64,000 bases of DNA. Source: Candidatus Poribacteria bacterium (GTDB taxonomy: Bacteria; Poribacteria; WGA-4E; WGA-3G). A model generated the notes under the pieces. The model did no database searches. It had not been told where the DNA came from and saw only the letters and a program-made list of their open reading frames with translations. Numbering within the stretch: position 1 is the first letter of the stretch; each line of letters starts with the position of its first letter. The translations under genes and the position numbers were made by a program. Positions 1-64,000 of this stretch are shown piece by piece. The stretch lies in the NCBI GenBank assembly GCA_965198235.1, contig OZ240248.1:2944001-3008000 (forward strand), in the 5' to 3' direction.

Positions 1-672
1 CCTAAAAGAATTACCGCGGCGAAAAATGGATTCAGCAAACTCTATGTGACCACGACCTGTCCGAGCATAACTAATTCCTCTTTCATCCTTATTTTCATCC
101 TTATCAATTCTACGAATTATATACTTTAATCTCGGTATTTTATGGAGTGCCTGAGGGAATGCTTCAAATACTGATATAACGAGCATCAGCTCTTCATTTT
201 CAAAATTTGAATAGCGTGTTAATGTCTTGCTTGTGGTGCCCTCGGTTGATGAATCATAAGAGGGGACGTATATACCGTACCTTTTTTGCAATATCAATTC
301 TATTATGGATCTGTTTGTCCCATTCTCTGTTATGAATTGAACGATAGCGTAATATAGGTGCTTGCCCGGTGATACAACCTCTTGGGATCCTTCAACTGGA
401 AAAATATCCTTACTAACAGTAACGAACTTTACTTTATCTTTGGATTCAATTTTAATTCCATTTTCTAAGCCATCTTCACTTATATTCCATCTGGAAAATT
501 GTAAATTCAGATTTGGGGATATGGATTCAAAGACTTTAAAAAGCGCGTATGCATGTTTTGTAGTCCACGTAGCATCTAAGTAAACGGAATATTTTTCCTC
601 CAACTGTGACATAGGATTGTTACTTGGCATTTCATAATAATGAGATGTATAACAACTTGGCTGGAGAATCAT
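1..672 (-). CDS. Hypothetical protein, runs off the left edge (partial)
   Basis: Manual translation from ATG at 672 (MILQPSCYTSHYYEMPSNNPMSQLEEKY...GHIEFAESIFRRGNSFR) has no stop before base 1; AT-rich; true start uncertain; not in ORF track because it is truncated. Confidence 0.7.
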   Translation of the reverse strand, partial: MILQPSCYTSHYYEMPSNNPMSQLEEKYSVYLDATWTTKHAYALFKVFESISPNLNLQFSRWNISEDGLENGIKIESKDKVKFVTVSKDIFPVEGSQEVVSPGKHLYYAIVQFITENGTNRSIIELILQKRYGIYVPSYDSSTEGTTSKTLTRYSNFENEELMLVISVFEAFPQALHKIPRLKYIIRRIDKDENKDERGISYARTGRGHIEFAESIFRRGNSFR

Positions 673-718
673 GATTAACAAAGGGAGAGCGGCAAAACCG
701 AAAGGTAAATTAAAAGAG

Positions 719-845
719 GTACATCCTGAAACAAAGTGGAAGGGTTTTGCTTGAGGTATTTGCTTGGAAATTTCTTCAGATATACGGAATAGGCACGTCG
801 ATTTAACCAACACAACTGACCGAACCGCAAGGAAAATTAGAAAAA
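719..845 (-). repeat. Copy of ~130 bp interspersed element (TTTTAATTTTCCTTGCGGTTCGGTCAG ... CGTATATC ... TAC family)
   Basis: Reverse complement aligns by eye with 35261-35393 (shared ccttgcggttcggtcag and ccgtatatctgaagaaat..ccaagca); a partial degenerate tandem copy lies at 694-716. Confidence 0.75.
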
Positions 846-854
846 TTCGCATCA

Positions 855-3293
855 TCAATTGTCCTTTGTGCCACGTCGCAACCGGAACGGATCACTCTTG
901 ACGATCTCTGTAATCAGCACAGAGCTTCTATAACCTCTGGCTTCAAGTTGTGCAACGATCCTGTCAACGATCGATCGGTCATAATATTCCAATCCTCTAC
1001 CTAAAGCATAGATTAACATTTTCTCTGTCAAACAGCGTAGGAATTGCTGTTTTCTGTCCTTGACGACCTGTTTCAGGTCGGCTACGCCGTGCAATACTGT
1101 TCCGTCTGGCAATTCCGCGGTTGTATCAATATCCAATTCGCCATCTTTCCACCGAAAAGCCCCAATCGCGTTGTAGTTTTCGAGTGCGAATCCGATTGGG
1201 TCCATTTTCGCATGACAGTTGGCACATGCGGGGTCTGCTCGGTGTTGCTCAAGCCGTTCACGTAGTGTACTCCCGTGAACCGCCTCACCCTCTTCTTCCA
1301 ATTCCGGGACATCTGGTGGCGGTGGTGGTGGTGGTGTACCGAGTATCTGTTCCAGAACCCAACGCCCCCTTTTGACGGGAGAGGTGCGCGTTGGGTTAGA
1401 AGTCACCGTCAAGACGCTGGCATGGCTAAGAATCCCACCACGCGAGGTACTCTGCAGCTTGACCCGTTGAAACGATCTGCCTTTAATCGCTTCGCCGCCG
1501 GGAACGATGTTCTTTTGTCCTCTCCAGTTTCCCTGTGTATCCATAATGCCGTAGTGATTTGCCAAGGGAGAATTGAGGAAAGTGTAATCGGCATCAATGA
1601 GGTCAAGTACACTCCGGTCTTCACGAAAGATTGATTCAAGAAAGAGTTCCGTCTCCTTTAACATGGCAGCGCGCAGTGCACCAGTGAATGTCGGAAATTG
1701 TTCGAGGTCGGGGGCAGCCGTTGTTAGTCGTTGGATTTGAAGCCATTGGGTTCCGAAATTACGGCCCAATTCGGATGCTTTCGGATCTGCCAACATGCGT
1801 TTAACTTGCGACTCCAGATTGGCAGTGAGTTGCTTCTTCCCAGCGAGTTCAAGGAGTTCGTCATCTGGCATGCTGCTCCACAAGAAGTAGGAGAGCCGAG
1901 AAGCGAGTTGAAACTCATCAATCGGATACGATTCTGAACGCTGTGGACGGTCGTCCAACTCCAACCGAAATAGGAACTTCGGTGAACAAAGAATGACTTT
2001 AATCGCCTCTTGAATGCCCGCTTCCCACGGCGCGCCATCCGCTTGAACTGATGCTACAAACTGTGTGAGTTGTTCCACTTCGTTTTCGGTGGGTGGACGA
2101 CGATAGCCGCGCCGAAGCAAACGCGTTAGCACTTCACGGGTCTGTTCTGCTTGGGAGATATCAGGTATGCACGCCAGAATTTCAAAATGAGAATCGGGTC
2201 TGGTTTCTAATGGTCCCTCTGCCCAGAGCGTGCGAATCTGGAGTTTAGCATGCGGTTCACCTTCTATTGGCTTAAGCATCGCAATACCGACTTTTTCAAT
2301 GTTAGGAATACCGGTCATAAGGAATTCAATTGTCTGTCTTTTTTCGTCATCGCGGGCGGTAATCTCAAAAGCCTTCAAAACCTTGATATTATTGTCTACC
2401 GTAGGATCTATGCCAACTAAGCGTGCGAGTTTCTCCGGTGGGGTCGTCTCCTCCAATTTGTCACCCTGAATGAATAAAGCGACTTCCACGGGTGTTTCGC
2501 TGTCCGTTTCGGCGTAAAGTGTTGCGCGGTAGACGATTTCTGCATCGGGAGATATCTTGAAATATGTCGCTCCCGTTGTAAAGGGACCAGATTTCCATGT
2601 TTCTGTGGCGGTTGGATCGAGCAGGCGGTAACGTTCATCAGGGACATCATCGTGGCGCGGATCAAGACGATTACCATTTTGGTAACGTTTGGAGGGTGGT
2701 GGTGGTGCCAACAAGATAACACGCGTGGCGATTGCCTCCGCGGCTTCAAGGTAACGCTCCATTAGAAGCGGTGACATCGTGAGCACATCACCGATATTAT
2801 CAAATCCGTGTCCGACATCATCTGCAGGAAAATTTTCGGTCGGGTTGAAATCAACTCCGAGTAGGTCTCGGACGGTATTCTTGTATTCGACTTTATTGAG
2901 TCGGCGGACCGTTACTCGTCCAGGGTCTGGCTTAGCCATGCGATCCGCATGTTCAAAGATCGCTTCAATGTGCGCAACAAAAGATTCCGACACTTCCATC
3001 GGCGGTTGATCGCTGTCCGATGGTGGCATCTGACCTGTCGTTAGCATGTCCAGAACCCGTTCCCAGATGTCCCGGTTTCCAATTAACGAGTGATTGTCCG
3101 TGAATGAATCCAAGGAGAGTTCGGCGGCAGGCTGATCACCGGCGTGACAACTAAAACAGTACTGTTCCAAGAACAAAGCACCATTTTGCGAAAAGTCGGA
3201 AGTGTCCTTTTCACCCGGGTTGGCAGTAAGTGCAACGAGCAGTAGCACTAAAATCAGACAAAAACATTGTGAGACATAATTGAGCGAAATCAT
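855..3293 (-). CDS. Planctomycete-type cytochrome c / PSD-domain protein (DUF1587/1595/1592/1588/1585 architecture)
   Basis: Signal peptide; two CxxCH heme motifs (CFSCH, CANCH); RRLNKVEYKNTVRDL, LASRLSYFLWSSMPDDEL, RTSPVKRG and PPPPPPDVP motifs typical of the family. Confidence 0.9.
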   Translation of the reverse strand: MISLNYVSQCFCLILVLLLVALTANPGEKDTSDFSQNGALFLEQYCFSCHAGDQPAAELSLDSFTDNHSLIGNRDIWERVLDMLTTGQMPPSDSDQPPMEVSESFVAHIEAIFEHADRMAKPDPGRVTVRRLNKVEYKNTVRDLLGVDFNPTENFPADDVGHGFDNIGDVLTMSPLLMERYLEAAEAIATRVILLAPPPPSKRYQNGNRLDPRHDDVPDERYRLLDPTATETWKSGPFTTGATYFKISPDAEIVYRATLYAETDSETPVEVALFIQGDKLEETTPPEKLARLVGIDPTVDNNIKVLKAFEITARDDEKRQTIEFLMTGIPNIEKVGIAMLKPIEGEPHAKLQIRTLWAEGPLETRPDSHFEILACIPDISQAEQTREVLTRLLRRGYRRPPTENEVEQLTQFVASVQADGAPWEAGIQEAIKVILCSPKFLFRLELDDRPQRSESYPIDEFQLASRLSYFLWSSMPDDELLELAGKKQLTANLESQVKRMLADPKASELGRNFGTQWLQIQRLTTAAPDLEQFPTFTGALRAAMLKETELFLESIFREDRSVLDLIDADYTFLNSPLANHYGIMDTQGNWRGQKNIVPGGEAIKGRSFQRVKLQSTSRGGILSHASVLTVTSNPTRTSPVKRGRWVLEQILGTPPPPPPPDVPELEEEGEAVHGSTLRERLEQHRADPACANCHAKMDPIGFALENYNAIGAFRWKDGELDIDTTAELPDGTVLHGVADLKQVVKDRKQQFLRCLTEKMLIYALGRGLEYYDRSIVDRIVAQLEARGYRSSVLITEIVKSDPFRLRRGTKDN

Positions 3294-4589
3294 CAGCTTC
3301 TTCAGGCTTTCCTATATTTGAAATGTGAGTGGTAAGGCAATATTTTCTTGCTTTACAATGGGTTGTTTAGATATAGGTTTATATCTAAAGTTAAGGCGTT
3401 TCAGTATTTTGCAGTCCGATACTTTTGCGGAAAGTGTCAGACGTTTGCCGCCTTCCACGGGTTGTAAACTCACCCCGTCTTTTTGGTGACCACATATCAC
3501 AGCAAGACCATGCTTGATATGCTTTACCAGTGTACCTTTGGTATATCCGAGGCATCTCGTGCCGCCATATCGCGGTCTTTTGCCGCCCTTTCTGGGCAGC
3601 TCCCTGTGTAGATTGCGTCTTTGTATAGATATAGGCGATATACAAAATATATCTGCATTATCCACATAAGGATTGCCGCCTACCACATGATATGCCAAGC
3701 ACCAACTATCCACACAATGTGCCTCAAAGACTTCAGCAGTCTTATTAGAGGACTTCTTCAAGCCAAGCGAGTCGCGTATATCTTTCGTTTCATGTCCCTG
3801 AAGTGTGAGCAACTCCCACTTCTTTCGGATTTCGCTATAGAACCATTCCTTGCCCACTTCAAGGGGGCTGAATGACTGGTTCCACTTCTTTTGATGCTTC
3901 TTGGTTCTTGCCTTAATATCTTCCACACATACTTGTGTGATTGGATACAGATTGGACAGCCAATCTAATATGTGCAGTTTCCAGTTCCACCTTCCACGCG
4001 TGCCAGCAGGGATGCGTTGCTTGTTAGTGAGTCTATTCATACGGTTCTTTCTATTGGGACACTTGCGTGAACGCCTGGACCTACGCAACTCTCGCCTTTT
4101 CGCAATCTTCTTGCCCACTTTGTTATGGGCATCGGCTTGAACATTCAGGTAAGTATGTTTCTCAGACTTCACTGTGAAACCTTCCTTTTTACTGCCAGGA
4201 TCCACACCAACCGCAATGTCCTGAGTATCTCTATCTGAAGGTTCCTTGTTAAGCCTTATACAAAATATGCCATTGTTAAAATAAGGTGTTGCTGCGCCAC
4301 GCTGAATAAGTTTCCTGGCACGCGAGGCATGCATTGGCATCAATTGCTGACCATCCTTCGATTTTACAGGTACTAACATAAGTTTACATCTCCTTCTCAG
4401 GGTGTGTGCTTCCCCATCGAGATCGCGGAACCAGAGAGGATATAGACTTGAGGAGCATCCAATACCATCTTGTTGACTGCCACGCCAAGGTCCGCGATAT
4501 TTTACTCTATTCAGATTCTCACGTTGCAGGGTCCCCGCTTGGCTGCGGATATTCTAACAATCTCCAGTCTTTAGACTGGAGTATCTGAA
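3294..4589 (-). mobile_element. IS200/IS605-superfamily OMEGA element (omegaRNA + isrB), non-autonomous (no tnpA in window)
   Basis: Left-end hairpin CTCCAGTC-TAAA-GACTGGAG (4562-4581) preceded by TTCAGATA; isrB ORF; 3' boundary abuts ATGA at 3293; right end degenerate. Confidence 0.7.
3312..4379 (-). CDS. isrB: IsrB RNA-guided nickase (RRXRR/PLMP family, RuvC without HNH)
   Basis: 355 aa; N-terminal PLMP-like QLMP; RuvC-I VGVD60PG; Arg-rich bridge helix RRELRRSRRSR; RuvC-II VE153D; RuvC-III H221CVD224; no HNH or CxxC insertion. Confidence 0.9.
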   Translation of the reverse strand: MLVPVKSKDGQQLMPMHASRARKLIQRGAATPYFNNGIFCIRLNKEPSDRDTQDIAVGVDPGSKKEGFTVKSEKHTYLNVQADAHNKVGKKIAKRRELRRSRRSRKCPNRKNRMNRLTNKQRIPAGTRGRWNWKLHILDWLSNLYPITQVCVEDIKARTKKHQKKWNQSFSPLEVGKEWFYSEIRKKWELLTLQGHETKDIRDSLGLKKSSNKTAEVFEAHCVDSWCLAYHVVGGNPYVDNADIFCISPISIQRRNLHRELPRKGGKRPRYGGTRCLGYTKGTLVKHIKHGLAVICGHQKDGVSLQPVEGGKRLTLSAKVSDCKILKRLNFRYKPISKQPIVKQENIALPLTFQI

Positions 4590-4609
4590 TCGTATGCTTC
4601 CCGAACTAT
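4380..4609 (-). ncRNA. omegaRNA (scaffold ~4589->4380; putative 5' guide ~4609->4590)
   Basis: Non-coding region directly upstream of isrB; TTCAGAT pairs with ATCTGAA downstream; terminal hairpin; GGATGCTCCTCAAGTC...CCTCT...TCGATGGGGA segments resemble IscB/IsrB omegaRNA scaffolds; boundaries inferred. Confidence 0.75.
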
Positions 4610-4676
4610 GGAACTAAGGTTTTGCTTTCTTGTGAAAACGTTTCGTTTGGTTATAAGTTTACGCTAATATGCAACC

Positions 4677-4706
4677 ATTATATCTCAGTATGAAGCCTAA
4701 AGGCAA
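4677..4706 (-). promoter_or_regulatory. Putative sigma70 promoter driving guide-omegaRNA-isrB (originally the DUF1592 gene promoter?)
   Basis: TTGCCT-18 nt-TATAAT on the minus strand. Confidence 0.5.
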
Positions 4707-4881
4707 ATAAAAACCCACTAAATACGGGATTATTTAGTTTTCTGAACAGAATTTGCGCTTTATGGTCAATTCTGCTAAAATAGCGGCGTTAGAAACAGCA
4801 AGATTCCAAGCGACTGTCCACGTGTCCTTCTCACCCAACGCATCTAAATGTGTTGAAAACGCTATAGGAGTATCTCCAGCC

Positions 4882-5952
4882 ATGAATCGACACGAACAAG
4901 AAGCAATTGTGAACGCAGCAGCGTTGCAAACCGTCTGTAGCCAACTTTACCAAAAAGTAGGCGTTGCTCAATCAGATGCTGATACCGTCGCAGAAATGCA
5001 AGTCCTGATGGATTTACGCGGCGTTCATTCGCACGCGACACGCGCCGTCCCGCGTTATGTTCGCGGTATCATCAACGGTGATATAAATCCTAATCCACAA
5101 CTTCAAAGGCTTGAAGACAACGCCGCTTCTGTCTTGTTAGATGGCGACCGCGGATTGGGGCATCTCGTCGGTGTCCGTGCAATGAACATCGCCGTTGAAA
5201 AAGCGAAGTCGGCTTCGATTGGCGTGGCGATTGTTCGGAATAGCAATCACTTCGGGGCTGCTTCCAGCCATGCGATGCGAGCCACGGAACACGATATGAT
5301 CGGTTTCGCAACCACTAACGGACTCGGTGTGAATGTCGCTGTCTTCGGCGCAAGAAGCACTTCGATCGGGAATAATGCGCTCTCCTTTGCCGTCCCCGCC
5401 GGTGAAGAGCCGCCGATCGTATTGGATATGGCGTGTGGTGCTGCCGCCGCTGGGCGGATTGGTACCGCGAGGTTATATCAAGAAAAAATCCCGTTGGGAT
5501 GGGCACTGGACGCAGATGGCAATGAAACCGATGACCCCGGGAAGGTTGCCGCTATCTTACCTGCCGCGGGTCCCAAAGGCTCTGCCTTGGCAATCGTGAT
5601 GGATGTCTTATGCGGTCCGTTGAGTGGTGGGCTGATGGGGATCAACAAGCATTATCAGCCTGGAGATGCACCACGAGAAAAACGCGTATCAGCACACTTT
5701 TTCTTCGCAATCAACATCGCCAGTTTCACTTCCATTGTAGAATTCAAAGCTGAGATTGACCGACAGATTCGGATGACACGTCAAGCCACCCCGCGTAGCG
5801 GATTTACGCGCGTCACCCTACCTGGCGAGATTGAATGGGAATTGACGCAAGAACGCCTCGCAAACGGGATTCCCCTCCACAGGGAACCATTGCAGGAGAT
5901 TGAGCGACTCGCTGACGAATTAGATATTGAAATTCCGTGGGACCGAGTGTAA
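4882..5952 (+). CDS. Ldh_2 family oxidoreductase (malate/L-lactate/ureidoglycolate dehydrogenase-like)
   Basis: DLRGVHSH, LDGDRGLG, NSNHFGA, IVLDMA, GPKGSALA and LPGEIE motifs; AGGAG upstream of ATG 4882. Confidence 0.9.
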   Translation: MNRHEQEAIVNAAALQTVCSQLYQKVGVAQSDADTVAEMQVLMDLRGVHSHATRAVPRYVRGIINGDINPNPQLQRLEDNAASVLLDGDRGLGHLVGVRAMNIAVEKAKSASIGVAIVRNSNHFGAASSHAMRATEHDMIGFATTNGLGVNVAVFGARSTSIGNNALSFAVPAGEEPPIVLDMACGAAAAGRIGTARLYQEKIPLGWALDADGNETDDPGKVAAILPAAGPKGSALAIVMDVLCGPLSGGLMGINKHYQPGDAPREKRVSAHFFFAINIASFTSIVEFKAEIDRQIRMTRQATPRSGFTRVTLPGEIEWELTQERLANGIPLHREPLQEIERLADELDIEIPWDRV

Positions 5953-6161
5953 TTACTGGTGGATACCGCAGAAGTATAGCCTGAACCGTGGATGACACAT
6001 AAGGCATATCCGAAAAAAGAGTAAAATCAATCAAACGGATATTATTATTTATAATACAGTAAGTTATGTATAAATTAACTTACTATTTCGTTTTCTATCG
6101 GTTCCATGAGATAAGTCGCGATCAGGAGGTCGTTCCCAAGCAAGTATCGTTAGATTTAGAT

Positions 6162-6252
6162 AGGACTTACGCAATTTTCCCATGGGACCTACGTATTGTG
6201 TGCTGCTGGCGAGGTTTCAAACCTCGCCAGCAAGGGTGTTTGCGTAAGTTCT
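6162..6252. repeat. MITE-like element with 13-bp terminal inverted repeats and internal perfect hairpin
   Basis: AGGACTTACGCAA (6162-6174) / TTGCGTAAGTTCT (6240-6252), 12/13 match; internal palindrome TGCTGGCGAGGTTT-C-AAACCTCGCCAGCA (6204-6232). Confidence 0.7.
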
Positions 6253-6297
6253 GTTAGAGATTGTTTACTGACTGACTTTGGAACAAACAGAAAAGAT

Positions 6298-6326
6298 TTG
6301 ACATTCGTCAGAGAATAGGATATAAT
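6298..6326 (+). promoter_or_regulatory. Consensus sigma70 promoter for argF
   Basis: TTGACA-17 nt-TATAAT, perfect consensus. Confidence 0.85.
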
Positions 6327-6445
6327 TATGATTTCTCATTCACCAGTAGCGGTTGAAAACAGTCCAATAGGGGTAAGCTTTCCATGATTGACGAAAATAA
6401 AAGAACCGCGTGTGGATTTCTAAGCACCCTATTGTGGAGGTAATT

Positions 6446-7384
6446 ATGCACTTAATTACACTGAACCCATGGTCAGAAACAGACATTCTTGAAACAGTTG
6501 AAAACAGTCTGAACATCAAAAACCATCCCGAAAAGTACAGACACGCTGTCGGTGGAAAGAGCCTCTGTCTGCTTTTCCAAAAGACCTCTACGCGAACGCG
6601 CTGCGCCGGTGAGATTGGTATAACGCAGCTCGGAGGGCATGCACATTACCTCGATTGGCGCACCACAAACTTCGGTTTAGCCGACCTTAGCGATGAAATA
6701 CGCGTCCTCTCAGCGTATGTTGATGTCATCTTAGCCCGGTTCTTAAAGCACTCGGAACTCGCTGAAGCAGCAGCTGCAGCGACAGTACCGATGATTAATG
6801 GTTGCTGTGACAGATACCACCCAACACAAGCCCTCGGCGATCTGATGACGATACAAGAGCATCTCGGTAGACTGGAAGGGGTCAAATTGTGCTTCATCGG
6901 CGTGCATAACAACGTCTGTAATTCGCTGATTGCTGCCGGCATCAAAGTAGGTATTGAAGTCACGGTCGTTGCACCAGAGGTGAATCCTGCCGCTGTTGAC
7001 AAGGAACTGTGGGATGAAGCTTCTCGGAAAGGTCTCTATAAAACGTTTGATACCAATACCGAATCGGTAGGGAGTTCACTGGAGAAAGTGATTGCCGAAA
7101 GCGATATCGTCTACACAGATACATGGGTGGACATGGAATTCTTCACGGATCCGGCTTTTGCCAAAGAACGGAAACGTCGGTTAGAAAAGATGCTGCCGTA
7201 TCAATTGAATGCGGAACTGCTGAAGGCGCACGAGTGCCGGGTTATGCACTGCCTTCCTGCACACCACGGGTATGAAATTTCGGGTGAACTCGTCGACGAT
7301 GAACGTTCAATTATCTTCGAGCAATCCGAAAACCGCCTCCATAGCATGAAAGCGATCCTTCTCAAACTGCTTGCGCATGCCTAA
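6446..7384 (+). CDS. argF: Ornithine carbamoyltransferase
   Basis: STRT, HPTQ, NNV and HCLP motifs; GGAGG upstream of ATG 6446. Confidence 0.85.
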   Translation: MHLITLNPWSETDILETVENSLNIKNHPEKYRHAVGGKSLCLLFQKTSTRTRCAGEIGITQLGGHAHYLDWRTTNFGLADLSDEIRVLSAYVDVILARFLKHSELAEAAAAATVPMINGCCDRYHPTQALGDLMTIQEHLGRLEGVKLCFIGVHNNVCNSLIAAGIKVGIEVTVVAPEVNPAAVDKELWDEASRKGLYKTFDTNTESVGSSLEKVIAESDIVYTDTWVDMEFFTDPAFAKERKRRLEKMLPYQLNAELLKAHECRVMHCLPAHHGYEISGELVDDERSIIFEQSENRLHSMKAILLKLLAHA

Positions 7385-7554
7385 GTAAAGTAGTATGCAC
7401 GCTCCGTGGGTTCTCCGTAAACCATGAAAAGTAGTAAGCACATTCCGTGTGCCGTCCATCTACGGTTCAGACAACAATTATCACGCCTCTTTTGAATATC
7501 TAACCCAAGGAACTCTGAAAGCCTCCTCTTCCTTTCTAACGGTTACATAAAGAC

Positions 7555-8706
7555 ATGAAAAACTATCTCCAACATCTTGAATGTAGTAAGTGTAGTGCAA
7601 CCTATGACCATCTGGCACCGCAGAACGTCTGTACCACTTGCGGGAAACCTCTGCTTGCCCGCTACGCGCTTGAGCAGGTAGCAGAAACATGGACATGTGA
7701 CGCGCTCCGGTCGAGACCTGCTTCACTCTGGCGTTATTGGGAACTCCTGCCTATATCTAATCCAGCCGACATGGTGACGCTTGGGGAGACAATGACACCC
7801 CTCGTCCATACAAAGAGGTTAGGAGAAACGTTCGGACTTACAGAGGTATGGGTGAAGGACGAATCCCGATTGCCTACTGGAAGCTTCAAGGCGCGCGGTT
7901 TGGCAATGGCAGTCTCCAAGGCAAAAGCACTCGGACTAACGCAATTAGCGATCCCCTCCGCTGGGAACGCTGCGACTGCACTCGCACTTTACGCCGCTGC
8001 CGCAGGTATATCAGCACACATCTTTATGCCACAAGATACACCTCCCTTCAATAAGGAGACGTGTCAACTCGCCGGGGCAAACGTTACACTGATTGATGGT
8101 CTAATTACGGATGCAGGCAGAATTGTCGCAGAACGGAAGGAACAGGAAGGATGGTTTGACATATCAACGCTTAAAGAACCGTACCGCGTAGAGGGCAAAA
8201 AAACGATGGGGTTTGAGCTCGCGGAGCAGTGTGGTTGGGAACTACCGGATGTTATCATCTATCCTACCGGCGGGGGCACAGGTATTGTCGGAATGTGGAA
8301 AGGCTTTGCAGAATTAGAAGCGATCGGTTGGATAGGCAAAAAACGACCGCGGTTCATCTCCGTGCAATCAACAGGATGTGCCCCGATTGTTAAAGCGTGG
8401 GAAGACGGTGCTGCTGAAGCAACGCCGTGGCGTGATGCGCATACCGTTGCAAGCGGTTTGCGGGTTCCACAAGCAATCGGCGATTTCCTCATTTTAGAGG
8501 CGATTCGTAAAAGTAATGGCGCGGCGATTGCTGTCACGGACAATGCTATCCGTGAGGCAATGCAACTGCTCCCCACAACCGAAGGGTTTTTGACATGCCC
8601 TGAAGGAGCAGCAACAGTTGCGGCACTCAAACACCTCGTCGCGAACGGAATGATTGAAGACTCCGAACGCGTTGTGCTTTTCAATACAGGCGGTTACCAG
8701 TCATAG
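7555..8706 (+). CDS. thrC: Threonine synthase (PLP, fold type II)
   Basis: N-terminal CxxC...CxxC; PTGSFKARG PLP-lysine; SAGN; EGKKT; PTGGGTG. Confidence 0.88.
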   Translation: MKNYLQHLECSKCSATYDHLAPQNVCTTCGKPLLARYALEQVAETWTCDALRSRPASLWRYWELLPISNPADMVTLGETMTPLVHTKRLGETFGLTEVWVKDESRLPTGSFKARGLAMAVSKAKALGLTQLAIPSAGNAATALALYAAAAGISAHIFMPQDTPPFNKETCQLAGANVTLIDGLITDAGRIVAERKEQEGWFDISTLKEPYRVEGKKTMGFELAEQCGWELPDVIIYPTGGGTGIVGMWKGFAELEAIGWIGKKRPRFISVQSTGCAPIVKAWEDGAAEATPWRDAHTVASGLRVPQAIGDFLILEAIRKSNGAAIAVTDNAIREAMQLLPTTEGFLTCPEGAATVAALKHLVANGMIEDSERVVLFNTGGYQS

Positions 8707-8733
8707 ACGGAAGGTCCCGATTGCGGATCGTTC

Positions 8734-9462
8734 CTACTTTCTTTCAAGATAGTCGTAAGCCGGTTGCCTTGCGGTTTCCGCTTCAGATGCCTTCGTCTTG
8801 AGATGATAGCCTATGTCATACTTGCGGACGGATACAATCGGATAGGGACCGTCAAATCCTGTGATTATACCCTTTACCTCGACCGGTTTATTGTTGTTCG
8901 CCGCATCAATCCGCAGCTGATCAAACTCAGGGTTCGCGCTGAAGACGAACTTCTGTTCCTCGTTCCCGGCAGTCATTGCATGATGGATATGAGACGTATC
9001 AGGTCGCCAGCGTCGCCATGAAGGAACATTTCGGAGGTAGCTCCGGGCGAAGCCGGGATGTGCAAACAGGTCGCCGCGAATGGTAGCCTCGGTATTAAGA
9101 ACACGGGAGTGTCCAATGCCGTGGCGACCCCGGAAACGCGAATCGTTGAGTTGACGCATGATGTCATAGACGTCAAACGTATGTGTTTCGCTGTATTTAG
9201 AGACACCTTGTCTCGGTTTAACTTTCACAAGTGTAGTGAAAAGTCGTTTTCTGCCGTGCTTGTCAACAGGCGTATGAAATGTGATGTCCTTTGGATCCGC
9301 CCAAGGTTCTAATAACCGTCGAATTTGCCTCGCATCGGCGTTGCTGACGACATCGGAAATTTCCACCTGCAAGACAGCGACTTCAGCCATGCTTACCATA
9401 CTGATACCAACAAACAGAAGGACCACCACAACGGTTAGGCAGTAGAAATGTGCGCGTTTCAT
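8734..9462 (-). CDS. Exported hypothetical protein
   Basis: N-terminal hydrophobic signal segment; GAGGA SD before ATG 9462; no recognisable family. Confidence 0.7.
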   Translation of the reverse strand: MKRAHFYCLTVVVVLLFVGISMVSMAEVAVLQVEISDVVSNADARQIRRLLEPWADPKDITFHTPVDKHGRKRLFTTLVKVKPRQGVSKYSETHTFDVYDIMRQLNDSRFRGRHGIGHSRVLNTEATIRGDLFAHPGFARSYLRNVPSWRRWRPDTSHIHHAMTAGNEEQKFVFSANPEFDQLRIDAANNNKPVEVKGIITGFDGPYPIVSVRKYDIGYHLKTKASEAETARQPAYDYLERK

Positions 9463-9711
9463 CTCGATTTCCTCGCTTAATTCGTAAGTTTTTCGTTCCT
9501 TATACTTGTTAGACACCATTCAACGAAAAAAGTTTCAAAAAAAGTTACAGAGGTCCAGTCTAATGACTTCTGTAGCGTAGAGCCGGTATAAGGTTTTGGA
9601 GTGTAAAAGCACTAAATTCGATTGTTTCTACGTATCTGCAGTGAAAACTCGCTTCACTTAAAAGGTTAAACAGTCAACGCCCCAAAAAAGTTTACATGGG
9701 AGGCATATAAT

Positions 9712-12700
9712 TTACGCTTTTACGCTTTTACGTTGAAAACCAGCTAACCAACTTAATTCGACAATGTAGTACAACACCGGTAAGACGATAAGCGTCAAGA
9801 ACGTCGCTGTTATCATCCCGCCGCTGATGACGATTGCAAGCGGCTTCTGAAGTTCTGCCCCGGAACCGTGCGCAAGCGCAAGGGGCAGCATCCCTAATCC
9901 TGTGGTTAAAGCCGTCATTAACACCGGACTAATGCGCTCTTCGGCACCCTTCATCACGGCATCATAGAGCGACATTCCTTCTGAACGCAGCGTATTGATG
10001 TGTGTCACCAAAATAATTCCGTTTCGCACAGCAATACCGAATAGCAGAATGAAACCTACCATTGACGGAATACTCAACACACCGCCGGTCAGGAAAATAC
10101 TGATAACACCACCGATTAACGCCAACGGCAGATTGAGCATCACCAACAATGAAAGCCGAAATGAACCCATCGCCAGAAACAACAGAACACAGATGCCGAT
10201 TAGAACAAAACCCGTCTGAATCAGAATCCTTTTTTGCGCCGCCTGTTGACTTTCAAACTGCCCGCCATAGGAAAGAAAATACGCTTCAGGCATGTCAATG
10301 CGTTCGTCAATCTCCCGCTGAACTTCTGCGATAAAGTTGCCGAGATCCCGATTTTGAACGTTACACTGAATGACGATACGCCGAGAAACGTTCTCACGAT
10401 TGATGGTATTTGGTCCATAACCATAACCAACATCGGCAACCTGTTTTAGCGGGACGAATGCGCCTGACGGGGTTCGGATTTTTAAACTTTCGACGGCTTC
10501 AGCTGTGTTGACGAGCGTCGGATCTACTCGAATTAAAAGGGTATATTGGCGTTGTCCTTGGATGATCTGACTGACCGGTTCCCCTTTGAATGCAGTTTCT
10601 GCAAAATGCGTCACGTCTTCAACCCGTAAGCCGTAGCGCGCTGCTTCGAGCCGTTTAACCTGGATCTGAAGTTGCTCCACCTGCACTTGCTGTTCCACCT
10701 GTAAATCCGCTACGCCTTCAATTTCCGAGATGACCGTCCGAATTTCCTCCGCCTTTGCCCTAAGTGTGTCGAGATCCGTCCCGAACAATTTCAGTGCTAC
10801 CTGTGCATTGACCCCTGACAAAAGATGGTCGAGACGATGCTGAATCGGTTGACCGACAGATACCAGCACACCCGGAAAGTTTTCAGGAGACAGCAACTCA
10901 CGGACTTCAGAGAGAAGTTCTGCTCGCGTTTTCTCTCGTTCATCAGGCGGGATAAAGTTCACAAGGATCTCATGTGTGTTTACGTCGTGGGCATGCTCAT
11001 CTGCCTCTGCGCGCCCAGTGCGGCTGCTCACACTCGTTACTTCTGAAATCGTCAGAAGCCTCATTTCCATCTCTCTGCCGATACGCGTTGATTCTCCCAA
11101 CGAGGTTCCTGGTGGTGAAAAGACACTAATAATAAACGTGGCTTCATCCATTACAGGCAAGAATTCACGCCCCAAACGAGGAATCGCTGCCACAGTCAAC
11201 ACCACCAGCAGTAATGCCAACGCTACAATACCCCAACGCAGTCGCATGACCCAAACCAGTAGGGGACGATAGGCACGTTTAATCCATACAACCACGGGAC
11301 TCTCTTTCGAAAGACGGGGTTCCGACTCAGACCCATCCGATGGACGCGACCTTTGGAAACGCGTCAATAGCAAGTCACTTAACACTGGAACGACTGTGAG
11401 CGCAACGAGTAGCGACGCTGCCATTGAAATAACAACAGCCCAGCCAAGTGGACGGAACATTCTGCCCTCCATACCACTAAGGCTGAACAGCGGCACAAAA
11501 ACGAGGATAATAATCAACGTTGCAAAAACAATTGATGCTCGAATCTCCTCACTCGCTCGCGTTACAACCTCCGACGGCGTTTCTTCAGGTTCCGCGCCCG
11601 TCCAACGAAGACGAAAATACTCTTGCAATCGTCGGAAAATGTTTTCGACGTAAACAATCGCGTCGTCAACCACCATTCCAACCGCAATCGCCAAACCGGC
11701 GAGCGTCATGATGTTGAGGGTCCCACCCTGAAAAAGAAGAGCAATAACGGCTATAATCAGGGACAATGGGATCGCAGTCAAGGTAATCAGCGCGGTGCGA
11801 ATGTTGAAGAGAAAAATAGCCAGAACAATAACAACCAGAATCGCACCATCGCGCAGGGCATCTTTAACGGTGTCAACAGCACGACGAATTAGGTCTGCTT
11901 GGGCGTATTCAATTTTAATCTTTACACCTTCAGGCATTGACTGCTCCAGTGATTTCAACACGGATGTCACTTTGTCATTCAGGTTCATCGTGTTGACACC
12001 GGGTTGCTTGACCACCTTGCCCAAGACGGTTTCTTTTCCATTGTGACTCCCCGCGCCACGTCGGATTTCTGGAAGCGATCCGATTTTCACCGTCGCAACA
12101 TCCTTAACAAGAATCGGTCTGCCGTGTCTTCGCACATTAACAACGACGTTTTCAATGTCAGAAACCGAAGAAATCCGTCCTAATCCCCGAATCATCAACT
12201 CGCGAGCGTCTTTGATGAGGAAACCGCCTGCGGAGTTTTCGTTGCTCTTCTCAAGGGCAGTGGCAACGTCCTCAAGTGAAAGATTATGGCTTATCAACCG
12301 CTCAGGATTGACGAAAACTTGGAATTGCTTTACGTAGCCGCCGATGTTGATCACATTGGCAATACCGCCCTGTGATTGCAGCTGGTAGCGAATCACCCAA
12401 TCTGCGAGGTCTCGCATTTCCATCTCGTCAAATTCCCCTGTTTCATCAACGAGGGCGTATTCCATAATCTCACCCAAGAGAGAGGAAGTCGGCAAGATAA
12501 TTGGCGCGTCAACACCCTCGGGCAAAGTCGGGGCAACCAGTTGAAGCCGCTCAGAGACCATCTGTCGCGCAAGAAATACATCCGTCCCCCAGTCAAATTC
12601 AACAAACACGAGCGACAAACCAATTGCAGAGGAAGATCGGACCCGTGTGACATAGGGTGCACCGTTCATCGAACTCTCAATAGGTAACGTAACCAAGGTT

Positions 12701-12885
12701 TCCATCTCTTCAGGCGACCATCCGTGTGCCTCAGTGAGTATGGTAATACGAGGCGGATTGATGTCAGGATAAACATCAATCGGTGCCGATTGAAACATCC
12801 TGAATCCAATGATGACTACCGCAACCATACAAGCAAGCGTCAGGAGTCTATTTTTGAGAGAAATCTCGGTGATTTTCGACCACAT
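9712..12885 (-). CDS. czcA: CusA/CzcA-family heavy-metal RND efflux permease
   Basis: 1057 aa; IDVYPDI, GMVVDDAIVYVENI, EGRMFRPL, RPVLMTAL-like and QKPLAIV motifs; EHAHD metal-binding-like segment. Confidence 0.92.
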   Translation of the reverse strand: MWSKITEISLKNRLLTLACMVAVVIIGFRMFQSAPIDVYPDINPPRITILTEAHGWSPEEMETLVTLPIESSMNGAPYVTRVRSSSAIGLSLVFVEFDWGTDVFLARQMVSERLQLVAPTLPEGVDAPIILPTSSLLGEIMEYALVDETGEFDEMEMRDLADWVIRYQLQSQGGIANVINIGGYVKQFQVFVNPERLISHNLSLEDVATALEKSNENSAGGFLIKDARELMIRGLGRISSVSDIENVVVNVRRHGRPILVKDVATVKIGSLPEIRRGAGSHNGKETVLGKVVKQPGVNTMNLNDKVTSVLKSLEQSMPEGVKIKIEYAQADLIRRAVDTVKDALRDGAILVVIVLAIFLFNIRTALITLTAIPLSLIIAVIALLFQGGTLNIMTLAGLAIAVGMVVDDAIVYVENIFRRLQEYFRLRWTGAEPEETPSEVVTRASEEIRASIVFATLIIILVFVPLFSLSGMEGRMFRPLGWAVVISMAASLLVALTVVPVLSDLLLTRFQRSRPSDGSESEPRLSKESPVVVWIKRAYRPLLVWVMRLRWGIVALALLLVVLTVAAIPRLGREFLPVMDEATFIISVFSPPGTSLGESTRIGREMEMRLLTISEVTSVSSRTGRAEADEHAHDVNTHEILVNFIPPDEREKTRAELLSEVRELLSPENFPGVLVSVGQPIQHRLDHLLSGVNAQVALKLFGTDLDTLRAKAEEIRTVISEIEGVADLQVEQQVQVEQLQIQVKRLEAARYGLRVEDVTHFAETAFKGEPVSQIIQGQRQYTLLIRVDPTLVNTAEAVESLKIRTPSGAFVPLKQVADVGYGYGPNTINRENVSRRIVIQCNVQNRDLGNFIAEVQREIDERIDMPEAYFLSYGGQFESQQAAQKRILIQTGFVLIGICVLLFLAMGSFRLSLLVMLNLPLALIGGVISIFLTGGVLSIPSMVGFILLFGIAVRNGIILVTHINTLRSEGMSLYDAVMKGAEERISPVLMTALTTGLGMLPLALAHGSGAELQKPLAIVISGGMITATFLTLIVLPVLYYIVELSWLAGFQRKSVKA

Positions 12886-12998
12886 TTTTTAATCTTCCTC
12901 CGTTCAGATTTTTAAACTATGGGAAATAGCAACTGCCACAACGATCTACTGACAACCGACAACCGATAGTTCTCACTGCGAAGCAAGCCAATAAAACC

Positions 12999-14861
12999 CT
13001 AATGCGGATGTCCATGGTCACCCATCACTTCGGAGACATCCGCTGTTGCTCTCAGCAACTGATGTTGCCCCTGCACCACTACATACTCCTCTGGAAACAA
13101 ACCTTCTCTGATTTCGACATACCGGTCATCTCTGGCACCCACCACAACTTCCTGCTTAGTGTAAGTCTCTCCGAATTCGACAAAAACAAATCGGCTGCCT
13201 CCGTCTTCAAGCACGGCGTTCAGCGGGACACTCAAGACCTCGGCTCCTTTTTCCAAGACAATTGTCTGTTCAGCAAACATCCCCGGTTTGAGTTTATGCG
13301 TCGGATTGTTGACTTCCGCCCAAAAGTGGACGGTACGTTCCTCTGGGTTCATAACACCTGAGATATGTGAAATTCTTCCCGTGAAAATTGTTTCTGGGTA
13401 AGCAGAGGCGCGGACGCGAACCTCACTACCTATCTGCCACTTGTCCTGAAGGCGGACAAGCGCGTCCTCATGAACCTCACCTTCAACCCAGACGAGGTCG
13501 GTGTCGAGTATTGAGAAAAGCATATTGCTTTTTTCAACCGTCGTACCGAGTGTCACATGTTGCTTAATGATTTGCCCAGAAGCAGGTGCCGTGACATAGA
13601 ATATTGGAGAGAGTTCCCCTTCTTGAACAACCTTGTCTATATCAGCGAGCGTCAATCCAGACACCTGAAGTTTCTGCCGAACCTTGTTTAAAGTGATGCT
13701 GGCACTACGAAGTGCTTCTTCGAGTTGGAGCACTCCCTCAAGTGCCTCTGAACTCTCCACAAACGCAAGGTAATTTTCAATCAGTTCATCGGTGGACAAA
13801 TCGTTGAAAGGGACAATAGCCTTGGTCTTAGCCAAGTTCTCAAGAAGCGTTTCAGTGAGACCGGCAGCCAAGGCGCGTTGTTTGTTTGCTGCGACCTTGA
13901 TAGCAGCGATTTTGTATGTTGCTTCTGCATCAACCAACGCTGTTCCTTCTCCACTAAGCATCGAGTATTTTTCCAGTAAGACTTCTGCGTCCAATTCGTT
14001 GGCATTTAATAGTGAGAGGATTGCGGTTTCCCCGCTGTCGTGAAAGATTTTTTCCAGCGTCTGCTCGCTGACATCGAGGATTTGGAATTGCCGCTTCGCA
14101 TTTGCCAGTTCACTCCGTCCTTTTCTGTGTGCTGCCTGTTGAGCAATAAGTTCTTTCTGTGCCGAGATACGCTTTTCTGTGAGGGCTTCGGTTCTCTTGA
14201 GCGTAGTCTTTAGCAACCGGAGTTCAACGTCGGCTTTAACCAATCTAAACCGCATCTGTTCCAAAGCCGAGATAACCTTCGTTATAGCAAGTGCTTTGCG
14301 TTTTTCAATGGCTGTCTGTAACTCTTGCAGTTCGGAAAGCGATTGCAAGTAGTCGATTTGACGGGTCTGCAATTCACGCCGAATTTGCTTGGCGAAAACC
14401 TCTGTCAGCCTCACCAATTTGGATTCCAACGATTTCTTTTGCGCGACCGCTTCAATCATTTCAATCTGCGCCATTTGCAAGTCAAGACTCTCCAGTTCAA
14501 GTAGTAAATCGCCTTTTTTGATAAATTCACCAACACTGGAATGGATACATTTCACGATACCACCGATCCTTGGCGTGACAATTGCCTGCCGCCCAGGATG
14601 GGCTACTATGTTGCCGTGAACGTGCACAATCGTCTCAATTGCGCGAACATCGACTTCAGCGGTCCTCAAACCGATATTGGCTTTTGCTTTATCAGTGAGC
14701 GTTACCGTCTTTTCTTGGCTGTGCGTGTGATTAGTGTTATCGTCCTGCACTTGTGTATTTTCCGCCCAAGTTAATGTAGAAGTAAGGTTTAGAGGAACCA
14801 AGCCTCCTACCCCAATAACAAAAATAGCAAAAAATAGCGAAAAATGAGCGTAACGTAACAT
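12999..14861 (-). CDS. czcB: CzcB/CusB-type RND periplasmic adaptor with greatly extended helical hairpin
   Basis: IVTPRIGG lipoyl half, APASG, VWVEGEVHE, LKPGMF and VSVP motifs; His-rich ends; AGGAGA SD before ATG 14861. Confidence 0.88.
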   Translation of the reverse strand: MLRYAHFSLFFAIFVIGVGGLVPLNLTSTLTWAENTQVQDDNTNHTHSQEKTVTLTDKAKANIGLRTAEVDVRAIETIVHVHGNIVAHPGRQAIVTPRIGGIVKCIHSSVGEFIKKGDLLLELESLDLQMAQIEMIEAVAQKKSLESKLVRLTEVFAKQIRRELQTRQIDYLQSLSELQELQTAIEKRKALAITKVISALEQMRFRLVKADVELRLLKTTLKRTEALTEKRISAQKELIAQQAAHRKGRSELANAKRQFQILDVSEQTLEKIFHDSGETAILSLLNANELDAEVLLEKYSMLSGEGTALVDAEATYKIAAIKVAANKQRALAAGLTETLLENLAKTKAIVPFNDLSTDELIENYLAFVESSEALEGVLQLEEALRSASITLNKVRQKLQVSGLTLADIDKVVQEGELSPIFYVTAPASGQIIKQHVTLGTTVEKSNMLFSILDTDLVWVEGEVHEDALVRLQDKWQIGSEVRVRASAYPETIFTGRISHISGVMNPEERTVHFWAEVNNPTHKLKPGMFAEQTIVLEKGAEVLSVPLNAVLEDGGSRFVFVEFGETYTKQEVVVGARDDRYVEIREGLFPEEYVVVQGQHQLLRATADVSEVMGDHGHPH

Positions 14862-14931
14862 TTTGATTTCTCCTTGTATTGTCCGAATCGTAGGTACATG
14901 CTGCATAACGTCAACCTATCCCACCGCGCTT

Positions 14932-16248
14932 CTACGGCAGCAATTCGACGGGTGTGTCTATACTGGCTTCGAGTTGAGCCAGTGCCTTGTAGTACGCCGC
15001 GAGTACTTCAAGGTAAGCAAATCGCATTTCGACAAATTCGTTCTGCATCAAAATAACCTCCAAAAGTTTTGCCTCACCCAATTCGTAGGCAGTCCGCGTC
15101 AGTTTGAGATTTTCATTGAGCAATTTCACTGAATCACCTTCATAAAACTTAAGCGTTTTTTGCGCCGTTTTCAGGGAGAGAAACGCTGCCATCACCTCTC
15201 GGCTAATTTGTCGCTCTTGACTGCTGATTTCGATGGCGTCTACCTGCTGTTGCGCTTTTGCTGCATTAATCTCAGCACGATTCCGATCGAAGAATGGCAA
15301 TGGAATCGTAAATTTTACGCCAAGCGTGTTCTTACCTCCGCCGCGTTGGGCAAGTGCTCCGACACTCAAGTCGGGGATGTTTGCCGCTTTTGCGAGTCGA
15401 AGTTCGTTTTCAGTCAACGCCGCGTTTAATTGAACCGACTTCAGGTCGTTGCGACGCGCGAGTGCATGTGTCTTCAAGACATCAAGCGTCAATTTTGAAG
15501 ATACATCTGGCGATATGTTTGACGTAGCTTGCAACTCAAAACTTGCTGCTGAAAGGTCAGACAAACCTCCGACGGCAATACGCGCCGTTTCAAGCGGCAT
15601 GCCCATTAAGGCGTTCAGTTCAAGTTGTGCCAGCTGCAATTCACCTTCTAACTTTACCGCTTCGCGCAGTGCCGATTGTAGCCGAATATTTGCCAAATTT
15701 GCTTGTGTTACCGAAATATCGCCAGCCTCAAACCGAAACTGAGCAATGTCGGACATCTGTTCGCTGTGTTGGATAACCTCTTTAACTAACTTAAGTTTTT
15801 CTTGGACAAGTGCCAACTCATAAAAAGCTATTTTTACCAATTTCGTAAGCAGGCGGGAGGCTTCGGCAAGTTCAGCGTTTACCTTTTCAAGATGGATCTT
15901 CGCAATTCGCCTTTGATGTCCTCGCTGTCCGCCGAGCTGAAACGATTGGGTGAGTTCGAGTCCCTGATCGCCGTCTATCCCTCCAGCGAATTCGGTTTCC
16001 AATTCGGGGTTACCAAGCAACGCGATGCCCTCAATTCGAGCGCGGGCAACTTTAAGTTTTTCACGAATCACGTTGAGTTCCGGGTTTTCGCGCATTGCTG
16101 TCTGGATTGCAACTTCAAGCGAAACCTGCCCTTCCTCATTTGAAAAGGCTTCATTTGAAAAGGCAGACGGCATTTGCCACATGCTTAATGCTAACAGACA
16201 AATTATGCCTATCATGAAGATGGGGTTGAATGTGAGTTTCGTACGCAA
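14932..16248 (-). CDS. czcC: TolC/CzcC-family outer membrane efflux protein
   Basis: NPEL, RFEAGDIS, IPLPFFDRN, AYELGEAKLLEV motifs; GGAGGAG SD before TTG 16248 (start inferred). Confidence 0.88.
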   Translation of the reverse strand: MRTKLTFNPIFMIGIICLLALSMWQMPSAFSNEAFSNEEGQVSLEVAIQTAMRENPELNVIREKLKVARARIEGIALLGNPELETEFAGGIDGDQGLELTQSFQLGGQRGHQRRIAKIHLEKVNAELAEASRLLTKLVKIAFYELALVQEKLKLVKEVIQHSEQMSDIAQFRFEAGDISVTQANLANIRLQSALREAVKLEGELQLAQLELNALMGMPLETARIAVGGLSDLSAASFELQATSNISPDVSSKLTLDVLKTHALARRNDLKSVQLNAALTENELRLAKAANIPDLSVGALAQRGGGKNTLGVKFTIPLPFFDRNRAEINAAKAQQQVDAIEISSQERQISREVMAAFLSLKTAQKTLKFYEGDSVKLLNENLKLTRTAYELGEAKLLEVILMQNEFVEMRFAYLEVLAAYYKALAQLEASIDTPVELLP

Positions 16249-16470
16249 TGCTCTCCTCCATGTAAAATAAACGATCTCTTGTATATGACGACTCCGCTCG
16301 ATTTTGTCCTGCTTCGCAGTGAGAACCAAACAAAACCTGCTAAATATAACCGTGTGCACTTACAATAGTCGGTGCTGGGTTAAAATACTCGCAAATCAGT
16401 GGGAGTTAGTGCTTAACTCTCAATCACACGAGGGCGATGAAAGCTGTACATCAATAGAACGGGTTAGGGT

Positions 16471-16920
16471 TTAAATGAGGAGTGTGGTAGTCCGAAGAGA
16501 TGCGAGAGTAGGGTCTACTACTGATGGGATATCCAGAAGAGGGGTATGTGTTAGAAGCGTGGAACCATTTGCCCGGTATGCTATGAGTGTAGCTACGGGA
16601 GCAGGTGGGTGTATTAACGCATCTTGGACTGGAACAAGATACGATTCGATGTCTAAAGAGACAAAGATAGCGAGATCAAGGCACGAGCCGCAGTGATTCT
16701 CTCCGGGGGTAACCGCAGTGATCACAACCTCTGTGTGCCCTTCGTCAAGGTTGTACGCGTCAGCGCATCGTCCATTGACTGCGATTTCAAATTCGACGTG
16801 TCCATCCGTGCCAATGCACAAAACATAGTTGGACAGCTGCATCGGAACTATGGAAAGATAAATGAGTAGCCAAATCAGAGGGATGGCAGTCCTCTTTTTA
16901 TTTCCTGAAATAAATTCCAT
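16471..16920 (-). CDS. Cys/His-containing membrane-anchored protein heading the czc operon
   Basis: TM helix followed by LCIGTDGHVEFE...C...HCGSCLD; position as first gene of the metal efflux operon. Confidence 0.7.
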   Translation of the reverse strand: MEFISGNKKRTAIPLIWLLIYLSIVPMQLSNYVLCIGTDGHVEFEIAVNGRCADAYNLDEGHTEVVITAVTPGENHCGSCLDLAIFVSLDIESYLVPVQDALIHPPAPVATLIAYRANGSTLLTHTPLLDIPSVVDPTLASLRTTTLLI

Positions 16921-17217
16921 TTTTCTCTTCCAAAAAGTGATATAAGGCTTTAAACGCATCCAGTTGACTGTCTGTTCAAATACTTTTTATTTAGTATACA
17001 CGACTTTTTCAAAAAGTTCAAGAAAAAAGAGAAAGTCGGAATCACTCGACTACGCTAATGCCCTAAGCACGATAGTCACATCGCACAGATACACGAAATT
17101 CCTTGCAAAATTAATGGAAACTATGTTAAGATTTAAAAATAAAAGCGTCGCGTATAGCGCGCGCTTACGAACCATAGATTGCGCTTACAAAGCGCACAGT
17201 AAAATGAGGAGATACAA

Positions 17218-18150
17218 ATGATGAAGAAGATGTTTTGGGCACTGGTGCTGTCGGTTCTATGCGTTACCATCAGCTATGGACAATATAATGGAGAATGTTG
17301 GGTAGTCAGCAAAGGAGATACAGTTTATAAATTATATGCCGATGGAAACGCTGATCCACAGGTTATTCCAAATTTACCGCAAGCAAGTGCTGCCGAAGTG
17401 AATCCGGCAGATGGCGTTGTCTGGATCGCAGTCTCAGCAGCAAATACTGTTTATCGCTATAATCCAAACAGCGGAGATTTTCTCGCGATTCCGGATATCA
17501 CTCGTCCGAATATGGTATCTATTAATCCTGCCGATGGTTCCGCGTGGATCGCGGGGCTTGATGCTGTTAAAAAAGTATCCGGTGATGGTACCCAAGTTGT
17601 CGCTACAATACCCGCCCATGAACCCGCAGTGGCGGTGAATCCTAAGGACGGATCGGTGTGGATAACAAACGCCCGAGGTCCAATTGCACGTTACGATGCG
17701 GTAGGAAACAAAATAGTTGACGCTCAAAATATGGGCGAACCCAAAGGGGTGACCGTTGACTACGAGGGTAATGCTTGGATCGCCGACAGTCAGTATAGTG
17801 TACTCAGACGGGTCTCACCGACTGGACAGACACTCGTAGAAATTACCGATATTCCGAATCCTACGTCACCCCGTGTCAATCCAATGGATGGGAGTGTTTG
17901 GGTCGTCTCACAACAATCAATGCTCATCAACTTGGGAGTGGATGGAACGAAAAAGGCCGAATTTCTTGCTGGGATGGCAATTGTGGCAATCAGTGTTTCG
18001 CCTTCAGATGGCGGTATTTGGATAGCGGACCTCCTTGGTGAGACATTCCAAGGCGAAATTAGTAAATGGACATCTGCCGGACAGCGACTCTTCAAAAACC
18101 CTATCCCTCAACCTTCCTCGGTTTCCGTTGGGTACTGGTCAGGAAACTAA
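17218..18150 (+). CDS. Secreted beta-propeller (NHL/SMP-30-like repeats)
   Basis: Signal peptide; about seven (V/I)NPxDGxxW(I/V) blades. Confidence 0.85.
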   Translation: MMKKMFWALVLSVLCVTISYGQYNGECWVVSKGDTVYKLYADGNADPQVIPNLPQASAAEVNPADGVVWIAVSAANTVYRYNPNSGDFLAIPDITRPNMVSINPADGSAWIAGLDAVKKVSGDGTQVVATIPAHEPAVAVNPKDGSVWITNARGPIARYDAVGNKIVDAQNMGEPKGVTVDYEGNAWIADSQYSVLRRVSPTGQTLVEITDIPNPTSPRVNPMDGSVWVVSQQSMLINLGVDGTKKAEFLAGMAIVAISVSPSDGGIWIADLLGETFQGEISKWTSAGQRLFKNPIPQPSSVSVGYWSGN

Positions 18151-18269
18151 TGTAGAATCGGTAGGAATTGAGTTGCCACGCTTGCTTGCTTCGTTGAAAG
18201 ATAAACCAAAATCTGGTTGTGGCACTCGCCGGAATAATAACAACTTCTTTGACAAATGTGAGGTGCATC

Positions 18270-20705
18270 ATGATTAGGTATCCTCGTTTGACGCAGCGCG
18301 TAGGTTTCCGAAATCTACTGTTAAGATTGACAATCGGAATGTTTGTTATTGCCTTCTTTGCGACAAGTGGATTCGCACAACTGCCAGACTTCCAGGTTGA
18401 CGCTGATAGTATCTCCTTTTCCAATCCAACACCGGTTGAAGGGGAAGAGATTACCATCTCAGTTGAGGTGAAGAATATTGGCGACGGAACACAAACGATG
18501 AACCAAGATCTGGTTGTTAACCTTTACGAGGCGGATCCGGCGACACAACCGCTCCAAATAGTCTGTAAGGATGTGATCTTGGAGTTAAAACAGGGAAAGA
18601 GCAAGCCGGTGAAAACACAGTGGCAACCCCCTCCCGGTAAGACCGAAATCTATGCCATCGTTAACCCAACCGGTGCAAAACACATTGAAGAAACGGACAT
18701 AGGAAACAACCTTACCCATGCGACGCTCGTCGTTGAGTCGCGGACGTTTCCACCTGTCACCCCTGAACAGATACAGAACGCGATAACGAAAGGCGTTGCT
18801 TGGATAGAAGCACAACAAGGAAAGCATAGCCGGACCTGCCTACAGTGTGGGACTGAAAACCAACTTATCTTAATCTGCATTATCTGCGGAGCAAGCCTAA
18901 AAGGGCTCGCTGAAAACTTCATTCCAGGCAAGTCTTGGAATTTTGGTGAAGATCAGACACAAGAAACAGCGTTGGCATTGCAAACGTTATTCGCAACAGG
19001 ACGGACGCCTTTGCACCCTCCAGTGCAAAAAGGCTTAGAGTTTCTCTTGGCGCGGAACTGGAACGAATTCGCTGTTTATCAATTTGCCGTGATTATTCCA
19101 GCCTTAGTCGCGACGCAAGATGCCGCATACAGAGAGCGTGCCCAGTTTGCTGTGAATCAATTAGTCAAAAAGCAGCTCCCTATCAGCGGCAGTGAGTTCA
19201 CAGACGAGCGCGATGATGGCGGTTGGGGATACGGTTATACTGCCGATGGCGCGCATATGAACATGGTTATCTACGCACTCTATGCTGCAAAGCAGTGGGG
19301 GCTTGATATTCCTCCTGACACATGGGTACGTGCCGAGCAGTGGATTCGTCGAAACCAAACTGAAACGGGGGGATGGCTCTACAATTTAGTTGATGACGGT
19401 TCGCCGTGGGCAATAGGGGTCTACGGAAGCATGACCGCAACTGGATTGTGGGCACTTCGTGCATGTGGCGTTCCTGCTGACGATCCGCAGATTCAGAAAG
19501 GCACCGGATGGGTCAAAAAGCATTGGACCTTAACCCGTAACCCTGGTTCTAACTCGTGGCTTTACTACTATCTACTTTCACTGCAACGGTTCTGCGACAT
19601 TCCCCCAACTTTAGATACACTTGCTGGTTACGATTGGTACGATGAAATCTCACGGATGATGGTCGCACAACAGGAATCTGATGGGAGATGGCGCGGATCT
19701 GAGAGCAATTTTTTGTCGACCTGTTTCGCCGTGATGTCCTTGAGTCATGCCTTGGTAGGTCCAACAGAGCCGAATATCGGGATTGTCCCACAAAGCCTCC
19801 GGTTCTCACCACCTACGCCACGCGTCGGCGAAGTGGTACGACTCAGTACAACCCTTCGGAATACGGGAACCCCTCTTGACGAAATTCTCAACGTCGGGTT
19901 TTATGTCGATAATGAGAAGGTTGCTACAACCGAAGTTCTTTGGACTCCGAAACTCGCAGAGACCGTCATTTCTGCCGATTGGGCACCTGCAATGGAAGGT
20001 CAGATAGAGTTTGTGGCACGCATAGACATCTCGGATGCAGACGAGAGTGATAATAGTGCTTCGGAAAAACTCACTGTCTTTCCACAATCCACTGCAGCAG
20101 CAGATGTCCAGTTAGCAAAACCGAAGCAAATTAGCGAAAATATTTATCAACTCGGCAACGTTGTTTTCGATACCAGTAAACGCGAGGTAACGGTGCCGGG
20201 TGAAATTAACATTGTAGGTGGAGATGCCAATATCGAATTCTTTGCCTGTGGTAAACTCGGCAAAACACATGAAAGCATTTTAATCGTTGATGCTGAACCG
20301 ATTTACATACTTACAGCACTCGGAGTTTTAGATTTTACACCCGGCATGAATCTCACGGTTGAAGGTGATCCGCGAACTCCTATGGGGGCACCTGTTGACA
20401 TCTGGGTAGAATGGAACCAAGGCGACGAGATAGTCTCGCGCCGCGCAAGAGAGTTAGTCTGGAATGCCTTTACGGAGCAGCCAATGCAAGAAACACTATG
20501 GGTCTTCACAGGTGGACGGCTTAAAAACAATCAATTCACTGCCCAGCTTTTCCACAACATTATCGCTGTCTATCGCGACCCAGATTCACTTTTTAACCAC
20601 CCCTTACCTACTGGCACCGATGATCGGACGTATCGTGTCAATACTGATGTAATCCCTCCTAAAGGCACAAAGATAAAACTCATCATCCGACCTACCACAG
20701 CTTAA
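18270..20705 (+). CDS. Secreted multidomain protein: CARDB - Zn ribbon - prenyltransferase/squalene-cyclase-like alpha barrel - CARDB - YdjY-like
   Basis: PDFQV..ISFSNPTPVEGE..EETDIGNN and ESDNSA (CARDB); CLQC..CIIC; Q..DGGWGY, QTETGGWLY, QESDGRW repeats; EFFAC..KTHES..WVFTGG..PPKGT C-terminal domain. Confidence 0.75.
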   Translation: MIRYPRLTQRVGFRNLLLRLTIGMFVIAFFATSGFAQLPDFQVDADSISFSNPTPVEGEEITISVEVKNIGDGTQTMNQDLVVNLYEADPATQPLQIVCKDVILELKQGKSKPVKTQWQPPPGKTEIYAIVNPTGAKHIEETDIGNNLTHATLVVESRTFPPVTPEQIQNAITKGVAWIEAQQGKHSRTCLQCGTENQLILICIICGASLKGLAENFIPGKSWNFGEDQTQETALALQTLFATGRTPLHPPVQKGLEFLLARNWNEFAVYQFAVIIPALVATQDAAYRERAQFAVNQLVKKQLPISGSEFTDERDDGGWGYGYTADGAHMNMVIYALYAAKQWGLDIPPDTWVRAEQWIRRNQTETGGWLYNLVDDGSPWAIGVYGSMTATGLWALRACGVPADDPQIQKGTGWVKKHWTLTRNPGSNSWLYYYLLSLQRFCDIPPTLDTLAGYDWYDEISRMMVAQQESDGRWRGSESNFLSTCFAVMSLSHALVGPTEPNIGIVPQSLRFSPPTPRVGEVVRLSTTLRNTGTPLDEILNVGFYVDNEKVATTEVLWTPKLAETVISADWAPAMEGQIEFVARIDISDADESDNSASEKLTVFPQSTAAADVQLAKPKQISENIYQLGNVVFDTSKREVTVPGEINIVGGDANIEFFACGKLGKTHESILIVDAEPIYILTALGVLDFTPGMNLTVEGDPRTPMGAPVDIWVEWNQGDEIVSRRARELVWNAFTEQPMQETLWVFTGGRLKNNQFTAQLFHNIIAVYRDPDSLFNHPLPTGTDDRTYRVNTDVIPPKGTKIKLIIRPTTA

Positions 20706-20712
20706 AGGAAAA

Positions 20713-20910
20713 ATGATGCCAATTTTTGAATACCATTGCAATGACTGTACATCTGAATTTGAAGTACTTCAACGCGTAAGCGATGCCGATATACCTCCGA
20801 AATGTCCCCCGATATGTCCGAAGTGTGGCGCATTGAATTCAACGAAACGCTTCTCTACGTTTGCTACCGCAGGTACGCAGAAGGGGACCACCAGCGACAA
20901 CGCAACCTGA
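20713..20910 (+). CDS. FmdB-family zinc-ribbon protein
   Basis: MPIFEYHCNDC...FE...CPKCG...S.F. Confidence 0.88.
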   Translation: MMPIFEYHCNDCTSEFEVLQRVSDADIPPKCPPICPKCGALNSTKRFSTFATAGTQKGTTSDNAT

Positions 20911-20939
20911 GCGATTCCAGTTGGTGGCAGTTTGCCCCA

Positions 20940-22334
20940 ATGAAACAGAAACCTACAAAGCCTGCACCAAACATCCTTCGCGAAATCCAAGCGGACAAAG
21001 TCCTACCGGTATATCTACTCTGTGGCGAAGAAAGTTTCCTCATTGAAGGAACCCTCAAACAGATACTCGACCATCTACTCTCACCTGAAACACGCGATTT
21101 TAACCTCACCTTTCTCGAAGGCACCGATGTCACAACTCGGGAGATTCTGAGTCAAGTTGACCTCTATCCAGTTATGTCAAAATGGCGAGTGGTAGTTGTC
21201 CGAGACGCACCCTTTTTTAAAGCCCAACAACGTACACTGCCGATAACGCTTCTCCGAAATGCATTCAAAATTGAAATGACAAACCCACAAAAATCTATCT
21301 CTACAATGGAAAAACTTTTAGAGGTGAGTCCCCAACAAATCGCCGAACAGCATTTTGACTTCGCAAATGCGGTTGAAGCGCTCATCAATGAGTTAGGTAC
21401 AAAATTAACCGACGAAGAACGCAGTTTCTTAAAACGCTTACCGGAAATCGCTCAACAACTGGATACGTATGCTACTGAAGCCGGTGCCACTGATGACGTT
21501 GACTTACTCCTTGAGTGGCTCCAAGCCGATCTGCCGAAAAATAGCGTTCTGATATTTACAGTACGCGGACCCGTGAATGAACGCAACAGGGTCGTTAAAA
21601 CGATTGAAACTGTCGGACGCTATAGGTCCTTTGATCCGGTGGAAGCCGGTCGATCGCTGAACCAAGACCCGCTTTATAAAAAAGTCTCGGAAAAGTTCAG
21701 TGAATTCAATAAACAGATTACACCCCGTGCTTTCACGCAACTCAGGACTCGCACTGGGGGCGATATGCACACAATTGCCGAAGCGATCAACAAGATTGTT
21801 GATTTCGTGGGCGACAAGCGTCAAATTGACGAGCATGATATCCAGAATATCGTGACGCAAAACACATTTGATAACATTTTCGACCTCACCGATGCGATTG
21901 GAAGGCGTTCAATTGGACAAGCATTGAAAAGTCTTTACGAGGTATTAGCAAGCGGTCAAGAACCCATCTTGGTGAATTCGACGATCACGCGTCAATTCCG
22001 TTTTGCCCTCCAAGCCAAGCTAATCGCAAATAGGAAGGGACTTCGACCGCTTCGTAGTCGGATGCCGTTCTCTGAATTTACGAAGAATATTTTTCAACCG
22101 TTTGTTGAAGAAATGGGAAGTTTTTTACCGAAGTCAGCCACTCATAACATTCTGAAGCAGAACCCTTATGTCGCCTACAAGATTTTTCAGACGCTCCACG
22201 CTTTCACCGCTGAGGAGTTAGTCATTGCGATTGAAAAAACCCTCATAGTGGATACCCAATTGAAAACAAGCGAACTAAACGAGACAAGCATTCTGGAGCA
22301 ATTGGTGTGTGAACTTTGTACCACCCGGAAATAG
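20940..22334 (+). CDS. holA: DNA polymerase III delta subunit (with internal insertion)
   Basis: PVYLLCGEESFLI, DFNLTFLEG, P.MSKWRVVVV, NIFDLTDAIG and C-terminal DTQLK...LEQLV. Confidence 0.85.
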   Translation: MKQKPTKPAPNILREIQADKVLPVYLLCGEESFLIEGTLKQILDHLLSPETRDFNLTFLEGTDVTTREILSQVDLYPVMSKWRVVVVRDAPFFKAQQRTLPITLLRNAFKIEMTNPQKSISTMEKLLEVSPQQIAEQHFDFANAVEALINELGTKLTDEERSFLKRLPEIAQQLDTYATEAGATDDVDLLLEWLQADLPKNSVLIFTVRGPVNERNRVVKTIETVGRYRSFDPVEAGRSLNQDPLYKKVSEKFSEFNKQITPRAFTQLRTRTGGDMHTIAEAINKIVDFVGDKRQIDEHDIQNIVTQNTFDNIFDLTDAIGRRSIGQALKSLYEVLASGQEPILVNSTITRQFRFALQAKLIANRKGLRPLRSRMPFSEFTKNIFQPFVEEMGSFLPKSATHNILKQNPYVAYKIFQTLHAFTAEELVIAIEKTLIVDTQLKTSELNETSILEQLVCELCTTRK

Positions 22335-22916
22335 AGCAGATCGCTTCTTTCTGGCGTGATACTTGAGCGCGATTAAGAAACCATCAGCATTTGATTCCGT
22401 TTTAAATATCATAGTACTAATAACGTGAGTTCGATGTAAAGATTGTCTGAATACTCTCTGATTTCAAATTTCCAATGCTCAGACATACTATGATTGATAG
22501 GGATATTCACGCAAACCCGAGAGTCTCCCCATGTGGGTTTCCCCGCCTATGTAAGGACACATTTTAGAAGAGATGCCGACGTGCAAAATCGCTGAATGCA
22601 GCAATTTTTGCGCCTTATACCACATTTTTTGTATGTTGGTAATAGCAGGCGGGTTGCAAATAGATTCTACTTTTTCGACGAAGATAATTTTTTTGGGGAA
22701 GATAACGCTTCGACTCGTTTTGATAAATCTAATATCTGTCTGTGTTCCAGAGGAGTCTAATGAAACATGTTTGGAATCTCAGTGTTGGTTTGAGGTAGTT
22801 ATTGCGTTTCATCAAGGGCATTGGCATAGAACTTGCTTAAATCATCGTAGGAAACGTGATTTAGTTTCTATTTTACCAACTCTTATTAGGAACAAGGTTA
22901 GGAACAAGGAGTTTTT

Positions 22917-23684
22917 ATGAAAGGCACAAGACCTTTAGATAACACTGAAATCCATAAGGTATCGGCAGCTTTTGATAGAGTGTTTGCTATTCGGAACAGA
23001 AGTTTATTCATGCTGGGTGTTTCCGTCGGTGGGCGGATTAGCGAACTGCTCGCCCTGAAAGTGCACGATGTGTGGCAAAACGACAAACCGGTCGCTGATT
23101 TGCTGTTTGATCGGAACATTGTGAAGGGTGGTGAGGTATCGAGAGCTGTACCGGTGAACATAGACGGCAGGCAGGCAATTGAAGACCTTGTCGCTTGGCA
23201 TATCGAACTATATGGAAATGTCGATCCGACCCGTCCATTGTTCCCGTCCCGGAAAGGACGAGGTTTGCAAGCAATGACGAGGATAGCGGCACACAGTGTG
23301 CTAAAGGGCGCGTTTGAAGCGGCGGGGTTAAATGGAAAACTCGGCACGCATTCCCTGCGGAAGTCATACGCACAACGCCTCTATGAACAGACAAACGATA
23401 TTTACGCCGTCCAAGAAATGTTGGGACATAAAAGCGTGGTAACAACCCAACGATATTTGGGGGTAAACTACGCCAACGTTCGGGATGCATCGGAGGCGAT
23501 GTCAATTCATTCCGAATCTAACAGAAGTGTGCAAACGTTAAGTTCGGTCAATGATGCCTCGGATGACGTGCTTTTAATCGAATTGCTCCGTAGGGGATAT
23601 GATGTCGCTCGTTTACTTGAGAAAAGCAATATACAGCAACCTTTTCAACTTCCAGATGAAGAGACTACATCAAAATTCGTTTGA
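22917..23684 (+). CDS. Tyrosine recombinase, catalytic domain only (FimB/FimE-like size)
   Basis: GRISELL, K, HSLRK, LGH, TTQRY catalytic set intact; no N-terminal core-binding domain. Confidence 0.92.
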   Translation: MKGTRPLDNTEIHKVSAAFDRVFAIRNRSLFMLGVSVGGRISELLALKVHDVWQNDKPVADLLFDRNIVKGGEVSRAVPVNIDGRQAIEDLVAWHIELYGNVDPTRPLFPSRKGRGLQAMTRIAAHSVLKGAFEAAGLNGKLGTHSLRKSYAQRLYEQTNDIYAVQEMLGHKSVVTTQRYLGVNYANVRDASEAMSIHSESNRSVQTLSSVNDASDDVLLIELLRRGYDVARLLEKSNIQQPFQLPDEETTSKFV

Positions 23685-23778
23685 ATAAATTGATTGACCT
23701 TTTTTTACTATCTTTTTAGTGTTCTGCTGACTCTAATAATATAAGATTACATTTTATTAGAAAATCGGAGGGGTTGAA

Positions 23779-24015
23779 ATGGGAGAAATCGTTTTGATTA
23801 TTGCCATTATATTTGGGAGTATCGCAGTAACAACGCTTGGATGTGTCTGGATGGGTACTTCTTACAGCGCAAAGCAAAAGGGCTTGAAAAGCGGAGCGTC
23901 GCAGCGCGAGGTAGAAGTACTACAGCAGAAAGTAAGCGACGTTCAGCAAGAAATAGATGCTCTCAAAAAGGAAGTGAAACGACTCATCAAAATCGCCAAA
24001 GGTGTGAGTGAGTAA
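23779..24015 (+). CDS. Small membrane protein with C-terminal coiled coil
   Basis: TM helix plus heptad pattern; GGAGG SD. Confidence 0.8.
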   Translation: MGEIVLIIAIIFGSIAVTTLGCVWMGTSYSAKQKGLKSGASQREVEVLQQKVSDVQQEIDALKKEVKRLIKIAKGVSE

Positions 24016-24030
24016 AGGAGGAGAACAGAC

Positions 24031-24360
24031 ATGTCAGCGTTACTACTGATTTTTCTCTTGTTGGTATTCTTCTTTATTTTTAAGTTTACAGCCGCGCTTG
24101 TCGCTATTGTGGCAATAGTTGTGGGGACAACAACAATCACTACACTCGCATGTGTCTGGCTGGGAACATCGTATTACCTGAGAGCATCGGGATATGATCC
24201 AAACAGTGCCGAACAGACTTACCGTCGGGTGGATTCAGATTTAAAGCAGATTGTTGGGGATTTACAGGAAATGCGCTTTGAATTAGAGGAAGTAGAACCG
24301 TATCTACGAGATGTAGAATTTTTAAGATACGCCCGCCAGAACCACAAAGCGGAGAATTAG
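24031..24360 (+). CDS. Small membrane protein with coiled coil, paralog of the upstream gene
   Basis: Shares TTL(G/A)CVW(M/L)GTSY with 23779-24015; AGGAGG SD. Confidence 0.8.
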   Translation: MSALLLIFLLLVFFFIFKFTAALVAIVAIVVGTTTITTLACVWLGTSYYLRASGYDPNSAEQTYRRVDSDLKQIVGDLQEMRFELEEVEPYLRDVEFLRYARQNHKAEN

Positions 24361-24387
24361 CGTCGTAAAGTAGAAAAAGGTGAAATG

Positions 24388-24415
24388 TAGGCAGGATATG
24401 TCTTTATCCTGCCTA
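24388..24415. terminator. Hairpin between convergent genes (terminator or GTAG-REP)
   Basis: TAGGCAGGATA-6 nt-TATCCTGCCTA perfect 11-bp stem; no clear U-tract. Confidence 0.5.
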
Positions 24416-24602
24416 TTGCATGTACGAAAATATTTCTTGAAGTAATTTAAGCTGTTACAATGCCCTGTATTTTTTGGGTAGGGTTACCATAGCAGGGCAT
24501 CTTTTGCAGGGGGCTTGTAGGGCATTCTCGAAAGCTTTTTTTCTCATCTCTCCTGTAGGAGGGAACTCCGATTCCCGAATCTAACCGCTGACCGCTAAAA
24601 TC

Positions 24603-25790
24603 CTAAAAAGTTAACCATCGGTGAAATAGGACCCCTTTTCCTTCCGGCTCAACGACCCGCAATAAAACTTTCCCGTCTTTAAGAAAATCTATCGCCATGA
24701 AACCGGAATGCTGATGTGCAAACAGGGTATTATCTCCAGACATCACTTCCGTCACTTTTCGGCTCGCCGCGCTCCCACTCACGAGGAGATAATCAGTAAC
24801 TTCGCCTTTCAGTACTTGGAGGGAATGTTCATGTCCAGAAACATAGATTAAGAGCGGTGGACCTTGGGGTGGCAATTTTCGTCTGGCAAACGCTTGATTC
24901 AACTGTGCTACCATATTTTTGTTACGTGCGCCGTTCATATCTTGATCGGATCTGTAAAGGTGCCATCGTGCGTATGGATACACAGAACCCACTATGGGTA
25001 TCGGAATCCAGAGCCATCTTTTCACAAATCTGACAGGAAAGAGGTGTGCCTTCCAGTCGTAGACACCACCATGTGATCCATAAGTTTCCAGTGGATGGTG
25101 TCCGACAACGATAACCGGTAATTCCGTATCTAATAGTGCTACAAGTTCTTCTATCACCTTTTCAGGTGCTTTTTTTCGTTTTTCATGTTGATGGAGCCAC
25201 CACTGCGTATCCAGCACGATAAGTCGTACTGCAGGGTTGGTTTTCGGGAGTTCGAGTGCAACAGGACCGGGTGAACCTCCAGATGGTAGGAAATTCGCTT
25301 CACCAGCAAGGGCATCGTTGATAAACTTTTCTTGTGCAAAGACTGCACTAAGTCCTTCCGCTTTCCCCTTTGCCCAATCATGGTTACCGGGTATAAAGAG
25401 ACCATGAGCACCTGTAGTTTTGATAACTGCGAGTTGGGGTGTAAGCCGAGCCGGTGCTTCATGTTTTTTGCGTTCTGTCATCCCTTCAGGATACATGTTG
25501 TCACCTAAAAAGACAATGCTCGTGCTGGAAGCATCCTTCGCCGCCCACTCGCTGAGCGTTTTCAGAACAGGTTCATCCTGTTTCGGAAGTCCACCATCAC
25601 CCAGTAATAAAAGACGGTACCGGAGAGTGCCTTCCGTTTCACTCTCATGTTTCGCGCTATCGGGAATATCAGGATGATAATACGGCTTTGTGTGACTACA
25701 CCCCGCAATTGTCAGTTGTACTGCTTGAACAATGCAACAGAGGAGAACAATATAGCGGGTGAAGTTGGGGCGTTGATAAAATCGTTTCAT
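24603..25790 (-). CDS. Calcineurin-like metallophosphoesterase, probably exported
   Basis: GDGG, FLGDNMY, PGNHDW, GHHP and GHEH motifs; IAGC lipobox-like sequence. Confidence 0.9.
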   Translation of the reverse strand: MKRFYQRPNFTRYIVLLCCIVQAVQLTIAGCSHTKPYYHPDIPDSAKHESETEGTLRYRLLLLGDGGLPKQDEPVLKTLSEWAAKDASSTSIVFLGDNMYPEGMTERKKHEAPARLTPQLAVIKTTGAHGLFIPGNHDWAKGKAEGLSAVFAQEKFINDALAGEANFLPSGGSPGPVALELPKTNPAVRLIVLDTQWWLHQHEKRKKAPEKVIEELVALLDTELPVIVVGHHPLETYGSHGGVYDWKAHLFPVRFVKRWLWIPIPIVGSVYPYARWHLYRSDQDMNGARNKNMVAQLNQAFARRKLPPQGPPLLIYVSGHEHSLQVLKGEVTDYLLVSGSAASRKVTEVMSGDNTLFAHQHSGFMAIDFLKDGKVLLRVVEPEGKGVLFHRWLTF

Positions 25791-25846
25791 CTTCCAGTAC
25801 TTTCACGCTCCTGTTGTCGTTTGGGACATTCAAGTGGATAATCGCT

Positions 25847-27178
25847 TTAGCCGTCTATCCACCTTTGGATGTGTTCAACAAATTCCTCCCGCGGGACGAT
25901 TTGTTGCTCTCTGCTTGCGAGATTCCGAATCGCCACTCTGCCTGCCTCTAATTCATCAGAACCGAGGATGACAGCATACGGTATACCTTTGGTATCCGCG
26001 TATTTTATCTGTGCGCTGAGACGCGCCGAGCGACAATAAACCTCTGTCCGGATGCCATCTTGACGCAGAAGCGTCGCCAATTTCAGGGATTCTTGGGCGA
26101 GTTCAGCATCGAAGACAGTGACTAACACCTGTGTCACTGTTTTGCCTACGGTAGCGGGGAACATATCAAATTCTTCCATCACGTCAATAATCCGCTCAAT
26201 GCCGAAACTGGTCCCAGTTGCTGGGTAACCCTGTTTGCTGAAGCTTCCGATGAGTTCATCGTATCTTCCGCCGCCGGTGATACTCCCAATTTTGGGTTCC
26301 TCAACAACGGTTTCATAGATCGGACCGGTGTAGTATTCCAAGCCACGCACCATTGAAACGTTCACCCTATAGAACTCGTCCGGTACCCCAAACGTTGCGA
26401 GATAGCCATTCAGCTCTTCTAATTCCGCAATACCTTCTCTTGCTACCTCAGAATCGTCGAGTTCTTCACTGAGTGCGTTCAGCACCGTTGCCGTATCGCC
26501 TTCAATCTGAAGCAGCGCGAGCAACTTCTCAATAACCGGTTCCGGAATCTGATTTTCCGCTAATTCGTCCCTGACCCCTGCAAGCCCAATTTTATCCAAC
26601 TTATCAATGGATCGATAGAGCCCGCCAAGTTGTTCATCAGGCACGCCAGCGAATTGCCCAATCCCGGTGATTAATTTTCGGTCGTTGATATTAACCTCGA
26701 ATTGCTCAAAACCGAGACGAGTTAGCACCTGATAGATAAGATTGACATTTTCAGCATCAGCGAGCATACTCTCGGTTCCTACCGTATCCGCGTCGCACTG
26801 GAAGAATTGACGGTAGCGCCCTTTTTGTGGGCGTTCCGCTCGCCAGACGGGATCGATTTGGTATCGCTTAAACGGTTTCGGGAGTTGCGGATACATAGCA
26901 ACAACCCGACAAAGCGGTACTGAAAGATCGTAACGGAGGGAGATGTCTTCCTTTCCGCCCGCGTGTCCTGCCTGATAGATAAGTTTCTCGGCATCCGGTC
27001 CGTACTTGCCCGTGAGCACTTCAGACAATTCAAGGGCGGGTGTTTGCAAGGGTTCAAACCCAAATTCCTCGAACACGTCCCGAATCACATCTATAACATA
27101 CTGTCTGCGAATCATCTGCTCAGGTAAAATGTCTCGCATCCCGCGCGGAACGCGCGGTTTAATCAAAGCCCTTTCCAT
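25847..27178 (-). CDS. hisS: Histidine--tRNA ligase
   Basis: PRGMRD, LRYDL, WRAERPQKGRYRQFFQCD, RGLEYYTG, GGGRYD, FGIER; anticodon-binding domain. Confidence 0.95.
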   Translation of the reverse strand: MERALIKPRVPRGMRDILPEQMIRRQYVIDVIRDVFEEFGFEPLQTPALELSEVLTGKYGPDAEKLIYQAGHAGGKEDISLRYDLSVPLCRVVAMYPQLPKPFKRYQIDPVWRAERPQKGRYRQFFQCDADTVGTESMLADAENVNLIYQVLTRLGFEQFEVNINDRKLITGIGQFAGVPDEQLGGLYRSIDKLDKIGLAGVRDELAENQIPEPVIEKLLALLQIEGDTATVLNALSEELDDSEVAREGIAELEELNGYLATFGVPDEFYRVNVSMVRGLEYYTGPIYETVVEEPKIGSITGGGRYDELIGSFSKQGYPATGTSFGIERIIDVMEEFDMFPATVGKTVTQVLVTVFDAELAQESLKLATLLRQDGIRTEVYCRSARLSAQIKYADTKGIPYAVILGSDELEAGRVAIRNLASREQQIVPREEFVEHIQRWIDG

Positions 27179-27297
27179 AAATTCTCCTCCTCTTAAATAC
27201 TAAGAAACCTGGACTCCCACGCAAGCACGCCCGACCTCATTAGAAACCGGCGATCTGACAACGGAAGATCGTGGCGAAGGCCCATAGGTAAAAAACC

Positions 27298-28077
27298 TTA
27301 AATGTGCCCGGGGAGTGCCGGACTCCGCCTTCTTCGTAAACCTTTCTGTAGTGTTTGTTTGAACTCTTCAATCTTTTCCTGCTTCCATGGATCTCTGAGC
27401 GACCTCGGATTGGCGATGAGGGTCGAAACAGTCTCTCGCAAAAGTTCGATGATTTTGAGTTGATTCGCCTTGATTGTGCGCCGCGATGTAGTCGAATTGT
27501 CGATAATAGCATCGGCTTCTTCCGGTGGTTTTCCCTCGGTTGCCCCGAAAGACAGCATGAGTGTAATAGGGGATTGGTAAGTGCCGCGGGTGTTAAGTCG
27601 CTTCCACGGTGTTAAAATCGCAGGTGCGACCCTATTTTCCGTCTTTTCAAGGATATATTTCTCGGCAATGTTCAAATATTCGGTAGAGATACGGATGTCC
27701 CTATCGGCAAGGTTTATTAAATCCTCAAATGTGCTGAGGTCGTCTCGTTCTTGACGGACCGCTAGTACAATATCCATGCGACCATATTCCAATGGTAGAA
27801 TTTCGTCAACCTCTGCATCAGTTTCTTCAACCCAATCTTGACCGGTAATCCCTAAATCGTAAAAATCATCCATACCGACATAGACTGGTATCTCTTGCGG
27901 ACGCGAAATTTTGATTTGAAATTCGCTATCATTGTGGAAGGTCGCGCGATAGGACCTATCAGTTTCGGTATAACCGTTAAGTTCATAACCGGCGCGCTGA
28001 AACATTTCAAGCGTATCCGCCTGTAGGCTACCTTTCGGTAAAAGTAGTTTCAACGTCCTTTGTGATTCCATTTGCAT
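27298..28077 (-). CDS. hisG: ATP phosphoribosyltransferase, short form
   Basis: LPKGSL, RPQEIP, DLGITGQD, STEY, SFGATE..P...DAIID; no C-terminal regulatory domain. Confidence 0.88.
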   Translation of the reverse strand: MQMESQRTLKLLLPKGSLQADTLEMFQRAGYELNGYTETDRSYRATFHNDSEFQIKISRPQEIPVYVGMDDFYDLGITGQDWVEETDAEVDEILPLEYGRMDIVLAVRQERDDLSTFEDLINLADRDIRISTEYLNIAEKYILEKTENRVAPAILTPWKRLNTRGTYQSPITLMLSFGATEGKPPEEADAIIDNSTTSRRTIKANQLKIIELLRETVSTLIANPRSLRDPWKQEKIEEFKQTLQKGLRRRRSPALPGHI

Positions 28078-28164
28078 TTTTTTAATTGTTGTCCTTTCTC
28101 TGAGCGGATTTAGATGTCTAAGGGCAATTGTATTCCTTTCCAGTTTTTAGCAGGCGCGAAACAT

Positions 28165-29601
28165 CTAAAGGAGATCGTTGACGGTGATTACCTCTGTGTC
28201 GCCAGTTTTGATTTGAATTCGGCGCATGGGTTCATCGGGAACCAGGCGGAGCAGAGAATCGTAATTCGCTTGGTTTGCGTAATCCTGTTGCGCCTGTAGA
28301 TCGCGTTCCATCAAGTCTACCTCAACGTTCTTACCTGCTTTCCGCAAGGTTTCAGCAAGACGTTGTGCCTCCGCAATGCGTTCTGGTGTTTCTGCTGCGA
28401 TGAAGTAGTCTTTTCTCCCGTTAACAGTTGCCTGGCTCGTGTCGGTGAAGGCTTCTACAAGTGCGTCAAATTGAAATGCAAATCCAGCACCAGGCATCGA
28501 CGGACCCCCGAAGGAGGCGATCAAGTTGTCGTATCTCCCACCGCCACAAATCGGTAAACGTTTCTCAGACAATTCAATCTGAAAAACCGTGCCGGTATAG
28601 AAATCGAATCCGCGCGTGATGCCCAAATTGATTTCAAAATCTGTGATACCATAGTTTTCCAAACAGGCACAGAGGGCAAGCAGTTCTTGATGTGCTGCTT
28701 GTGCGGTATCACCGAGACACGTCTCCCACGCTGTCATCACGGTGTTCTTATCGCCACAAACCTTTGAGACATCTATGCAACACTGTGCTATCTCTTCAGA
28801 AACACTGAAATAACGGTGCCATCTCGCCTTATAGGTCTCCTCAGCAATCGTCGGTAGCTTCTCCGCAAAAGCAGGGACGGTGCTTTCGGTTAATTCCTGA
28901 ATCGCGGCGATCTCAATCTTGTAAGCACCTTGGTAGTCAGGTCCTTGCAAACGACGCAACATATTAAACGCATCTCGGAGCGTTTCCAGATCCCAAAGTT
29001 CGCTTTCGTTACGGAGTCGGACAAGATGGTCGATATCCCAAATCATTTCTGCTTGGTCTTTTGGATCCAGCGCGCCCTGTTTGAAAATCTCACGGAAGAC
29101 CCCTGTATTGCCGATTCTTAACTTTGTATGTGAGATGTTGAGTTTCTCCAGGACTCGGATCGGAATCGTAATAATTTCAGCGTCTGCATGGGCAGAAGCC
29201 GGTCCAATGAGTTCAACACCTGCTTGTCGGAATTCCCGTCTTACTTCGGCACCGTCGATAATCGGCTCCTGTCGAACACATTGCCCAATGTAGTAGAGTT
29301 TATATGGATAAGGAAGGTGTTTTAGTTCCCCATTGGCAATGAGTCTGCAGACAGGTGCAGTCAGCTCAGGTCTCAGGGCATAATCTACCCGATCCGAACC
29401 GACGAACGTGAACATCTTGTGCCGGATCTCTTCGCCAGATTGCGCGGATAATAGTGCAAAGGATTCAAACAGCGGGGTCTGAACCTGTGCGTATCCGTAG
29501 GTTTCAAAGGTTTCACGAACGATATTTTCAACGTAATTTCGTTGGACCATCTGCTCAGGTAAAAAATCGTTCGTTCCAGTAGGTTTATCAAACTTTTCCA
29601 T
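28165..29601 (-). CDS. hisZ: ATP phosphoribosyltransferase regulatory subunit (HisRS paralog)
   Basis: PTGTND, LRPELT, REFRQAGVELIG, GGGRYDNL; motif 3 reads GFAFQFDAL without the HisRS Arg; directly upstream of short hisG. Confidence 0.8.
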   Translation of the reverse strand: MEKFDKPTGTNDFLPEQMVQRNYVENIVRETFETYGYAQVQTPLFESFALLSAQSGEEIRHKMFTFVGSDRVDYALRPELTAPVCRLIANGELKHLPYPYKLYYIGQCVRQEPIIDGAEVRREFRQAGVELIGPASAHADAEIITIPIRVLEKLNISHTKLRIGNTGVFREIFKQGALDPKDQAEMIWDIDHLVRLRNESELWDLETLRDAFNMLRRLQGPDYQGAYKIEIAAIQELTESTVPAFAEKLPTIAEETYKARWHRYFSVSEEIAQCCIDVSKVCGDKNTVMTAWETCLGDTAQAAHQELLALCACLENYGITDFEINLGITRGFDFYTGTVFQIELSEKRLPICGGGRYDNLIASFGGPSMPGAGFAFQFDALVEAFTDTSQATVNGRKDYFIAAETPERIAEAQRLAETLRKAGKNVEVDLMERDLQAQQDYANQANYDSLLRLVPDEPMRRIQIKTGDTEVITVNDLL

Positions 29602-29602
29602 A

Positions 29603-29631
29603 TTTTAATTTTTCCTTGCGGTTCGATCAAG
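29603..29631 (+). repeat. Terminal fragment of the interspersed CCTTGCGGTTCG element abutting the hisZ start
   Basis: TTTTAATTTTTCCTTGCGGTTCGATCAAG. Confidence 0.7.
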
Positions 29632-30040
29632 TGAGTCTGAATCTTTATGGAACACAGTCCAGGATCCCATAAATTCAAAAAAGTCAAAAAAAAACCTAGT
29701 AAACAGTTTGCTCTTTTTCTCGCAAGCACCGACAATGCAGTGCTGAGGAGAGCGGCTCGTTTACCAGGGTCCAAACAAGTTAAACTTGCTTCGTATCAAG
29801 AATGTTTATTTATTTTCCCCTCATCCGCTCTACCCAGAAGTGGACCGAATGATGGTGATGTATATTAAATGTAATAGCGTTACACATTTTTCAGTTTCGC
29901 TCGCAATCTCGAGGTCCCATCTGTTACCGGGACAGGACTAAACTCGCTGTTAAAAAGTCAGTGACTTTAAATTGGATTTAATGATATTATACCCTATCGG
30001 AAGGCAAATGTCAAATTTTTTAGAAACTACCGAACACTCA

Positions 30041-31672
30041 ATGAAAATTAAACCTATTTACATCATCTCTATACTCGGTTTACTGCTATCAGTACTCCTA
30101 TGCAGTATCTACTTCCAGTTCTCCTACTTTGAACCCGATACTGTTTCATATCTATTCCAAGCAAAACTGTTCGCGGAAGGTAAACTCTCGGTGCCCGCAC
30201 CCTCAGAACACGGGTTCTCTTCTTCTCCGCATATCAACGTTCTCAACGGTAAATGGTATTCAAAATATCCGTTCGGAAATGCCTTGATGCTGATGTTCGG
30301 CGTATTTATCAACGCACCATGGCTGATTCCCGCACTTGCAACGGGGGGTGCGCTACTACTTCTCTACCTTTTTGTGAAAGAGATATATGGGAACATCCAT
30401 CCCGGAATTGCACTTATTGCTGCGGTGCTCGCGCTCATTTCGCCAGCAACACTTGGAATGGGTTCGACGTGGTTCAGCGAACCGGTGAGTCGTTTCTACC
30501 TTTCACTCTATCTCCTTACACTCTTCAGGACTCTGAATTGCAAAGACGATGCTTCTCTCCTCGCGCGAATTGGCTACCCGCTTCTCTCAGGGTTTGCGTT
30601 GGGATACGCGTTCAATACGCGACCACTCTCGGCAGTAGTCTTTGGCGTTGTCGGCGCGGGATTAACAGTTTATCACCTGTTTGCCCAATGGCAACATCGA
30701 CACGAAGCGGTGCAAGCATTGCCCTCCACAATGAAACGATTAGGGTTCTTCTTTATCCCGTTTATTGTGATGCTTGGCGTATGTATGACGTGGAACGCAC
30801 ATTTCACGGAAAGTCCGTTCATGTTCACGCATACCGTCGCGCAGCCCTACGACAAAATCGGTTTTGGTGTTCGCACAGAAGGCTACGAACCCGATCTTGA
30901 ACGGGCGTTTATTTTTACACCGGCATGGGCGATCGAAAGGACCTGGCGACATATACTTCCATGCATCAGTTTCAACGCACTCGGTTGGGGAAGTTATCAC
31001 CACAATTTACTGAAGGACATAGAATTATCAGTGACGTGGCTCATCGCCTTTGTGCCGTTAATTCTGCCGTGGTGTCTGGTATTTATACCCTTCTTCCATC
31101 GATCGCGCAACAGATACGATGTGTTCTGCCTCGCCCTACTCGTGGGCAGCTTGCTGCTTTACGCCTTCTTCTACTTTGAGGGTTCGACGTGGGGGTTCAC
31201 CCCTGTAAATGCTCGCTATTACACCGAGTCGACATTTCTTGGGTTCATCCCGTTGGCAGCGCGCGGAATATTTATCCTCTATGAACGGTTCAAACCGTTC
31301 CAAAGACGCGGACTTACGTTTGTGATTGGGATATGTTTTCTGTTGCTCAGCGTCAATATCGTGTGGAGTTATGTCCGCATTGGGAGGGTGTACCAGAATT
31401 GGAGTCCTGTCTATCAGAAACTGCCGCCGATGATAGCGGAGCGCGGTATCCACAACGCCGTTATTTTCGTGTCCCGACACCGAGGCGCGCCGATTGGGGA
31501 TTATCCGTTTAAGAGTCTCCAAGAAGCGGACATTATCTATTTTAAACTGGGTCCCACACCACGGTGGAAACTAACAAACAGTGATTGGCAGAATGTCTAC
31601 GCCCAATACTTCACTGGTAGAAATGCGTATCTGTATGTACCGGGTGAGAACAGTCTTACACAGCTAAAATAG
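30041..31672 (+). CDS. Polytopic membrane glycosyltransferase (GT-C, ArnT/PMT-like)
   Basis: Many TM helices; first-loop PD..SYLFQA..FA.G; SKYP.G; RP; ARYY motifs. Confidence 0.7.
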   Translation: MKIKPIYIISILGLLLSVLLCSIYFQFSYFEPDTVSYLFQAKLFAEGKLSVPAPSEHGFSSSPHINVLNGKWYSKYPFGNALMLMFGVFINAPWLIPALATGGALLLLYLFVKEIYGNIHPGIALIAAVLALISPATLGMGSTWFSEPVSRFYLSLYLLTLFRTLNCKDDASLLARIGYPLLSGFALGYAFNTRPLSAVVFGVVGAGLTVYHLFAQWQHRHEAVQALPSTMKRLGFFFIPFIVMLGVCMTWNAHFTESPFMFTHTVAQPYDKIGFGVRTEGYEPDLERAFIFTPAWAIERTWRHILPCISFNALGWGSYHHNLLKDIELSVTWLIAFVPLILPWCLVFIPFFHRSRNRYDVFCLALLVGSLLLYAFFYFEGSTWGFTPVNARYYTESTFLGFIPLAARGIFILYERFKPFQRRGLTFVIGICFLLLSVNIVWSYVRIGRVYQNWSPVYQKLPPMIAERGIHNAVIFVSRHRGAPIGDYPFKSLQEADIIYFKLGPTPRWKLTNSDWQNVYAQYFTGRNAYLYVPGENSLTQLK

Positions 31673-31708
31673 GAATAATACCTTCACCTACTCCTACAGC
31701 CTGAGAAC

Positions 31709-32818
31709 CTACATCACCTGTTCCAAAATCACGATGTCCCCAGGGTTCCACGATTGCGCGATGATGTAAAGTTTGCCATCAATCTTACGGATCACTGCAC
31801 CGTGCAGATGCTGGAAGGTTTCCACACCCAACTCCTCTTTTAACATAACGGTTGAAACGAGGTTATTTCCTTCCAATATGTAAAGCGGCGCGCCTTTCTC
31901 TCTATTGGGTCCGAAGAGACTGGCAACGACAGCGTATCCCGCCTCGTAATCAATACTGCACGGAAATGAGCCTTTGATAAGCGAAAGTGTTTCTAAATAG
32001 GTGCCATCTGGTGAATAGCGTTCGATTTCCGCATTTGCCCGATCGGAAGCATCCAATCGATTTGTGCCGTAAGGCACTGTAATGTGATGTCCTGTACCGA
32101 ATTGTCCCGGTTCATCGCCTTTGCCGCCGAATGCCAACGGATACCAACTCGCCTCAAGCGGATCAAGACTCGTGAGTTTCGCCCCCAAAATGTAATCTAA
32201 ATCAGAGTAACCCGTCGTAACGTAAAGCATTCCATCAATATGCGTTATGCCGGTGGGAACAAACTTTCCACCTTCACTGAAATAGGTGTTAACTGCCTGA
32301 TGCTCGAAATCGGTCATCGCGCCTGGGGATTCCAGCGTATGAACGAGTTTCCCGTCCATCGTCGTCGTGAAAATCTTGCCGACATCGTTCGCAGGGAAAG
32401 AGAGGTAAGGTGTCCCAGCAGATGTCGCCCAGGCGGTTGTGTAGTGTGCATTGGCTTTTTTCAGTGCAGGAGGAGTCTCAATGAGTCGCGTGGTTTTCAA
32501 ATCTGCACTGATTTGAATGATACCGACTCCGGGTAGTGCGAAATAGGTTTCTCCTTTCCCTTCCCGTCGGTCTACGTCAAACCCACCGTGCGCCTTGTCA
32601 ATTGCGGAAACGACTTCTGGCGGAAAATGATCGCGCATATAGAGGACCTTGAACTTAAGCGCGCCCTGCCCGCTGGTAAGTTTCATGTCAGATACTTCAT
32701 GGTGTGCTACAAACTGGAAATTTCCTATTTCTGTTGGAGGGTGTTCTGTCACATGCGCATAAATGGGTCCAACTACTATAAAGGTAACGGCAAAAATTAA
32801 AAAGACAATCCGTCTCAT
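31709..32818 (-). CDS. Secreted NHL-like beta-propeller (peptidylglycine-monooxygenase-lyase-like)
   Basis: Signal peptide; HGG, PT.I, TTGY..DYI, FGG.G..PGQF.T.H, SDR.N, H.H, WNPG motifs. Confidence 0.7.
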   Translation of the reverse strand: MRRIVFLIFAVTFIVVGPIYAHVTEHPPTEIGNFQFVAHHEVSDMKLTSGQGALKFKVLYMRDHFPPEVVSAIDKAHGGFDVDRREGKGETYFALPGVGIIQISADLKTTRLIETPPALKKANAHYTTAWATSAGTPYLSFPANDVGKIFTTTMDGKLVHTLESPGAMTDFEHQAVNTYFSEGGKFVPTGITHIDGMLYVTTGYSDLDYILGAKLTSLDPLEASWYPLAFGGKGDEPGQFGTGHHITVPYGTNRLDASDRANAEIERYSPDGTYLETLSLIKGSFPCSIDYEAGYAVVASLFGPNREKGAPLYILEGNNLVSTVMLKEELGVETFQHLHGAVIRKIDGKLYIIAQSWNPGDIVILEQVM

Positions 32819-32832
32819 CTGAAATCTCCTCT

Positions 32833-33606
32833 CTATCCTTGTATCATTGATCGAAACTTTTTGGTAAACTCGCAACTACGCGCGATACTCGCTACATCTT
32901 CCATCTTGTATTGGACAACGAGCGGACCTGAAAAACCGATCTCCTTCAAGCCTTGCGCAAACGTCTCAAAATCGAAAACGCCACCACCCGGTTCACCGCG
33001 GTTACTCCCCGATACATGTACATCACCGAGGCATGCCTTCATCGCGTGCGCCGCCGTGTGCGGTTCAGCCCCATCGTTAAAAAGATGGTACGTGTCACAC
33101 GTCAGATAGACCTGCAGACCCGTCCCCTCAATGAATGCCACACCTTCGCGATAGTTATCAAGCGGACACCCTTTCTCAAACTCAAGCGCGATCTTCATTC
33201 CATTCTCATTGCAAGCGGGTATCATTTGAGACAGACTATCGGCAAGTGCATCCAGAGACTCCTCTCGCGACACACCTTCGGACGGGTTCACCCACACCCC
33301 GATAACTTCGGCGTCGAATCGACGTGCGACTTCGAGTACGATCTCAAAGTGCTGCAATGCTTCAGTTTTTCGGGCGGGAGTTGTCAAGATATGGTTGCCG
33401 AAGCCAATCGTTGGGGCAACGAGATTATGTTTCTCAGCGAGACTCACAGCGTCATCTATCTCTGCAGTCGAGAGTTCACCGAGAAAACCGGAATTTACGG
33501 GGATGTTGATGCCTTCGTAGCCTGCATCGGCGACGAGGTCAAAAATCTCGGCACGCGTAAATCTACCTAATGTGCCAGAATACGGGTCGTAACAGATAGT
33601 TAACAT
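32833..33606 (-). CDS. Sugar phosphate isomerase/epimerase (AP endonuclease 2 TIM barrel)
   Basis: ALEF, DTYH, VHVSGSNRGEPG.G; final metal Glu appears replaced by Gln (LVVQY). Confidence 0.85.
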   Translation of the reverse strand: MLTICYDPYSGTLGRFTRAEIFDLVADAGYEGINIPVNSGFLGELSTAEIDDAVSLAEKHNLVAPTIGFGNHILTTPARKTEALQHFEIVLEVARRFDAEVIGVWVNPSEGVSREESLDALADSLSQMIPACNENGMKIALEFEKGCPLDNYREGVAFIEGTGLQVYLTCDTYHLFNDGAEPHTAAHAMKACLGDVHVSGSNRGEPGGGVFDFETFAQGLKEIGFSGPLVVQYKMEDVASIARSCEFTKKFRSMIQG

Positions 33607-33830
33607 TTTTCCTCGCTTGAATCCGTTTCTTTCAGTAAGGGATACGGATCTTCCTTCGTCAGTTCGCCATTCGGGAGTTCATAGTAGAGATGCCCATTGA
33701 AATCATACACGTTCGGGATCCCTTTCTTACGGTTCTCTTCCTGTGCCCTTTTGACGGCGCGATTGCCGATCCGCAAGAACTCAAGCGTCTTTTTATAAAT
33801 ATCCGGGGAATCTAATTTGTCTTGATGCAT
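33600..33830 (-). CDS. Small hypothetical protein
   Basis: 76 aa; GNRAV..AQEENR..GIPNVY..NG..YYELP.GE; GGAGG SD; overlaps the downstream start. Confidence 0.75.
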   Translation of the reverse strand: MHQDKLDSPDIYKKTLEFLRIGNRAVKRAQEENRKKGIPNVYDFNGHLYYELPNGELTKEDPYPLLKETDSSEEKC

Positions 33831-33885
33831 TATGCACCTCCATTGCGAATGTCTCGCATAAACAGTTCAAAGAACGGAGCCCGGC

Positions 33886-35175
33886 TCACTTCTTGTTCAA
33901 ACAACACTGCTTATACTTTCGACCGCTACCACACGGACACGGCGAGTTTCGTCCGACTTTCTGTGAGCCTATTGAGGTGCTGACGCGTGTTTGTTCCTGC
34001 TGACGTTGGCGTAAGATAGACATGATACTATTTGCAGGCCGTCCCGCTTGCAGGGCGGCAGCCATCATCTTCATCGGTTCGTCAATATGATTGAAAAACT
34101 GCTTATAGCCTGCACAGAGGTAGTTCAAGCCATCTTCACCCGTAGGCGTTTTGATAAATCGGTTCTTTGGACAGCCGCCATTGCAGACGAACTTCACTTC
34201 GCAGCTTCGGCAGTATTCGGGCAGCGTATCCCGTTTATCGGTTCCGAATTTGCGCTGGAACGTTGAATCCACCATCTCAGCAATGGTGTTGTCCTCAATA
34301 TTTCCGACGTGATAGTCAGGCGTAACGAAATGGTCGCAAGAGTAGAGATCACCATTATGCTCAATTGCGAGCGCATCACCGCAGGTTTCATTGAAAATGC
34401 AGAGGCTTGGATTATAGCCCAACCACGCCTCTAATGCTACATCGAAAATCTGGACGAAAATCTTTCCGATGTCGTTCACGACCCATTCATCAAAAATAGT
34501 GCAGAGGAATTTGCCGTACTGCCGCGCTGTAACGGAACGCGGGGACACATTCTTTCCACCGAAATGCTCAACCGCTGGAATAAACTGCATAAACTCTGCG
34601 CCAAGTTCTTTGAAATAGTTGTAGACCTCCATCGGGTACTCAGCATTGTGTTTATTGACGACACAAAGTATATTGTAATCGACCTTGTGTTTCTGCAAAA
34701 CACGCAACCCGCGAATTACCTGTTCCGATGATGACCTACCGCGTTTGTCGTAGCGGTATTTATCGTGAGTTTCCGGCGGTCCATCGATACTCACCCCGAT
34801 TAAGAATTTGTTCCGCTTGAAAAACTCCGCCCATTCATCGTCAAGGAGAGTGGCATTCGTCTGAAACGAATTCTGAATCTGCATACCGGGACGTTTATGT
34901 TTCTGCTGGTATCTGACTGCCTGTCGGAAGAAGTCTACACCCATCAATGTAGGTTCGCCACCTTGCCATGCGAACGTAACTTCGTTGACATCCTGTGCGT
35001 CAATGTATTGCTTGACGTAGTTCTCCAAAATTTCGTCAGTCATACGGAAGGACCGCGTTTCGGGATAGAGTTTCTCTTTATCGAGATAGAAGCAGTACTC
35101 GCAATCCAAATTGCATATCGGCCCGATCGGCTTTGTCATCACATGAAATGCGCGCGGTACGTTATATTCAACCAT
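33886..35175 (-). CDS. Anaerobic sulfatase maturase (radical SAM/SPASM) with C-terminal SEC-C motif
   Basis: CNLDCEYC, WQGGEP, SPASM cysteines (C..C, YSCDH, CRSC..C.GGCPK.R), GRNSPCPCGSGRKYKQCC. Confidence 0.93.
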   Translation of the reverse strand: MVEYNVPRAFHVMTKPIGPICNLDCEYCFYLDKEKLYPETRSFRMTDEILENYVKQYIDAQDVNEVTFAWQGGEPTLMGVDFFRQAVRYQQKHKRPGMQIQNSFQTNATLLDDEWAEFFKRNKFLIGVSIDGPPETHDKYRYDKRGRSSSEQVIRGLRVLQKHKVDYNILCVVNKHNAEYPMEVYNYFKELGAEFMQFIPAVEHFGGKNVSPRSVTARQYGKFLCTIFDEWVVNDIGKIFVQIFDVALEAWLGYNPSLCIFNETCGDALAIEHNGDLYSCDHFVTPDYHVGNIEDNTIAEMVDSTFQRKFGTDKRDTLPEYCRSCEVKFVCNGGCPKNRFIKTPTGEDGLNYLCAGYKQFFNHIDEPMKMMAAALQAGRPANSIMSILRQRQQEQTRVSTSIGSQKVGRNSPCPCGSGRKYKQCCLNKK

Positions 35176-35260
35176 CTGATTTCCCTCTTTTTGCCTTAAC
35201 CTTGTAGCATAGCCTCCAAAGATGTCTTAAAGTTTAGCACATTTCACGTGAATCTACAAG

Positions 35261-35393
35261 TTTTTAATTTTACCTTGCGGTTCGGTCAGGTGAATTGATG
35301 AGAGACCGCCATTCGCCGTATATCTGAAGAAATACCCAAGCAATACGCAGAAATACCCTATCAAAAACACCCCTCCATTACATTACGGGCTAC
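35261..35393 (+). repeat. Copy of ~130 bp interspersed element
   Basis: TTTTTAATTTTACCTTGCGGTTCGGTCAGG...CCGTATATCTGAAGAAATACCCAAGCA...GGGCTAC; aligns to 719-845 (reverse). Confidence 0.75.
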
Positions 35394-35646
35394 GGTTTTG
35401 ATGTTATCTTAATTCGGAAACCTTCAGTTTCCGTCAATCCCAAGAGGAAGGCTCTGCGTTTTTTCGGGCATCTCCATCTAAAAGAACGTGCTACGGCCAA
35501 AATTGCACAAATTCTGGTTTAGAAAAAAGAGAGATGTGATATAATATTTTATGTGAAAGACATATAGAATAATTCGTTCACTTAACGTTTTAAGACTTCG
35601 TGTCGAATAAAAATTTGGGCATTTCGTATTTCATGGAGGCGTTCAA

Positions 35647-36417
35647 ATGAAACTGTTATATATAGGTGTTGCCTTGCTCTTATGTCTTAGCACCCTTTCA
35701 TGGGCATTAGAAGAGGATGATCCAGCAATCGTTGGGGTCTGGCTTTTTGAAGGCGATGTTAAAGATACAACAGCTAACGGCAATGATGGAAAGATTGTCG
35801 GAAATTTTAAGTTTGAAGACGGTAAATTCGGTAAAGCAGTCGTTGCGGGTGGAGGTGGTAGCATCGATGTGGCAGATTCAAAAAGCCTCCAGAGTGTCAG
35901 CGAAGAATTGACTGTAGCTGCCTGGTTCCGCGTAGATGCCGATTCAGATACCGGTGTCAGGAAAAACGGTGCCTATTTGTTAGAAGACCAGTCTGGCGGT
36001 GAACCGATACCTGACGGTTTCTCATTCAGAGTCTGGACAGCCAACGGTATTACACCCGGATTTTACGGCAAAACAGAATTAGAACAAGGAAAATGGCACC
36101 ATGTCGCCGGAACATACGATGGAAAAAATGTTGAGATGTACGTTGACGGTGAACCTGAGAGTAAAAAAGGGGCGTTGGCATCCAACAAGGCAGATTGGAA
36201 ACCAGAATGGGGGGGCAAGGTCGCCGCGGGTCAGGTATTGCAACTCAAATTCGGTCCAGAATCGTTCACCGGTGGTATTGACGAGATTGTTCTTGTCAAC
36301 CGTGCGCTTGAGGCGGATGAGATCCAGCAGTTGCTGAATGGGTGGGATGAAGCTTTTGCCGTTGAACCGGAAGGAAAACTGGCAACGACATGGGCGAGAG
36401 TAAAGGCAACTCGGTAA
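35647..36417 (+). CDS. Secreted LamG-like jellyroll protein with TW-tail
   Basis: Signal peptide; GKFGKA, LTVAAW, WHHVAGTYDG, GIDEI; C-terminal AVEPEGKLATTWARVK. Confidence 0.9.
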   Translation: MKLLYIGVALLLCLSTLSWALEEDDPAIVGVWLFEGDVKDTTANGNDGKIVGNFKFEDGKFGKAVVAGGGGSIDVADSKSLQSVSEELTVAAWFRVDADSDTGVRKNGAYLLEDQSGGEPIPDGFSFRVWTANGITPGFYGKTELEQGKWHHVAGTYDGKNVEMYVDGEPESKKGALASNKADWKPEWGGKVAAGQVLQLKFGPESFTGGIDEIVLVNRALEADEIQQLLNGWDEAFAVEPEGKLATTWARVKATR

Positions 36418-36446
36418 GTTGATGAAAAAGTGAGTTAGGCGGAAGG

Positions 36447-36503
36447 TCGCGATTCGGAAACTGTTTCTACAACTAAGAATCGCGACCGGAAGGTCACTCC
36501 TAC
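36447..36503 (-). repeat. Two tandem GTAG-headed REP-like palindromes
   Basis: GTAGGAGTGACCTTCCGGTCGCGA and GTAGAAACAGTTTCCGAATCGCGA on the minus strand; relatives at 6116, 8715, 24555 and 62945. Confidence 0.65.
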
Positions 36504-36515
36504 AGTTTTGAATTT

Positions 36516-38018
36516 GTGATTATGTTGGATAAATCAACTGGAATTGGAGAGGTTTTTACCCCGCTGAAATGGGCAAAGTGGCTCATCGACAAGTGGGATA
36601 TCTTCGACGCATGGATTGATGGTGCGCACATCTGTGACCCCACAGCAGGGAAAGGGGCATTCGTCCTCGCACTTCTGGACATCGCACATCGTGAAGGTGT
36701 CCCTATCACCCCCGAACGCTTATCACGCCTAACGCTCATCGAGATGAACGCTTCACATCTGGCGTGGTTTAGAAAAAACGTCAAACAAGAATTCGGTGTT
36801 GATTTCCCAACATCCCAACTCTTTTGCCAAGATGTGATCATGGAGTCGCACGCCGGAAAGTATGATCTTCTTATCGGGAACCCACCGTGGATGAATTTCG
36901 GGGATCTGCCATCGGATTACAAAACGCGTATAAAGCCTTTTTTTCTCGCAGAAGGGCTGGTGTCAGACAGACAGCGGCTGCTCTTAGGTTCCTCTCGTAT
37001 CGACATCGCCGCACTTGTTTTGAAGACCGTTCTCGGAAGATTGCTGAAAAAGAATGGTGTTGGATATTTTTACCTCCCGCTTTCCCTCTTTTTCGGTGAT
37101 GGCGCGCATAGCGGTTTTAGAAATTATCGCGCAAATCAGCGCGATTTCGCCGTAGACACGGTCTATGAATTCACATCGACCCAAGTGTTTCAAGGCGTTA
37201 ATACGTCATACTGTTGTGCTAAATTTCGGTGCGATACGCGCCAGACTTTCCCTGTTCCGTATTTCAGAGAATTGGACGGAGAATGGACTGAGCATAAGGC
37301 AGTACCACTTAATGATTCTGCAGATCCGTGGCGGATCGTGCGGAACCTCAACGAACTGAATACAGGTGGAGCCCTTAACGTTAACTTGTCGTCGACACAA
37401 ACACCGCGACAGGGTGTGAATACATGCGGTGCCAACAGCGTTTTTATTTTTCAAGACAAGCCCTCACACCTCCCTGAAGCGTTCCTATATCCGCTCGCGA
37501 CAAAGGAAATTTGGCGACAAGACGCATCGTTCCCTCATAAATGGATACTTCTACCGTATCATCGGCAAACAGGGAAACCGCTCATGCAGCACCAGATTGA
37601 ACAGCATACCCTCTTAAAAGACTATCTCCACAGTGCTGAAGAAATGCTACGATCCCGCAAGGGAACGCTTCTCCGATCGGCTATTGATAGAGGATATTGG
37701 TGGGGACTGCTTGGTGTCGGCACCTATGCGTTTGCACCGTTCAAAGTGATGTGGGAGGCGTATGGGAAAAGTCGGTTTAACCCAGTTGTGTTGGGTTGTA
37801 TAGATGGGCAGGCTTGGCAGGGCAACCAGTCGATGCATGCGTTCATCCCGTGCTGGTCTGAAGGTGCCGCACACAGGATTAAGAAGGCACTTGAGAATCC
37901 CGAAATTTCGACGCTATTGCGGCAACTCAATGGTGCGGGCAAATGCAATTGGGCACAACCGGGCAAAATCAAAAAAATTCTTTCGTTTAGAGAATCGCAT
38001 GAAACTCAAAAGGATTAG
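36516..38018 (+). CDS. Orphan N6-adenine DNA methyltransferase (gamma class)
   Basis: GEVFTP, DPTAGKG (motif I), GNPPW (motif IV), VFQGV; C-terminal TRD-like region; no nuclease gene adjacent. Confidence 0.82.
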   Translation: MIMLDKSTGIGEVFTPLKWAKWLIDKWDIFDAWIDGAHICDPTAGKGAFVLALLDIAHREGVPITPERLSRLTLIEMNASHLAWFRKNVKQEFGVDFPTSQLFCQDVIMESHAGKYDLLIGNPPWMNFGDLPSDYKTRIKPFFLAEGLVSDRQRLLLGSSRIDIAALVLKTVLGRLLKKNGVGYFYLPLSLFFGDGAHSGFRNYRANQRDFAVDTVYEFTSTQVFQGVNTSYCCAKFRCDTRQTFPVPYFRELDGEWTEHKAVPLNDSADPWRIVRNLNELNTGGALNVNLSSTQTPRQGVNTCGANSVFIFQDKPSHLPEAFLYPLATKEIWRQDASFPHKWILLPYHRQTGKPLMQHQIEQHTLLKDYLHSAEEMLRSRKGTLLRSAIDRGYWWGLLGVGTYAFAPFKVMWEAYGKSRFNPVVLGCIDGQAWQGNQSMHAFIPCWSEGAAHRIKKALENPEISTLLRQLNGAGKCNWAQPGKIKKILSFRESHETQKD

Positions 38019-38026
38019 GCATATAC

Positions 38027-38968
38027 ATGACTCAACAAACAGGGTTCGCCTACCATCCAGACTATCTTAATCACGACACCGGTCCGAATCATCCGGAACG
38101 ACCAGACCGGCTACGCGCGAGTTTAGCAGCACTTCAAGAAAGTGATGTCTGGGAACAGTTACACCCCATCGAACCAACACCAGCAAGTGTCGCGCAACTC
38201 TGTTACGCACACGAACCAACCTATCCTGAACACATCCAACAATTTTCCGAACGAGAATTGCCCCTCACCTACGACACTCCCGTCGTGAAGGCTTCATTTG
38301 ATATAGCAAAACTTTCCGCGGGTGGGGTGCTGCGTATCGCGGATGCCGTCGTAACGGGAGCAGTGAAAAACGCCTTCGCTGTGGTACGTCCACCCGGACA
38401 TCACGCAACACAGAATCGGAGCATGGGGTTTTGCTTGTTCAATAATATCGCGATTGCGGCTCGTTATCTTCAGCGGGAACACGGCATTGGAAAGGTCGCG
38501 ATTGTAGACTGGGATGTTCATCACGGAAACGGCACACAAGACATTTTCTATGAAGATAGTTCTGTCTTCTTTTTCTCTATCCACCAGTCGCCCCTCTACC
38601 CCGGCACGGGTTCAAGCTATGAACGCGGGAGCGGAAAAGCACATGGCACAACGCTAAACATGCCAATGCCCGCGGGGAGCGGTGATAACGAATACATTGC
38701 AGTCTTTACGGATGTTCTCATTCCTACCTTAAAAGATTTCTCGCCTGAGGTCATATTAATTTCAGCAGGATTCGATGCGCACTACCTCGACCCGCTTGCC
38801 GGGACTGAACTCACAGCAGACGGATTTGCCACACTGACGGACCTAATTCTTGAATTTGCCGAGGAAACCGCATCGGGTCGTGTTGTCTCTGCGTTGGAAG
38901 GTGGTTATAGTTTAGAAGGGGTATCTGAATCCGTTGTAGCACATGTAGAACGTTTAGTTAAGGGATAG
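38027..38968 (+). CDS. Histone deacetylase family protein (class II-like amidohydrolase)
   Basis: HPERP.R, RPPGHHA, GFC.FNN, DWDVHHGNGTQ, SAGFDAH..DPL, LEGGY. Confidence 0.95.
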   Translation: MTQQTGFAYHPDYLNHDTGPNHPERPDRLRASLAALQESDVWEQLHPIEPTPASVAQLCYAHEPTYPEHIQQFSERELPLTYDTPVVKASFDIAKLSAGGVLRIADAVVTGAVKNAFAVVRPPGHHATQNRSMGFCLFNNIAIAARYLQREHGIGKVAIVDWDVHHGNGTQDIFYEDSSVFFFSIHQSPLYPGTGSSYERGSGKAHGTTLNMPMPAGSGDNEYIAVFTDVLIPTLKDFSPEVILISAGFDAHYLDPLAGTELTADGFATLTDLILEFAEETASGRVVSALEGGYSLEGVSESVVAHVERLVKG

Positions 38969-39236
38969 TGACTGCTTTCCGCTGCTGGCGAGGTTTGCAA
39001 CCTCGCCCACAATGTCCAAGTAATTATCTGAATCGCGGATTACACAGATTGCGCAGATTTTAGGCGTTCGCCTAAAGATAAGTTGGGATTTCGCCGAGAT
39101 GCCCTTAAGGAATGAGAGTGTTGGGTTTCGCGTTGAAGCACGTATGAGGAATTTGAGGGAAATGGAAGCCCAAAAGCAAGCATGGTTTTTGGGTGTTGTT
39201 TCTGTGCTCAACCCAACCTACATGCTGAACTGACAA

Positions 39237-39938
39237 TTATAGTTTCTTTCCAACGTGAATCGAAACGATACCGAATGTTTTTCGATAGAAATGTACATCT
39301 GTCAGTCCACACTGCTCCATAACCGCTTTCAGCGCATCACAATTCGGGAATTTCATGACGGAACGCGGAAGATACCCATAAGCGTCATCCTTGTTTCGGG
39401 AGATAAGGTTCCCGACAAAAGGCAGGATTTTGGTGAAATAGAAATAGTAGAGGCTCCGAAACAGTGGATTCACGGGCTGCGTAAACTCCAAAATAACGAC
39501 CCTACCTCCCGGTGCCACAACGCGTACCATCTCACGTATTCCTATCTCCAAATCTGAAACATTTCGGATACCGAAACCGACAGAGACAACGTCAAAAGTA
39601 TTGTCTAAAAAGGGAAGGATTAGGGTGTCCGCTGTCAGAAAGTTTGTGCCTGCCCCCCGCTCCCTCCGTTCCATCTTCTGATCGCCGATAACCAGCATCT
39701 CAAAGCAGAAGTCTGAAGCAATCACAAAACCTTCCGTCCCAATTTTATCAGCGTACGCAAGGGCGAGTTCCCCCGTACCGGTGCAGACATCCAGTACCTT
39801 ACTTCTTAAGTCCACACCGCTTGCCTTGACCGTTTCGCGTCGCCAAGCCCCGTCGCGTTTGAGACTTAAAAGGGCGTTGAGTAGGTCGTAGTGGCGCGCG
39901 ATGGCTGAAAACAGGTTCTTTATTCGATGGGCATGCAT
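39237..39938 (-). CDS. menG: Demethylmenaquinone/ubiquinone methyltransferase
   Basis: F..IA..YD..N..LS, LDVCTGTG, FGIRNV, ILEF, AY.YL..S. Confidence 0.92.
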   Translation of the reverse strand: MHAHRIKNLFSAIARHYDLLNALLSLKRDGAWRRETVKASGVDLRSKVLDVCTGTGELALAYADKIGTEGFVIASDFCFEMLVIGDQKMERRERGAGTNFLTADTLILPFLDNTFDVVSVGFGIRNVSDLEIGIREMVRVVAPGGRVVILEFTQPVNPLFRSLYYFYFTKILPFVGNLISRNKDDAYGYLPRSVMKFPNCDALKAVMEQCGLTDVHFYRKTFGIVSIHVGKKL

Positions 39939-40117
39939 AGTCCTGATCGTCCATTTTTTAAACTACTTTTATTTATTGGCACCTGGGTGTTGTTCCACTA
40001 CGTTCCACAGTAACGGGCAGGGACCCCGGTTTTTGGTTAATTCCAACGGAGATCTGAACATGAACAGTCATCAAGAATCCATGTAGTCAGTCCATACGTC
40101 ACATCCGCAGCAGCATT

Positions 40118-42514
40118 CTACATTCGCAATTCTGCACCCAATTCCCAATTAAGACGTTTAACAACCTCGTCGTGAAGGGCATTGACCGCTTTATCTGTCA
40201 ACGTTTCGGTCGCAGAATGATAGGTGATGGTATAGGCGAGGCTCTTCTTACCTTCCGGAACCTGTTCACCTTCATAGACATCAAACAGACGAACCGAGTC
40301 TACAGAGTCCCCACCCGTCGTATAGATAAGCTCTGTCGGCATATCTGACAGTATCTCCTTATCTACGACTATCGCAAGGTCGCGCGCGACCTTTGGGTAG
40401 ATGGAAATCGGTTCAAAGCGTTTGGCAAATGTAGCAGCATCCGTTAAGCCTTCAAGGTCGAACTCAAAGAGATACGCTTTATACGGTAAATCGTAGTTTT
40501 CGAGCACCTCTGGGTGTACCTCTCCGAAGACACCGATCCGTCTATCACCCAACAACACTTCTGCGTTCCTGCCCGGATGGAAGGTGGGAGCGTCCGTCTT
40601 CTGTAGCGTCCAATCAGCAACGCCGCATACTTCAAGCATCCCCTCTACAAGTCCTTTGATGTCAAAGAAATCTGGATGTCGGTACGGATCACTATAGACC
40701 CCTTCCCCAATCTGCCCAGCAAGGACACCCGTAACGCGTTCCGGCTCTTTCTCCTTGCCATCGTGGACGAATACATTTCCGATTTCAAAGAGCGCAATAG
40801 TGTCTATCTGGTGATTACGGTTATGCTGTGCGTTTTCGAGCAGCCCCGGCGTTAGGGTTGTGCGTAGCACTGACATCTCTGGACTCAACGGGTTACGGAG
40901 TTGCAAGGTGTTACGAAGCGGATCATCTGCATTCAACCGGATCTTATCAAAGCAATTGGGGTCGCAAAAACTATAGTTCACCGCTTCCATCATTCCAGCC
41001 GCGAGGAGAAAATGTTTGATACGTCTGCGGACTTCTGTCTTTGGATTCGGTGTCGGCACAGAAATATCGCCTTTGGGCAATGTGGTCGGAATATTATCAT
41101 AGCCGTAGACTCGCGCGATTTCCTCGATGAGGTCGATTTCGCGGGTAACGTCAGACCTGAACGTCGGCACAGCGACTTGATAGACCTCTCCAGTAGCGTC
41201 CACGTCGAAACCGAGACGGTTTAAAATCTGCGCCATCTCCGCTGCTTCGAGTGTCGTCCCTAATACGAAATTGACGCGATCGGGACGGAGTTGAATTTCG
41301 GTCAATGGCTGTTGTCCCGGATAAACATCAACGATGTCTTCACAGACAGTGCCACCTGCCAATTCGGCTATGAGTTGTGCCGCGCGATCAAGGGCAGCGA
41401 GGACTGCGCCCGGGTCGGCACCACGCTCAAATCTGTAGGAGGCTTCCGTACTGATTCCCAACGCTTTTGCGGTAGCACGAATACTTGATGGATTGAAATA
41501 GGCACTCTCCAGTAGGACATCACAGGTCGTTTCTGTAATTTCCGAATCGTAGCCACCCATAATTCCAGCGAGTGCAACAGGTTTTTCGGCATCCGCGATG
41601 ACGAGCATATCGGGTGTGAGTTCGCGTTCAACTTCATCAAGAGTTGTTATTTGTTCACCGTCCATCGCGCGGCGAACAACAATACGGTTCTCTGTAAGCT
41701 TGTGATAATCAAAGGCATGGAGCGGCTGTCCATATTCCATTAAGACGAAGTTAGTGACATCGACAATGTTGTTAATAGCGCCTATACCAACAGACTCAAG
41801 CTGTTGTCGCAACCATGCTGGCGATTCCGTCACCTTAATGCCTTGAATGACGCGTGCTGCGTAACGCGGGCAAAGATCTGGTGCATCGATCGTAACAGAC
41901 GTTAAGTCTCGGACGTTGATGCCACTTTCCTTCAGGTTAACAGTAGGTAGTTTTAAAAGATTTCCGGTCTCCGCTCGGATTTCGCGAGCAACACCGATCA
42001 GGCTGAGGCAATCGGGACGGTTGGGTGTAATCTCCAGTTCAAACACAACATCGTCTAATCCGAGAGCCTCTGAAAGAGGTGTCCCAAGGGGTATATCCGT
42101 CGGTAATTCCATCAAACCGGCGGCATCGTCAGAAAGTCCTAACTCCTTTTCAGAGCAGAGCATTCCTTGCGAAGTCTCGCCGCGCAGCTTTGCGCGTTTG
42201 ATCGTCAAACCGACAGGTAGTGTTGCACCGATTGTAGCGACAGGCGCGAGCATTCCCTCTCCGACATTCGGGGCACCGCAGACAATCTGAAGCTCCTCTG
42301 TTCCACCGGTATCTACCTGACAGAGAACGAGTTTATCGGCGTTTGGGTGCGGTCGGATCGAGGTAACGCTACCGACAATTACACCTTCGAGTTCGGCTCC
42401 AAGATGCTTGACGGATTCAACCTCAACACCTAACATTGTCAACCGATCAGCGAGTTCGCTTGGAGAAAATTCAAAATCGATATAGGCTTTAAGCCAATTT
42501 AGGGTCACGTTCAT
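40118..42514 (-). CDS. pheT: Phenylalanine--tRNA ligase beta subunit
   Basis: HPNADKL, IVCGAPN, ITPNRPD, RFERG, DLIEEIAR..GY, NPLS, C-terminal FDX domain (GKKSLAY). Confidence 0.97.
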   Translation of the reverse strand: MNVTLNWLKAYIDFEFSPSELADRLTMLGVEVESVKHLGAELEGVIVGSVTSIRPHPNADKLVLCQVDTGGTEELQIVCGAPNVGEGMLAPVATIGATLPVGLTIKRAKLRGETSQGMLCSEKELGLSDDAAGLMELPTDIPLGTPLSEALGLDDVVFELEITPNRPDCLSLIGVAREIRAETGNLLKLPTVNLKESGINVRDLTSVTIDAPDLCPRYAARVIQGIKVTESPAWLRQQLESVGIGAINNIVDVTNFVLMEYGQPLHAFDYHKLTENRIVVRRAMDGEQITTLDEVERELTPDMLVIADAEKPVALAGIMGGYDSEITETTCDVLLESAYFNPSSIRATAKALGISTEASYRFERGADPGAVLAALDRAAQLIAELAGGTVCEDIVDVYPGQQPLTEIQLRPDRVNFVLGTTLEAAEMAQILNRLGFDVDATGEVYQVAVPTFRSDVTREIDLIEEIARVYGYDNIPTTLPKGDISVPTPNPKTEVRRRIKHFLLAAGMMEAVNYSFCDPNCFDKIRLNADDPLRNTLQLRNPLSPEMSVLRTTLTPGLLENAQHNRNHQIDTIALFEIGNVFVHDGKEKEPERVTGVLAGQIGEGVYSDPYRHPDFFDIKGLVEGMLEVCGVADWTLQKTDAPTFHPGRNAEVLLGDRRIGVFGEVHPEVLENYDLPYKAYLFEFDLEGLTDAATFAKRFEPISIYPKVARDLAIVVDKEILSDMPTELIYTTGGDSVDSVRLFDVYEGEQVPEGKKSLAYTITYHSATETLTDKAVNALHDEVVKRLNWELGAELRM

Positions 42515-42568
42515 CAAAGTTTTTCGGTCTGAAAACCCCCGATTTTAATAGGTGGGGGAAAACCGTCC
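42515..42568 (-). mobile_element. Solo IS200/IS605 (IscB/IsrB-type) right-end remnant
   Basis: CGGTTTTCCCCCACCTATTAAAATCGGGGGTTTTCAGACCGAAAAACTTTG|ATGAAC; nested hairpin with the same layout as 49166-49215. Confidence 0.6.
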
Positions 42569-42649
42569 TTTTTTTCTTCATACAAAGTGTATAATAGTTT
42601 TATTACGTCAGCGAGCATACGAGTACGACAATTGTAAAACAGGCACGTT

Positions 42650-43309
42650 TCATTTGGACTTAACTTTCTGAAAGTCGAATTTTCTTAAAGAAAATATGCT
42701 CCACACTTCATCAAGATTATCACTAGCACTAGAGGATCCGCCGTATGATCCGACTCTATAGTTCTCACCGGTCTCAGCACGCAATTTCTGGGCTATCTCA
42801 AAAATATCTTCCACCTGACGCGGATTTTTCGGATCAGTAACACGGCACTTCAAAACATCGGGAGGCTTAGAGTAGAGTTCATCATACTTTAAGTATGGGT
42901 AATCCCTTAGGATAGTTTCAAGAATATTTTCAGAAATTTCGTCCAATTTCTCCACAGAACAGTCTTCGTTACGCGCTGTGTAATCATAATTAGGCAAAAA
43001 ATTTCTCATACTTGGGGCCTTCCGAACAATTTCAATAATCTTACCCGTTGCCTTCTGCAAGGTTTTTTCCAACTTCTCCCGCGGAATGTCCCCTAACTGG
43101 TCATCCCTGAGAGTCGCGATGAAGATCCCTTTGCTCAAATCCATGGGTAAACTTTCTTTCTGCTCAACATTATTGAGAGCATACCGAACCTGCCCGAAAA
43201 AGGTGGGACCATATCCACGCACATCAAGTATTTCTACTTGAAGGAACTGTATGAACCCATAGTCTTGTAATTCATTTAGTTCAATGACACGAACTTCAAA
43301 CATGCTCAT
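42650..43309 (-). CDS. Hypothetical protein
   Basis: 219 aa ORF with GAGGAGG SD; no family recognised. Confidence 0.75.
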   Translation of the reverse strand: MSMFEVRVIELNELQDYGFIQFLQVEILDVRGYGPTFFGQVRYALNNVEQKESLPMDLSKGIFIATLRDDQLGDIPREKLEKTLQKATGKIIEIVRKAPSMRNFLPNYDYTARNEDCSVEKLDEISENILETILRDYPYLKYDELYSKPPDVLKCRVTDPKNPRQVEDIFEIAQKLRAETGENYRVGSYGGSSSASDNLDEVWSIFSLRKFDFQKVKSK

Positions 43310-43345
43310 TATGACTCCTCCTCATTTAATTCGGTGAACTGCACT

Positions 43346-43732
43346 TCAAAACGATTTTTGACACAAGATGGAGATATATGGCGGCGAGTAGGCAACAACA
43401 CCGGCGGCGACGCAGGCATCTTCATAGTCCATAAAGAGATGTGTTTCTATATCAAAATCGCCTTCGTGCTCCTGATAGAGTTGGTTCGTTGTGTCTGAGG
43501 GCCAGAGATTCCGGTTCAGTTCACCTTTGATGTGAAGCCATCCGGCTTTCGTTTTGCCCATATCCCACTCTTTCGGTTCAACGCCTTCTTCATCGGAAGT
43601 CTTCCATTTCCAATTCGGATTCTTCAAGGCGTTTCCGTCAAACGGGTCCCCAAGGGAGTCCGCGGCTTGCCCAGAGATTATACCGTAAAGCATCGTAAAA
43701 CTGACACACAACAGAATAGCTACCGGTTTCAT
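43346..43732 (-). pseudogene. 3'-truncated paralog of the neighbouring concanavalin-like (DUF1349-like) protein
   Basis: RNLWPSDT..LYQ....FDIET...DY.DAC..AG.V.YS matches 43807-44580, then similarity stops and a stop follows 12 codons later; no TW-tail. Confidence 0.7.
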
Positions 43733-43806
43733 ATTTTGTTTCCATAAAAGAACTGGCGGCATTGCAGCCGCCAGCGATTCGTAGAAGTTGCAAATAGCGT
43801 TCGCTA

Positions 43807-44580
43807 CTATTGTTGTCCTTTCAGTTCACCCCATGTGACAGCGAGTCGGCCACGCGGGTCAACCGGAGTTGCCGGACTTGATGCTTCTCGGAAGTAGTCA
43901 AAAGTGACAGTCATCTTACCGCCACCTTCGCCTTCGCAGATACCGACGTAGATGCCGACCTCAAGAGGTTCTTCGAGTTCGTTCGTCACTTTACTCACCG
44001 AGACCCAGTCGCCTTCCGCATTCGGCTTGAACCATGACTCGTATTCGTCGCCATCGCGTTTGACGCGCAGTTCAATCGGAATAACACCTTGATCTGGGTT
44101 GTAATCCGGTTGTGTGCCGACATACGGCGCAGCATCATTTTGACGACGCTGGTACTGAAGGACCGCGTTGTTGTTTTGCGCAGCACCACGCCCCCACAAC
44201 TTCAATGTCACCCATTGGCCATCTCGGTTCTGGTGATCCTTCGTCGTGGCAGAGTACACGACAATGCCAGCGACAGTGCAAGCATCCGCATAATCGACAA
44301 CCATCGACGTTTCGATGTCAAATTGGTCCTGATCTGTGACCTGATAGAAACGTGTAGAGGTGTCATCACCCCATAAATTCTGGTCGAAGCCTGCCTCGGC
44401 AACAAGCAGTCCGTCCTTCAACTCCCAAGGACTCTTATCGCCATCCTTGACCTGCCAAAAGGATTGGAGGTCTTCACCGGTCCCACTGAATTCATCGCTC
44501 ATCAACGTTTGTGCGAAAACGCCGGGGATGAGACATACAGATAGAGTCAGAATTGCAACTATGCAAGTAATCTTTTTCAT
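43807..44580 (-). CDS. Secreted concanavalin-like (DUF1349-like) protein with TW-tail
   Basis: Signal peptide; SDEF, NLW, LRVKRDGD, VGIY, FDYFR; C-terminal PVDPRGRLAVTWGELK. Confidence 0.8.
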   Translation of the reverse strand: MKKITCIVAILTLSVCLIPGVFAQTLMSDEFSGTGEDLQSFWQVKDGDKSPWELKDGLLVAEAGFDQNLWGDDTSTRFYQVTDQDQFDIETSMVVDYADACTVAGIVVYSATTKDHQNRDGQWVTLKLWGRGAAQNNNAVLQYQRRQNDAAPYVGTQPDYNPDQGVIPIELRVKRDGDEYESWFKPNAEGDWVSVSKVTNELEEPLEVGIYVGICEGEGGGKMTVTFDYFREASSPATPVDPRGRLAVTWGELKGQQ

Positions 44581-44717
44581 TAACATACCCTTTCTATTTT
44601 TCGTACAGGACGACATTTTTTGGTATCCAAAGAGATTCTTTTACCCCTCAGATGACTTTGGGTTCGTCCGTACAGATGATTCGTCTGAAATATATTAACA
44701 CATTGATTGGAAAAAAA

Positions 44718-47700
44718 TCAACTTTTTTCACCCTCTCCAATTGAGGATCTTACAATTTCCTTTTCGGTCGGTGTTAACCTATATAAGTCATAGACCAGTT
44801 TATCAATTTGTTTTTCTTCTGTAGGCTGGTTAGCTTTCGGGTTTTCTTGTTTTGCTGCCATAATCTGTTCTACTAGTTCAATAATAGGTTGCTGTTCTTC
44901 TACTGTTGCGGTAGGAATCGGGATCTTGCCGACATAATACTCGTCAAAAGTCATAGTTCTGATAGCAGACGAAAAAATGAATTTATAAGCATACCAGTTT
45001 ATCAGTACTGAATTCAGAATAGCTGAGACAAAAATAGGGGAAAAGTTTTCGTCGGTAAGAACGGTATTTATCACCGTATCTACGCTTAGTATATCACCTG
45101 TTTGATCAACGGTTGCGGTAATTTTGATATGCGGCTTTGGGTTCTGAATATGTGCTATAATCTTTTGTGACATCATCTTTGGCTTTTGTAAAAATTCAAC
45201 TTTTTCATTAGAGGGATCCAAATTTTCGGAGTCTATAAAACCCTTGATACTATCAGTCCCGTAACGGACTATATTATCACCTCCAATTACCGGAATATCA
45301 CCTGACTCACTCAGCAGGCTCTGCCATGGCAAGCCTCGTTTTGTGTCAGAAATATCTCGCATAAACGTTCCAATTTGATTTAACTTTGAGGCGAGTTGAA
45401 TTTCCTCGCGTGAGACATCACATATCCACGCTTGAAACTGCTCTGGATAAGAATGGGAAATGTGTGTTTTCCTAATCCACATCTCATTGATAAATTTATG
45501 TGCCGTATAAAAATTTCCCGCATAACATGAGTCATGGACAAAAATCGCTTGCTCAAGATTGACTTTGGCATCTTTGAAAGCCTCTCCTACGTCGATTAAA
45601 ACCCGAGTTTTATCCAACAGGGCGAACATCAGACTATGCCAGTTTTCAACGAATAGTAATGACTTAGGAACAATAAAGGCAAGTATACCATCCGATTTCA
45701 TCAAACGGTTCTTCGCTATATCTATGAAAAATGCAGCACTTGTCCAGTTTTTCGTTTCTTTCACTATTGTTTTCAGATAATTTTTTTCATTTGGGTCGAG
45801 ATCTGCTCCATAGGGCGGATTACCAACAATCGCGTCAAAACCTGGATTTTCCAGTTTATTTCCTAATTCGTCGCGAAATATTTCAGGGAATTCAATCTCC
45901 CAGTGGAAATAGCGGTAGTGCTCTGCTAGTTCTTGTGCTTTTTGGTATCCTTGTAGATTGGTAGGGATATTTGTCTGATGTGACGACAGGGCATCCAGAA
46001 TAGCATGATAATCGCCGCGTTTAACTGTATTTCCAAAGTGAACACTCAACCAGAGATTCGCAGCTTCCTTGTGCCTGCTCAATGTTTGCTGTGCTTGCTC
46101 TAATTTTCGTTCCATTGTATGGATATCGTTAACAGTTTGACTCTCCATCTTTTCAATAACAAGGTAATGTCCAACCGCTTCCGAAACAGTAAGGGTAAAT
46201 CCGAAATCCATGTTGACCACAATTTGCGGTGTTTCGTTAGCACGGCGTTTCGTCGGTGTCGGTAGATAGGCAAGTTTAGCAATGTCCACTCCAATCAGAG
46301 AATTTCCACAACGGATGTGGTGATCAAGGAATGAAAGCGGTTCGCCTTTCGCTACTGTATGAAGCCAAAGGGATACTTTCGCCAATTCTACCGCCATTGG
46401 ATTACTATCCACGCCATAAATACAGTTTTCAACAACGCGTCTGCGCCAATAGGCAATTTCTGTGTCGTCATCACCAGTCACCATAGATGGTGGAGCATCC
46501 GGATGTGTGGCGAGTTCCAACGCGAGGTGGTCGATAACACCAACGAGAAAATGACCACTTCCCATCGCCGGATCTAGGACTTTGATTCGGAGGATCTCTT
46601 CAAACGTTTTGCGTTTACAGAGCGGATCAAGTGCGTTTTCAACCATTGAACGCACAATTGCATCAGAGGTGTAATAACTTCCACTCGTTTTGCGCTTGTC
46701 TTTTTTTCTTATTAACTGAACTTTTCCAAATACACCTTCCACGGACGGTTCATATTCGAGCAGTCCTTCGTAGATATTGCCCAAATGCTGAATTGCCAAA
46801 TCTTGGTAGGTGATGCGTTCTCGCTCGGTTGTTCTGGTTAGTATATTAATGACGTTGGCAAGAACATCATTGCCGATTTTGCTATCTTCCAGAAAAGCGT
46901 GGCGATCTGGGTTGAACAGACCTCCATTATATTGAGGGATGTGTTCTGCCCATCCTTTATTGATAAGGGTAAACAGGGTCTGGAGACGACTCCAATAATC
47001 CGTTCGTAGATCTGCAACTGCGGAACTGTTGTCTAATTTGCTATGTATTTCAGTCGCAAGTGCTTCCAAGCTGTATTCGGTTTGATATTCAGGATTTTCA
47101 AGTGGTAGCAGCCCACGGCTTTCAGCGTACAGGACAAACAGCAAGCGGTAAAGCAAGATTAAACAATTTTCATGGATCGTTTTTGTATCGGAAGTACTTA
47201 AGTTGTTATCGGGGTAGGCTAAAAAACCGTTAATAGATTCCTCTAACGCCAAATGGATTTTGTCCTCAAGATCATCTGAAACAGAGACGGTATAATGAAC
47301 ACTACCTGTCAACACATCATCCAGAAAAGAGCAATTGGAAGCATCGGGTACGAATGCATCGCTCCGGAAGAAATAGTAAAAATAGCGAAACGCGTCTATA
47401 TCTTCATTAACCAGTATGTTTTCAAGGTTAACCTCGTAAAAACTATCTAATCTATAACTTGTGTCGCGATGATAAAGGCGCCACAATCTTCCGCTCGTGA
47501 GAACTCCCCATGTGAGTCCTGAGGTGCGAATATAGAAATCAATCTGGTAGTTTGGGTTGGTATTAGAAAAGGGGTCTTCCGGCCCCTCTAATTTCTTGTC
47601 AAGGTTTGTGGTCCACCCTTTAGCATCGCCCACAGCAATTGCTGTGTGGAAGAAGATGTTGGTATTAATCTGCGGATGTGCTTGCTCTAATGATTCTCGA

Positions 47701-47978
47701 TCAGCGAAAAAAGCGTAATCTGGCTGCTTTGTGCCTTGTGATGTGCGTAGGACCGGTTGCACTCCAAAAGTGTGTCCAAGAATTTTCAGGACAGGACGGA
47801 TAAATTGTTCTTCTGTCTGTGGTTCATTTAGGCTCTCTGCGAATCCGGCGACGGAAGTGTAGCACCCTTTTATCTGTTCATAAGTTGATTCTAATGTGTT
47901 GGATGTCTGCTCTGTTATTACTTTTTTGAGATGATAATTAGAAAAAAGTGCCTGATTATTGCAAGTAGATTCTGCCAT
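44718..47978 (-). CDS. Type IIG restriction-modification enzyme (Eco57I-like REase-MTase-TRD fusion)
   Basis: QPDY...GDAK nuclease motif, WGVLTSG..WRLY, YNGGLF, GSYYT, DPAMGSG, FHWEIEFP, GNPPY, TaqI_C-like C-terminus; visibly AT-richer than flanks. Confidence 0.92.
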   Translation of the reverse strand: MAESTCNNQALFSNYHLKKVITEQTSNTLESTYEQIKGCYTSVAGFAESLNEPQTEEQFIRPVLKILGHTFGVQPVLRTSQGTKQPDYAFFADRESLEQAHPQINTNIFFHTAIAVGDAKGWTTNLDKKLEGPEDPFSNTNPNYQIDFYIRTSGLTWGVLTSGRLWRLYHRDTSYRLDSFYEVNLENILVNEDIDAFRYFYYFFRSDAFVPDASNCSFLDDVLTGSVHYTVSVSDDLEDKIHLALEESINGFLAYPDNNLSTSDTKTIHENCLILLYRLLFVLYAESRGLLPLENPEYQTEYSLEALATEIHSKLDNSSAVADLRTDYWSRLQTLFTLINKGWAEHIPQYNGGLFNPDRHAFLEDSKIGNDVLANVINILTRTTERERITYQDLAIQHLGNIYEGLLEYEPSVEGVFGKVQLIRKKDKRKTSGSYYTSDAIVRSMVENALDPLCKRKTFEEILRIKVLDPAMGSGHFLVGVIDHLALELATHPDAPPSMVTGDDDTEIAYWRRRVVENCIYGVDSNPMAVELAKVSLWLHTVAKGEPLSFLDHHIRCGNSLIGVDIAKLAYLPTPTKRRANETPQIVVNMDFGFTLTVSEAVGHYLVIEKMESQTVNDIHTMERKLEQAQQTLSRHKEAANLWLSVHFGNTVKRGDYHAILDALSSHQTNIPTNLQGYQKAQELAEHYRYFHWEIEFPEIFRDELGNKLENPGFDAIVGNPPYGADLDPNEKNYLKTIVKETKNWTSAAFFIDIAKNRLMKSDGILAFIVPKSLLFVENWHSLMFALLDKTRVLIDVGEAFKDAKVNLEQAIFVHDSCYAGNFYTAHKFINEMWIRKTHISHSYPEQFQAWICDVSREEIQLASKLNQIGTFMRDISDTKRGLPWQSLLSESGDIPVIGGDNIVRYGTDSIKGFIDSENLDPSNEKVEFLQKPKMMSQKIIAHIQNPKPHIKITATVDQTGDILSVDTVINTVLTDENFSPIFVSAILNSVLINWYAYKFIFSSAIRTMTFDEYYVGKIPIPTATVEEQQPIIELVEQIMAAKQENPKANQPTEEKQIDKLVYDLYRLTPTEKEIVRSSIGEGEKS

Positions 47979-48230
47979 TTTCGTTGTACCTCCATGTTAA
48001 ATTTATCATATTAGCGCGTAATTTGCAAATCCATATTACAGTAGAGCTAGTCTTATTTCGTCTTCGGCGTTTCGGTCCCTTCTGTTTTCTCTTTACTACA
48101 CCCCCGATTTTTTTGGCTTTCTTTAAAAAAAAGCAGATCTCCTTGCAATTCGTGCTAAGACTATGTTAAAATGCAGAATTAGTGCAAAATGCACTCTGAA
48201 TTACAAGTTACGTCCTTTAGGAGGTTGTTT

Positions 48231-48995
48231 ATGAAGGTAGGTATACGAGACGGGATGTTGCCCGTTTCTTTTGAAGAATCGTTTCAGAAGGCGAAAGAGA
48301 TCGGGTTTGATGGTGTCGAGATTTGTATGGGAGTCGACTACCGTGAACATCTGCTTTGGCAGGATGACGGGATTGATAAGGTGAACGGTTTGGCAGAAGC
48401 CGCTGGGGTTGAGGTGTCTTCGCTGTCACCGGGGGGATTCACTGCGTATTCATTTATGCATCCGATCGATAGCACGCGGAGCGAGGGGATTGCAAAATTG
48501 CAATATTTGGCGGAGACGTGTCCACAACTCGGCGCGCAGGGGATTCTGGTGCCGTTTTTCGGGAATGGTCAGATCGAGGATGAGCACATCAGCGCATCAC
48601 GGTTTCTTGATGGGCTGAAAGCAGCGGCTGAAACCGCTGAGAAACACGACGTTTTCCTTGCTATTGAATCGACTTTAAGTGCGGAGCAACATCAACAGAT
48701 CATTGATAACGTCGGTTCGTCAGCCGTTGGGGTTTATTACGATATGGGGAACGCCACAGGATTCGGCTATGATTCACCGTCTGAAATTCGGAGTTTGGGC
48801 GGGGCAATCTCGCAGATGCACATCAAGGACACCGACGGCAATCACGCTGGTGAGGGCGATGTTGACTTTCCTGCTGTCTTTGATGCTGTACATGCCGTTG
48901 GATACGACAGTTGGTTTGTACTGGAAACACCCGGTAAAGATGATCCGGTTGCGTCCGCAGCAAAGAATCTCGATTTTGTAAGAAATAGTTTTTGA
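48231..48995 (+). CDS. Sugar phosphate isomerase/epimerase (hexulose-6-phosphate isomerase-like)
   Basis: GFDGVE, LAIES, YYDMGN, HIKD, GEGDVDF, VLET. Confidence 0.9.
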   Translation: MKVGIRDGMLPVSFEESFQKAKEIGFDGVEICMGVDYREHLLWQDDGIDKVNGLAEAAGVEVSSLSPGGFTAYSFMHPIDSTRSEGIAKLQYLAETCPQLGAQGILVPFFGNGQIEDEHISASRFLDGLKAAAETAEKHDVFLAIESTLSAEQHQQIIDNVGSSAVGVYYDMGNATGFGYDSPSEIRSLGGAISQMHIKDTDGNHAGEGDVDFPAVFDAVHAVGYDSWFVLETPGKDDPVASAAKNLDFVRNSF

Positions 48996-49057
48996 GGCAG
49001 TGATAGAGGTGACATCCGTTATCAGAAATTTATGCACTTCAATATTGGAACCCGTCT

Positions 49058-49215
49058 CAAGGTTGGAAAACCAAAGATATACGCGATAGATTAGGGCTAA
49101 AGAAGTCATCTAACAAACTTGCCGAGACTTTTGATGCTCATTGTGTTTAATTTCAATTATAGGAGCGGGCATTCCTTCCACACCTAAAGGATTGAGTTTC
49201 TTGCCCGAAGATTAG
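49058..49215 (+). pseudogene. isrB: Internally deleted isrB relic with IS right end
   Basis: 49058-49147 translates QGWKTKDIRDRLGLKKSSNKLAETFDAHCV, 24/30 identical to IsrB aa 194-223; then jumps to an FNFNYR tail (cf. IsrB LNFRYK) and hairpin CGGGCA...TGCCCG-AAGATTAG|ATGA. Confidence 0.9.
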
Positions 49216-50022
49216 ATGAACAGCCCAAAAACGATAGCCCCACGCTCCGAAGGTAGGAAGTTACTCTCCCTACCGACGCGACAAGCGGAGCAACTCTTTC
49301 AAAGTTACGAGAAGCAACAGCAATTGGATATTCTGAGCGCAATTCGTAACCCGAAGTCTCGAGAGAAACTCTATTACCTTGTATCCGATTGCACCGAGCT
49401 CATCCAGGAAAGTCCTACCGAAGATGTACTCCAAGTCTTGGACACGATGCTCGGCACAGGACTTGCTTCAGTCCTATTGCCGTGTCTCTCAAATGAGCAA
49501 TTTGAGGAACTGCTGGACATTGCTGTCTGGCGCGATGGCAAACTCGATGAAGAGTCATTGGACCTCTGGCTTTTTGAACTTTCTGAATGTGAACGGGACG
49601 ATCTTGGACGGTTTCTCAGGGAACTCGACCTCCGTTTGTTGGCAGCACTTCTCCACGGTCGTGTCACACTTCAGGATGACCATAGTGGGATGCTTCTTGA
49701 AGCTGGGTATTTTGATCCAACTTCACCGGCAATTGATTATGCAGACGAACGCGCTCGGGCGATTTGTAATGCTATTTGGGAAGCAGATGATGAGGTTTTT
49801 AGAACGTTCATCAAGGAACTCTTCGCAATTGATACCGAAGCAGATGTTGAGGCTGAACTCGCCGCTGTTTTCGATGCTGTACAGGCTGATAGAGCTGAAC
49901 GCGTCGCAGCACGTGATAAAGAAGCCGGTATTGATGTCACTGAAGCTGACCTCATAGAGAAGGTTGACTTAGAGTTGCTTACACTTGATGACGATGAGGA
50001 CGACTATGACAAAGGCGAATAG
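49216..50022 (+). CDS. Hypothetical protein resembling the N-terminal half of DUF6178
   Basis: LIQE.P.ED....S.EQF..LLD..VW..G.LD......WL..L pattern (recalled similarity); acidic tail. Confidence 0.65.
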   Translation: MNSPKTIAPRSEGRKLLSLPTRQAEQLFQSYEKQQQLDILSAIRNPKSREKLYYLVSDCTELIQESPTEDVLQVLDTMLGTGLASVLLPCLSNEQFEELLDIAVWRDGKLDEESLDLWLFELSECERDDLGRFLRELDLRLLAALLHGRVTLQDDHSGMLLEAGYFDPTSPAIDYADERARAICNAIWEADDEVFRTFIKELFAIDTEADVEAELAAVFDAVQADRAERVAARDKEAGIDVTEADLIEKVDLELLTLDDDEDDYDKGE

Positions 50023-50968
50023 GTTTTCTCTCGTCGCTGGGGCGCAGCTTGACGGGCGACTCTTCCTCGCACAAGCCTTAGCCCATGGAGACACCTTCGG
50101 TGGAATTCCCCGTGAACAGGCGGATACGCTCTATCAGAGTATAGCCGCTATTGCACACAAGCTCATTACAATGAAGACGGCAGACCTCTCCGATCAATCC
50201 GGGCTACGGACGCAGATTCAGACTGCTTTCACGCTCACCAGTCTTGGGTTAGAGTATGGTAGCAAGGGCGATTTTGACAAAGCGGTTCGACTACTCTGTA
50301 AAAACCGAGTCGTCAAATTTTTCCAAATCGGGAACACGCTGACAGAAAAATTGTTAGACAGAGCGCGCCATCTTTTAGAACACGGTGTGATTCTACCTCC
50401 TGATACGGATGAGGAACGTGTACTCGGTGCTACCTATACTGACCTTGAAACAGAGGGGATCCAGATTTATACGCAAGCGGAACTTGAATTCTTAAAGGCG
50501 TTGCTGACTTACAGAACCACTATTCGGTCACTTCAAATAACTATCAGAGATGCGGATGTCCCAAGAGCTCTTATCCATTTGGCTGAGGTCAATATGATTG
50601 ATCAGCAGTTGGCATGCATCGAGAATCGCTGCCACTACGTAAAAGCCTTGCCACTGGATAATCTGTTCGCACTGGATCCACCACTCAGTATTTTCCCCAA
50701 CCCTATTGAACACCTCACACTCGGATTGATAGTCAATCTTGTACTCTATCGCCATGTTGATTTTCAATTAGATGCCGACACACGGCAGGATTTCTACAAG
50801 CTGGCTTATGTGGACGGTGAGATTCGGCAATCACTCCGGCAACAGTTACTTGATTGGATAGCGCAGTATCTCGAACAAGCGCACCAACCTGAACCTGTGA
50901 AGGCGTATGCTGTCTCTTATTGGGATGATTGTCTCCGAATGGAAGGAAAGAAAATTTCGGCTGAATAG
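50006..50968 (+). CDS. Hypothetical protein resembling the C-terminal half of DUF6178
   Basis: SLGLE....GD...A..LL.......FQ.G pattern; overlaps the upstream stop; GAGGA SD. Confidence 0.65.
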   Translation: MTKANRFSLVAGAQLDGRLFLAQALAHGDTFGGIPREQADTLYQSIAAIAHKLITMKTADLSDQSGLRTQIQTAFTLTSLGLEYGSKGDFDKAVRLLCKNRVVKFFQIGNTLTEKLLDRARHLLEHGVILPPDTDEERVLGATYTDLETEGIQIYTQAELEFLKALLTYRTTIRSLQITIRDADVPRALIHLAEVNMIDQQLACIENRCHYVKALPLDNLFALDPPLSIFPNPIEHLTLGLIVNLVLYRHVDFQLDADTRQDFYKLAYVDGEIRQSLRQQLLDWIAQYLEQAHQPEPVKAYAVSYWDDCLRMEGKKISAE

Positions 50969-50970
50969 TC

Positions 50971-51642
50971 TCAGCGATCTGCCAATCCCTTCTTTGCGTC
51001 CGCAATTGCCTTGCGGGCTTGTGCGGTGCCGATGTCATTCAAGGCGCGTTCTGCCATACGGCGAAGGTCAGCGTTCGGCGAATTCAGTGCCACAATGAGC
51101 GGTTCAACCGCAGGAGTACCTATTGTAGCCAGGGCGCGCACAACAAGACGACGGACGTTCCATTCCGGATCTGTAAGGGTGTTGATGAGCGCAGGCAAAA
51201 TTGTGTCAAGCGGTGTGCCGATTTCACCTAACGCATAAGCGGCATTCAACCGAATCTCCGCTGCGTCTGCTGTTAAAGCATCGATGAGATACGGCACGGC
51301 AGGTTCACCTACATTTTGTAGGGCAACGGAGCCGACAACGCGGATGTTTTCGTCGGGATCTGTGAGCACAGAGATGAGTGCAGGTACAATGCGGACAGCG
51401 GGAGTTTTGATTTCGCTGAGTATCCACGCCGACATCTCACGAATTTGTGGATTTTCATCGGACAATCCGTGGATTAAGGCATCGACCGCCTCAGGTCCCA
51501 TTTTGACTAAAGCTTCGGCGGCTTCGGTGCGACGCACAGCCGCTCTGTCACCAAGTTGGCTGACAAGCGTTTTTATCTGTTGTTCCTGTGACTGACATGC
51601 TATCAGACACAGGAAAATGGAAAGTAAAAAGAAGCGTTTCAT
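50971..51642 (-). CDS. HEAT-repeat (PBS lyase-like) lipoprotein
   Basis: LIAC lipobox; repeated L.D....VR..A..AL..IG. Confidence 0.9.
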   Translation of the reverse strand: MKRFFLLSIFLCLIACQSQEQQIKTLVSQLGDRAAVRRTEAAEALVKMGPEAVDALIHGLSDENPQIREMSAWILSEIKTPAVRIVPALISVLTDPDENIRVVGSVALQNVGEPAVPYLIDALTADAAEIRLNAAYALGEIGTPLDTILPALINTLTDPEWNVRRLVVRALATIGTPAVEPLIVALNSPNADLRRMAERALNDIGTAQARKAIADAKKGLADR

Positions 51643-51816
51643 AGGTTGATGAGTATAGCATGGTTTTCGACTTTTTGCAAGTTCTGTCTGATTTTGTTTT
51701 AGCTATGTAGACGAGGGTTGAAACCTCGCCAGCGAATTCAAGTTACGTTATTACAAGTTACGTTATTAAAGGAGAGTCACGGGGTTCGCCACAGTGCGAA
51801 AACCGTCAATAAAAAG

Positions 51817-52356
51817 ATGAAATTAGAGACAGCGACGTTTGGAGCAGGCTGTTTTTGGTGTGTTGAGGCAGTCTTTCTGCAGGTGGAAGGCGTTCACAAA
51901 GTCGTCTCAGGGTACACCGGCGGCACCACCGTTAATCCGACGTATCAAGCGGTGTGTATGGGAATGACGGGCCACGCCGAAGTGGTTCAGATTCAGTTCG
52001 ATCCGGAGGTTATTTCTTACGAAGAGTTATTAGAACTTTTTTGGCACACACATGATGCAACAACCTTAAATCGGCAGGGTGCTGATGTCGGGACCCAATA
52101 CCGTTCAGCAATTTTCTATCACACGGAGGCGCAACAACGTCTCGCAGAAAAATCTAAAGCCGAGATGGACGCATCCGATATGTGGGACGCTCCGATTGTG
52201 ACAGAGATCATCCCGGTTGATGTCTTTTATCCTGCCGAAGATTACCACCAAAACTATTTTCAATTGAATCCAAATCAGCCATACTGCCAGTTTGTGATTC
52301 ACCCAAAGATGCGAAAGTTCACGAAGGATTTTAAGGATAAACTTAGAAATGATTAA
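51817..52356 (+). CDS. msrA: Peptide methionine sulfoxide reductase A
   Basis: GCFWC, SGYTGG, GHAE, RQG.D.G.QYRS, AEDYHQ.Y, C-terminal YC. Confidence 0.95.
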   Translation: MKLETATFGAGCFWCVEAVFLQVEGVHKVVSGYTGGTTVNPTYQAVCMGMTGHAEVVQIQFDPEVISYEELLELFWHTHDATTLNRQGADVGTQYRSAIFYHTEAQQRLAEKSKAEMDASDMWDAPIVTEIIPVDVFYPAEDYHQNYFQLNPNQPYCQFVIHPKMRKFTKDFKDKLRND

Positions 52357-53986
52357 TAAACACATTTTGAAATCGGACCCTGCAATCTATACAGAGATAA
52401 AAATGTTAAAATTTGCAGGTGTCGTTCTAAAACCGCATTTGATAAGATTTTTCGCTATTATCTTTTGCCTCAGTATTAGCAGTGCGGTCGCCCAAGAGGC
52501 AGCGTCACCGATTGCTGTGCCAGTTGCGGCAGCGAGACGCGGGACAATTGTTTCCACAAAGCAGTACACCGGGCATTTAGAACCGCACGCTGAGATGAAG
52601 GTATTTGCCAATGTTCCGGGGAAAATTGTTGCCCTGAACGCGACCGTTGGGCAAAGTGTGGCGAAAGATGATGTGCTTGCAGAGACGAATTCAAGAGAAG
52701 CCGCACTTGCCGTGATACGTGCAGAATCGGCATTAAGCAGCGCGCAATCCCGATTCACGTTGACGGAAGCAAATGCCCAAGCGAGTGTTGAATCTCAGTT
52801 GGCAGTTGCACAGGAGACGCTAATGACAGCGCAGTCGAACCTTGTGGAGACGCAATCGCTTGCTGAAATGCGTGTCCGTAATCAACTCGTGCAGGCAGAA
52901 GCAGCTTACCAAGCAGCCGTGGAGACAATTGAAAAATCGAAAACAAATGCAGAACAAGGCTTGGAACGCGCGAGGGTGGAGCGCGAGGGTGCTAAAGCGG
53001 ATTATGATCGAAACAAATCGCTCCACGATAAGCAGCTCATCAGTGGTAGCAATTTTGAATCAGTAGAAAAGCGTTTGAGATTGGCAGAAACCCGTTTAGA
53101 GGAAGCTCAGGTTACAGCAAGACAGTTTGAGGAAGGTTCAACGCATCTTTCCGTGGAAAAGGCGAAAGCAGAATTAGCCGTTGCTCGGAAGCTGGTCGAG
53201 ATCCGCAGTTGGGAACGCGAGATCGCTTTGGCAGAATCAAAGGTGACTCAGGCACAAGCCAACCTCAACGCGGCGCAGAAACTGGTGGAAGCAAAATCTT
53301 GGGAGCGAGAGATTGAGATAGCCAGATCGGCAGTGAGTCAAGCCGAAGAACAACTCAAACTCGCCCAAGAACAGGTGAGTGCTGCGACTATTAAATCTCC
53401 AATTGATGGCGTTATTGCCACGCGTCACTTGAACGTAGGGGATTATGCAGGGTCCGCCTCCTCACCTACAGGGAAACCAGTATTTACGGTCATCGGAGTT
53501 AAGGTCCTCAAAGCCATTTGGAGCATGCCTGTCACGGACGCGCGCCGCATTCACAGCGGCGAACTCGTCCTGATTTCTACGGATGCCGGCATTCGGAATA
53601 TTGTCGGCACAATCGATTTTATGAGTCCGACGGTCAACCGTGAAAACAACACAGTGCTTGTCCATGCCAACGTACCGAATTCTGTGGGGACACTCTCTCA
53701 CAATAGTGGTCTAAGACCGGGTGGCACAATCACAGTTTCTATAAAAACAGGTGAGCGGAAAAATGTCCAAATGCTTCCGTTGCGTTCAGTCTTGCACATT
53801 CAGAATGGAAGCGGAACCGTCTTTATCGTTGAAGGGAACTCGGCACGCCGGGAACAGGTAAGCGTTGGTGCTGTTTACGGTGGTGAGATAGAGGTTACCG
53901 CGAGACTTTTGAACGGAACATTGGTGATTGTTAGTGAACAACATCGATTACAGGATGGAACGCCGGTGTCTATTGTTCGTGATTAG
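52349..53986 (+). CDS. Efflux RND/ABC periplasmic adaptor with long coiled-coil hairpin
   Basis: Lipoyl halves (VPGKI..., IKSPIDG), LRPG, P..SV; about 240 aa helical insertion; start could be 52403. Confidence 0.85.
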   Translation: MINKHILKSDPAIYTEIKMLKFAGVVLKPHLIRFFAIIFCLSISSAVAQEAASPIAVPVAAARRGTIVSTKQYTGHLEPHAEMKVFANVPGKIVALNATVGQSVAKDDVLAETNSREAALAVIRAESALSSAQSRFTLTEANAQASVESQLAVAQETLMTAQSNLVETQSLAEMRVRNQLVQAEAAYQAAVETIEKSKTNAEQGLERARVEREGAKADYDRNKSLHDKQLISGSNFESVEKRLRLAETRLEEAQVTARQFEEGSTHLSVEKAKAELAVARKLVEIRSWEREIALAESKVTQAQANLNAAQKLVEAKSWEREIEIARSAVSQAEEQLKLAQEQVSAATIKSPIDGVIATRHLNVGDYAGSASSPTGKPVFTVIGVKVLKAIWSMPVTDARRIHSGELVLISTDAGIRNIVGTIDFMSPTVNRENNTVLVHANVPNSVGTLSHNSGLRPGGTITVSIKTGERKNVQMLPLRSVLHIQNGSGTVFIVEGNSARREQVSVGAVYGGEIEVTARLLNGTLVIVSEQHRLQDGTPVSIVRD

Positions 53987-54036
53987 TTTTATAGCCTTCA
54001 TTTCCTGATTGCAACTATAGCAAATGGATTCTGGGT

Positions 54037-55164
54037 CTATGCCCGATTTAAGGCGTAGACCCGAATCTGTTCCCATTTCCGTTTGGACCGATGCGTCGCA
54101 ACCCGCCTTTTAAAGAGTATTTCTTCTTTAAATCCAGCTTCAGCAATTATCGTTTCCAAATTCTCAATTGCCTTGGGTCCTGAAGCATCAGCATATCCCA
54201 ACAAAACAGTGCCATCAGGTTTCAGGAAATTTGAGACCTGCGCAAAAAAACGCTTCACCGTTTCCTGTTTCTCATCGTGGATAGCGAGTTCCGCCCGGTT
54301 ACGCACGCGAGCAACAACCCACGGCGCGTTGAAAATAATCACGTCAAATTGATGTGATGGAAATGGGTCAAACAGATCCCCAGCGGGCATGACGCGGACA
54401 GTGTCTGAATCTGGCAGGAGGCGTTGAAGGTTTAGTTTCGTTGTCGCGACCGCTTCAGGGAGCAGATCGGATGTGTACAGTTCAGCCTGTTCACCCAATT
54501 CCTGCCGTGCCAACAAGGTCAAACATCCGCTTCCGCACCCGATGTCAGCAGCGGTAGAGGGATCGGATCGACGAACATGTTGGAGTGCCTCCTGAAAGCA
54601 CTCAATTGTCTCTTGCGAGCGTGGGGCAAGGACGTTTTCGGAAGCAACGAGAGAGGCGTTGAGGGCACGGATGGGGTAGGTATCCGCCAAAGCATGTTGA
54701 ATTTGTTGGATTTTTGTGAGAGATAGAAGAAAGGGTTTTCCTTGGTTCGCTTCCGCGGGTTCTCCGGCAAGTTCCAACAGATACGGTAGAACAGGCGCGG
54801 ATTCAGCCTGTAAAATTCCATCGGCATCCGCCCAACACATCAGTCGCGTTACGGCTTCTCTCAAAGCATCGCTTGCAGATTTCCTGCGCGAATCTCTCCT
54901 ATCTCGCCGTTTGGTGTCCCGCTGCGGTTGTTGGATTAAGTCCTGTTTGTGGCGTTGGATATAATCCATCAGTGCCGTAATCTGTTCCCATTTTCCTTCT
55001 ACAACAGCAACGCCGCCGTGTCGGATGTGTGTGAATATCCTATTGAGGTGTCCTAATTCTTGATGCACAAACAGTTTGGCGCGCGCGCGCGCAAAAACCG
55101 CATCCCGACACTCAGTAGGGACATAGAGTTCACCGATGTTGCTAACGGAATAGAAGGAATTCAT
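54037..55164 (-). CDS. Class I SAM-dependent methyltransferase (MTS/HemK-like)
   Basis: APRS.ET, DIGCGSG, GDLF, FNAPW. Confidence 0.82.
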   Translation of the reverse strand: MNSFYSVSNIGELYVPTECRDAVFARARAKLFVHQELGHLNRIFTHIRHGGVAVVEGKWEQITALMDYIQRHKQDLIQQPQRDTKRRDRRDSRRKSASDALREAVTRLMCWADADGILQAESAPVLPYLLELAGEPAEANQGKPFLLSLTKIQQIQHALADTYPIRALNASLVASENVLAPRSQETIECFQEALQHVRRSDPSTAADIGCGSGCLTLLARQELGEQAELYTSDLLPEAVATTKLNLQRLLPDSDTVRVMPAGDLFDPFPSHQFDVIIFNAPWVVARVRNRAELAIHDEKQETVKRFFAQVSNFLKPDGTVLLGYADASGPKAIENLETIIAEAGFKEEILFKRRVATHRSKRKWEQIRVYALNRA

Positions 55165-55194
55165 TGTTTAGGGAGATGGACAAGCGTTATGGAG

Positions 55195-56274
55195 CTAAGA
55201 AATCGGGACAATCTCACCTGTTTTGACCGATTCTGCTTCCTTATAGCAGAGCAGTAGCGCATCCCTCGCGCCGACACCGGACAGTGCCGTCGGTTCGTTT
55301 TCCCAGTCGATCGCGTCAACGGCGTATTGAAGTTCACCAGTAAAGGCATCAATCGGGTCTACCTCCCCTAAATCGACCTGTTCAACTTCTCCTTCATCGT
55401 TCAGAAGTGTCAGTGGCACTGCGGTAGAGGCTTCACCTGCTAATGTTGAAAAGTCGTAAAGTAGTGTGGCTTTTTCGAGGTAGATTTCAAACCCGTGCGA
55501 GAAAGCACGTCCGCGTTGCGAGACCGCGCCCGACGAACAACTCACGGAAAGTTCCTTATCATTATAAATGTATTGGGTCGTCAAGTAATCGACATAATTG
55601 CCGCTGGCGAGTTTGCCTTGTGAAAAGACCGCATCCGGGACACCGCAGAGCAGTTGAATGAAATGGGTGTCGTGGATGTGCAAATCGATGCCGGGACCGC
55701 CACTCTTTTCGATGTTGGCAACATCTCGCGACCAACTCGGTTTGGAGATAATGCGCTTGAAGTGAGCACCGAGAAGTTCACCGTATTTTCCCTCTTCCAC
55801 CACTCGCATAGCATAAGCGTATTCAGCAAAGAAGGGTAGCACGTGTGCGACCATCAGAAAACATGGGCTTTCATGAGCTGCTTTCCGTTCTACGCCTATC
55901 TTTTTTGCGAGTTCGACGAGTTCATTGGCATCGTCAATAGAGATAGAAATCGGTTTTTCGACGAGGGTATGTTTTCCTGCTTCGAGGGATGCCATACTCA
56001 CGGGTTTGTGCAGATGCGTCGGCAGACAAATATCAACCAGTTCAACCTCTTCATCAGCAAGGAGTTCGTCAATCTCGCTGTATTTTCGGACGTTTGAGAG
56101 ATCTTCCATGCCACCTCGGGGTCCGAAATTCCCTTGAATGCCCGTCCAATCACCAGCGAGTTTCTTTGGATCTCGTGTGCAGATAGCAACCACTTCGGCA
56201 CCGGTAATGCGCTGAATGGCGTAGTAATGAATCATGCCCATAAATCCGATACCGACGATTCCGATTTTTGTCAT
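55195..56274 (-). CDS. Gfo/Idh/MocA oxidoreductase
   Basis: GIGFMG, DICLPT..H, EKP, DLHIHD. Confidence 0.93.
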   Translation of the reverse strand: MTKIGIVGIGFMGMIHYYAIQRITGAEVVAICTRDPKKLAGDWTGIQGNFGPRGGMEDLSNVRKYSEIDELLADEEVELVDICLPTHLHKPVSMASLEAGKHTLVEKPISISIDDANELVELAKKIGVERKAAHESPCFLMVAHVLPFFAEYAYAMRVVEEGKYGELLGAHFKRIISKPSWSRDVANIEKSGGPGIDLHIHDTHFIQLLCGVPDAVFSQGKLASGNYVDYLTTQYIYNDKELSVSCSSGAVSQRGRAFSHGFEIYLEKATLLYDFSTLAGEASTAVPLTLLNDEGEVEQVDLGEVDPIDAFTGELQYAVDAIDWENEPTALSGVGARDALLLCYKEAESVKTGEIVPIS

Positions 56275-56365
56275 TTCTCTACCTCTATTTGATAGAAGAA
56301 GGCACAGGTACCGGTCCCTTTTAAGGGTGATGCCTGTGCCGTTGAGTCTTTATGCGAGACCGTGT

Positions 56366-57157
56366 TTAGTATGTGCTGGTTCTTGACTTGATACTACCCC
56401 ACGTCGTTGTTGCTTTATCGCGAGGTGAGACTGCCAGGAAGCCTTCGTTCATTATCTCGTTGATTTCATCTTCGCTGAGCGCACGCCGCCAGACTGCCGC
56501 TTCGTCGATAGAACCGTTCTCAAAGGTATAATTCGGACGATCTTTAGAGCATCCGATCCTCAAGTCCTGATCGTTGGTCCCTTTGAAATCAAACTTTTCG
56601 TCTTTCTCCGCGGCGACTTCGCCATCAACGTAGACTTTCATGGTTGACCCGTCATAAGTTCCAACGACGTGTTGCCATTTCTTCGTATCCAGTGCATGCG
56701 GCACGCTCAGGGTCGGTCTGTTGTTGCCGGTCCCTAAGAACATGTTAAAATTCTTACCTCCGTTGAAAGCACCGATGCCGTAGGAAGAATGCTCGCCGCC
56801 GTTATGGCAGTTTTTGTCGAACCACTGGGCATCAGTGGCCCAAGAGTCCTGATTGATCCAAGCCGCCATCGTGATTTCACCCGTGATTTTCAGGTCATCG
56901 GAGGCTGGTACATTGACACAATCGGGTCCTACGTTTGTAATGCGAATCGCATCCCCGTATTTGCCTTTCACAATTTCGGTATTGGCGATGATATCTGCGT
57001 CAAGTCCGTTGCCAGAATCGTCAACAATCGTTTTACCGTTGACGTTGTCAAACGTGAAGTAAACGACGAGTCCTTCGGCGAGATCTGCCGTGGCGTATCC
57101 TACCGCTATAAACATCAACGCGCTGAGTAGCATAGCGTAACCAAATAGCTTTTTCAT
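56366..57157 (-). CDS. Secreted LamG-like protein with TW-tail
   Basis: Signal peptide; GKYG.A, ITMAAW, W.HVVGTYDG, IDE; LAVSPRDKATTTWGSIK. Confidence 0.9.
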   Translation of the reverse strand: MKKLFGYAMLLSALMFIAVGYATADLAEGLVVYFTFDNVNGKTIVDDSGNGLDADIIANTEIVKGKYGDAIRITNVGPDCVNVPASDDLKITGEITMAAWINQDSWATDAQWFDKNCHNGGEHSSYGIGAFNGGKNFNMFLGTGNNRPTLSVPHALDTKKWQHVVGTYDGSTMKVYVDGEVAAEKDEKFDFKGTNDQDLRIGCSKDRPNYTFENGSIDEAAVWRRALSEDEINEIMNEGFLAVSPRDKATTTWGSIKSRTSTY

Positions 57158-57315
57158 CCAGTTTCTCCTCCTGTGGAGTCTTCTTACATCAGAAATGCAA
57201 ATTTGCTTGTTCGGAAGTAATTAGAGTGTATCACGAAAATCGGAAGAATGCAATGCGTTTTTCTTTAGGAATCAGAGGCATTCAATTTTCCATTTATGGA
57301 AACTGACCACTAACG

Positions 57316-57423
57316 TCCTTGTAATCCTGCAAATCCTGATTCAGACCGCAACCGCCGATGGGGTCTAAGACTCCCTATAATCTGCGAAATCTGCGAAATC
57401 CGTGTCATCCGCGATTCAGACAA
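57316..57423. repeat. 9-bp-periodic repeat ending in GATTCAGAC
   Basis: AATCTGCGA AATCTGCGA AATCCGTGT CATCCGCGA TTCAGACAA (57379-57423); relatives at 57316-57346, 58278-58294 and, reversed, 39024-39060. Confidence 0.65.
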
Positions 57424-58227
57424 CTAAAACGCTTTCCGCTTAATATTGCCCCACGTTGTGGCGATCTTATCCTTCGGTGAAACCGCGAGTAAGGAGCTTC
57501 GCATAGCACTTCTAATTTCATCATCACTCAGGGCACGAGCCCATATCGCAACTTCGTCGATGGAACCGCCTTCAAACGCGTACTGTGGTCTATGCTTCGC
57601 ACAGCCAATCCGCAAATCTTCGTCATTTATACCATTAAAGCGAAACTGAAATTCGGGCGGGAGGCGTCCAGGTGGGTTGAGGATTTCCCCGTCGAGATAA
57701 AATTTTACACTTGTGCTGTTGCTGGTTGCTACAATATGATGCCACGTTTTATTCTTCATGCTATTCTGAATTATGAAGCGCACTTGGTGTTCGCCGCCTA
57801 AGACAACCCCGATTCCCGAACTATGGGCATCTTCTTTACTGAAGACTGCCATGCCGTATGAACTGGCTCTGCTATAACATCCTTTATCAAACCATTGAGA
57901 AGTGCTTTCCATCCAGTTTTCATGGTACACCCATGCCATCATCGTGATCTCTCCACTGATTTCCAAAGCATTTGTGGACGGAATATTCACACAATCTTCA
58001 GTCTCGTTAGTAATGTGGATTGCCTTCCCGTATTTGCCTTTGACAAATTTAGTGTTTTTGATAACCTTGGCATCCAGACCGTTCCCAGATTCATCAAAGA
58101 TCCGCTTGCCCTTGACATTGTCGAACGTGAAGTGAACGACAAGATCGTCAGTGAGATCCGCTGTAGCATATCCTACTGACACAAGCACCAGAACAACGAA
58201 TAAAAGGTAGTAAAATAGACATCCCAT
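57424..58227 (-). CDS. Secreted LamG-like protein with TW-tail, tandem paralog of 56366-57157
   Basis: Shares VGYATADL, DCVN.P, QWFDK.C, DLRIGC.K.RP.Y.FE.GSIDE; LAVSPKDKIATTWGNIK. Confidence 0.9.
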   Translation of the reverse strand: MGCLFYYLLFVVLVLVSVGYATADLTDDLVVHFTFDNVKGKRIFDESGNGLDAKVIKNTKFVKGKYGKAIHITNETEDCVNIPSTNALEISGEITMMAWVYHENWMESTSQWFDKGCYSRASSYGMAVFSKEDAHSSGIGVVLGGEHQVRFIIQNSMKNKTWHHIVATSNSTSVKFYLDGEILNPPGRLPPEFQFRFNGINDEDLRIGCAKHRPQYAFEGGSIDEVAIWARALSDDEIRSAMRSSLLAVSPKDKIATTWGNIKRKAF

Positions 58228-58319
58228 TTTTGCCCTCTTATATGGTATATGGAAGGTTAAAAATATTAAGGATATTCAATCCTGATTCAGACAATTAACA
58301 TCCCAAATTACCGAGTTGA

Positions 58320-59147
58320 CTAATTAGATGCAAGCACGGCGTTCATAAGTTCTTCCCATCTGCCTTCAAAGTTCTCGCCGAACTCGGTTTCTCCGCCGGT
58401 TGCAAGGGGACCGCGAAGCATCGGTTTGGCTGTGTTATGCTTCTCCCAGAGCTCCCTACCGCCGAAGTCATTGTGGAGGAAATGAAGGGCAACCCCGGCG
58501 CGTTCCTTATCGGTGAGGTTTGACTTCGTGCAGTGTGCCACGCCGTAACAGAAGAACAGAACGCCACCCGCCTTCAGTTCGATCGGCACAGCGCGTTCTT
58601 CGGGCGGATCGCACCGAATATGGTGATCGCTCAGCGGGTCGCGATAGTGCTCGTAACTCTCCCGATGGCTGCCCGGTATGACATACATACAACCGTTCTC
58701 GACGTTTGCATCGTGGATAGCGATCCACATCGCAGTGCCTCGTAACGGGTCTGCGATTTTGAAATAGGCATTGTCTTGATGCCAACTCGTACCGATACCG
58801 ACTTTAGGCGGTTTCCAGAACGCCTGATCCAGTTCTAACATGAATTCATCTCCGATAAGTTGTTGAACAGCGGAGATGACTTTCGGATGAAAGGGCAACG
58901 CTTTGTGCAAGTCGCTACGGTTGTTGAGCGGAATTACCTGAAGGTTTTGTCGCTCACCCTCATTGTTCCGCTTGGTTCCGTCTGCTTGCACGGCGCAATT
59001 GATACCGGTTCCGTTTTTGAGTTCAGTGTCGTATATCCGTTCTAATTCCAGTCGGAGAGCCTTCGCTTCAACGGGATCGAAAAATCCTTCGATGGTAAGA
59101 TACCCACTGTTTCGGAATTGCGCGAGTTGCTTCTCACTCAATTGCAT
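58320..59147 (-). CDS. Phytanoyl-CoA dioxygenase (PhyH) family Fe(II)/2OG oxygenase
   Basis: KPP, WHQD, WIA..DA..ENGC...PGSH, H...N.....R. Confidence 0.92.
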   Translation of the reverse strand: MQLSEKQLAQFRNSGYLTIEGFFDPVEAKALRLELERIYDTELKNGTGINCAVQADGTKRNNEGERQNLQVIPLNNRSDLHKALPFHPKVISAVQQLIGDEFMLELDQAFWKPPKVGIGTSWHQDNAYFKIADPLRGTAMWIAIHDANVENGCMYVIPGSHRESYEHYRDPLSDHHIRCDPPEERAVPIELKAGGVLFFCYGVAHCTKSNLTDKERAGVALHFLHNDFGGRELWEKHNTAKPMLRGPLATGGETEFGENFEGRWEELMNAVLASN

Positions 59148-59191
59148 GATTAAAACCACCTTTCTATGTATGATGGCACGACGTGTGCATA

Positions 59192-60604
59192 TTATCTTAA
59201 TTGCATTTCTGCGCACGGCACGATAATAGAATCCACCATGCCGTGTAGAATTTTCTTGTCGGCTGGACAGACTGCGGCTTGCATGCCCCCGAGTTTAACG
59301 GTGTTACCGACGACGAAATAGTATGGACGGAGCAGTGGACGGCACGCCATCTCTTGGACATCGCCAGCGTCGAAGTCGTAATACTGCATCCGTACCCGTT
59401 CGGCAGTGTGGAATTTCTGGAGGACGTGCGGACTTTTCTCGAAATTCTCAAGACTGTTTTCAATAACGGCTTCCCACTCCTCCGTAGGAAGATCGTGTCC
59501 GATCGCTACGCCGCGGCTCCCCCAAGCGAGTTCAGAGAAGCCCGACGGTTTGATAACCAATTCCCGTTGTTTTTGCGTCACGGAGCCGAGCTGCCGCCAA
59601 TCCGTTACGGCGTTTCCCTCCACCTCCAAATTGGGAATCACAGCATGCGGTGGTAAAGGACGTGCATCGATAACCCAAGTCTCTGGAATTGCTTGCTGTA
59701 GGAATGGGTAGGTTTTTTTGCCGAGATGCCGTTTCCAGAACGGTTGAAGCGTGGGATGATGGAAAAGCGCGAGGCACAATTTTTCTTCCAAATAGGATTT
59801 TGGCGGTGGGGTCATCACAACGGTGCGTTTCTTCGCACTATAGAACATTAACTCCGCTTTTGGGATATTGGGCAGATCAAACAATTCATAGAAGCGATAT
59901 AGTACGTCAACTTCCATCTTGCCTTCTGTCGTTTCAACAAGTAGCCCATCTTCGGTAAAAATTACCTCGTGCGGTTTGACGGTACGAGTCTCCACCCCTA
60001 CTTCGCAAAGTGCCGCGGCAAGCCATACCATCTCCGCCCAATAATCTTCCGATTCGTCTGAAACGACGATTGCGAGTGTAGGATTATCCTTCTTTGCCAG
60101 AGCCCGGATCATTTCGGCATATCCGTTCACCATCCCGTCGGTGCCGCCGATGATGCTATAGCCGAGTTGTGCGTAGAGCCGCCCTAAGCATCCTGTTGCC
60201 CCGATAAATCCGGGAATTGAGTCGAGTTCGGTAATCGCCATGCCGTCAGTGGTAGGGAGAATGTCGGGACGTAGCACGCCGGGTAATTGGCTCTTAAAAC
60301 GGTTCATCCGTCCATACTGGATGACTGTTTCCGGTTTTCCGAGCTCTAAGTACTCAGCCACCCAAGTGGGTTGAATACCCCGCACGCTTTGGGAATAGAG
60401 TAGATTGCAGGCGCGATAGAAATTTAAAAGATGCGTTCCGAGTTCCTCAAACCATCTCAAATCCGATGCGGGAATCCAGAACGGTTCCGGGGAGATGCGC
60501 CAAGAGGTGTTGCAATCTGGATGGACATCCCGTTTTTCTGCTTCAAATAGTTTCGCCTTCGGGATTTCGTCGTTAATAAATAGACATTTCTGTTTGGCAT
60601 CCAA
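59192..60604 (-). CDS. Glutathionylspermidine-synthase-like / circularly permuted ATP-grasp protein
   Basis: RPD......ITELD, YRFYELFD, EEK, PETW, VIKPSG..WGSRGV.IG, VLQ.F motifs; TTG start inferred. Confidence 0.65.
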   Translation of the reverse strand: MDAKQKCLFINDEIPKAKLFEAEKRDVHPDCNTSWRISPEPFWIPASDLRWFEELGTHLLNFYRACNLLYSQSVRGIQPTWVAEYLELGKPETVIQYGRMNRFKSQLPGVLRPDILPTTDGMAITELDSIPGFIGATGCLGRLYAQLGYSIIGGTDGMVNGYAEMIRALAKKDNPTLAIVVSDESEDYWAEMVWLAAALCEVGVETRTVKPHEVIFTEDGLLVETTEGKMEVDVLYRFYELFDLPNIPKAELMFYSAKKRTVVMTPPPKSYLEEKLCLALFHHPTLQPFWKRHLGKKTYPFLQQAIPETWVIDARPLPPHAVIPNLEVEGNAVTDWRQLGSVTQKQRELVIKPSGFSELAWGSRGVAIGHDLPTEEWEAVIENSLENFEKSPHVLQKFHTAERVRMQYYDFDAGDVQEMACRPLLRPYYFVVGNTVKLGGMQAAVCPADKKILHGMVDSIIVPCAEMQLR

Positions 60605-60783
60605 TTTTTAATTATTCCTTGCGGTTCGGTTAGGATAATTGGGTGAATGACGTTACTCGGCGTATATCCGCCTGCGCCGTTGTTGCAGGCTACAATTTTT
60701 AATTATTCCTTGCGGTTCGGTTAGGATAATTGGGTGAATGACGTTGCTCTCCGTATATCCGCCTGCGCCGTTGTTGCAGGCTA
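60602..60783 (+). repeat. Tandem duplication of a 91-bp unit of the interspersed element family
   Basis: 60602-60692 vs 60693-60783, three mismatches; each unit reads AATTTTTAATTATTCCTTGCGGTTCGGTTAGG...CGTATATC...GCAGGCTAC. Confidence 0.92.
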
Positions 60784-60813
60784 CCATTACCGTATTAAAA
60801 GCCTCGTCTGCTG

Positions 60814-62400
60814 CTACGCAAGGAAGACCTGCTTAACGAAGTCGATCTTCTTTTGTTCAGCGATGGTTTTCAAGACGTGCCGGGGCACAGGCGTATCCAC
60901 ATTGATAAGCGTTACGGCGAGTTCCCATAAGCGTGAACGTCCGACAGTCATATCCGCGATGTTGATACCGTGTTCCCCCAGGATCGTTCCCATTAACCCT
61001 ATCATTCCCGGCTGGTCGCTATTGTAGATGAGGAGGATATATCCGGTCGGTCTCACGTTTATATGATGCTGATCTATTCGGACGATACGGATGTCCTTTT
61101 TGCCGAAAGCAGTACCTTCGATGACCGTTTCGCCTTTATCGGTTGTGATTGTAATCGCGATGGAGTTAGCAAAATCTGCTTCTGCCTCGCTCTTTGTCTC
61201 TGTAACGGCTATTCCGCGTTGCTTAATCAGAAAAGGCGCGTTTACATAGTTCACGTCCGTTAGCACAGGGGTCAAAAGCCCTTTCTGTAAAGCTACAGTT
61301 ATCGGTGTAACGTCTTCTTTCTGGAAAAGGGTGCCGTTGTAATGGATTTTAATCGCGGAGATTTGCCCCTCGACAATTTGCGCGTGGAAACTGCCAATTT
61401 TTTCAGCAAGTTCCAGATAGGGACCTAAAATATCAAGCGTCCTCGGGTCAATTTTGGGTTGATTTACAGCATTAGTGACGGGTTGTCCGCGGAGCGCGTT
61501 CATTACCTGCTGTGCTACCTCGATAGCGACATGTTCCTGCGCTTCTGATGTAGACGCGCCGAGGTGTGGGAGTGCCAGCACGTTCTCTAAGTCCAGCAGT
61601 GGTGTCTCTGTTGCGGGTTCGCTTTCAAAAACGTCAAGTGCAGCACCGGCGAGTTGCTCAGTTTTCAAGGCGTGATAGAGGGCGTTTTCATCAATAATAC
61701 CACCGCGGGCGCAGTTAATCAGGCGACAGCTTGGCTTCATCAACGTGAACTCTGACTCACCCACACTATGATACGTTTCGGCGTTGAGATGCGTGTGGAT
61801 AGAGATGTAATCGGATTCCTGAAAGAGCGTTTCACGCTCGACAAGTCGGATACCGATCTTTTCTGCCGCGCTGGCTGAAATATACGGATCGTGGGCGATG
61901 ACTTGCATCCCGAAAGCCTGTGCGCGTCGAGCGACCTCGCGTCCGATCCGTCCGAGTCCAATGGTGCCAAAAATCTTCCCGTATAACTCAACCCCGATGA
62001 AGTCGTTGCGTTTCCATGTTCTGTTTCGGAGTGAAATCCCGGCAGGCACAATGTTGCGCGCCAATGCCAACAGCATCGCGATCGTATGTTCCGCCGCCGC
62101 AATCGTATTTCCCGTTGGTGTGTTGACAACTAAGATACCGTTTCGCGTCGCTGCTTGTACATCGATGTTATCCACGCCGACCCCGGCGCGCCCGATGACC
62201 TTTAGTTGCTTCGCCTTGTCAATGACCTCCGCAGTTACCTTCGTCGCGCTTCTGATAAGCAGGGCGTTGTAGTCAGCAATCCGGTCCAGCAATTCTTCAT
62301 GAGAGAGGTTGAGGTTAACGTCCACCTCAAAATCCCCACTCTCTTCTAAAACATCTAAACCTCGCTGTGACAGCAGGTCGCTGACCAGCACCTTGTTCAT
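60814..62400 (-). CDS. serA: D-3-phosphoglycerate dehydrogenase
   Basis: RAGVGVDNID, AAAEH, GLGRIG, NCARGG, PHLGAST.EAQ; ASB and ACT domains. Confidence 0.96.
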   Translation of the reverse strand: MNKVLVSDLLSQRGLDVLEESGDFEVDVNLNLSHEELLDRIADYNALLIRSATKVTAEVIDKAKQLKVIGRAGVGVDNIDVQAATRNGILVVNTPTGNTIAAAEHTIAMLLALARNIVPAGISLRNRTWKRNDFIGVELYGKIFGTIGLGRIGREVARRAQAFGMQVIAHDPYISASAAEKIGIRLVERETLFQESDYISIHTHLNAETYHSVGESEFTLMKPSCRLINCARGGIIDENALYHALKTEQLAGAALDVFESEPATETPLLDLENVLALPHLGASTSEAQEHVAIEVAQQVMNALRGQPVTNAVNQPKIDPRTLDILGPYLELAEKIGSFHAQIVEGQISAIKIHYNGTLFQKEDVTPITVALQKGLLTPVLTDVNYVNAPFLIKQRGIAVTETKSEAEADFANSIAITITTDKGETVIEGTAFGKKDIRIVRIDQHHINVRPTGYILLIYNSDQPGMIGLMGTILGEHGINIADMTVGRSRLWELAVTLINVDTPVPRHVLKTIAEQKKIDFVKQVFLA

Positions 62401-62472
62401 AAATCTAAAATCCTCTACCCGTATCGCGTTAAAACGGCTGCTCGTACTATTCCACTTGCAGGGTATCCCTAA

Positions 62473-62501
62473 ATTATAGCATGTCCGAAACTCCCTGTCA
62501 A
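62473..62501 (-). promoter_or_regulatory. Consensus sigma70 promoter for serA
   Basis: TTGACA-17 nt-TATAAT with extended -10 TG on the minus strand. Confidence 0.85.
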
Positions 62502-62696
62502 TAAGATTTTATTTTCCTTTCAGAGCCATTGGGTTTTCCATTTTTTGTAATTTTTTCCCGTCTTTGCTGACATGAACACGCTAATGACAACCGACAACTG
62601 AATACTATTGGACATTTTTTTTTGAATATGGTAATATATACGCTAATATCCATCGTGCACCCTCATAATGCGCGAATTACAAAGAAACATGGAGGC

Positions 62697-62909
62697 ATGA
62701 ATATGTTAGGCCTTGGTCCGTGGGAATTATTGATTGTGTTGGCTGTTGTGTTACTCATATTTGGTGGGAAACGTCTTCCCGAGCTGGCGCGTGGGTTGGG
62801 TAAGAGCGTTACGAACTTTAAAGCTGGGCTCAATGAAGAACAGTCGGAGGAAACCGAAACTACAGCACAGCAAGAGAAAGAGACACCACAAAACGAAAAG
62901 ACCGGGTAA
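62697..62909 (+). CDS. tatA: Twin-arginine translocase TatA/E
   Basis: GLGPWELLIVL..VLLIFGGKRLPELARGLG....FK; start 62697 or 62703. Confidence 0.95.
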   Translation: MNMLGLGPWELLIVLAVVLLIFGGKRLPELARGLGKSVTNFKAGLNEEQSEETETTAQQEKETPQNEKTG

Positions 62910-62989
62910 CCAGACGATAGGAACGTTCCGTGAATTCACAAGTATCGCGATTCGGAGATCGTTCCTGCAGGGAAATAGGAGATCTTTTG

Positions 62990-63310
62990 ATGCGAGATAA
63001 ATTACCCGATTTTCTTCAGAATGTGATTGAAGAATATCCCGATGTTTGGAAAGCGTATCAGGCATTGGGTGAAGCGTGTGGTACCGCCGGTCCTCTTGAA
63101 CAGAAAACCGTGAGGCTTGTTAAACTCGCATTGGCTATCGGCGCGAAGTCTGAAGGCGCAGTGCATTCGCATGCACGGCGTGCCCTCCGAGAAGGCATTA
63201 CGCCAGAAGAGTTACAACAGGTCGCACTGCTCGCGGTGACTTCTATCGGTTGGTCTTCGAGTATGGCGGCATTGTCTTGGATTCAAGATGTCGTGGACAA
63301 ACAATCGTAG
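62990..63310 (+). CDS. Carboxymuconolactone decarboxylase family protein
   Basis: GPL..KT..LVKLA.AIG....GAV.SH.RRA...G...EEL; AGGAG SD. Confidence 0.88.
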   Translation: MRDKLPDFLQNVIEEYPDVWKAYQALGEACGTAGPLEQKTVRLVKLALAIGAKSEGAVHSHARRALREGITPEELQQVALLAVTSIGWSSSMAALSWIQDVVDKQS

Positions 63311-63329
63311 TTTGATCGGGAAAATCAGC

Positions 63330-64000
63330 ATGGATGCAGGTTATGAATGCCGCTCCTTGACGCTTGGGAAGCGCACCTACCGGGTTTTAATCCTCATTGC
63401 TATCCTCTTATGGATCACTCCGTCTGTTAGCAGAACCGAAACGACATCAACGTTTCAGCAGGGCATGGAATATGTCAAACTTCGGCTCTATCCACAAGCA
63501 GTGGATACCTTTAAATCGATCTTATCACGCGATCCGACAGATGTAAACGCGCTTTTTCAACTGGCGAATGTCTATAAAGTGCAAGATGAGCTGGAGTTAG
63601 CGATTCAGACGTTTAACACCCTTTTGGCGCAGCTTACAGGTTCCCAAAACTTGCCGTTGAATGCCACAACTACAGAGCGGATCCACGGATTAGCGCACCT
63701 CGCGCTATCGGAAATCTATTGCAAGCAGAGCAAATTGGACATCGCCGAGCAGCATGCTAAAGAAGCCGTTCAGAGGTGTCCAACGGATGCGGATATGCAT
63801 TATCGGCTCGGTTATGTCTACACACATCAAGCGAAGTTTGACGCTGCACTCACTTCCTTCAAACATACCCTCGTACACAACCCCGATTTTGCCGAAGTTT
63901 ACGAATGGCTCGGTTTGATCGCCCTCATGCAACAGAAGCCGCAGCAAGCGGTGGCGTATTATCAGAAGACAATAGCAAGAAAACCGTACGTTCAGAGTGC
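63330..64000 (+). CDS. TPR-repeat protein, runs off the right edge (partial)
   Basis: Manual translation is open to the window end; hydrophobic N-terminal segment then TPR-like units (ALFQLANVY, AHLALSEIY, MHYRLGYVY, VYEWLGLIA). Confidence 0.85.
   Translation, partial: MDAGYECRSLTLGKRTYRVLILIAILLWITPSVSRTETTSTFQQGMEYVKLRLYPQAVDTFKSILSRDPTDVNALFQLANVYKVQDELELAIQTFNTLLAQLTGSQNLPLNATTTERIHGLAHLALSEIYCKQSKLDIAEQHAKEAVQRCPTDADMHYRLGYVYTHQAKFDAALTSFKHTLVHNPDFAEVYEWLGLIALMQQKPQQAVAYYQKTIARKPYVQS

Follow-up and report, generated by a model that had tools for sequence, protein, structure and literature searches.

An IsrB transposon between the Shine-Dalgarno sequence and the start codon of a Poribacteria gene, and the placement of its relatives on start codons

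One of the questions raised by this locus is how an isrB gene, together with a structured RNA, came to separate a host gene from its ribosome-binding site, and what such an element can do there. What is known of IsrB comes mostly from biochemistry and a single structure, and we know of no demonstration of the nickase's natural role in transposon maintenance. The window, a stretch of 64,000 nt from Candidatus Poribacteria contig OZ240248.1, carries on its reverse strand a non-autonomous IS200/IS605-superfamily (ISC-type) IsrB transposon of 1296 bp (3294..4589), which consists of a 210-nt structured RNA region, a gene for a 355-aa IsrB and an 18-nt stump at the far end. It is a known kind of element in an unreported insertion niche, and the placement of its family on start codons is the new part. 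The locus provides a natural setting for IsrB's role, in which the predicted guide and target-adjacent motif (TAM) and both the empty and the occupied alleles are defined to the base, strains with empty alleles co-occur and RNA evidence is at hand.

The boundaries of the element (TTCAG... at its RE, ...GAAGCTG at its LE) were established from the empty sites of congeners. The junctions of nine orthologous congener loci were examined and none contains the element. A first-pass annotation, made from the sequence alone, had removed 3294-4589 in silico and predicted the joint GGAAGCATACGA|ATGATT; in G006 and G024 the junction CATACGA|ATGATT (...GGAAGCATACGA|ATGATT) reproduces it letter for letter, which fixes both boundaries unambiguously, and the seven further loci are empty at the same point with slightly diverged flanks. 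An empty joint is also found in a metatranscriptome contig of a related strain, where 3293 is joined to 4592 with GA between. Because the relatives' empty sites match the predicted joint, the 20 nt directly 5' of the structured RNA (ATAGTTCGGGAAGCATACGA, 4590..4609, reverse strand) are host leader, including the host Shine-Dalgarno sequence GGGAAG, and the same leader is found at the relatives' empty sites. Directly 3' of the element lies ATGA (3290..3293, reverse strand), the host start codon plus one base, which is present in all nine empty sites and which follows the TAG of isrB after 18 nt, as had been described. The insertion has split the Shine-Dalgarno sequence from the ATG of a PSD/DUF1592 gene (855..3293, reverse strand) that encodes 812 aa with the domain order PSCyt1-PSD3-PSD5-PSD4(DUF1592)-PSCyt3-PSD2. 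In this respect the first-pass annotation was borne out almost to the base, with every feature that it described lying where it had placed it.

The isrB gene (3312..4379, reverse strand, 355 aa and stop) was assigned from its reading frame, Pfam, structure matching and conserved residues. Its product has RRXRR (PF14239, E 3.7e-32) as its sole Pfam match, with no match to an HNH domain, and the closest solved structure is that of Desulfovirgula thermocuniculi IsrB (DtIsrB; 8dmb, E 6.7e-37), which covers residues 3-314; matches to IscB structures are limited to the N-terminal 110-140 residues (3-114/143) at ~1e-7. The RuvC residues D60, E153, H221 and D224, read as intact in the first pass, align with the 8dmb motifs DPG, ED and H..D and are invariant in all 28 full-length family copies. 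QLMPM at residues 11-15, with an invariant M14, aligns with the PLMP of 8dmb, and RRELRRSRRSRK aligns with its Arg-rich bridge helix. On this evidence the protein is an HNH-less RuvC nickase IsrB, with nicking itself, which in IsrB is RNA-guided and falls on the non-target strand beside a TAM, predicted from the sequence. Comparison of the focal gene with 10 other copies gave pN of 0.14-0.26 and pS of 0.65-0.87, values that clearly point to purifying selection family-wide, at saturated synonymous sites and with the focal lineage not separable; even the nearest paralogue in the same genome is only 73% identical to the focal copy.

The region directly upstream of isrB (4380..4589, reverse strand, 210 nt) is a conserved structured RNA and constitutes the omegaRNA-like RE of the transposon. 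It begins, as described, with TTCAGATA-CTCCAGTC-TAAA-GACTGGAG (4589 down to 4562), within which a subterminal hairpin, CTCCAGTC-TAAA-GACTGGAG, occupies 4562..4581 and corresponds to covarying helices 2 and 3 of A1, our alignment of 29 copies. The A1 structure has 53 pairs, 89.1% of cells paired and 37 pairs with compensatory change, a value that none of 500 shuffles reached (shuffles 74.0% paired, slid controls 33-42%); RNAalifold gave 45 pairs, 30 of them compensatory. The TTCAGAT/ATCTGAA pairing noted earlier is conserved with covariation, and in the 5' stem (columns 1-7/81-87) the first pair is GC in 21 copies and UA in 7. Of the kind of pseudoknot (adaptor and nexus) that marks IsrB/IscB omegaRNAs there is one candidate, which joins columns 145-149 to 184-188; it is 97.9% paired and includes one covarying pair (AU in 19, UA in 6). 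Conservation sets in at a single column, (T/G)TCA..., in the 29 copies, and the sequence upstream of it is unrelated among them. The match to an omegaRNA covariance model on which the first-pass annotation had staked its reading did not appear: a cmscan search of 2500-5500 against Rfam 15, with E allowed up to 1, gave no family match to the scaffold, HEARO (RF02033) included, and returned only a chance match to Yfr10 outside the element. We attribute this absence to the limits of the library, and the covariation over 29 copies stands in for a covariance-model match.

Another question is how such an element is transcribed. A promoter-like site of the host gene was found at 4677..4706 (reverse strand; TTGCCT, 18 nt, TATAAT), where it had been proposed, and with 10 of 12 matches it is the best of 4 sites in 3200-4900; since shuffles average 3.1 sites, this match alone is not significant. 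Sponge metatranscriptome contigs bridge both junctions and connect the host leader, the RNA region, isrB and the host gene. In run X5, contigs match 3169-3473 and 4400-4656 with 0 differences and one contig with 2 differences spans 3494-4419; the leader contig reaches no further than 4656, and the depth over 4696-4800 is zero. As assembled contigs, these data do not display strand, transcript ends or a single transcript, and they exclude DNA carry-over at the uncovered upstream bins only. The bridged junctions and the zero cover upstream of the promoter thus weakly suggest that the element borrows the host promoter and is co-transcribed with the host gene, as the first pass had supposed.

The flanks fit the geometry of IscB and IsrB, with the host leader on the 5' side and ATGA on the 3' side, and from this architecture we infer that 4590..4609 supplies the omegaRNA guide and that ATGA is the TAM. 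In the parts of the published work drawn on here, DtIsrB uses an NTGA TAM and a 20-nt 5' guide (PMC9581776), and the TAM of GstIscB is TTCAT on the LE side, that is, ATGAA (Meers et al., bioRxiv 10.1101/2023.03.14.532601). As far as the consulted description goes, DtIsrB (PDB 8dmb; Hirano et al. 2022, PMC9581776) resembles the focal system in its ~350-aa HNH-less RuvC protein with a PLMP-type N-terminal region and an Arg-rich bridge, in a structured RNA that lies directly upstream, ends at the ORF start and has its guide 5', and in a TAM that the ATGA flank fits. It differs in its scaffold of ~262 nt, compared with ~210 nt here, where the TAM and the guide are both predicted. On the whole, we consider it likely that the locus is an IsrB/omegaRNA element at an ATGA start codon, which takes its guide from the host leader and is probably immobile. 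In this mechanism the host promoter would transcribe the leader, the scaffold, isrB and the host gene, and the last ~16-20 nt of the leader would become the guide, presumably by 5' processing of a leader of ~80 nt. The IsrB-omegaRNA complex would then recognise the uninterrupted allele by a guide match followed by the TAM ATGA and nick it, which would help the element to be copied to alleles that lack it. An allele that already carries the element would be spared, because scaffold DNA (TTCA) takes the place of ATGA next to the guide match.

The immobility of the focal copy is suggested by its far end. Full copies have a ~45-nt interrupted hairpin from the isrB stop to the element end, and both of their ends carry hairpins with CTAAAG loops. 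The focal copy retains the RE hairpin and has lost the LE hairpin: it keeps the last 18 nt (GAAAGCCTGAAGAAGCTG, 3294..3311, reverse strand), comparison with L003, L008, L031 and 14 seed ends shows the inner hairpin and the outer arm on the 5' side to be missing, and the LE profile search gave no match in it. The erosion that had been noted is therefore real, although by IS200/IS605 convention it affects the left end and not the right. Since the lost LE hairpin is the one required by Y1 transposases, the focal copy is probably not excisable and is fixed in place.

The same loss makes impossible here the excision that underlies the nickase's known role, and the gene may merely not have decayed yet. 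One alternative, which we regard as possible though rather doubtful, is that the element is a functionless, decaying relic, which arrived once this lineage had separated from the sampled congeners and later lost its LE hairpin, with isrB intact for lack of time. Its presence in this genome only, with the nine orthologous loci empty, would fit this, as would the many fragments and isrB-less miniatures in the same genome and the interrupted isrB of L003. However, the ORF is full length with its four catalytic residues, the omegaRNA helices are intact, the element is present in RNA libraries and the family is under strong purifying selection at saturated synonymous sites, although none of these points isolates the focal lineage.

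The relatives of the focal element show that its position is not an isolated case: in sponge-symbiont genomes about half of them lie at the start codon of a gene. ATGA is the 3' flank found most often in the family and lies next to the LE in most copies, and in Poribacteria genomes 28 of the 54 family ends are flanked by an ATG that serves as a host start codon. The same genome has 12 protein matches to IsrB, and profiles give 16 omega-like and 29 LE-like matches, which include isrB-less omega+LE elements as well as LE remnants on their own. One of these, a 353-bp omega+LE miniature at the start of trpB, has a nucleotide-exact empty site in G010 (GGAGATAAAT|ATGAAATCC); here and at the focal site, the two empty sites resolved to the nucleotide, target duplication is absent, as is typical of IS200/IS605 elements. 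The isrB-less elements and LE remnants recall PATE-like miniature IS200/IS605 derivatives and the standalone omegaRNAs mentioned in PMC9581776, but here start codons (trpB and pheT) are among the sites that miniatures occupy. Among the individual copies, L003 has two in-frame stops, L004 lies inside what reads by eye as a PIN-like gene remnant, and next to others no ORF of at least 60 aa starts within 45-60 nt.

Within the same genome 14 of 30 ends are at start codons, against 3.7% expected if all ATGA sites are equal (P 6e-13) and 20.8% if non-coding ATGA sites and start codons are equal (P 0.0014). Placement could result from an ATGA target followed by retention at transcribed, non-disruptive sites, with which crude counts are compatible: a crude model that counts start codons together with sense-strand ATGA lying within the 50-100 nt that precede genes already predicts 63-77% at start codons, so that retention alone could suffice. 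The insertion between the Shine-Dalgarno sequence and the ATG of essential genes is evidently tolerated, and this raises the question of how translation is re-established. In complete elements isrB terminates within the loop of the LE hairpin, at a distance of 25-35 nt upstream of the host ATG, and the miniatures at trpB and pheT, which lack isrB, imply that the LE end must permit initiation. We tentatively suggest that this IsrB/omegaRNA family may have become a specialist of translation-initiation sites, which would serve it as a safe harbour; ATG plus A would be the TAM, the host ribosome-binding region the guide and the host promoter the sole source of transcription. The LE would supply the replacement initiation region (a conserved AGGAG brought near the ATG by the LE hairpin, or an A/U-rich GAAGATTTTG tail), and elements and miniatures would turn into integral leaders, possibly with a regulatory role, of housekeeping genes (trpB, pheT, rpsR, thiI and sat). 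With the family-wide placement on start codons, a TAM could coincide with a universal genetic signal, the elements of the family would be obligate passengers of host transcription units, and for annotation it matters that many Poribacteria gene leaders contain such elements or their remnants.

These observations can also be read as domestication, in which the element is kept for host-gene expression through its structured leader, through translational coupling to isrB or through initiation at the LE stump, or in which IsrB serves as an RNA-guided DNA binder. We find this unlikely. The host gene is still intact although its native spacing between Shine-Dalgarno sequence and ATG has been replaced, and the frequency of start codons at family ends, the miniatures and the position of the isrB stop are all in its favour. 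TldR proteins, nuclease-dead TnpB-derived RNA-guided repressors in the part of PMC13565253 considered here, are likewise transposon-derived RNA-guided proteins fixed beside host regulatory DNA; unlike them, the focal protein keeps its catalytic tetrad, the insertion is conserved in no congener and no TAM adjoins the guide match in the occupied allele. Equally improbable is that the transposase truly selects translation-initiation regions through a longer or structural target, in place of retention after insertion at any ATGA, since the excess of start codons that speaks for it is already within reach of the crude model, copies also occur at such sites as that of L004, and the flanks share only the ATGA-like part, with upstream flanks unrelated apart from SD-like purines.

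Returning to an IsrB/omegaRNA element that depends on its host, a parallel for its movement is ISGst IscB of Geobacillus stearothermophilus, which, in the sections of Meers et al. (bioRxiv 10.1101/2023.03.14.532601) cited here, is a non-autonomous IS200/IS605 element in which the RE delimits the omegaRNA and the guide lies beyond the element. Production of the omegaRNA there depends on external transcription, IscB elements are biased in their orientation relative to the gene upstream, and mobilisation is provided in trans by Y1 TnpA. The ISGst protein is an IscB with HNH that makes a double-strand cut, whereas the focal protein is predicted to nick, and placement on start codons is not described in those sections. 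The genome studied here has six Y1 transposase genes (PF01797). No LE of the ATGA-subgroup type was found with any of the six, and in two IS605-like tnpA-tnpB copies the LE hairpin is homologous to the LE of the ATAA-flanked IsrB subgroup.

The locus lies on the minus strand and consists, in the direction of transcription, of a promoter-like site (4706-4677), a host leader of ~70 nt that ends ...ATAGTTCGGGAAGCATACGA at 4590, a non-coding stretch of 210 nt (4589 to 4380) that starts TTCAGATA-CTCCAGTC-TAAA-GACTGGAG, an isrB ORF of 355 aa (4379 to 3312) and, 18 nt further on, the ATGA (3293-3290) that opens a host ORF of 812 aa. The host protein contains the Pfam domains PSCyt1, PSD3, PSD5, PSD4 (DUF1592), PSCyt3 and PSD2, and the divergent gene upstream of the host leader encodes an Ldh_2 dehydrogenase. 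The intergenic region between the two divergent genes also holds a terminator-like hairpin with a T run (4714-4728, minus strand), a short way upstream of the predicted host promoter. A sub-threshold Yfr10 match, also upstream of this promoter (4698-4776, minus strand), reaches 26 bits against a gathering score of 43 and is probably due to chance.

The sole Pfam match of the 355-aa protein is RRXRR (E 3.7e-32) and its best match among solved structures is the Desulfovirgula thermocuniculi IsrB 8dmb (E 6.7e-37, residues 3-314); IscB chains align only with the N-terminal 110-140 residues (~1e-7). D60, E153, H221 and D224 align to the 8dmb DPG, ED and H..D motifs and are invariant in all 28 full-length family copies. 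Together, these observations identify the protein as an HNH-less IsrB that looks catalytically intact, as the first-pass annotation had proposed. As an IsrB OMEGA element within the IS200/IS605 superfamily, the element belongs to a known kind. The same genome holds 12 protein matches, six of them near full length, with 64-73% identity, and a scan of species-representative genomes added 28 loci, all titled Candidatus or uncultured Poribacteria.

The boundaries of the element can be read from related genomes in which it is missing. By searching congeners with a 4-kb query around the locus, both flanks were recovered without the intervening 1.3 kb, and the element is absent at nine of nine orthologous junctions (L014-L020, L023 and L024). 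The joint in genomes G006 and G024 reads ...TTTCAGGAAGCATACGA|ATGATTTCGCTT..., which is exactly the empty joint that had been predicted from the sequence alone. In G018, G014, G012, G020 and G004 it is ...TAC(TC/TA)|ATGA(T/C)T, with CATACTC|ATGATT in G014 and G018, and in G001 and G013 it is ...CATATCA|ATGATT. The G006-type joint agrees with the predicted guide at its 12 TAM-proximal positions; the G018-type joint carries a mismatch beside the predicted TAM. The G006/G024 joint fixes the boundaries to the single base, with no shift possible; therefore, the element is 3294-4589, starts with TTCAG and ends with GCTG, with no target duplication. Before the insertion, the host arrangement was an SD-like GGAAG, 7 nt and the ATG. 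A 365-nt contig from metatranscriptomic run X7 joins 3293 to 4592 with GA in between and is the G018-type empty allele from a related strain. In some congeners gaps of 1.4-2.5 kb separate the flanking genes; another element hidden in such a gap was rejected for G010, where the gap is taken up by unrelated genes, which encode a membrane protein and a TPR protein. In other genomes, L053, L054, L055 and L058 were also rejected as closer isrB copies at the same site, being 80-87% identical over the best segment but lying in other contexts.

The non-coding part of the element, 4380-4589, is a conserved structured RNA. The 29 copies of alignment A1 are conserved from a single column onward, (T/G)TCA(G/A)..., and have no related sequence upstream of it. 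RNAalifold yields 45 predicted pairs, and compensatory changes are seen at 30 of these. When this prediction was extended by the 5' stem of the first-pass annotation and the resulting 53 pairs were scored on A1, 89.1% of the cells were paired, versus 74.0% in column shuffles and 33-42% with slid partners, and changes on both sides were found at 37 pairs. None of 500 shuffles reaches the observed values, though these counts are not probabilities because the sequences are related; the case for the structure rests more strongly on the slid controls and on the large number of independent pair types. The 5' stem, TTCAGAT/ATCTGAA in the focal copy, does covary across the 29 copies: its first pair is GC in 21 and UA in 7, with none unpaired, and its fifth is AU in 16 and GC in 11. 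A candidate pseudoknot between the CUCCCC loop and UGGGG is 97.9% paired with one covarying pair (AU in 19, UA in 6). Helix 6 (columns 45-48/55-58) is only 45.5% paired in A1, probably as a result of misalignment. A pairing of the GCCAA loop with TTGGC was rejected by eye, one side being invariant and the other variable.

The structured region that had been noticed upstream of isrB is thus borne out by covariation. It lies immediately 5' of isrB, ends with the isrB SD and has the element end as its other limit, a position that fits an IsrB omegaRNA. The proposed check with IscB/IsrB covariance models gave nothing: Rfam 15, HEARO included, has no match in 2500-5500 at E up to 1. DtIsrB works with an RNA of 284 nt that carries a 20-nt guide at its 5' end, and its TAM is NTGA (PMC9581776); the scaffold here is shorter, at 210 nt. 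At another locus (L055:1200-1300) a perfect TTGACA-17 nt-TATAAT promoter lies ~25 nt upstream of the omegaRNA boundary, and its transcript would begin with a guide of about natural length, so that processing would be unnecessary.

At the other end of full copies, AGGAG precedes a long hairpin with interruptions, which leads to GAAGATTTTG and then ATGA. Covariation is seen in the outer stem of this hairpin (CGGTGT/ACACCG, CGGGCA/TGCCCG, CAGGCT/AGCCTG), and the loop of the inner stem, CTAAAG, is of the same type as at the scaffold end. The focal copy is reduced here to GAAAGCCTGAAGAAGCTG, having lost the 5' outer arm and the inner hairpin, ~34 nt relative to the copy L031. The eroded right end of the first-pass annotation is therefore eroded indeed, with a hairpin arm missing, but it is a left end (LE) by the IS200/IS605 convention, in which the omegaRNA side is the right end (RE) and the TAM adjoins LE (Meers et al., bioRxiv 10.1101/2023.03.14.532601). 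A simple hairpin finder for LE was too noisy and was replaced by an nhmmer profile built from 14 seed ends, with which the focal LE is undetected. In IS608-type transposition the Y1 transposase requires the LE hairpin, and with this hairpin lost the focal copy is probably not excisable.

Six Y1 transposase genes were found in the genome, none of them beside an isrB. Two belong to IS605-like tnpA copies with a tnpB-like gene (L026, C1:4381488-4381841, and L027, C1:4792784-4793137; 98.8% identical), in which LE lies upstream of tnpA and its reverse complement matches the LE of an ATAA-flanked IsrB subgroup. This homology of the hairpins suggests that the transposase and LE are common to TnpB and IsrB elements. 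Among the six genes, no transposase with an LE of the ATGA subgroup was found. Three further Y1 genes (L028-L030; C1:3853757, 606918 and 1898775) are flanked by repeated GCACTCC(A/G)GCGGAGTGC-type hairpins and resemble an IS200 or REP/RAYT-like system that has no relation to the IsrB ends.

The placement of the focal element directly before a start codon recurs at about half of the family's ends. In other genomes, 24 related loci have a recognisable LE, and in 14 of them an ORF of at least 60 aa begins at the ATG that immediately follows the element. The own-genome census of ends and omega-like matches with nhmmer profiles gave 29 ends by the LE profile, many of them isrB-less miniatures or solo remnants, and 13 of these, plus the focal copy, have such an ORF. 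This brings the total to 28 of 54 ends, of which L044 and L048 may be one orthologous event. At several further ends the start codon comes 2-17 nt later, as for rpsR, dxs, hisB and a 2-hydroxyacid dehydrogenase gene. Pfam domains are present in 11 of 16 scanned ORFs behind element ends, and in five of the 11 (ThiI_fer, PUA_2 of ATP sulfurylase, DUF433, PhyH and M81) the profile begins at position 1-3 within the first 9 residues; the MatE profile begins at residue 23. These N-termini are genuine. The other five of the 16 ORFs lack any Pfam match; L031 and L048 are doubtful. Of 17 start-codon copies, 12 have an SD-like purine motif 3-16 nt ahead of the RE boundary, versus one of eight copies elsewhere.

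A second empty site comes from trpB, where a miniature of 353 bp, with the omegaRNA scaffold and LE and without isrB, lies between GGAGATGAAT and trpB ATGAAA (C1:2377106-2377458 of the same genome; L012:1306-1658). G010 reads GGAGATAAAT|ATGAAATCC at this place, which confirms the insertion geometry. The gene, whose SD and ATG are separated by the miniature, was identified by eye: it is a 410-aa ORF with an N-terminus resembling that of tryptophan synthase beta. Immediately upstream of the miniature, 70 nt (query 430-506) are a dispersed repeat with many 85-94% matches in congeners. In G006 the site of the miniature is occupied by a tandem repeat, ~3x, of the leader and initial ~50 nt of trpB, with 171 extra nt (L062, G006:C1:4684888-4685060). 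The window itself holds a solo LE remnant (42516-42570, minus strand), with the hairpin CCCCCACC..GGGGG and then ...GAAAAACTTTG, that adjoins the ATGA start of pheT (tRNA_bind, B3_4 and B5 domains), and an internally deleted isrB fragment (residues ~193-224) with a complete LE (49055-49215, plus strand) whose end, ...GAAGATTAG|ATGAAC, meets the start of a gene of the DUF6178 family. A full IsrB element also lies inside the apparent C-terminal part of a PIN/VapC-like gene (L004, C1:1584115-1585380); the remnant downstream has an in-frame TGA where W is expected.

Does this placement call for special targeting of start codons? With crude gene calls (3871 genes, taken as non-overlapping ORFs of at least 100 aa from the first ATG), start codons make up 1532 of 41,895 ATGA sites, or 3.7%, and the 14 of 30 ends at start codons in this genome have a binomial P of 6e-13. 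Among non-disruptive ATGA sites alone (5819 non-coding sites plus the start codons) the share is 20.8% and P is 0.0014. Upstream of gene starts, only 447 sense-strand ATGA sites lie within 50 nt and only 893 within 100 nt, and if elements are retained only in transcribed leaders in sense orientation, start codons would account for 63-77% of the available sites. Special targeting is therefore unnecessary and the pattern could be explained without it; retention is numerically sufficient, which with rough gene calls does not establish it as the cause. IscB-type omegaRNAs need transcription from outside the element (Meers et al., bioRxiv 10.1101/2023.03.14.532601). An ATGA target, the loss of disruptive insertions and this need for outside transcription could together lead to start-codon placement. 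The retention counts leave translation unexplained: LE would have to permit initiation for genes such as trpB, pheT and rpsR, whose SD was displaced, and this might be served by the A/U-rich tail or by the AGGAG that is conserved where the LE hairpin begins.

The logic of guide, TAM and empty allele follows published models. No description of start-codon placement with the RBS region as guide was found in the literature covered, which includes a 2026 review and the work of Meers et al. and of Hirano et al. The interest of the locus is chiefly that of a ready-made natural test bed for IsrB biology.

The metatranscriptomic run X5, from a sponge metagenome, contains 0.83 of the sampled words. Its contigs cover 3102-3198, 3169-3473 and 4400-4656 with no differences and 3494-4419 with two; the second spans the junction of the LE stump and the host ATG, and the third that of RE and the host leader. 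No contig covers 4696-4800, a stretch upstream of the predicted -10 box, and the promoter-like match is by itself not significant. These data, from contigs that carry no strand, end or single-molecule information, agree with transcription that starts at the host promoter, crosses the element and enters the host gene. In runs X9 and X10 the word share is 0.24, the level expected from the flanks alone, and the X9 contigs cover the flanks and conserved isrB pieces of other copies, with no clean empty joint. Between the focal isrB and 10 other copies pN is 0.14-0.26 and pS 0.65-0.87; saturation of the synonymous sites prevents an estimate of dS for eight of the 10 pairs, and the two computable pairs have a dN/dS of 0.13-0.15. 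The IsrB family is old and constrained, a statement on the family as a whole and not on the focal lineage alone, and the copies within one genome are not the product of a recent burst.

Follow-up and report, generated by a model that had tools for sequence, protein, structure and literature searches.

Why should the end of a mobile element stop, three times within 64 kb, exactly on the start codon of a host gene? The stretch of DNA that we analysed (the window; 64,000 nucleotides from Candidatus Poribacteria bacterium, a sponge symbiont) contains three such sites, before pheT, before a gene starting at 49216 and before a DUF1592/PSD-family gene (Table 1). The junctions quoted in the initial annotation were all found as given: ...GGGGGTTTTCAGACCGAAAAACTTTG/ATGAAC at pheT (minus strand, 42540-42509), ...GAGTTTCTTGCCCGAAGATTAG/ATGAAC at gene 49216, and ...GAAAGCCTGAAGAAGCTG/ATGATT at the DUF1592 gene (minus strand, 3311-3288), the solidus marking the element boundary. 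At each site, the target is the gene's own start ATGA (42514-42511 for pheT and 3293-3290 for the DUF1592 gene). The pheT hairpin, the 49216 remnant and the DUF1592 tail are the target-adjacent ends of one non-autonomous IS200/IS605 family.

Table 1 Features at the three junctions, in window coordinates
Feature	Position	Strand	Basis
DUF1592/PSD-family gene	855..3293	-	Pfam, relatives
18-nt element tail before the DUF1592 gene	3294-3311	-	copy alignments
isrB ORF	3312-4379	-	Pfam RRXRR only, no HNH; PDB 8DMB IsrB, E=6.7e-37
Far end (canonical RE) hairpin and 213-nt conserved omegaRNA-like region	4380-4589	-	copy alignments
Full-length IsrB element, between ...GCATACGA and ATGA	3294..4589	-	copy alignments, filled versus empty sites
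Putative omegaRNA guide segment, equivalent to the final ~20 nt of the DUF1592 gene's native 5' UTR	4590..4609	-	element geometry and parts of Meers et al. 2023
Promoter-like site (TTGCCT, 18 nt, TATAAT; 10/12 matches)	4677..4706	-	consensus match only
pheT (phenylalanyl-tRNA synthetase beta chain)	40118..42514	-	Pfam B3_4, tRNA_synthFbeta, FDX-ACB, B5, tRNA_bind
IsrB-type IS200/605 element, solo target-side end (canonical LE), abutting the pheT ATG on its 5' side	42515..42572	-	nhmmer profile
Further element remnant upstream of the pheT module	42573..42608	-	L001-L003 alignment
30-nt fragment homologous to the 5' end of FGE-sulfatase-family gene C1:754977-755858	42624..42653	-	blastn 33-nt match, 91%
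Internally deleted element remnant, 156 nt	49060..49215	+	profile search, comparison with relatives
268-aa gene, DUF6178 N-terminal-like	49216..50022	+	Pfam

That the ends are of IS200/605 type, as initially annotated, is borne out by profile matches, by the IsrB gene and by hairpins at both ends of the element, but their designation as right ends has to be changed: under the TnpA convention they count as left ends, and they are 3' termini only in the IscB-sense convention. The target-side end comprises two nested stems, both of which covary across 31 copies with several pair types per position, and the element letters next to the target are this hairpin followed by the tail GAAGAUUUUG. In the far-end hairpin, CTCCA..CTAAAG..TGGAG aligns in six copies. 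The 355-aa protein encoded in the window has RRXRR as its only Pfam domain at E<=0.01, with no HNH, and matches IsrB in PDB 8DMB over residues 3-314 (E=6.7e-37), whereas its similarity to IscB chains reaches only 1e-7 and is confined to the N-terminus; judged by its sequence, it qualifies as an IsrB. Upstream of isrB, the six full-length copies share a conserved stretch of 213 nt, parts of which recur in nine miniature copies. No HEARO or other relevant Rfam family was found in the whole window at the gathering score or in 3200-4800 at E<=1, where the sole match was a chance-level Yfr10 (E=0.32), and a tRNA scan gave no match. Elsewhere, the genome encodes a separate 621-aa IscB with HNH, and in total it has eight RRXRR matches in seven loci and six Y1 TnpA genes (PF01797 above cut-off), two of which have ATAA-type modules just upstream on the opposite strand.

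At pheT, a 58-nt module, consisting of a nested two-stem hairpin and an A/U-rich tail closing in ...CTTTG, stands directly before the gene. Positions 42511-42568, the interval first annotated, correspond to positions 2-58 of the end-module profile with the ATGA counted in. Among 18 same-genus genomes, similarity begins at query base 186-187, the A of the ATG, in 16 and extends over the module in two, so that the module occupies the pheT site in only three of the 19 genomes of the genus, this one and two relatives. The hairpin is thus absent before pheT in 16 of 18 genus relatives, and the comparison of pheT 5' regions does not refute the initial idea. The N-terminus of pheT, MNVTLNWLK, is kept in relatives, the pheT leaders of those that lack the hairpin are unrelated, and pheS lies directly upstream in four of the nine loci read. 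That the hairpin before pheT belongs to the host, as an ordinary terminator or leader with only a likeness to an element end, is extremely improbable: a terminator-like pattern does overlap the module region on the plus strand, and folding the leader by itself, as RNA or as DNA, gives no greater stability than shuffled sequences (z=-0.37, +0.38), but the profile matches the entire module, tail included (E=4e-11 with the first profile and 2e-9 with the iterated one, nhmmer, whole genome), the hairpin is missing before most relatives' pheT genes, and it matches no Rfam family. Single-sequence folding is therefore uninformative here; what counts is covariation across copies, and the pheT module matches the consensus fold that shows it. 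A promoter scan around pheT gave no promoter-like site on the minus strand. Upstream of the module, the further remnant is common to the two module-carrying relatives, with a left limit at about ACGTAATAAAAC, and two RNA-library contigs (X1, X2) diverge from the region at 42602.

The remnant before gene 49216 retains a fragment of the IsrB ORF (49068-49146) and the end module (49161-49215; E=7e-11 with the first profile and 9e-11 with the iterated one, nhmmer, whole genome). It has replaced 16 nt of native leader, TGATGGAGGAGCTGGC, including a GGAGG Shine-Dalgarno sequence. Similarity among 18 same-genus genomes begins at the ATG in 16 and four bases before it in one, the remaining genome having no match to the gene; all nine relatives' loci read are empty sites, with an ORF of 268 aa in eight and 271 aa in one. 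The DUF1592 site holds the full-length element, except for its end hairpin: about 38 nt have been deleted there, leaving the 18-nt tail. None of 18 same-genus genomes has the element here; similarity begins 0-9 bases before the ATG in 15 of them and further inside the gene in three. Filled and empty sites differ by a clean insertion (...GCATAC, then GA or TC, then the junction with ATGA) without target duplication.

These empty sites settle where the ATGA comes from. It was present at the same codon in all nine relatives' empty loci read for pheT, in all nine for gene 49216 and in eight of nine for the DUF1592 gene, and is therefore host target, as initially annotated, rather than element sequence. 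The converse, that the element supplies the ATG and host ORFs have become fused to an element-borne start, might be read from the TTGATGA conserved at the end of many copies, but is hardly tenable given these empty sites and a junction 4-mer that differs by subfamily. By eye, we see no covariation between the junction 4-mer and the tail beside the hairpin foot. The initial description of intact ORFs with a replaced leader likewise holds: the last ~58 nt are element-derived, and at gene 49216 the native Shine-Dalgarno sequence has gone.

How general is docking on start codons? An iterated nhmmer search of the whole genome with the end profile gave 41 matches, which we take as copies of the target-side end; their junction 4-mer is ATGA in 18-19, ATGG in four and ATAA in ten. 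With genes called by our own crude ORF caller and an adjoining ORF of at least 100 aa required, 12-13 of 19 ATGA-type copies adjoin a real gene's ATG, as do three of four ATGG-type copies and none of the ten ATAA-type copies. In the genome at large, a gene's first ATG coincides with only 1,640 of 41,895 ATGA sites (3.9%) (P about 1e-14 for the ATGA-type copies), so the predicted enrichment of profile matches at start codons is real. No junction among the 41 lies inside a gene body, and 15 of 17 downstream ORFs tested contain Pfam families, including uppS, rpsR and DHDPS. Many supposedly decayed ends proved to be two-ended miniature elements, of which the genome has nine. Docking recurs elsewhere. 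In relatives it is seen for 18 of 40 module copies in 11 genomes, a sample chosen by similarity to one module and including some orthologous copies (the flanks of L155 and L163 are identical). Among 80 loci across Poribacteria, a module was detected for 73 full-length IsrB elements, 30 of which are docked. The junction 4-mer is ATGA in 35 of those 40 copies and 43 of those 73 elements. On cyanobacterial plasmids, the ATGA that follows the IsrB gene is the start of an annotated CDS in three of six loci read, and the end profile supports a module at two of these three. Two further plasmid loci (H7, H8), with RRXRR proteins 28-30% identical, differ in layout, lack a convincing module (best E=1.7) and were left out of the comparable loci.

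We propose, as the probable explanation, that one family of IsrB-bearing IS200/IS605 elements inserts 5' of ATGA and that intragenic copies are lost. The elements would carry IsrB and an upstream guide RNA and would be moved by a Y1 TnpA encoded elsewhere in the genome. Insertion would occur immediately 5' of ATGA (ATGG or ATAA in sister subfamilies) without duplication, the ATGA being, on the TnpA strand, a transposon-adjacent motif of TTCAT type. Copies landing within genes would disappear. Start codons in this genome most commonly read ATG with A as the next base (40% of confident ATG starts), so about half of the surviving copies would be expected on a start codon and co-oriented with its gene. 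As insertion falls exactly before an ATGA that is very often a start codon, the transposon end would become the gene's leader: the ORF would stay intact, and the ~58 nt of leader nearest the ATG would be element end. A docked copy would probably sit between the host promoter and the ATG, so that the host promoter would transcribe the end of the native leader (the guide), the omegaRNA scaffold, isrB and the host gene. At the DUF1592 gene, for example, the promoter-like site upstream of the element, which on visual comparison is conserved in relatives, would direct transcription of the leader, the omegaRNA, isrB and the gene itself. The docked gene would presumably be translated without a Shine-Dalgarno sequence, like about half of the genome's genes (a Shine-Dalgarno 4-mer precedes 52% of 1,031 confident starts, versus 11% in a control region).

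A further question is whether host genes have come to need these ends, as a leader hairpin, translation start region or stabiliser, with solo ends outliving the rest of the element for that reason. Such exaptation would add to start-codon docking and not exclude it. Solo target-side ends number 12 and solo far ends zero (none of 15 far-end matches lacks a module or IsrB downstream), and nine of the 12 adjoin gene starts, including those of pheT and rpsR. The pheT module is 88-90% identical among three species, versus 70-78% at pheT 4-fold sites (P = 0.02, 0.003 and 0.0004 for three non-independent pairs at one locus), and one stem change is compensated; gene 49216 has been kept as an intact 268-aa ORF after losing its native GGAGG. 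Against this, enrichment at starts is no higher in solo ends (9/12) than in two-ended copies (8-9/14; Fisher p=0.68 on 9/14), full-length elements elsewhere are also docked, the same genes are expressed in relatives that lack the module, the conservation comparison covers pheT alone, and the solo-end asymmetry would also be expected if deletions reaching the ATG were simply lethal. Moreover, the DUF1592 copy has lost its hairpin, which is thus not always needed. We regard exaptation as rather unlikely, although not negligibly so; of the initial suggestion that ends persist through host reliance, the excess of solo target-side ends and the conservation at pheT stand indirectly in its favor, and the equal enrichment of intact elements speaks against it.

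Does the target alone account for start-codon docking, or is there a real preference for, or retention at, these sites beyond 4-5 nt? Under a generous null in which all non-coding and start ATGA sites are equally available, 27.5% of copies would be docked, or 33% for ATGAA. Docking exceeds this null in this genome (12-13/19, P=1e-3 to 2e-4), in the full-length Poribacterial elements (30/73, P=0.008 and 0.09 for the two values) and in the relatives' copies (18/40, P=0.013 and 0.076), an excess of no more than about two-fold, and a weak one in two of the samples. Such a preference might arise if single-stranded or transcribed AT-rich 5' regions favor TnpA, or if copies in a transcribed leader alone produce a functional guide RNA and are re-installed by IsrB after excision, both of which are possible, and parts of Meers et al. 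(2023, 10.1101/2023.03.14.532601) argue that transcribed sites are preferred or better retained. An excess appears in all three samples but is modest, the null is crude and rises to 33% for the 5-nt target, and its premise that all non-coding ATGA sites are tolerated is surely untrue; we consider an added site preference possible but doubtful. Target identity together with loss of intragenic insertions explains most start-codon docking. The initial proposal that the ATGA target steers insertions to translation starts is therefore right about the enrichment, but the target itself nearly suffices, the null giving 27.5-33% against 41-68% observed.

Beyond start-codon docking as such, we offer tentatively, as a reading that may well prove wrong, that the ATGA(A) target of this IsrB/IscB lineage is no accident but mimics the commonest start context, so that an element docks ahead of a host gene's ATG, behind its promoter and leader. 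This would provide a safe harbor in which the ORF stays intact, forced co-orientation and host-driven transcription of a guide RNA that has to be initiated outside the element and would take the final part of the host 5' UTR as its guide. The target-side end would later be kept by host selection as a translation start region, even at essential pheT, rpsR and uppS. If that is right, docking is to be expected throughout IS200/605 lineages with a target that reads as ATG on the cargo-sense strand.

Several known systems share parts of this arrangement. IStrons, in which an IS605-type element is fused to a group I intron and the message is restored by splicing, likewise let an IS200/605 element reside in a transcription unit while sparing the host gene; here, by contrast, the ORF is never interrupted, and Rfam finds no intron in the window. 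ISC elements of the IS605 superfamily insert at N/ATGA (Kapitonov, Makarova and Koonin 2016, PMC4810608) and, in the parts of that paper considered here, resemble the present family in being non-autonomous and IscB/IsrB-coding, in their subterminal hairpins, in inserting precisely 5' of ATGA without target duplication, in having related ATAA and ATCA targets, and in sharing ends with TnpB elements and miniature derivatives. That paper covers Cyanobacteria and Proteobacteria; its main text uses 'start codon' 0 times and contains neither start-codon docking, nor the solo-end asymmetry, nor the Poribacterial family. For GstIscB of Geobacillus stearothermophilus, portions of the preprint of Meers et al. 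(2023, 10.1101/2023.03.14.532601) report a TTCAT TAM 5' of the LE, which reads ATGAA on the iscB-sense strand as here, an omegaRNA bounded by the RE whose guide lies outside the element and which needs outside transcription, and IscB elements co-oriented with the upstream gene. Their analysis was confined to the upstream gene (the phrase 'downstream gene' is absent from the text considered), whereas here the target is the downstream gene's start codon; GstIscB is also an IscB, whereas ours is an IsrB without HNH, recognized from sequence. DtIsrB of Desulfovirgula thermocuniculi (Hirano et al. 2022, PMC9581776, PDB 8DMB, cited from parts of the article) has an NTGA/TTGA TAM and, like the window's protein, about 350 aa and no HNH; the putative omegaRNA of the window is not recognized by Rfam HEARO. 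From DtIsrB and GstIscB one would predict that the TAM read by the window's IsrB is the same as the target of the transposase. Finally, PATE/REP-like derivatives of IS200/605 elements, and stem-loops of IS605 associated with lipoprotein genes in Borrelia (Delihas 2009, PMC2775950), parallel our solo ends as hairpin ends surviving as short non-coding repeats beside host genes, but in the sections considered the Borrelia loops lie downstream of the lipoprotein genes and not on start codons.

Targeting of N/ATGA is thus already published; we found no paper in the open-access full-text literature tying an ATGA target or TAM to start codons. Docking on start codons would explain both the published, unexplained co-orientation of IscB with neighboring genes and the need for outside transcription. 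It would also mean that a mobile element can replace the leaders of essential genes in roughly half of its insertions while the host survives, and it provides more than 60 natural transposon-derived 5' leaders for the study of translation without Shine-Dalgarno sequences. For annotation, repeats that close on ATGA mark true start codons, and start-codon-precise breaks of synteny, as at pheT, may be element scars.

RNA-library contigs span the remnant and the ATG of gene 49216, although strand and start are not readable from contigs and DNA is not excluded, and contigs X3 and X4 carry the empty-site allele of that gene. These libraries comprise four runs kept as contigs, from which transcript start, strand and level cannot be read, and stretches without contig cover, such as 44847-45677, carry no meaning. 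The short fragment upstream of pheT (42624..42653) is a separate observation: its ATGA overlaps the upstream gene's stop, and the homologous FGE-sulfatase-family gene has a partial module before its own ATG.

Copies of a ~58-nt hairpin-and-tail module, the target-adjacent end of an IS200/IS605-family IsrB element, lie directly before start codons more often than expected. The initial annotation had quoted three such junctions, every one of which is present in the window sequence (Table), and proposed that an ATGA target steers insertions to translation starts; a genome-wide scan bears out the enrichment, with 12–13 of 19 ATGA copies at starts against a 3.9% background. An iterated nhmmer profile (E<0.01) finds 41 modules in the genome, with ATGA (18), ATGG (4), ATAA (10) and other or truncated (9) junctions. 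With docking defined as a junction ATG that starts either a called gene or an ORF ≥100 aa long, 11 of 18 ATGA copies dock (12 if a 72-aa ORF is allowed; 13 of 19 adding the window's IsrB copy), as do 3 of 4 ATGG and 0 of 10 ATAA copies. There are also near misses: rpsR is 2 nt away from the junction of one copy, and at another copy an ATG precedes the junction by 6 nt. Pfam families occur in 15 of 17 tested downstream ORFs, including UppS, S18, DHDPS, MatE and DegT. As background, the genome has 41,895 ATGA sites; the first ATG of a gene (4,259 crude calls) accounts for 1,640 of them (3.9%), and 4,322 fall in non-coding DNA. Docking has P ~1e-14 when compared with 3.9%, and 2e-4 to 1e-3 when the null is set at a generous 27.5%. 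None of the 41 junctions lies in a gene body, so intragenic insertions are evidently lost.

Features in the window (plain coordinates) and elsewhere on its contig (C1); a slash marks the junction
Feature	Coordinates	Strand	Remarks
DUF1592 gene	855-3293	minus	preceded by GAAAGCCTGAAGAAGCTG/ATGATT
Full element	3294-4589		between ...GCATACGA and ATGA, before DUF1592 gene
RRXRR ORF, 355 aa	3312-4379	minus	Pfam; stop directly before GAAAGCCTGAAGAAGCTG
Promoter-like site	4706-4677		TTGCCT, 18 nt, TATAAT; upstream of element
pheT	40118-42514	minus	Pfam; preceded by ...GGGGGTTTTCAGACCGAAAAACTTTG/ATGAAC
pheT synteny break	42511-42760		falls exactly on ATG
30-nt piece	42624-42653	minus	its ATGA overlaps stop codon of gene 42650-43309
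Three ORFs after methylase	42650-44616		no Pfam matches
Fused restriction-modification methylase, 1,086 aa	44718-47978	minus	Eco57I/MmeI-like; Pfam Eco57I, N6_Mtase, TaqI_C
DUF6178 ORFs, 268 + 327 aa	49216-50968		adjacent; first preceded by ...CCCGAAGATTAG/ATGAAC
FGE-sulfatase-family gene	C1:754977-755858		partial end module before ATG
IscB, 621 aa	C1:1472438-1474303		RRXRR + HNH
isrB, stop in module loop	C1:4647887-4648912, 1584144-1585169, 4954387-4955412		ATGA subfamily
Miniatures, ~230 nt	C1 near 1866636-1866873, 3046389-3046620, 3157918-3157695, 1012453-1012683		one on uppS start

The element type and its N/ATGA target are already published; ISC elements have this target according to the part of PMC4810608 consulted. 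For the 355-aa window protein, comparison with solved structures gives D. thermocuniculi IsrB (8DMB) at E=6.7e-37, and Pfam shows no HNH domain at E<=0.01. The genome holds eight RRXRR matches in seven loci, plus fragments, and six Y1 TnpA genes; a separate IscB is also present. Across copies, the 58-nt module follows a conserved C-terminus, RLNF[RN]Y, and runs AGGAG, stem A, TTTCC, stem B, loop CTAAAG, stem B', TTTCC, stem A' and tail GAAGATTTTG, then ATGA, with covariation in both stems (31 copies). A similar CTAAAG hairpin lies at the other element end, ~210 nt upstream of isrB. In three copies the TAA of the loop is the isrB stop codon, ~33 nt before the host ATG, and the same holds in a Dolichospermum plasmid copy. 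The initial annotation called the module a right end; two ATAA-subfamily modules are found immediately upstream of tnpA, in opposite orientation to it, so by the TnpA convention it is the target-adjacent left end, with isrB antisense to tnpA. This assignment agrees with the ISC target, with the NTGA/TTGA TAM of DtIsrB (PMC9581776, in part) and with GstIscB elements, in which the consulted portion of Meers et al. (10.1101/2023.03.14.532601) describes an omegaRNA bounded by the RE and a TAM, TTCAT, 5' of the LE; its complement reads ATGAA. Searches of open-access article text turned up no mention of start-codon docking: the main text of Kapitonov et al. (PMC4810608) contains 'start codon' nowhere, and that of Meers et al. 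once, in a figure legend on distances upstream of iscB.

At the DUF1592 gene, the element is absent from that position in all 18 same-genus relatives, and the inserted copy has lost ~38 nt of its end hairpin. The promoter-like site appears, by eye, conserved in relatives. At the 268-aa gene, 17 of 18 relatives match from the ATG itself or from 4 bases upstream, with no match at all in the other. The empty site reads ...CGTCTCA TGATGGAGGAGCTGGC/ATGAAC in 9 of 9 loci read; 16 nt of it, including GGAGG, are replaced here by a 156-nt remnant (IsrB fragment plus module). One relative carries an unrelated ~1.4-kb insertion ~40 nt upstream of its empty ATGA site. DUF6178 is divided between two adjacent ORFs, a natural two-gene layout rather than a frameshift, because the length of the first is kept in the nine relatives read (268 aa in eight, 271 aa in one).

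At pheT, similarity begins at the A of the ATG in 16 of 18 relatives, and the module plus ~45 nt more is common to our genome and two others (G018, G014). Among ten loci read, ours included, pheT has four different upstream neighbours: pheS (four loci), a second gene (two), a homologue of gene 42650-43309 (three, one of which lacks the module) and other sequence in G018. These neighbours, with a break on the ATG within one genus, suggest that rearrangements occur at element copies sitting on ATGA, and that such copies can afterwards be cleanly excised. The 30-nt piece nearby is homologous to the 5' end of the FGE-sulfatase-family gene.

Are the ends retained by the host? With ATGG copies and four with other or truncated junctions added to the ATGA set, 26 copies comprise 5 full-length (3 abutting a start), 9 two-ended miniature (5–6) and 12 solo target-side ends (9), and none of 15 far-end matches is solo. 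Module identity at pheT among three species is 88–90%, versus 70–78% at 4-fold sites. The solo-end asymmetry and pheT conservation fit host constraint, but lethality of deletions running into the ATG would give a like result, and solo ends and two-ended copies show no difference in enrichment (p=0.68). Four miniatures, each of ~84 nt of far end plus the target-side module, look like a PATE-like derivative family, possibly still mobile.

More broadly, docking recurs in other genomes. Of 40 module matches among ~75 listed in relatives, picked by assembly quality irrespective of context, 18 directly adjoin an ORF ≥100 aa long. The module is present in 73 of 80 full-length poribacterial IsrB loci, where 30 abut, 12 lie at 3–30 nt and 31 do neither; these two samples overlap in genomes, include some orthologous insertions and are not independent. 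Among six cyanobacterial plasmid loci read, three (Stanieria, Leptolyngbya, Dolichospermum) have an annotated CDS, in the same orientation, whose start is the ATGA that follows isrB, the end profile backing the module in two (E=1.4e-4, 0.007); a Calothrix locus also ends on ATGA, but no gene begins at it, and two loci have a different layout.

Why are starts hit? Among 1,031 confident ATG starts, 40% have A at +4 and 24% have AA, and about half lack a Shine-Dalgarno sequence. Target identity together with survivorship predicts 27–33% docking, versus 41–68% observed. The leftover two-fold may reflect a longer target, intolerant non-coding sites or better retention in transcribed leaders, the last proposed for orientation bias in the part of Meers et al. 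consulted. A start-docked copy necessarily shares the gene's orientation and lies downstream of the host promoter, which, judging from position, would drive first the guide, the omegaRNA and isrB, and after them the host gene.

Sponge metatranscriptomes, present as contigs without strand or transcript starts, cover the pheT junction region in four libraries (X1–X4). The stretch 49030-49245 is bridged by contigs of X1 (547 nt, without mismatch), X2 and X4; the empty-site allele at 49059 (TGATGGAGGAGTCGGC then ATG) occurs in X3 and, alongside the bridging form, in X4. Uninserted and inserted alleles thus co-occur in the sponge communities sampled by the same study.
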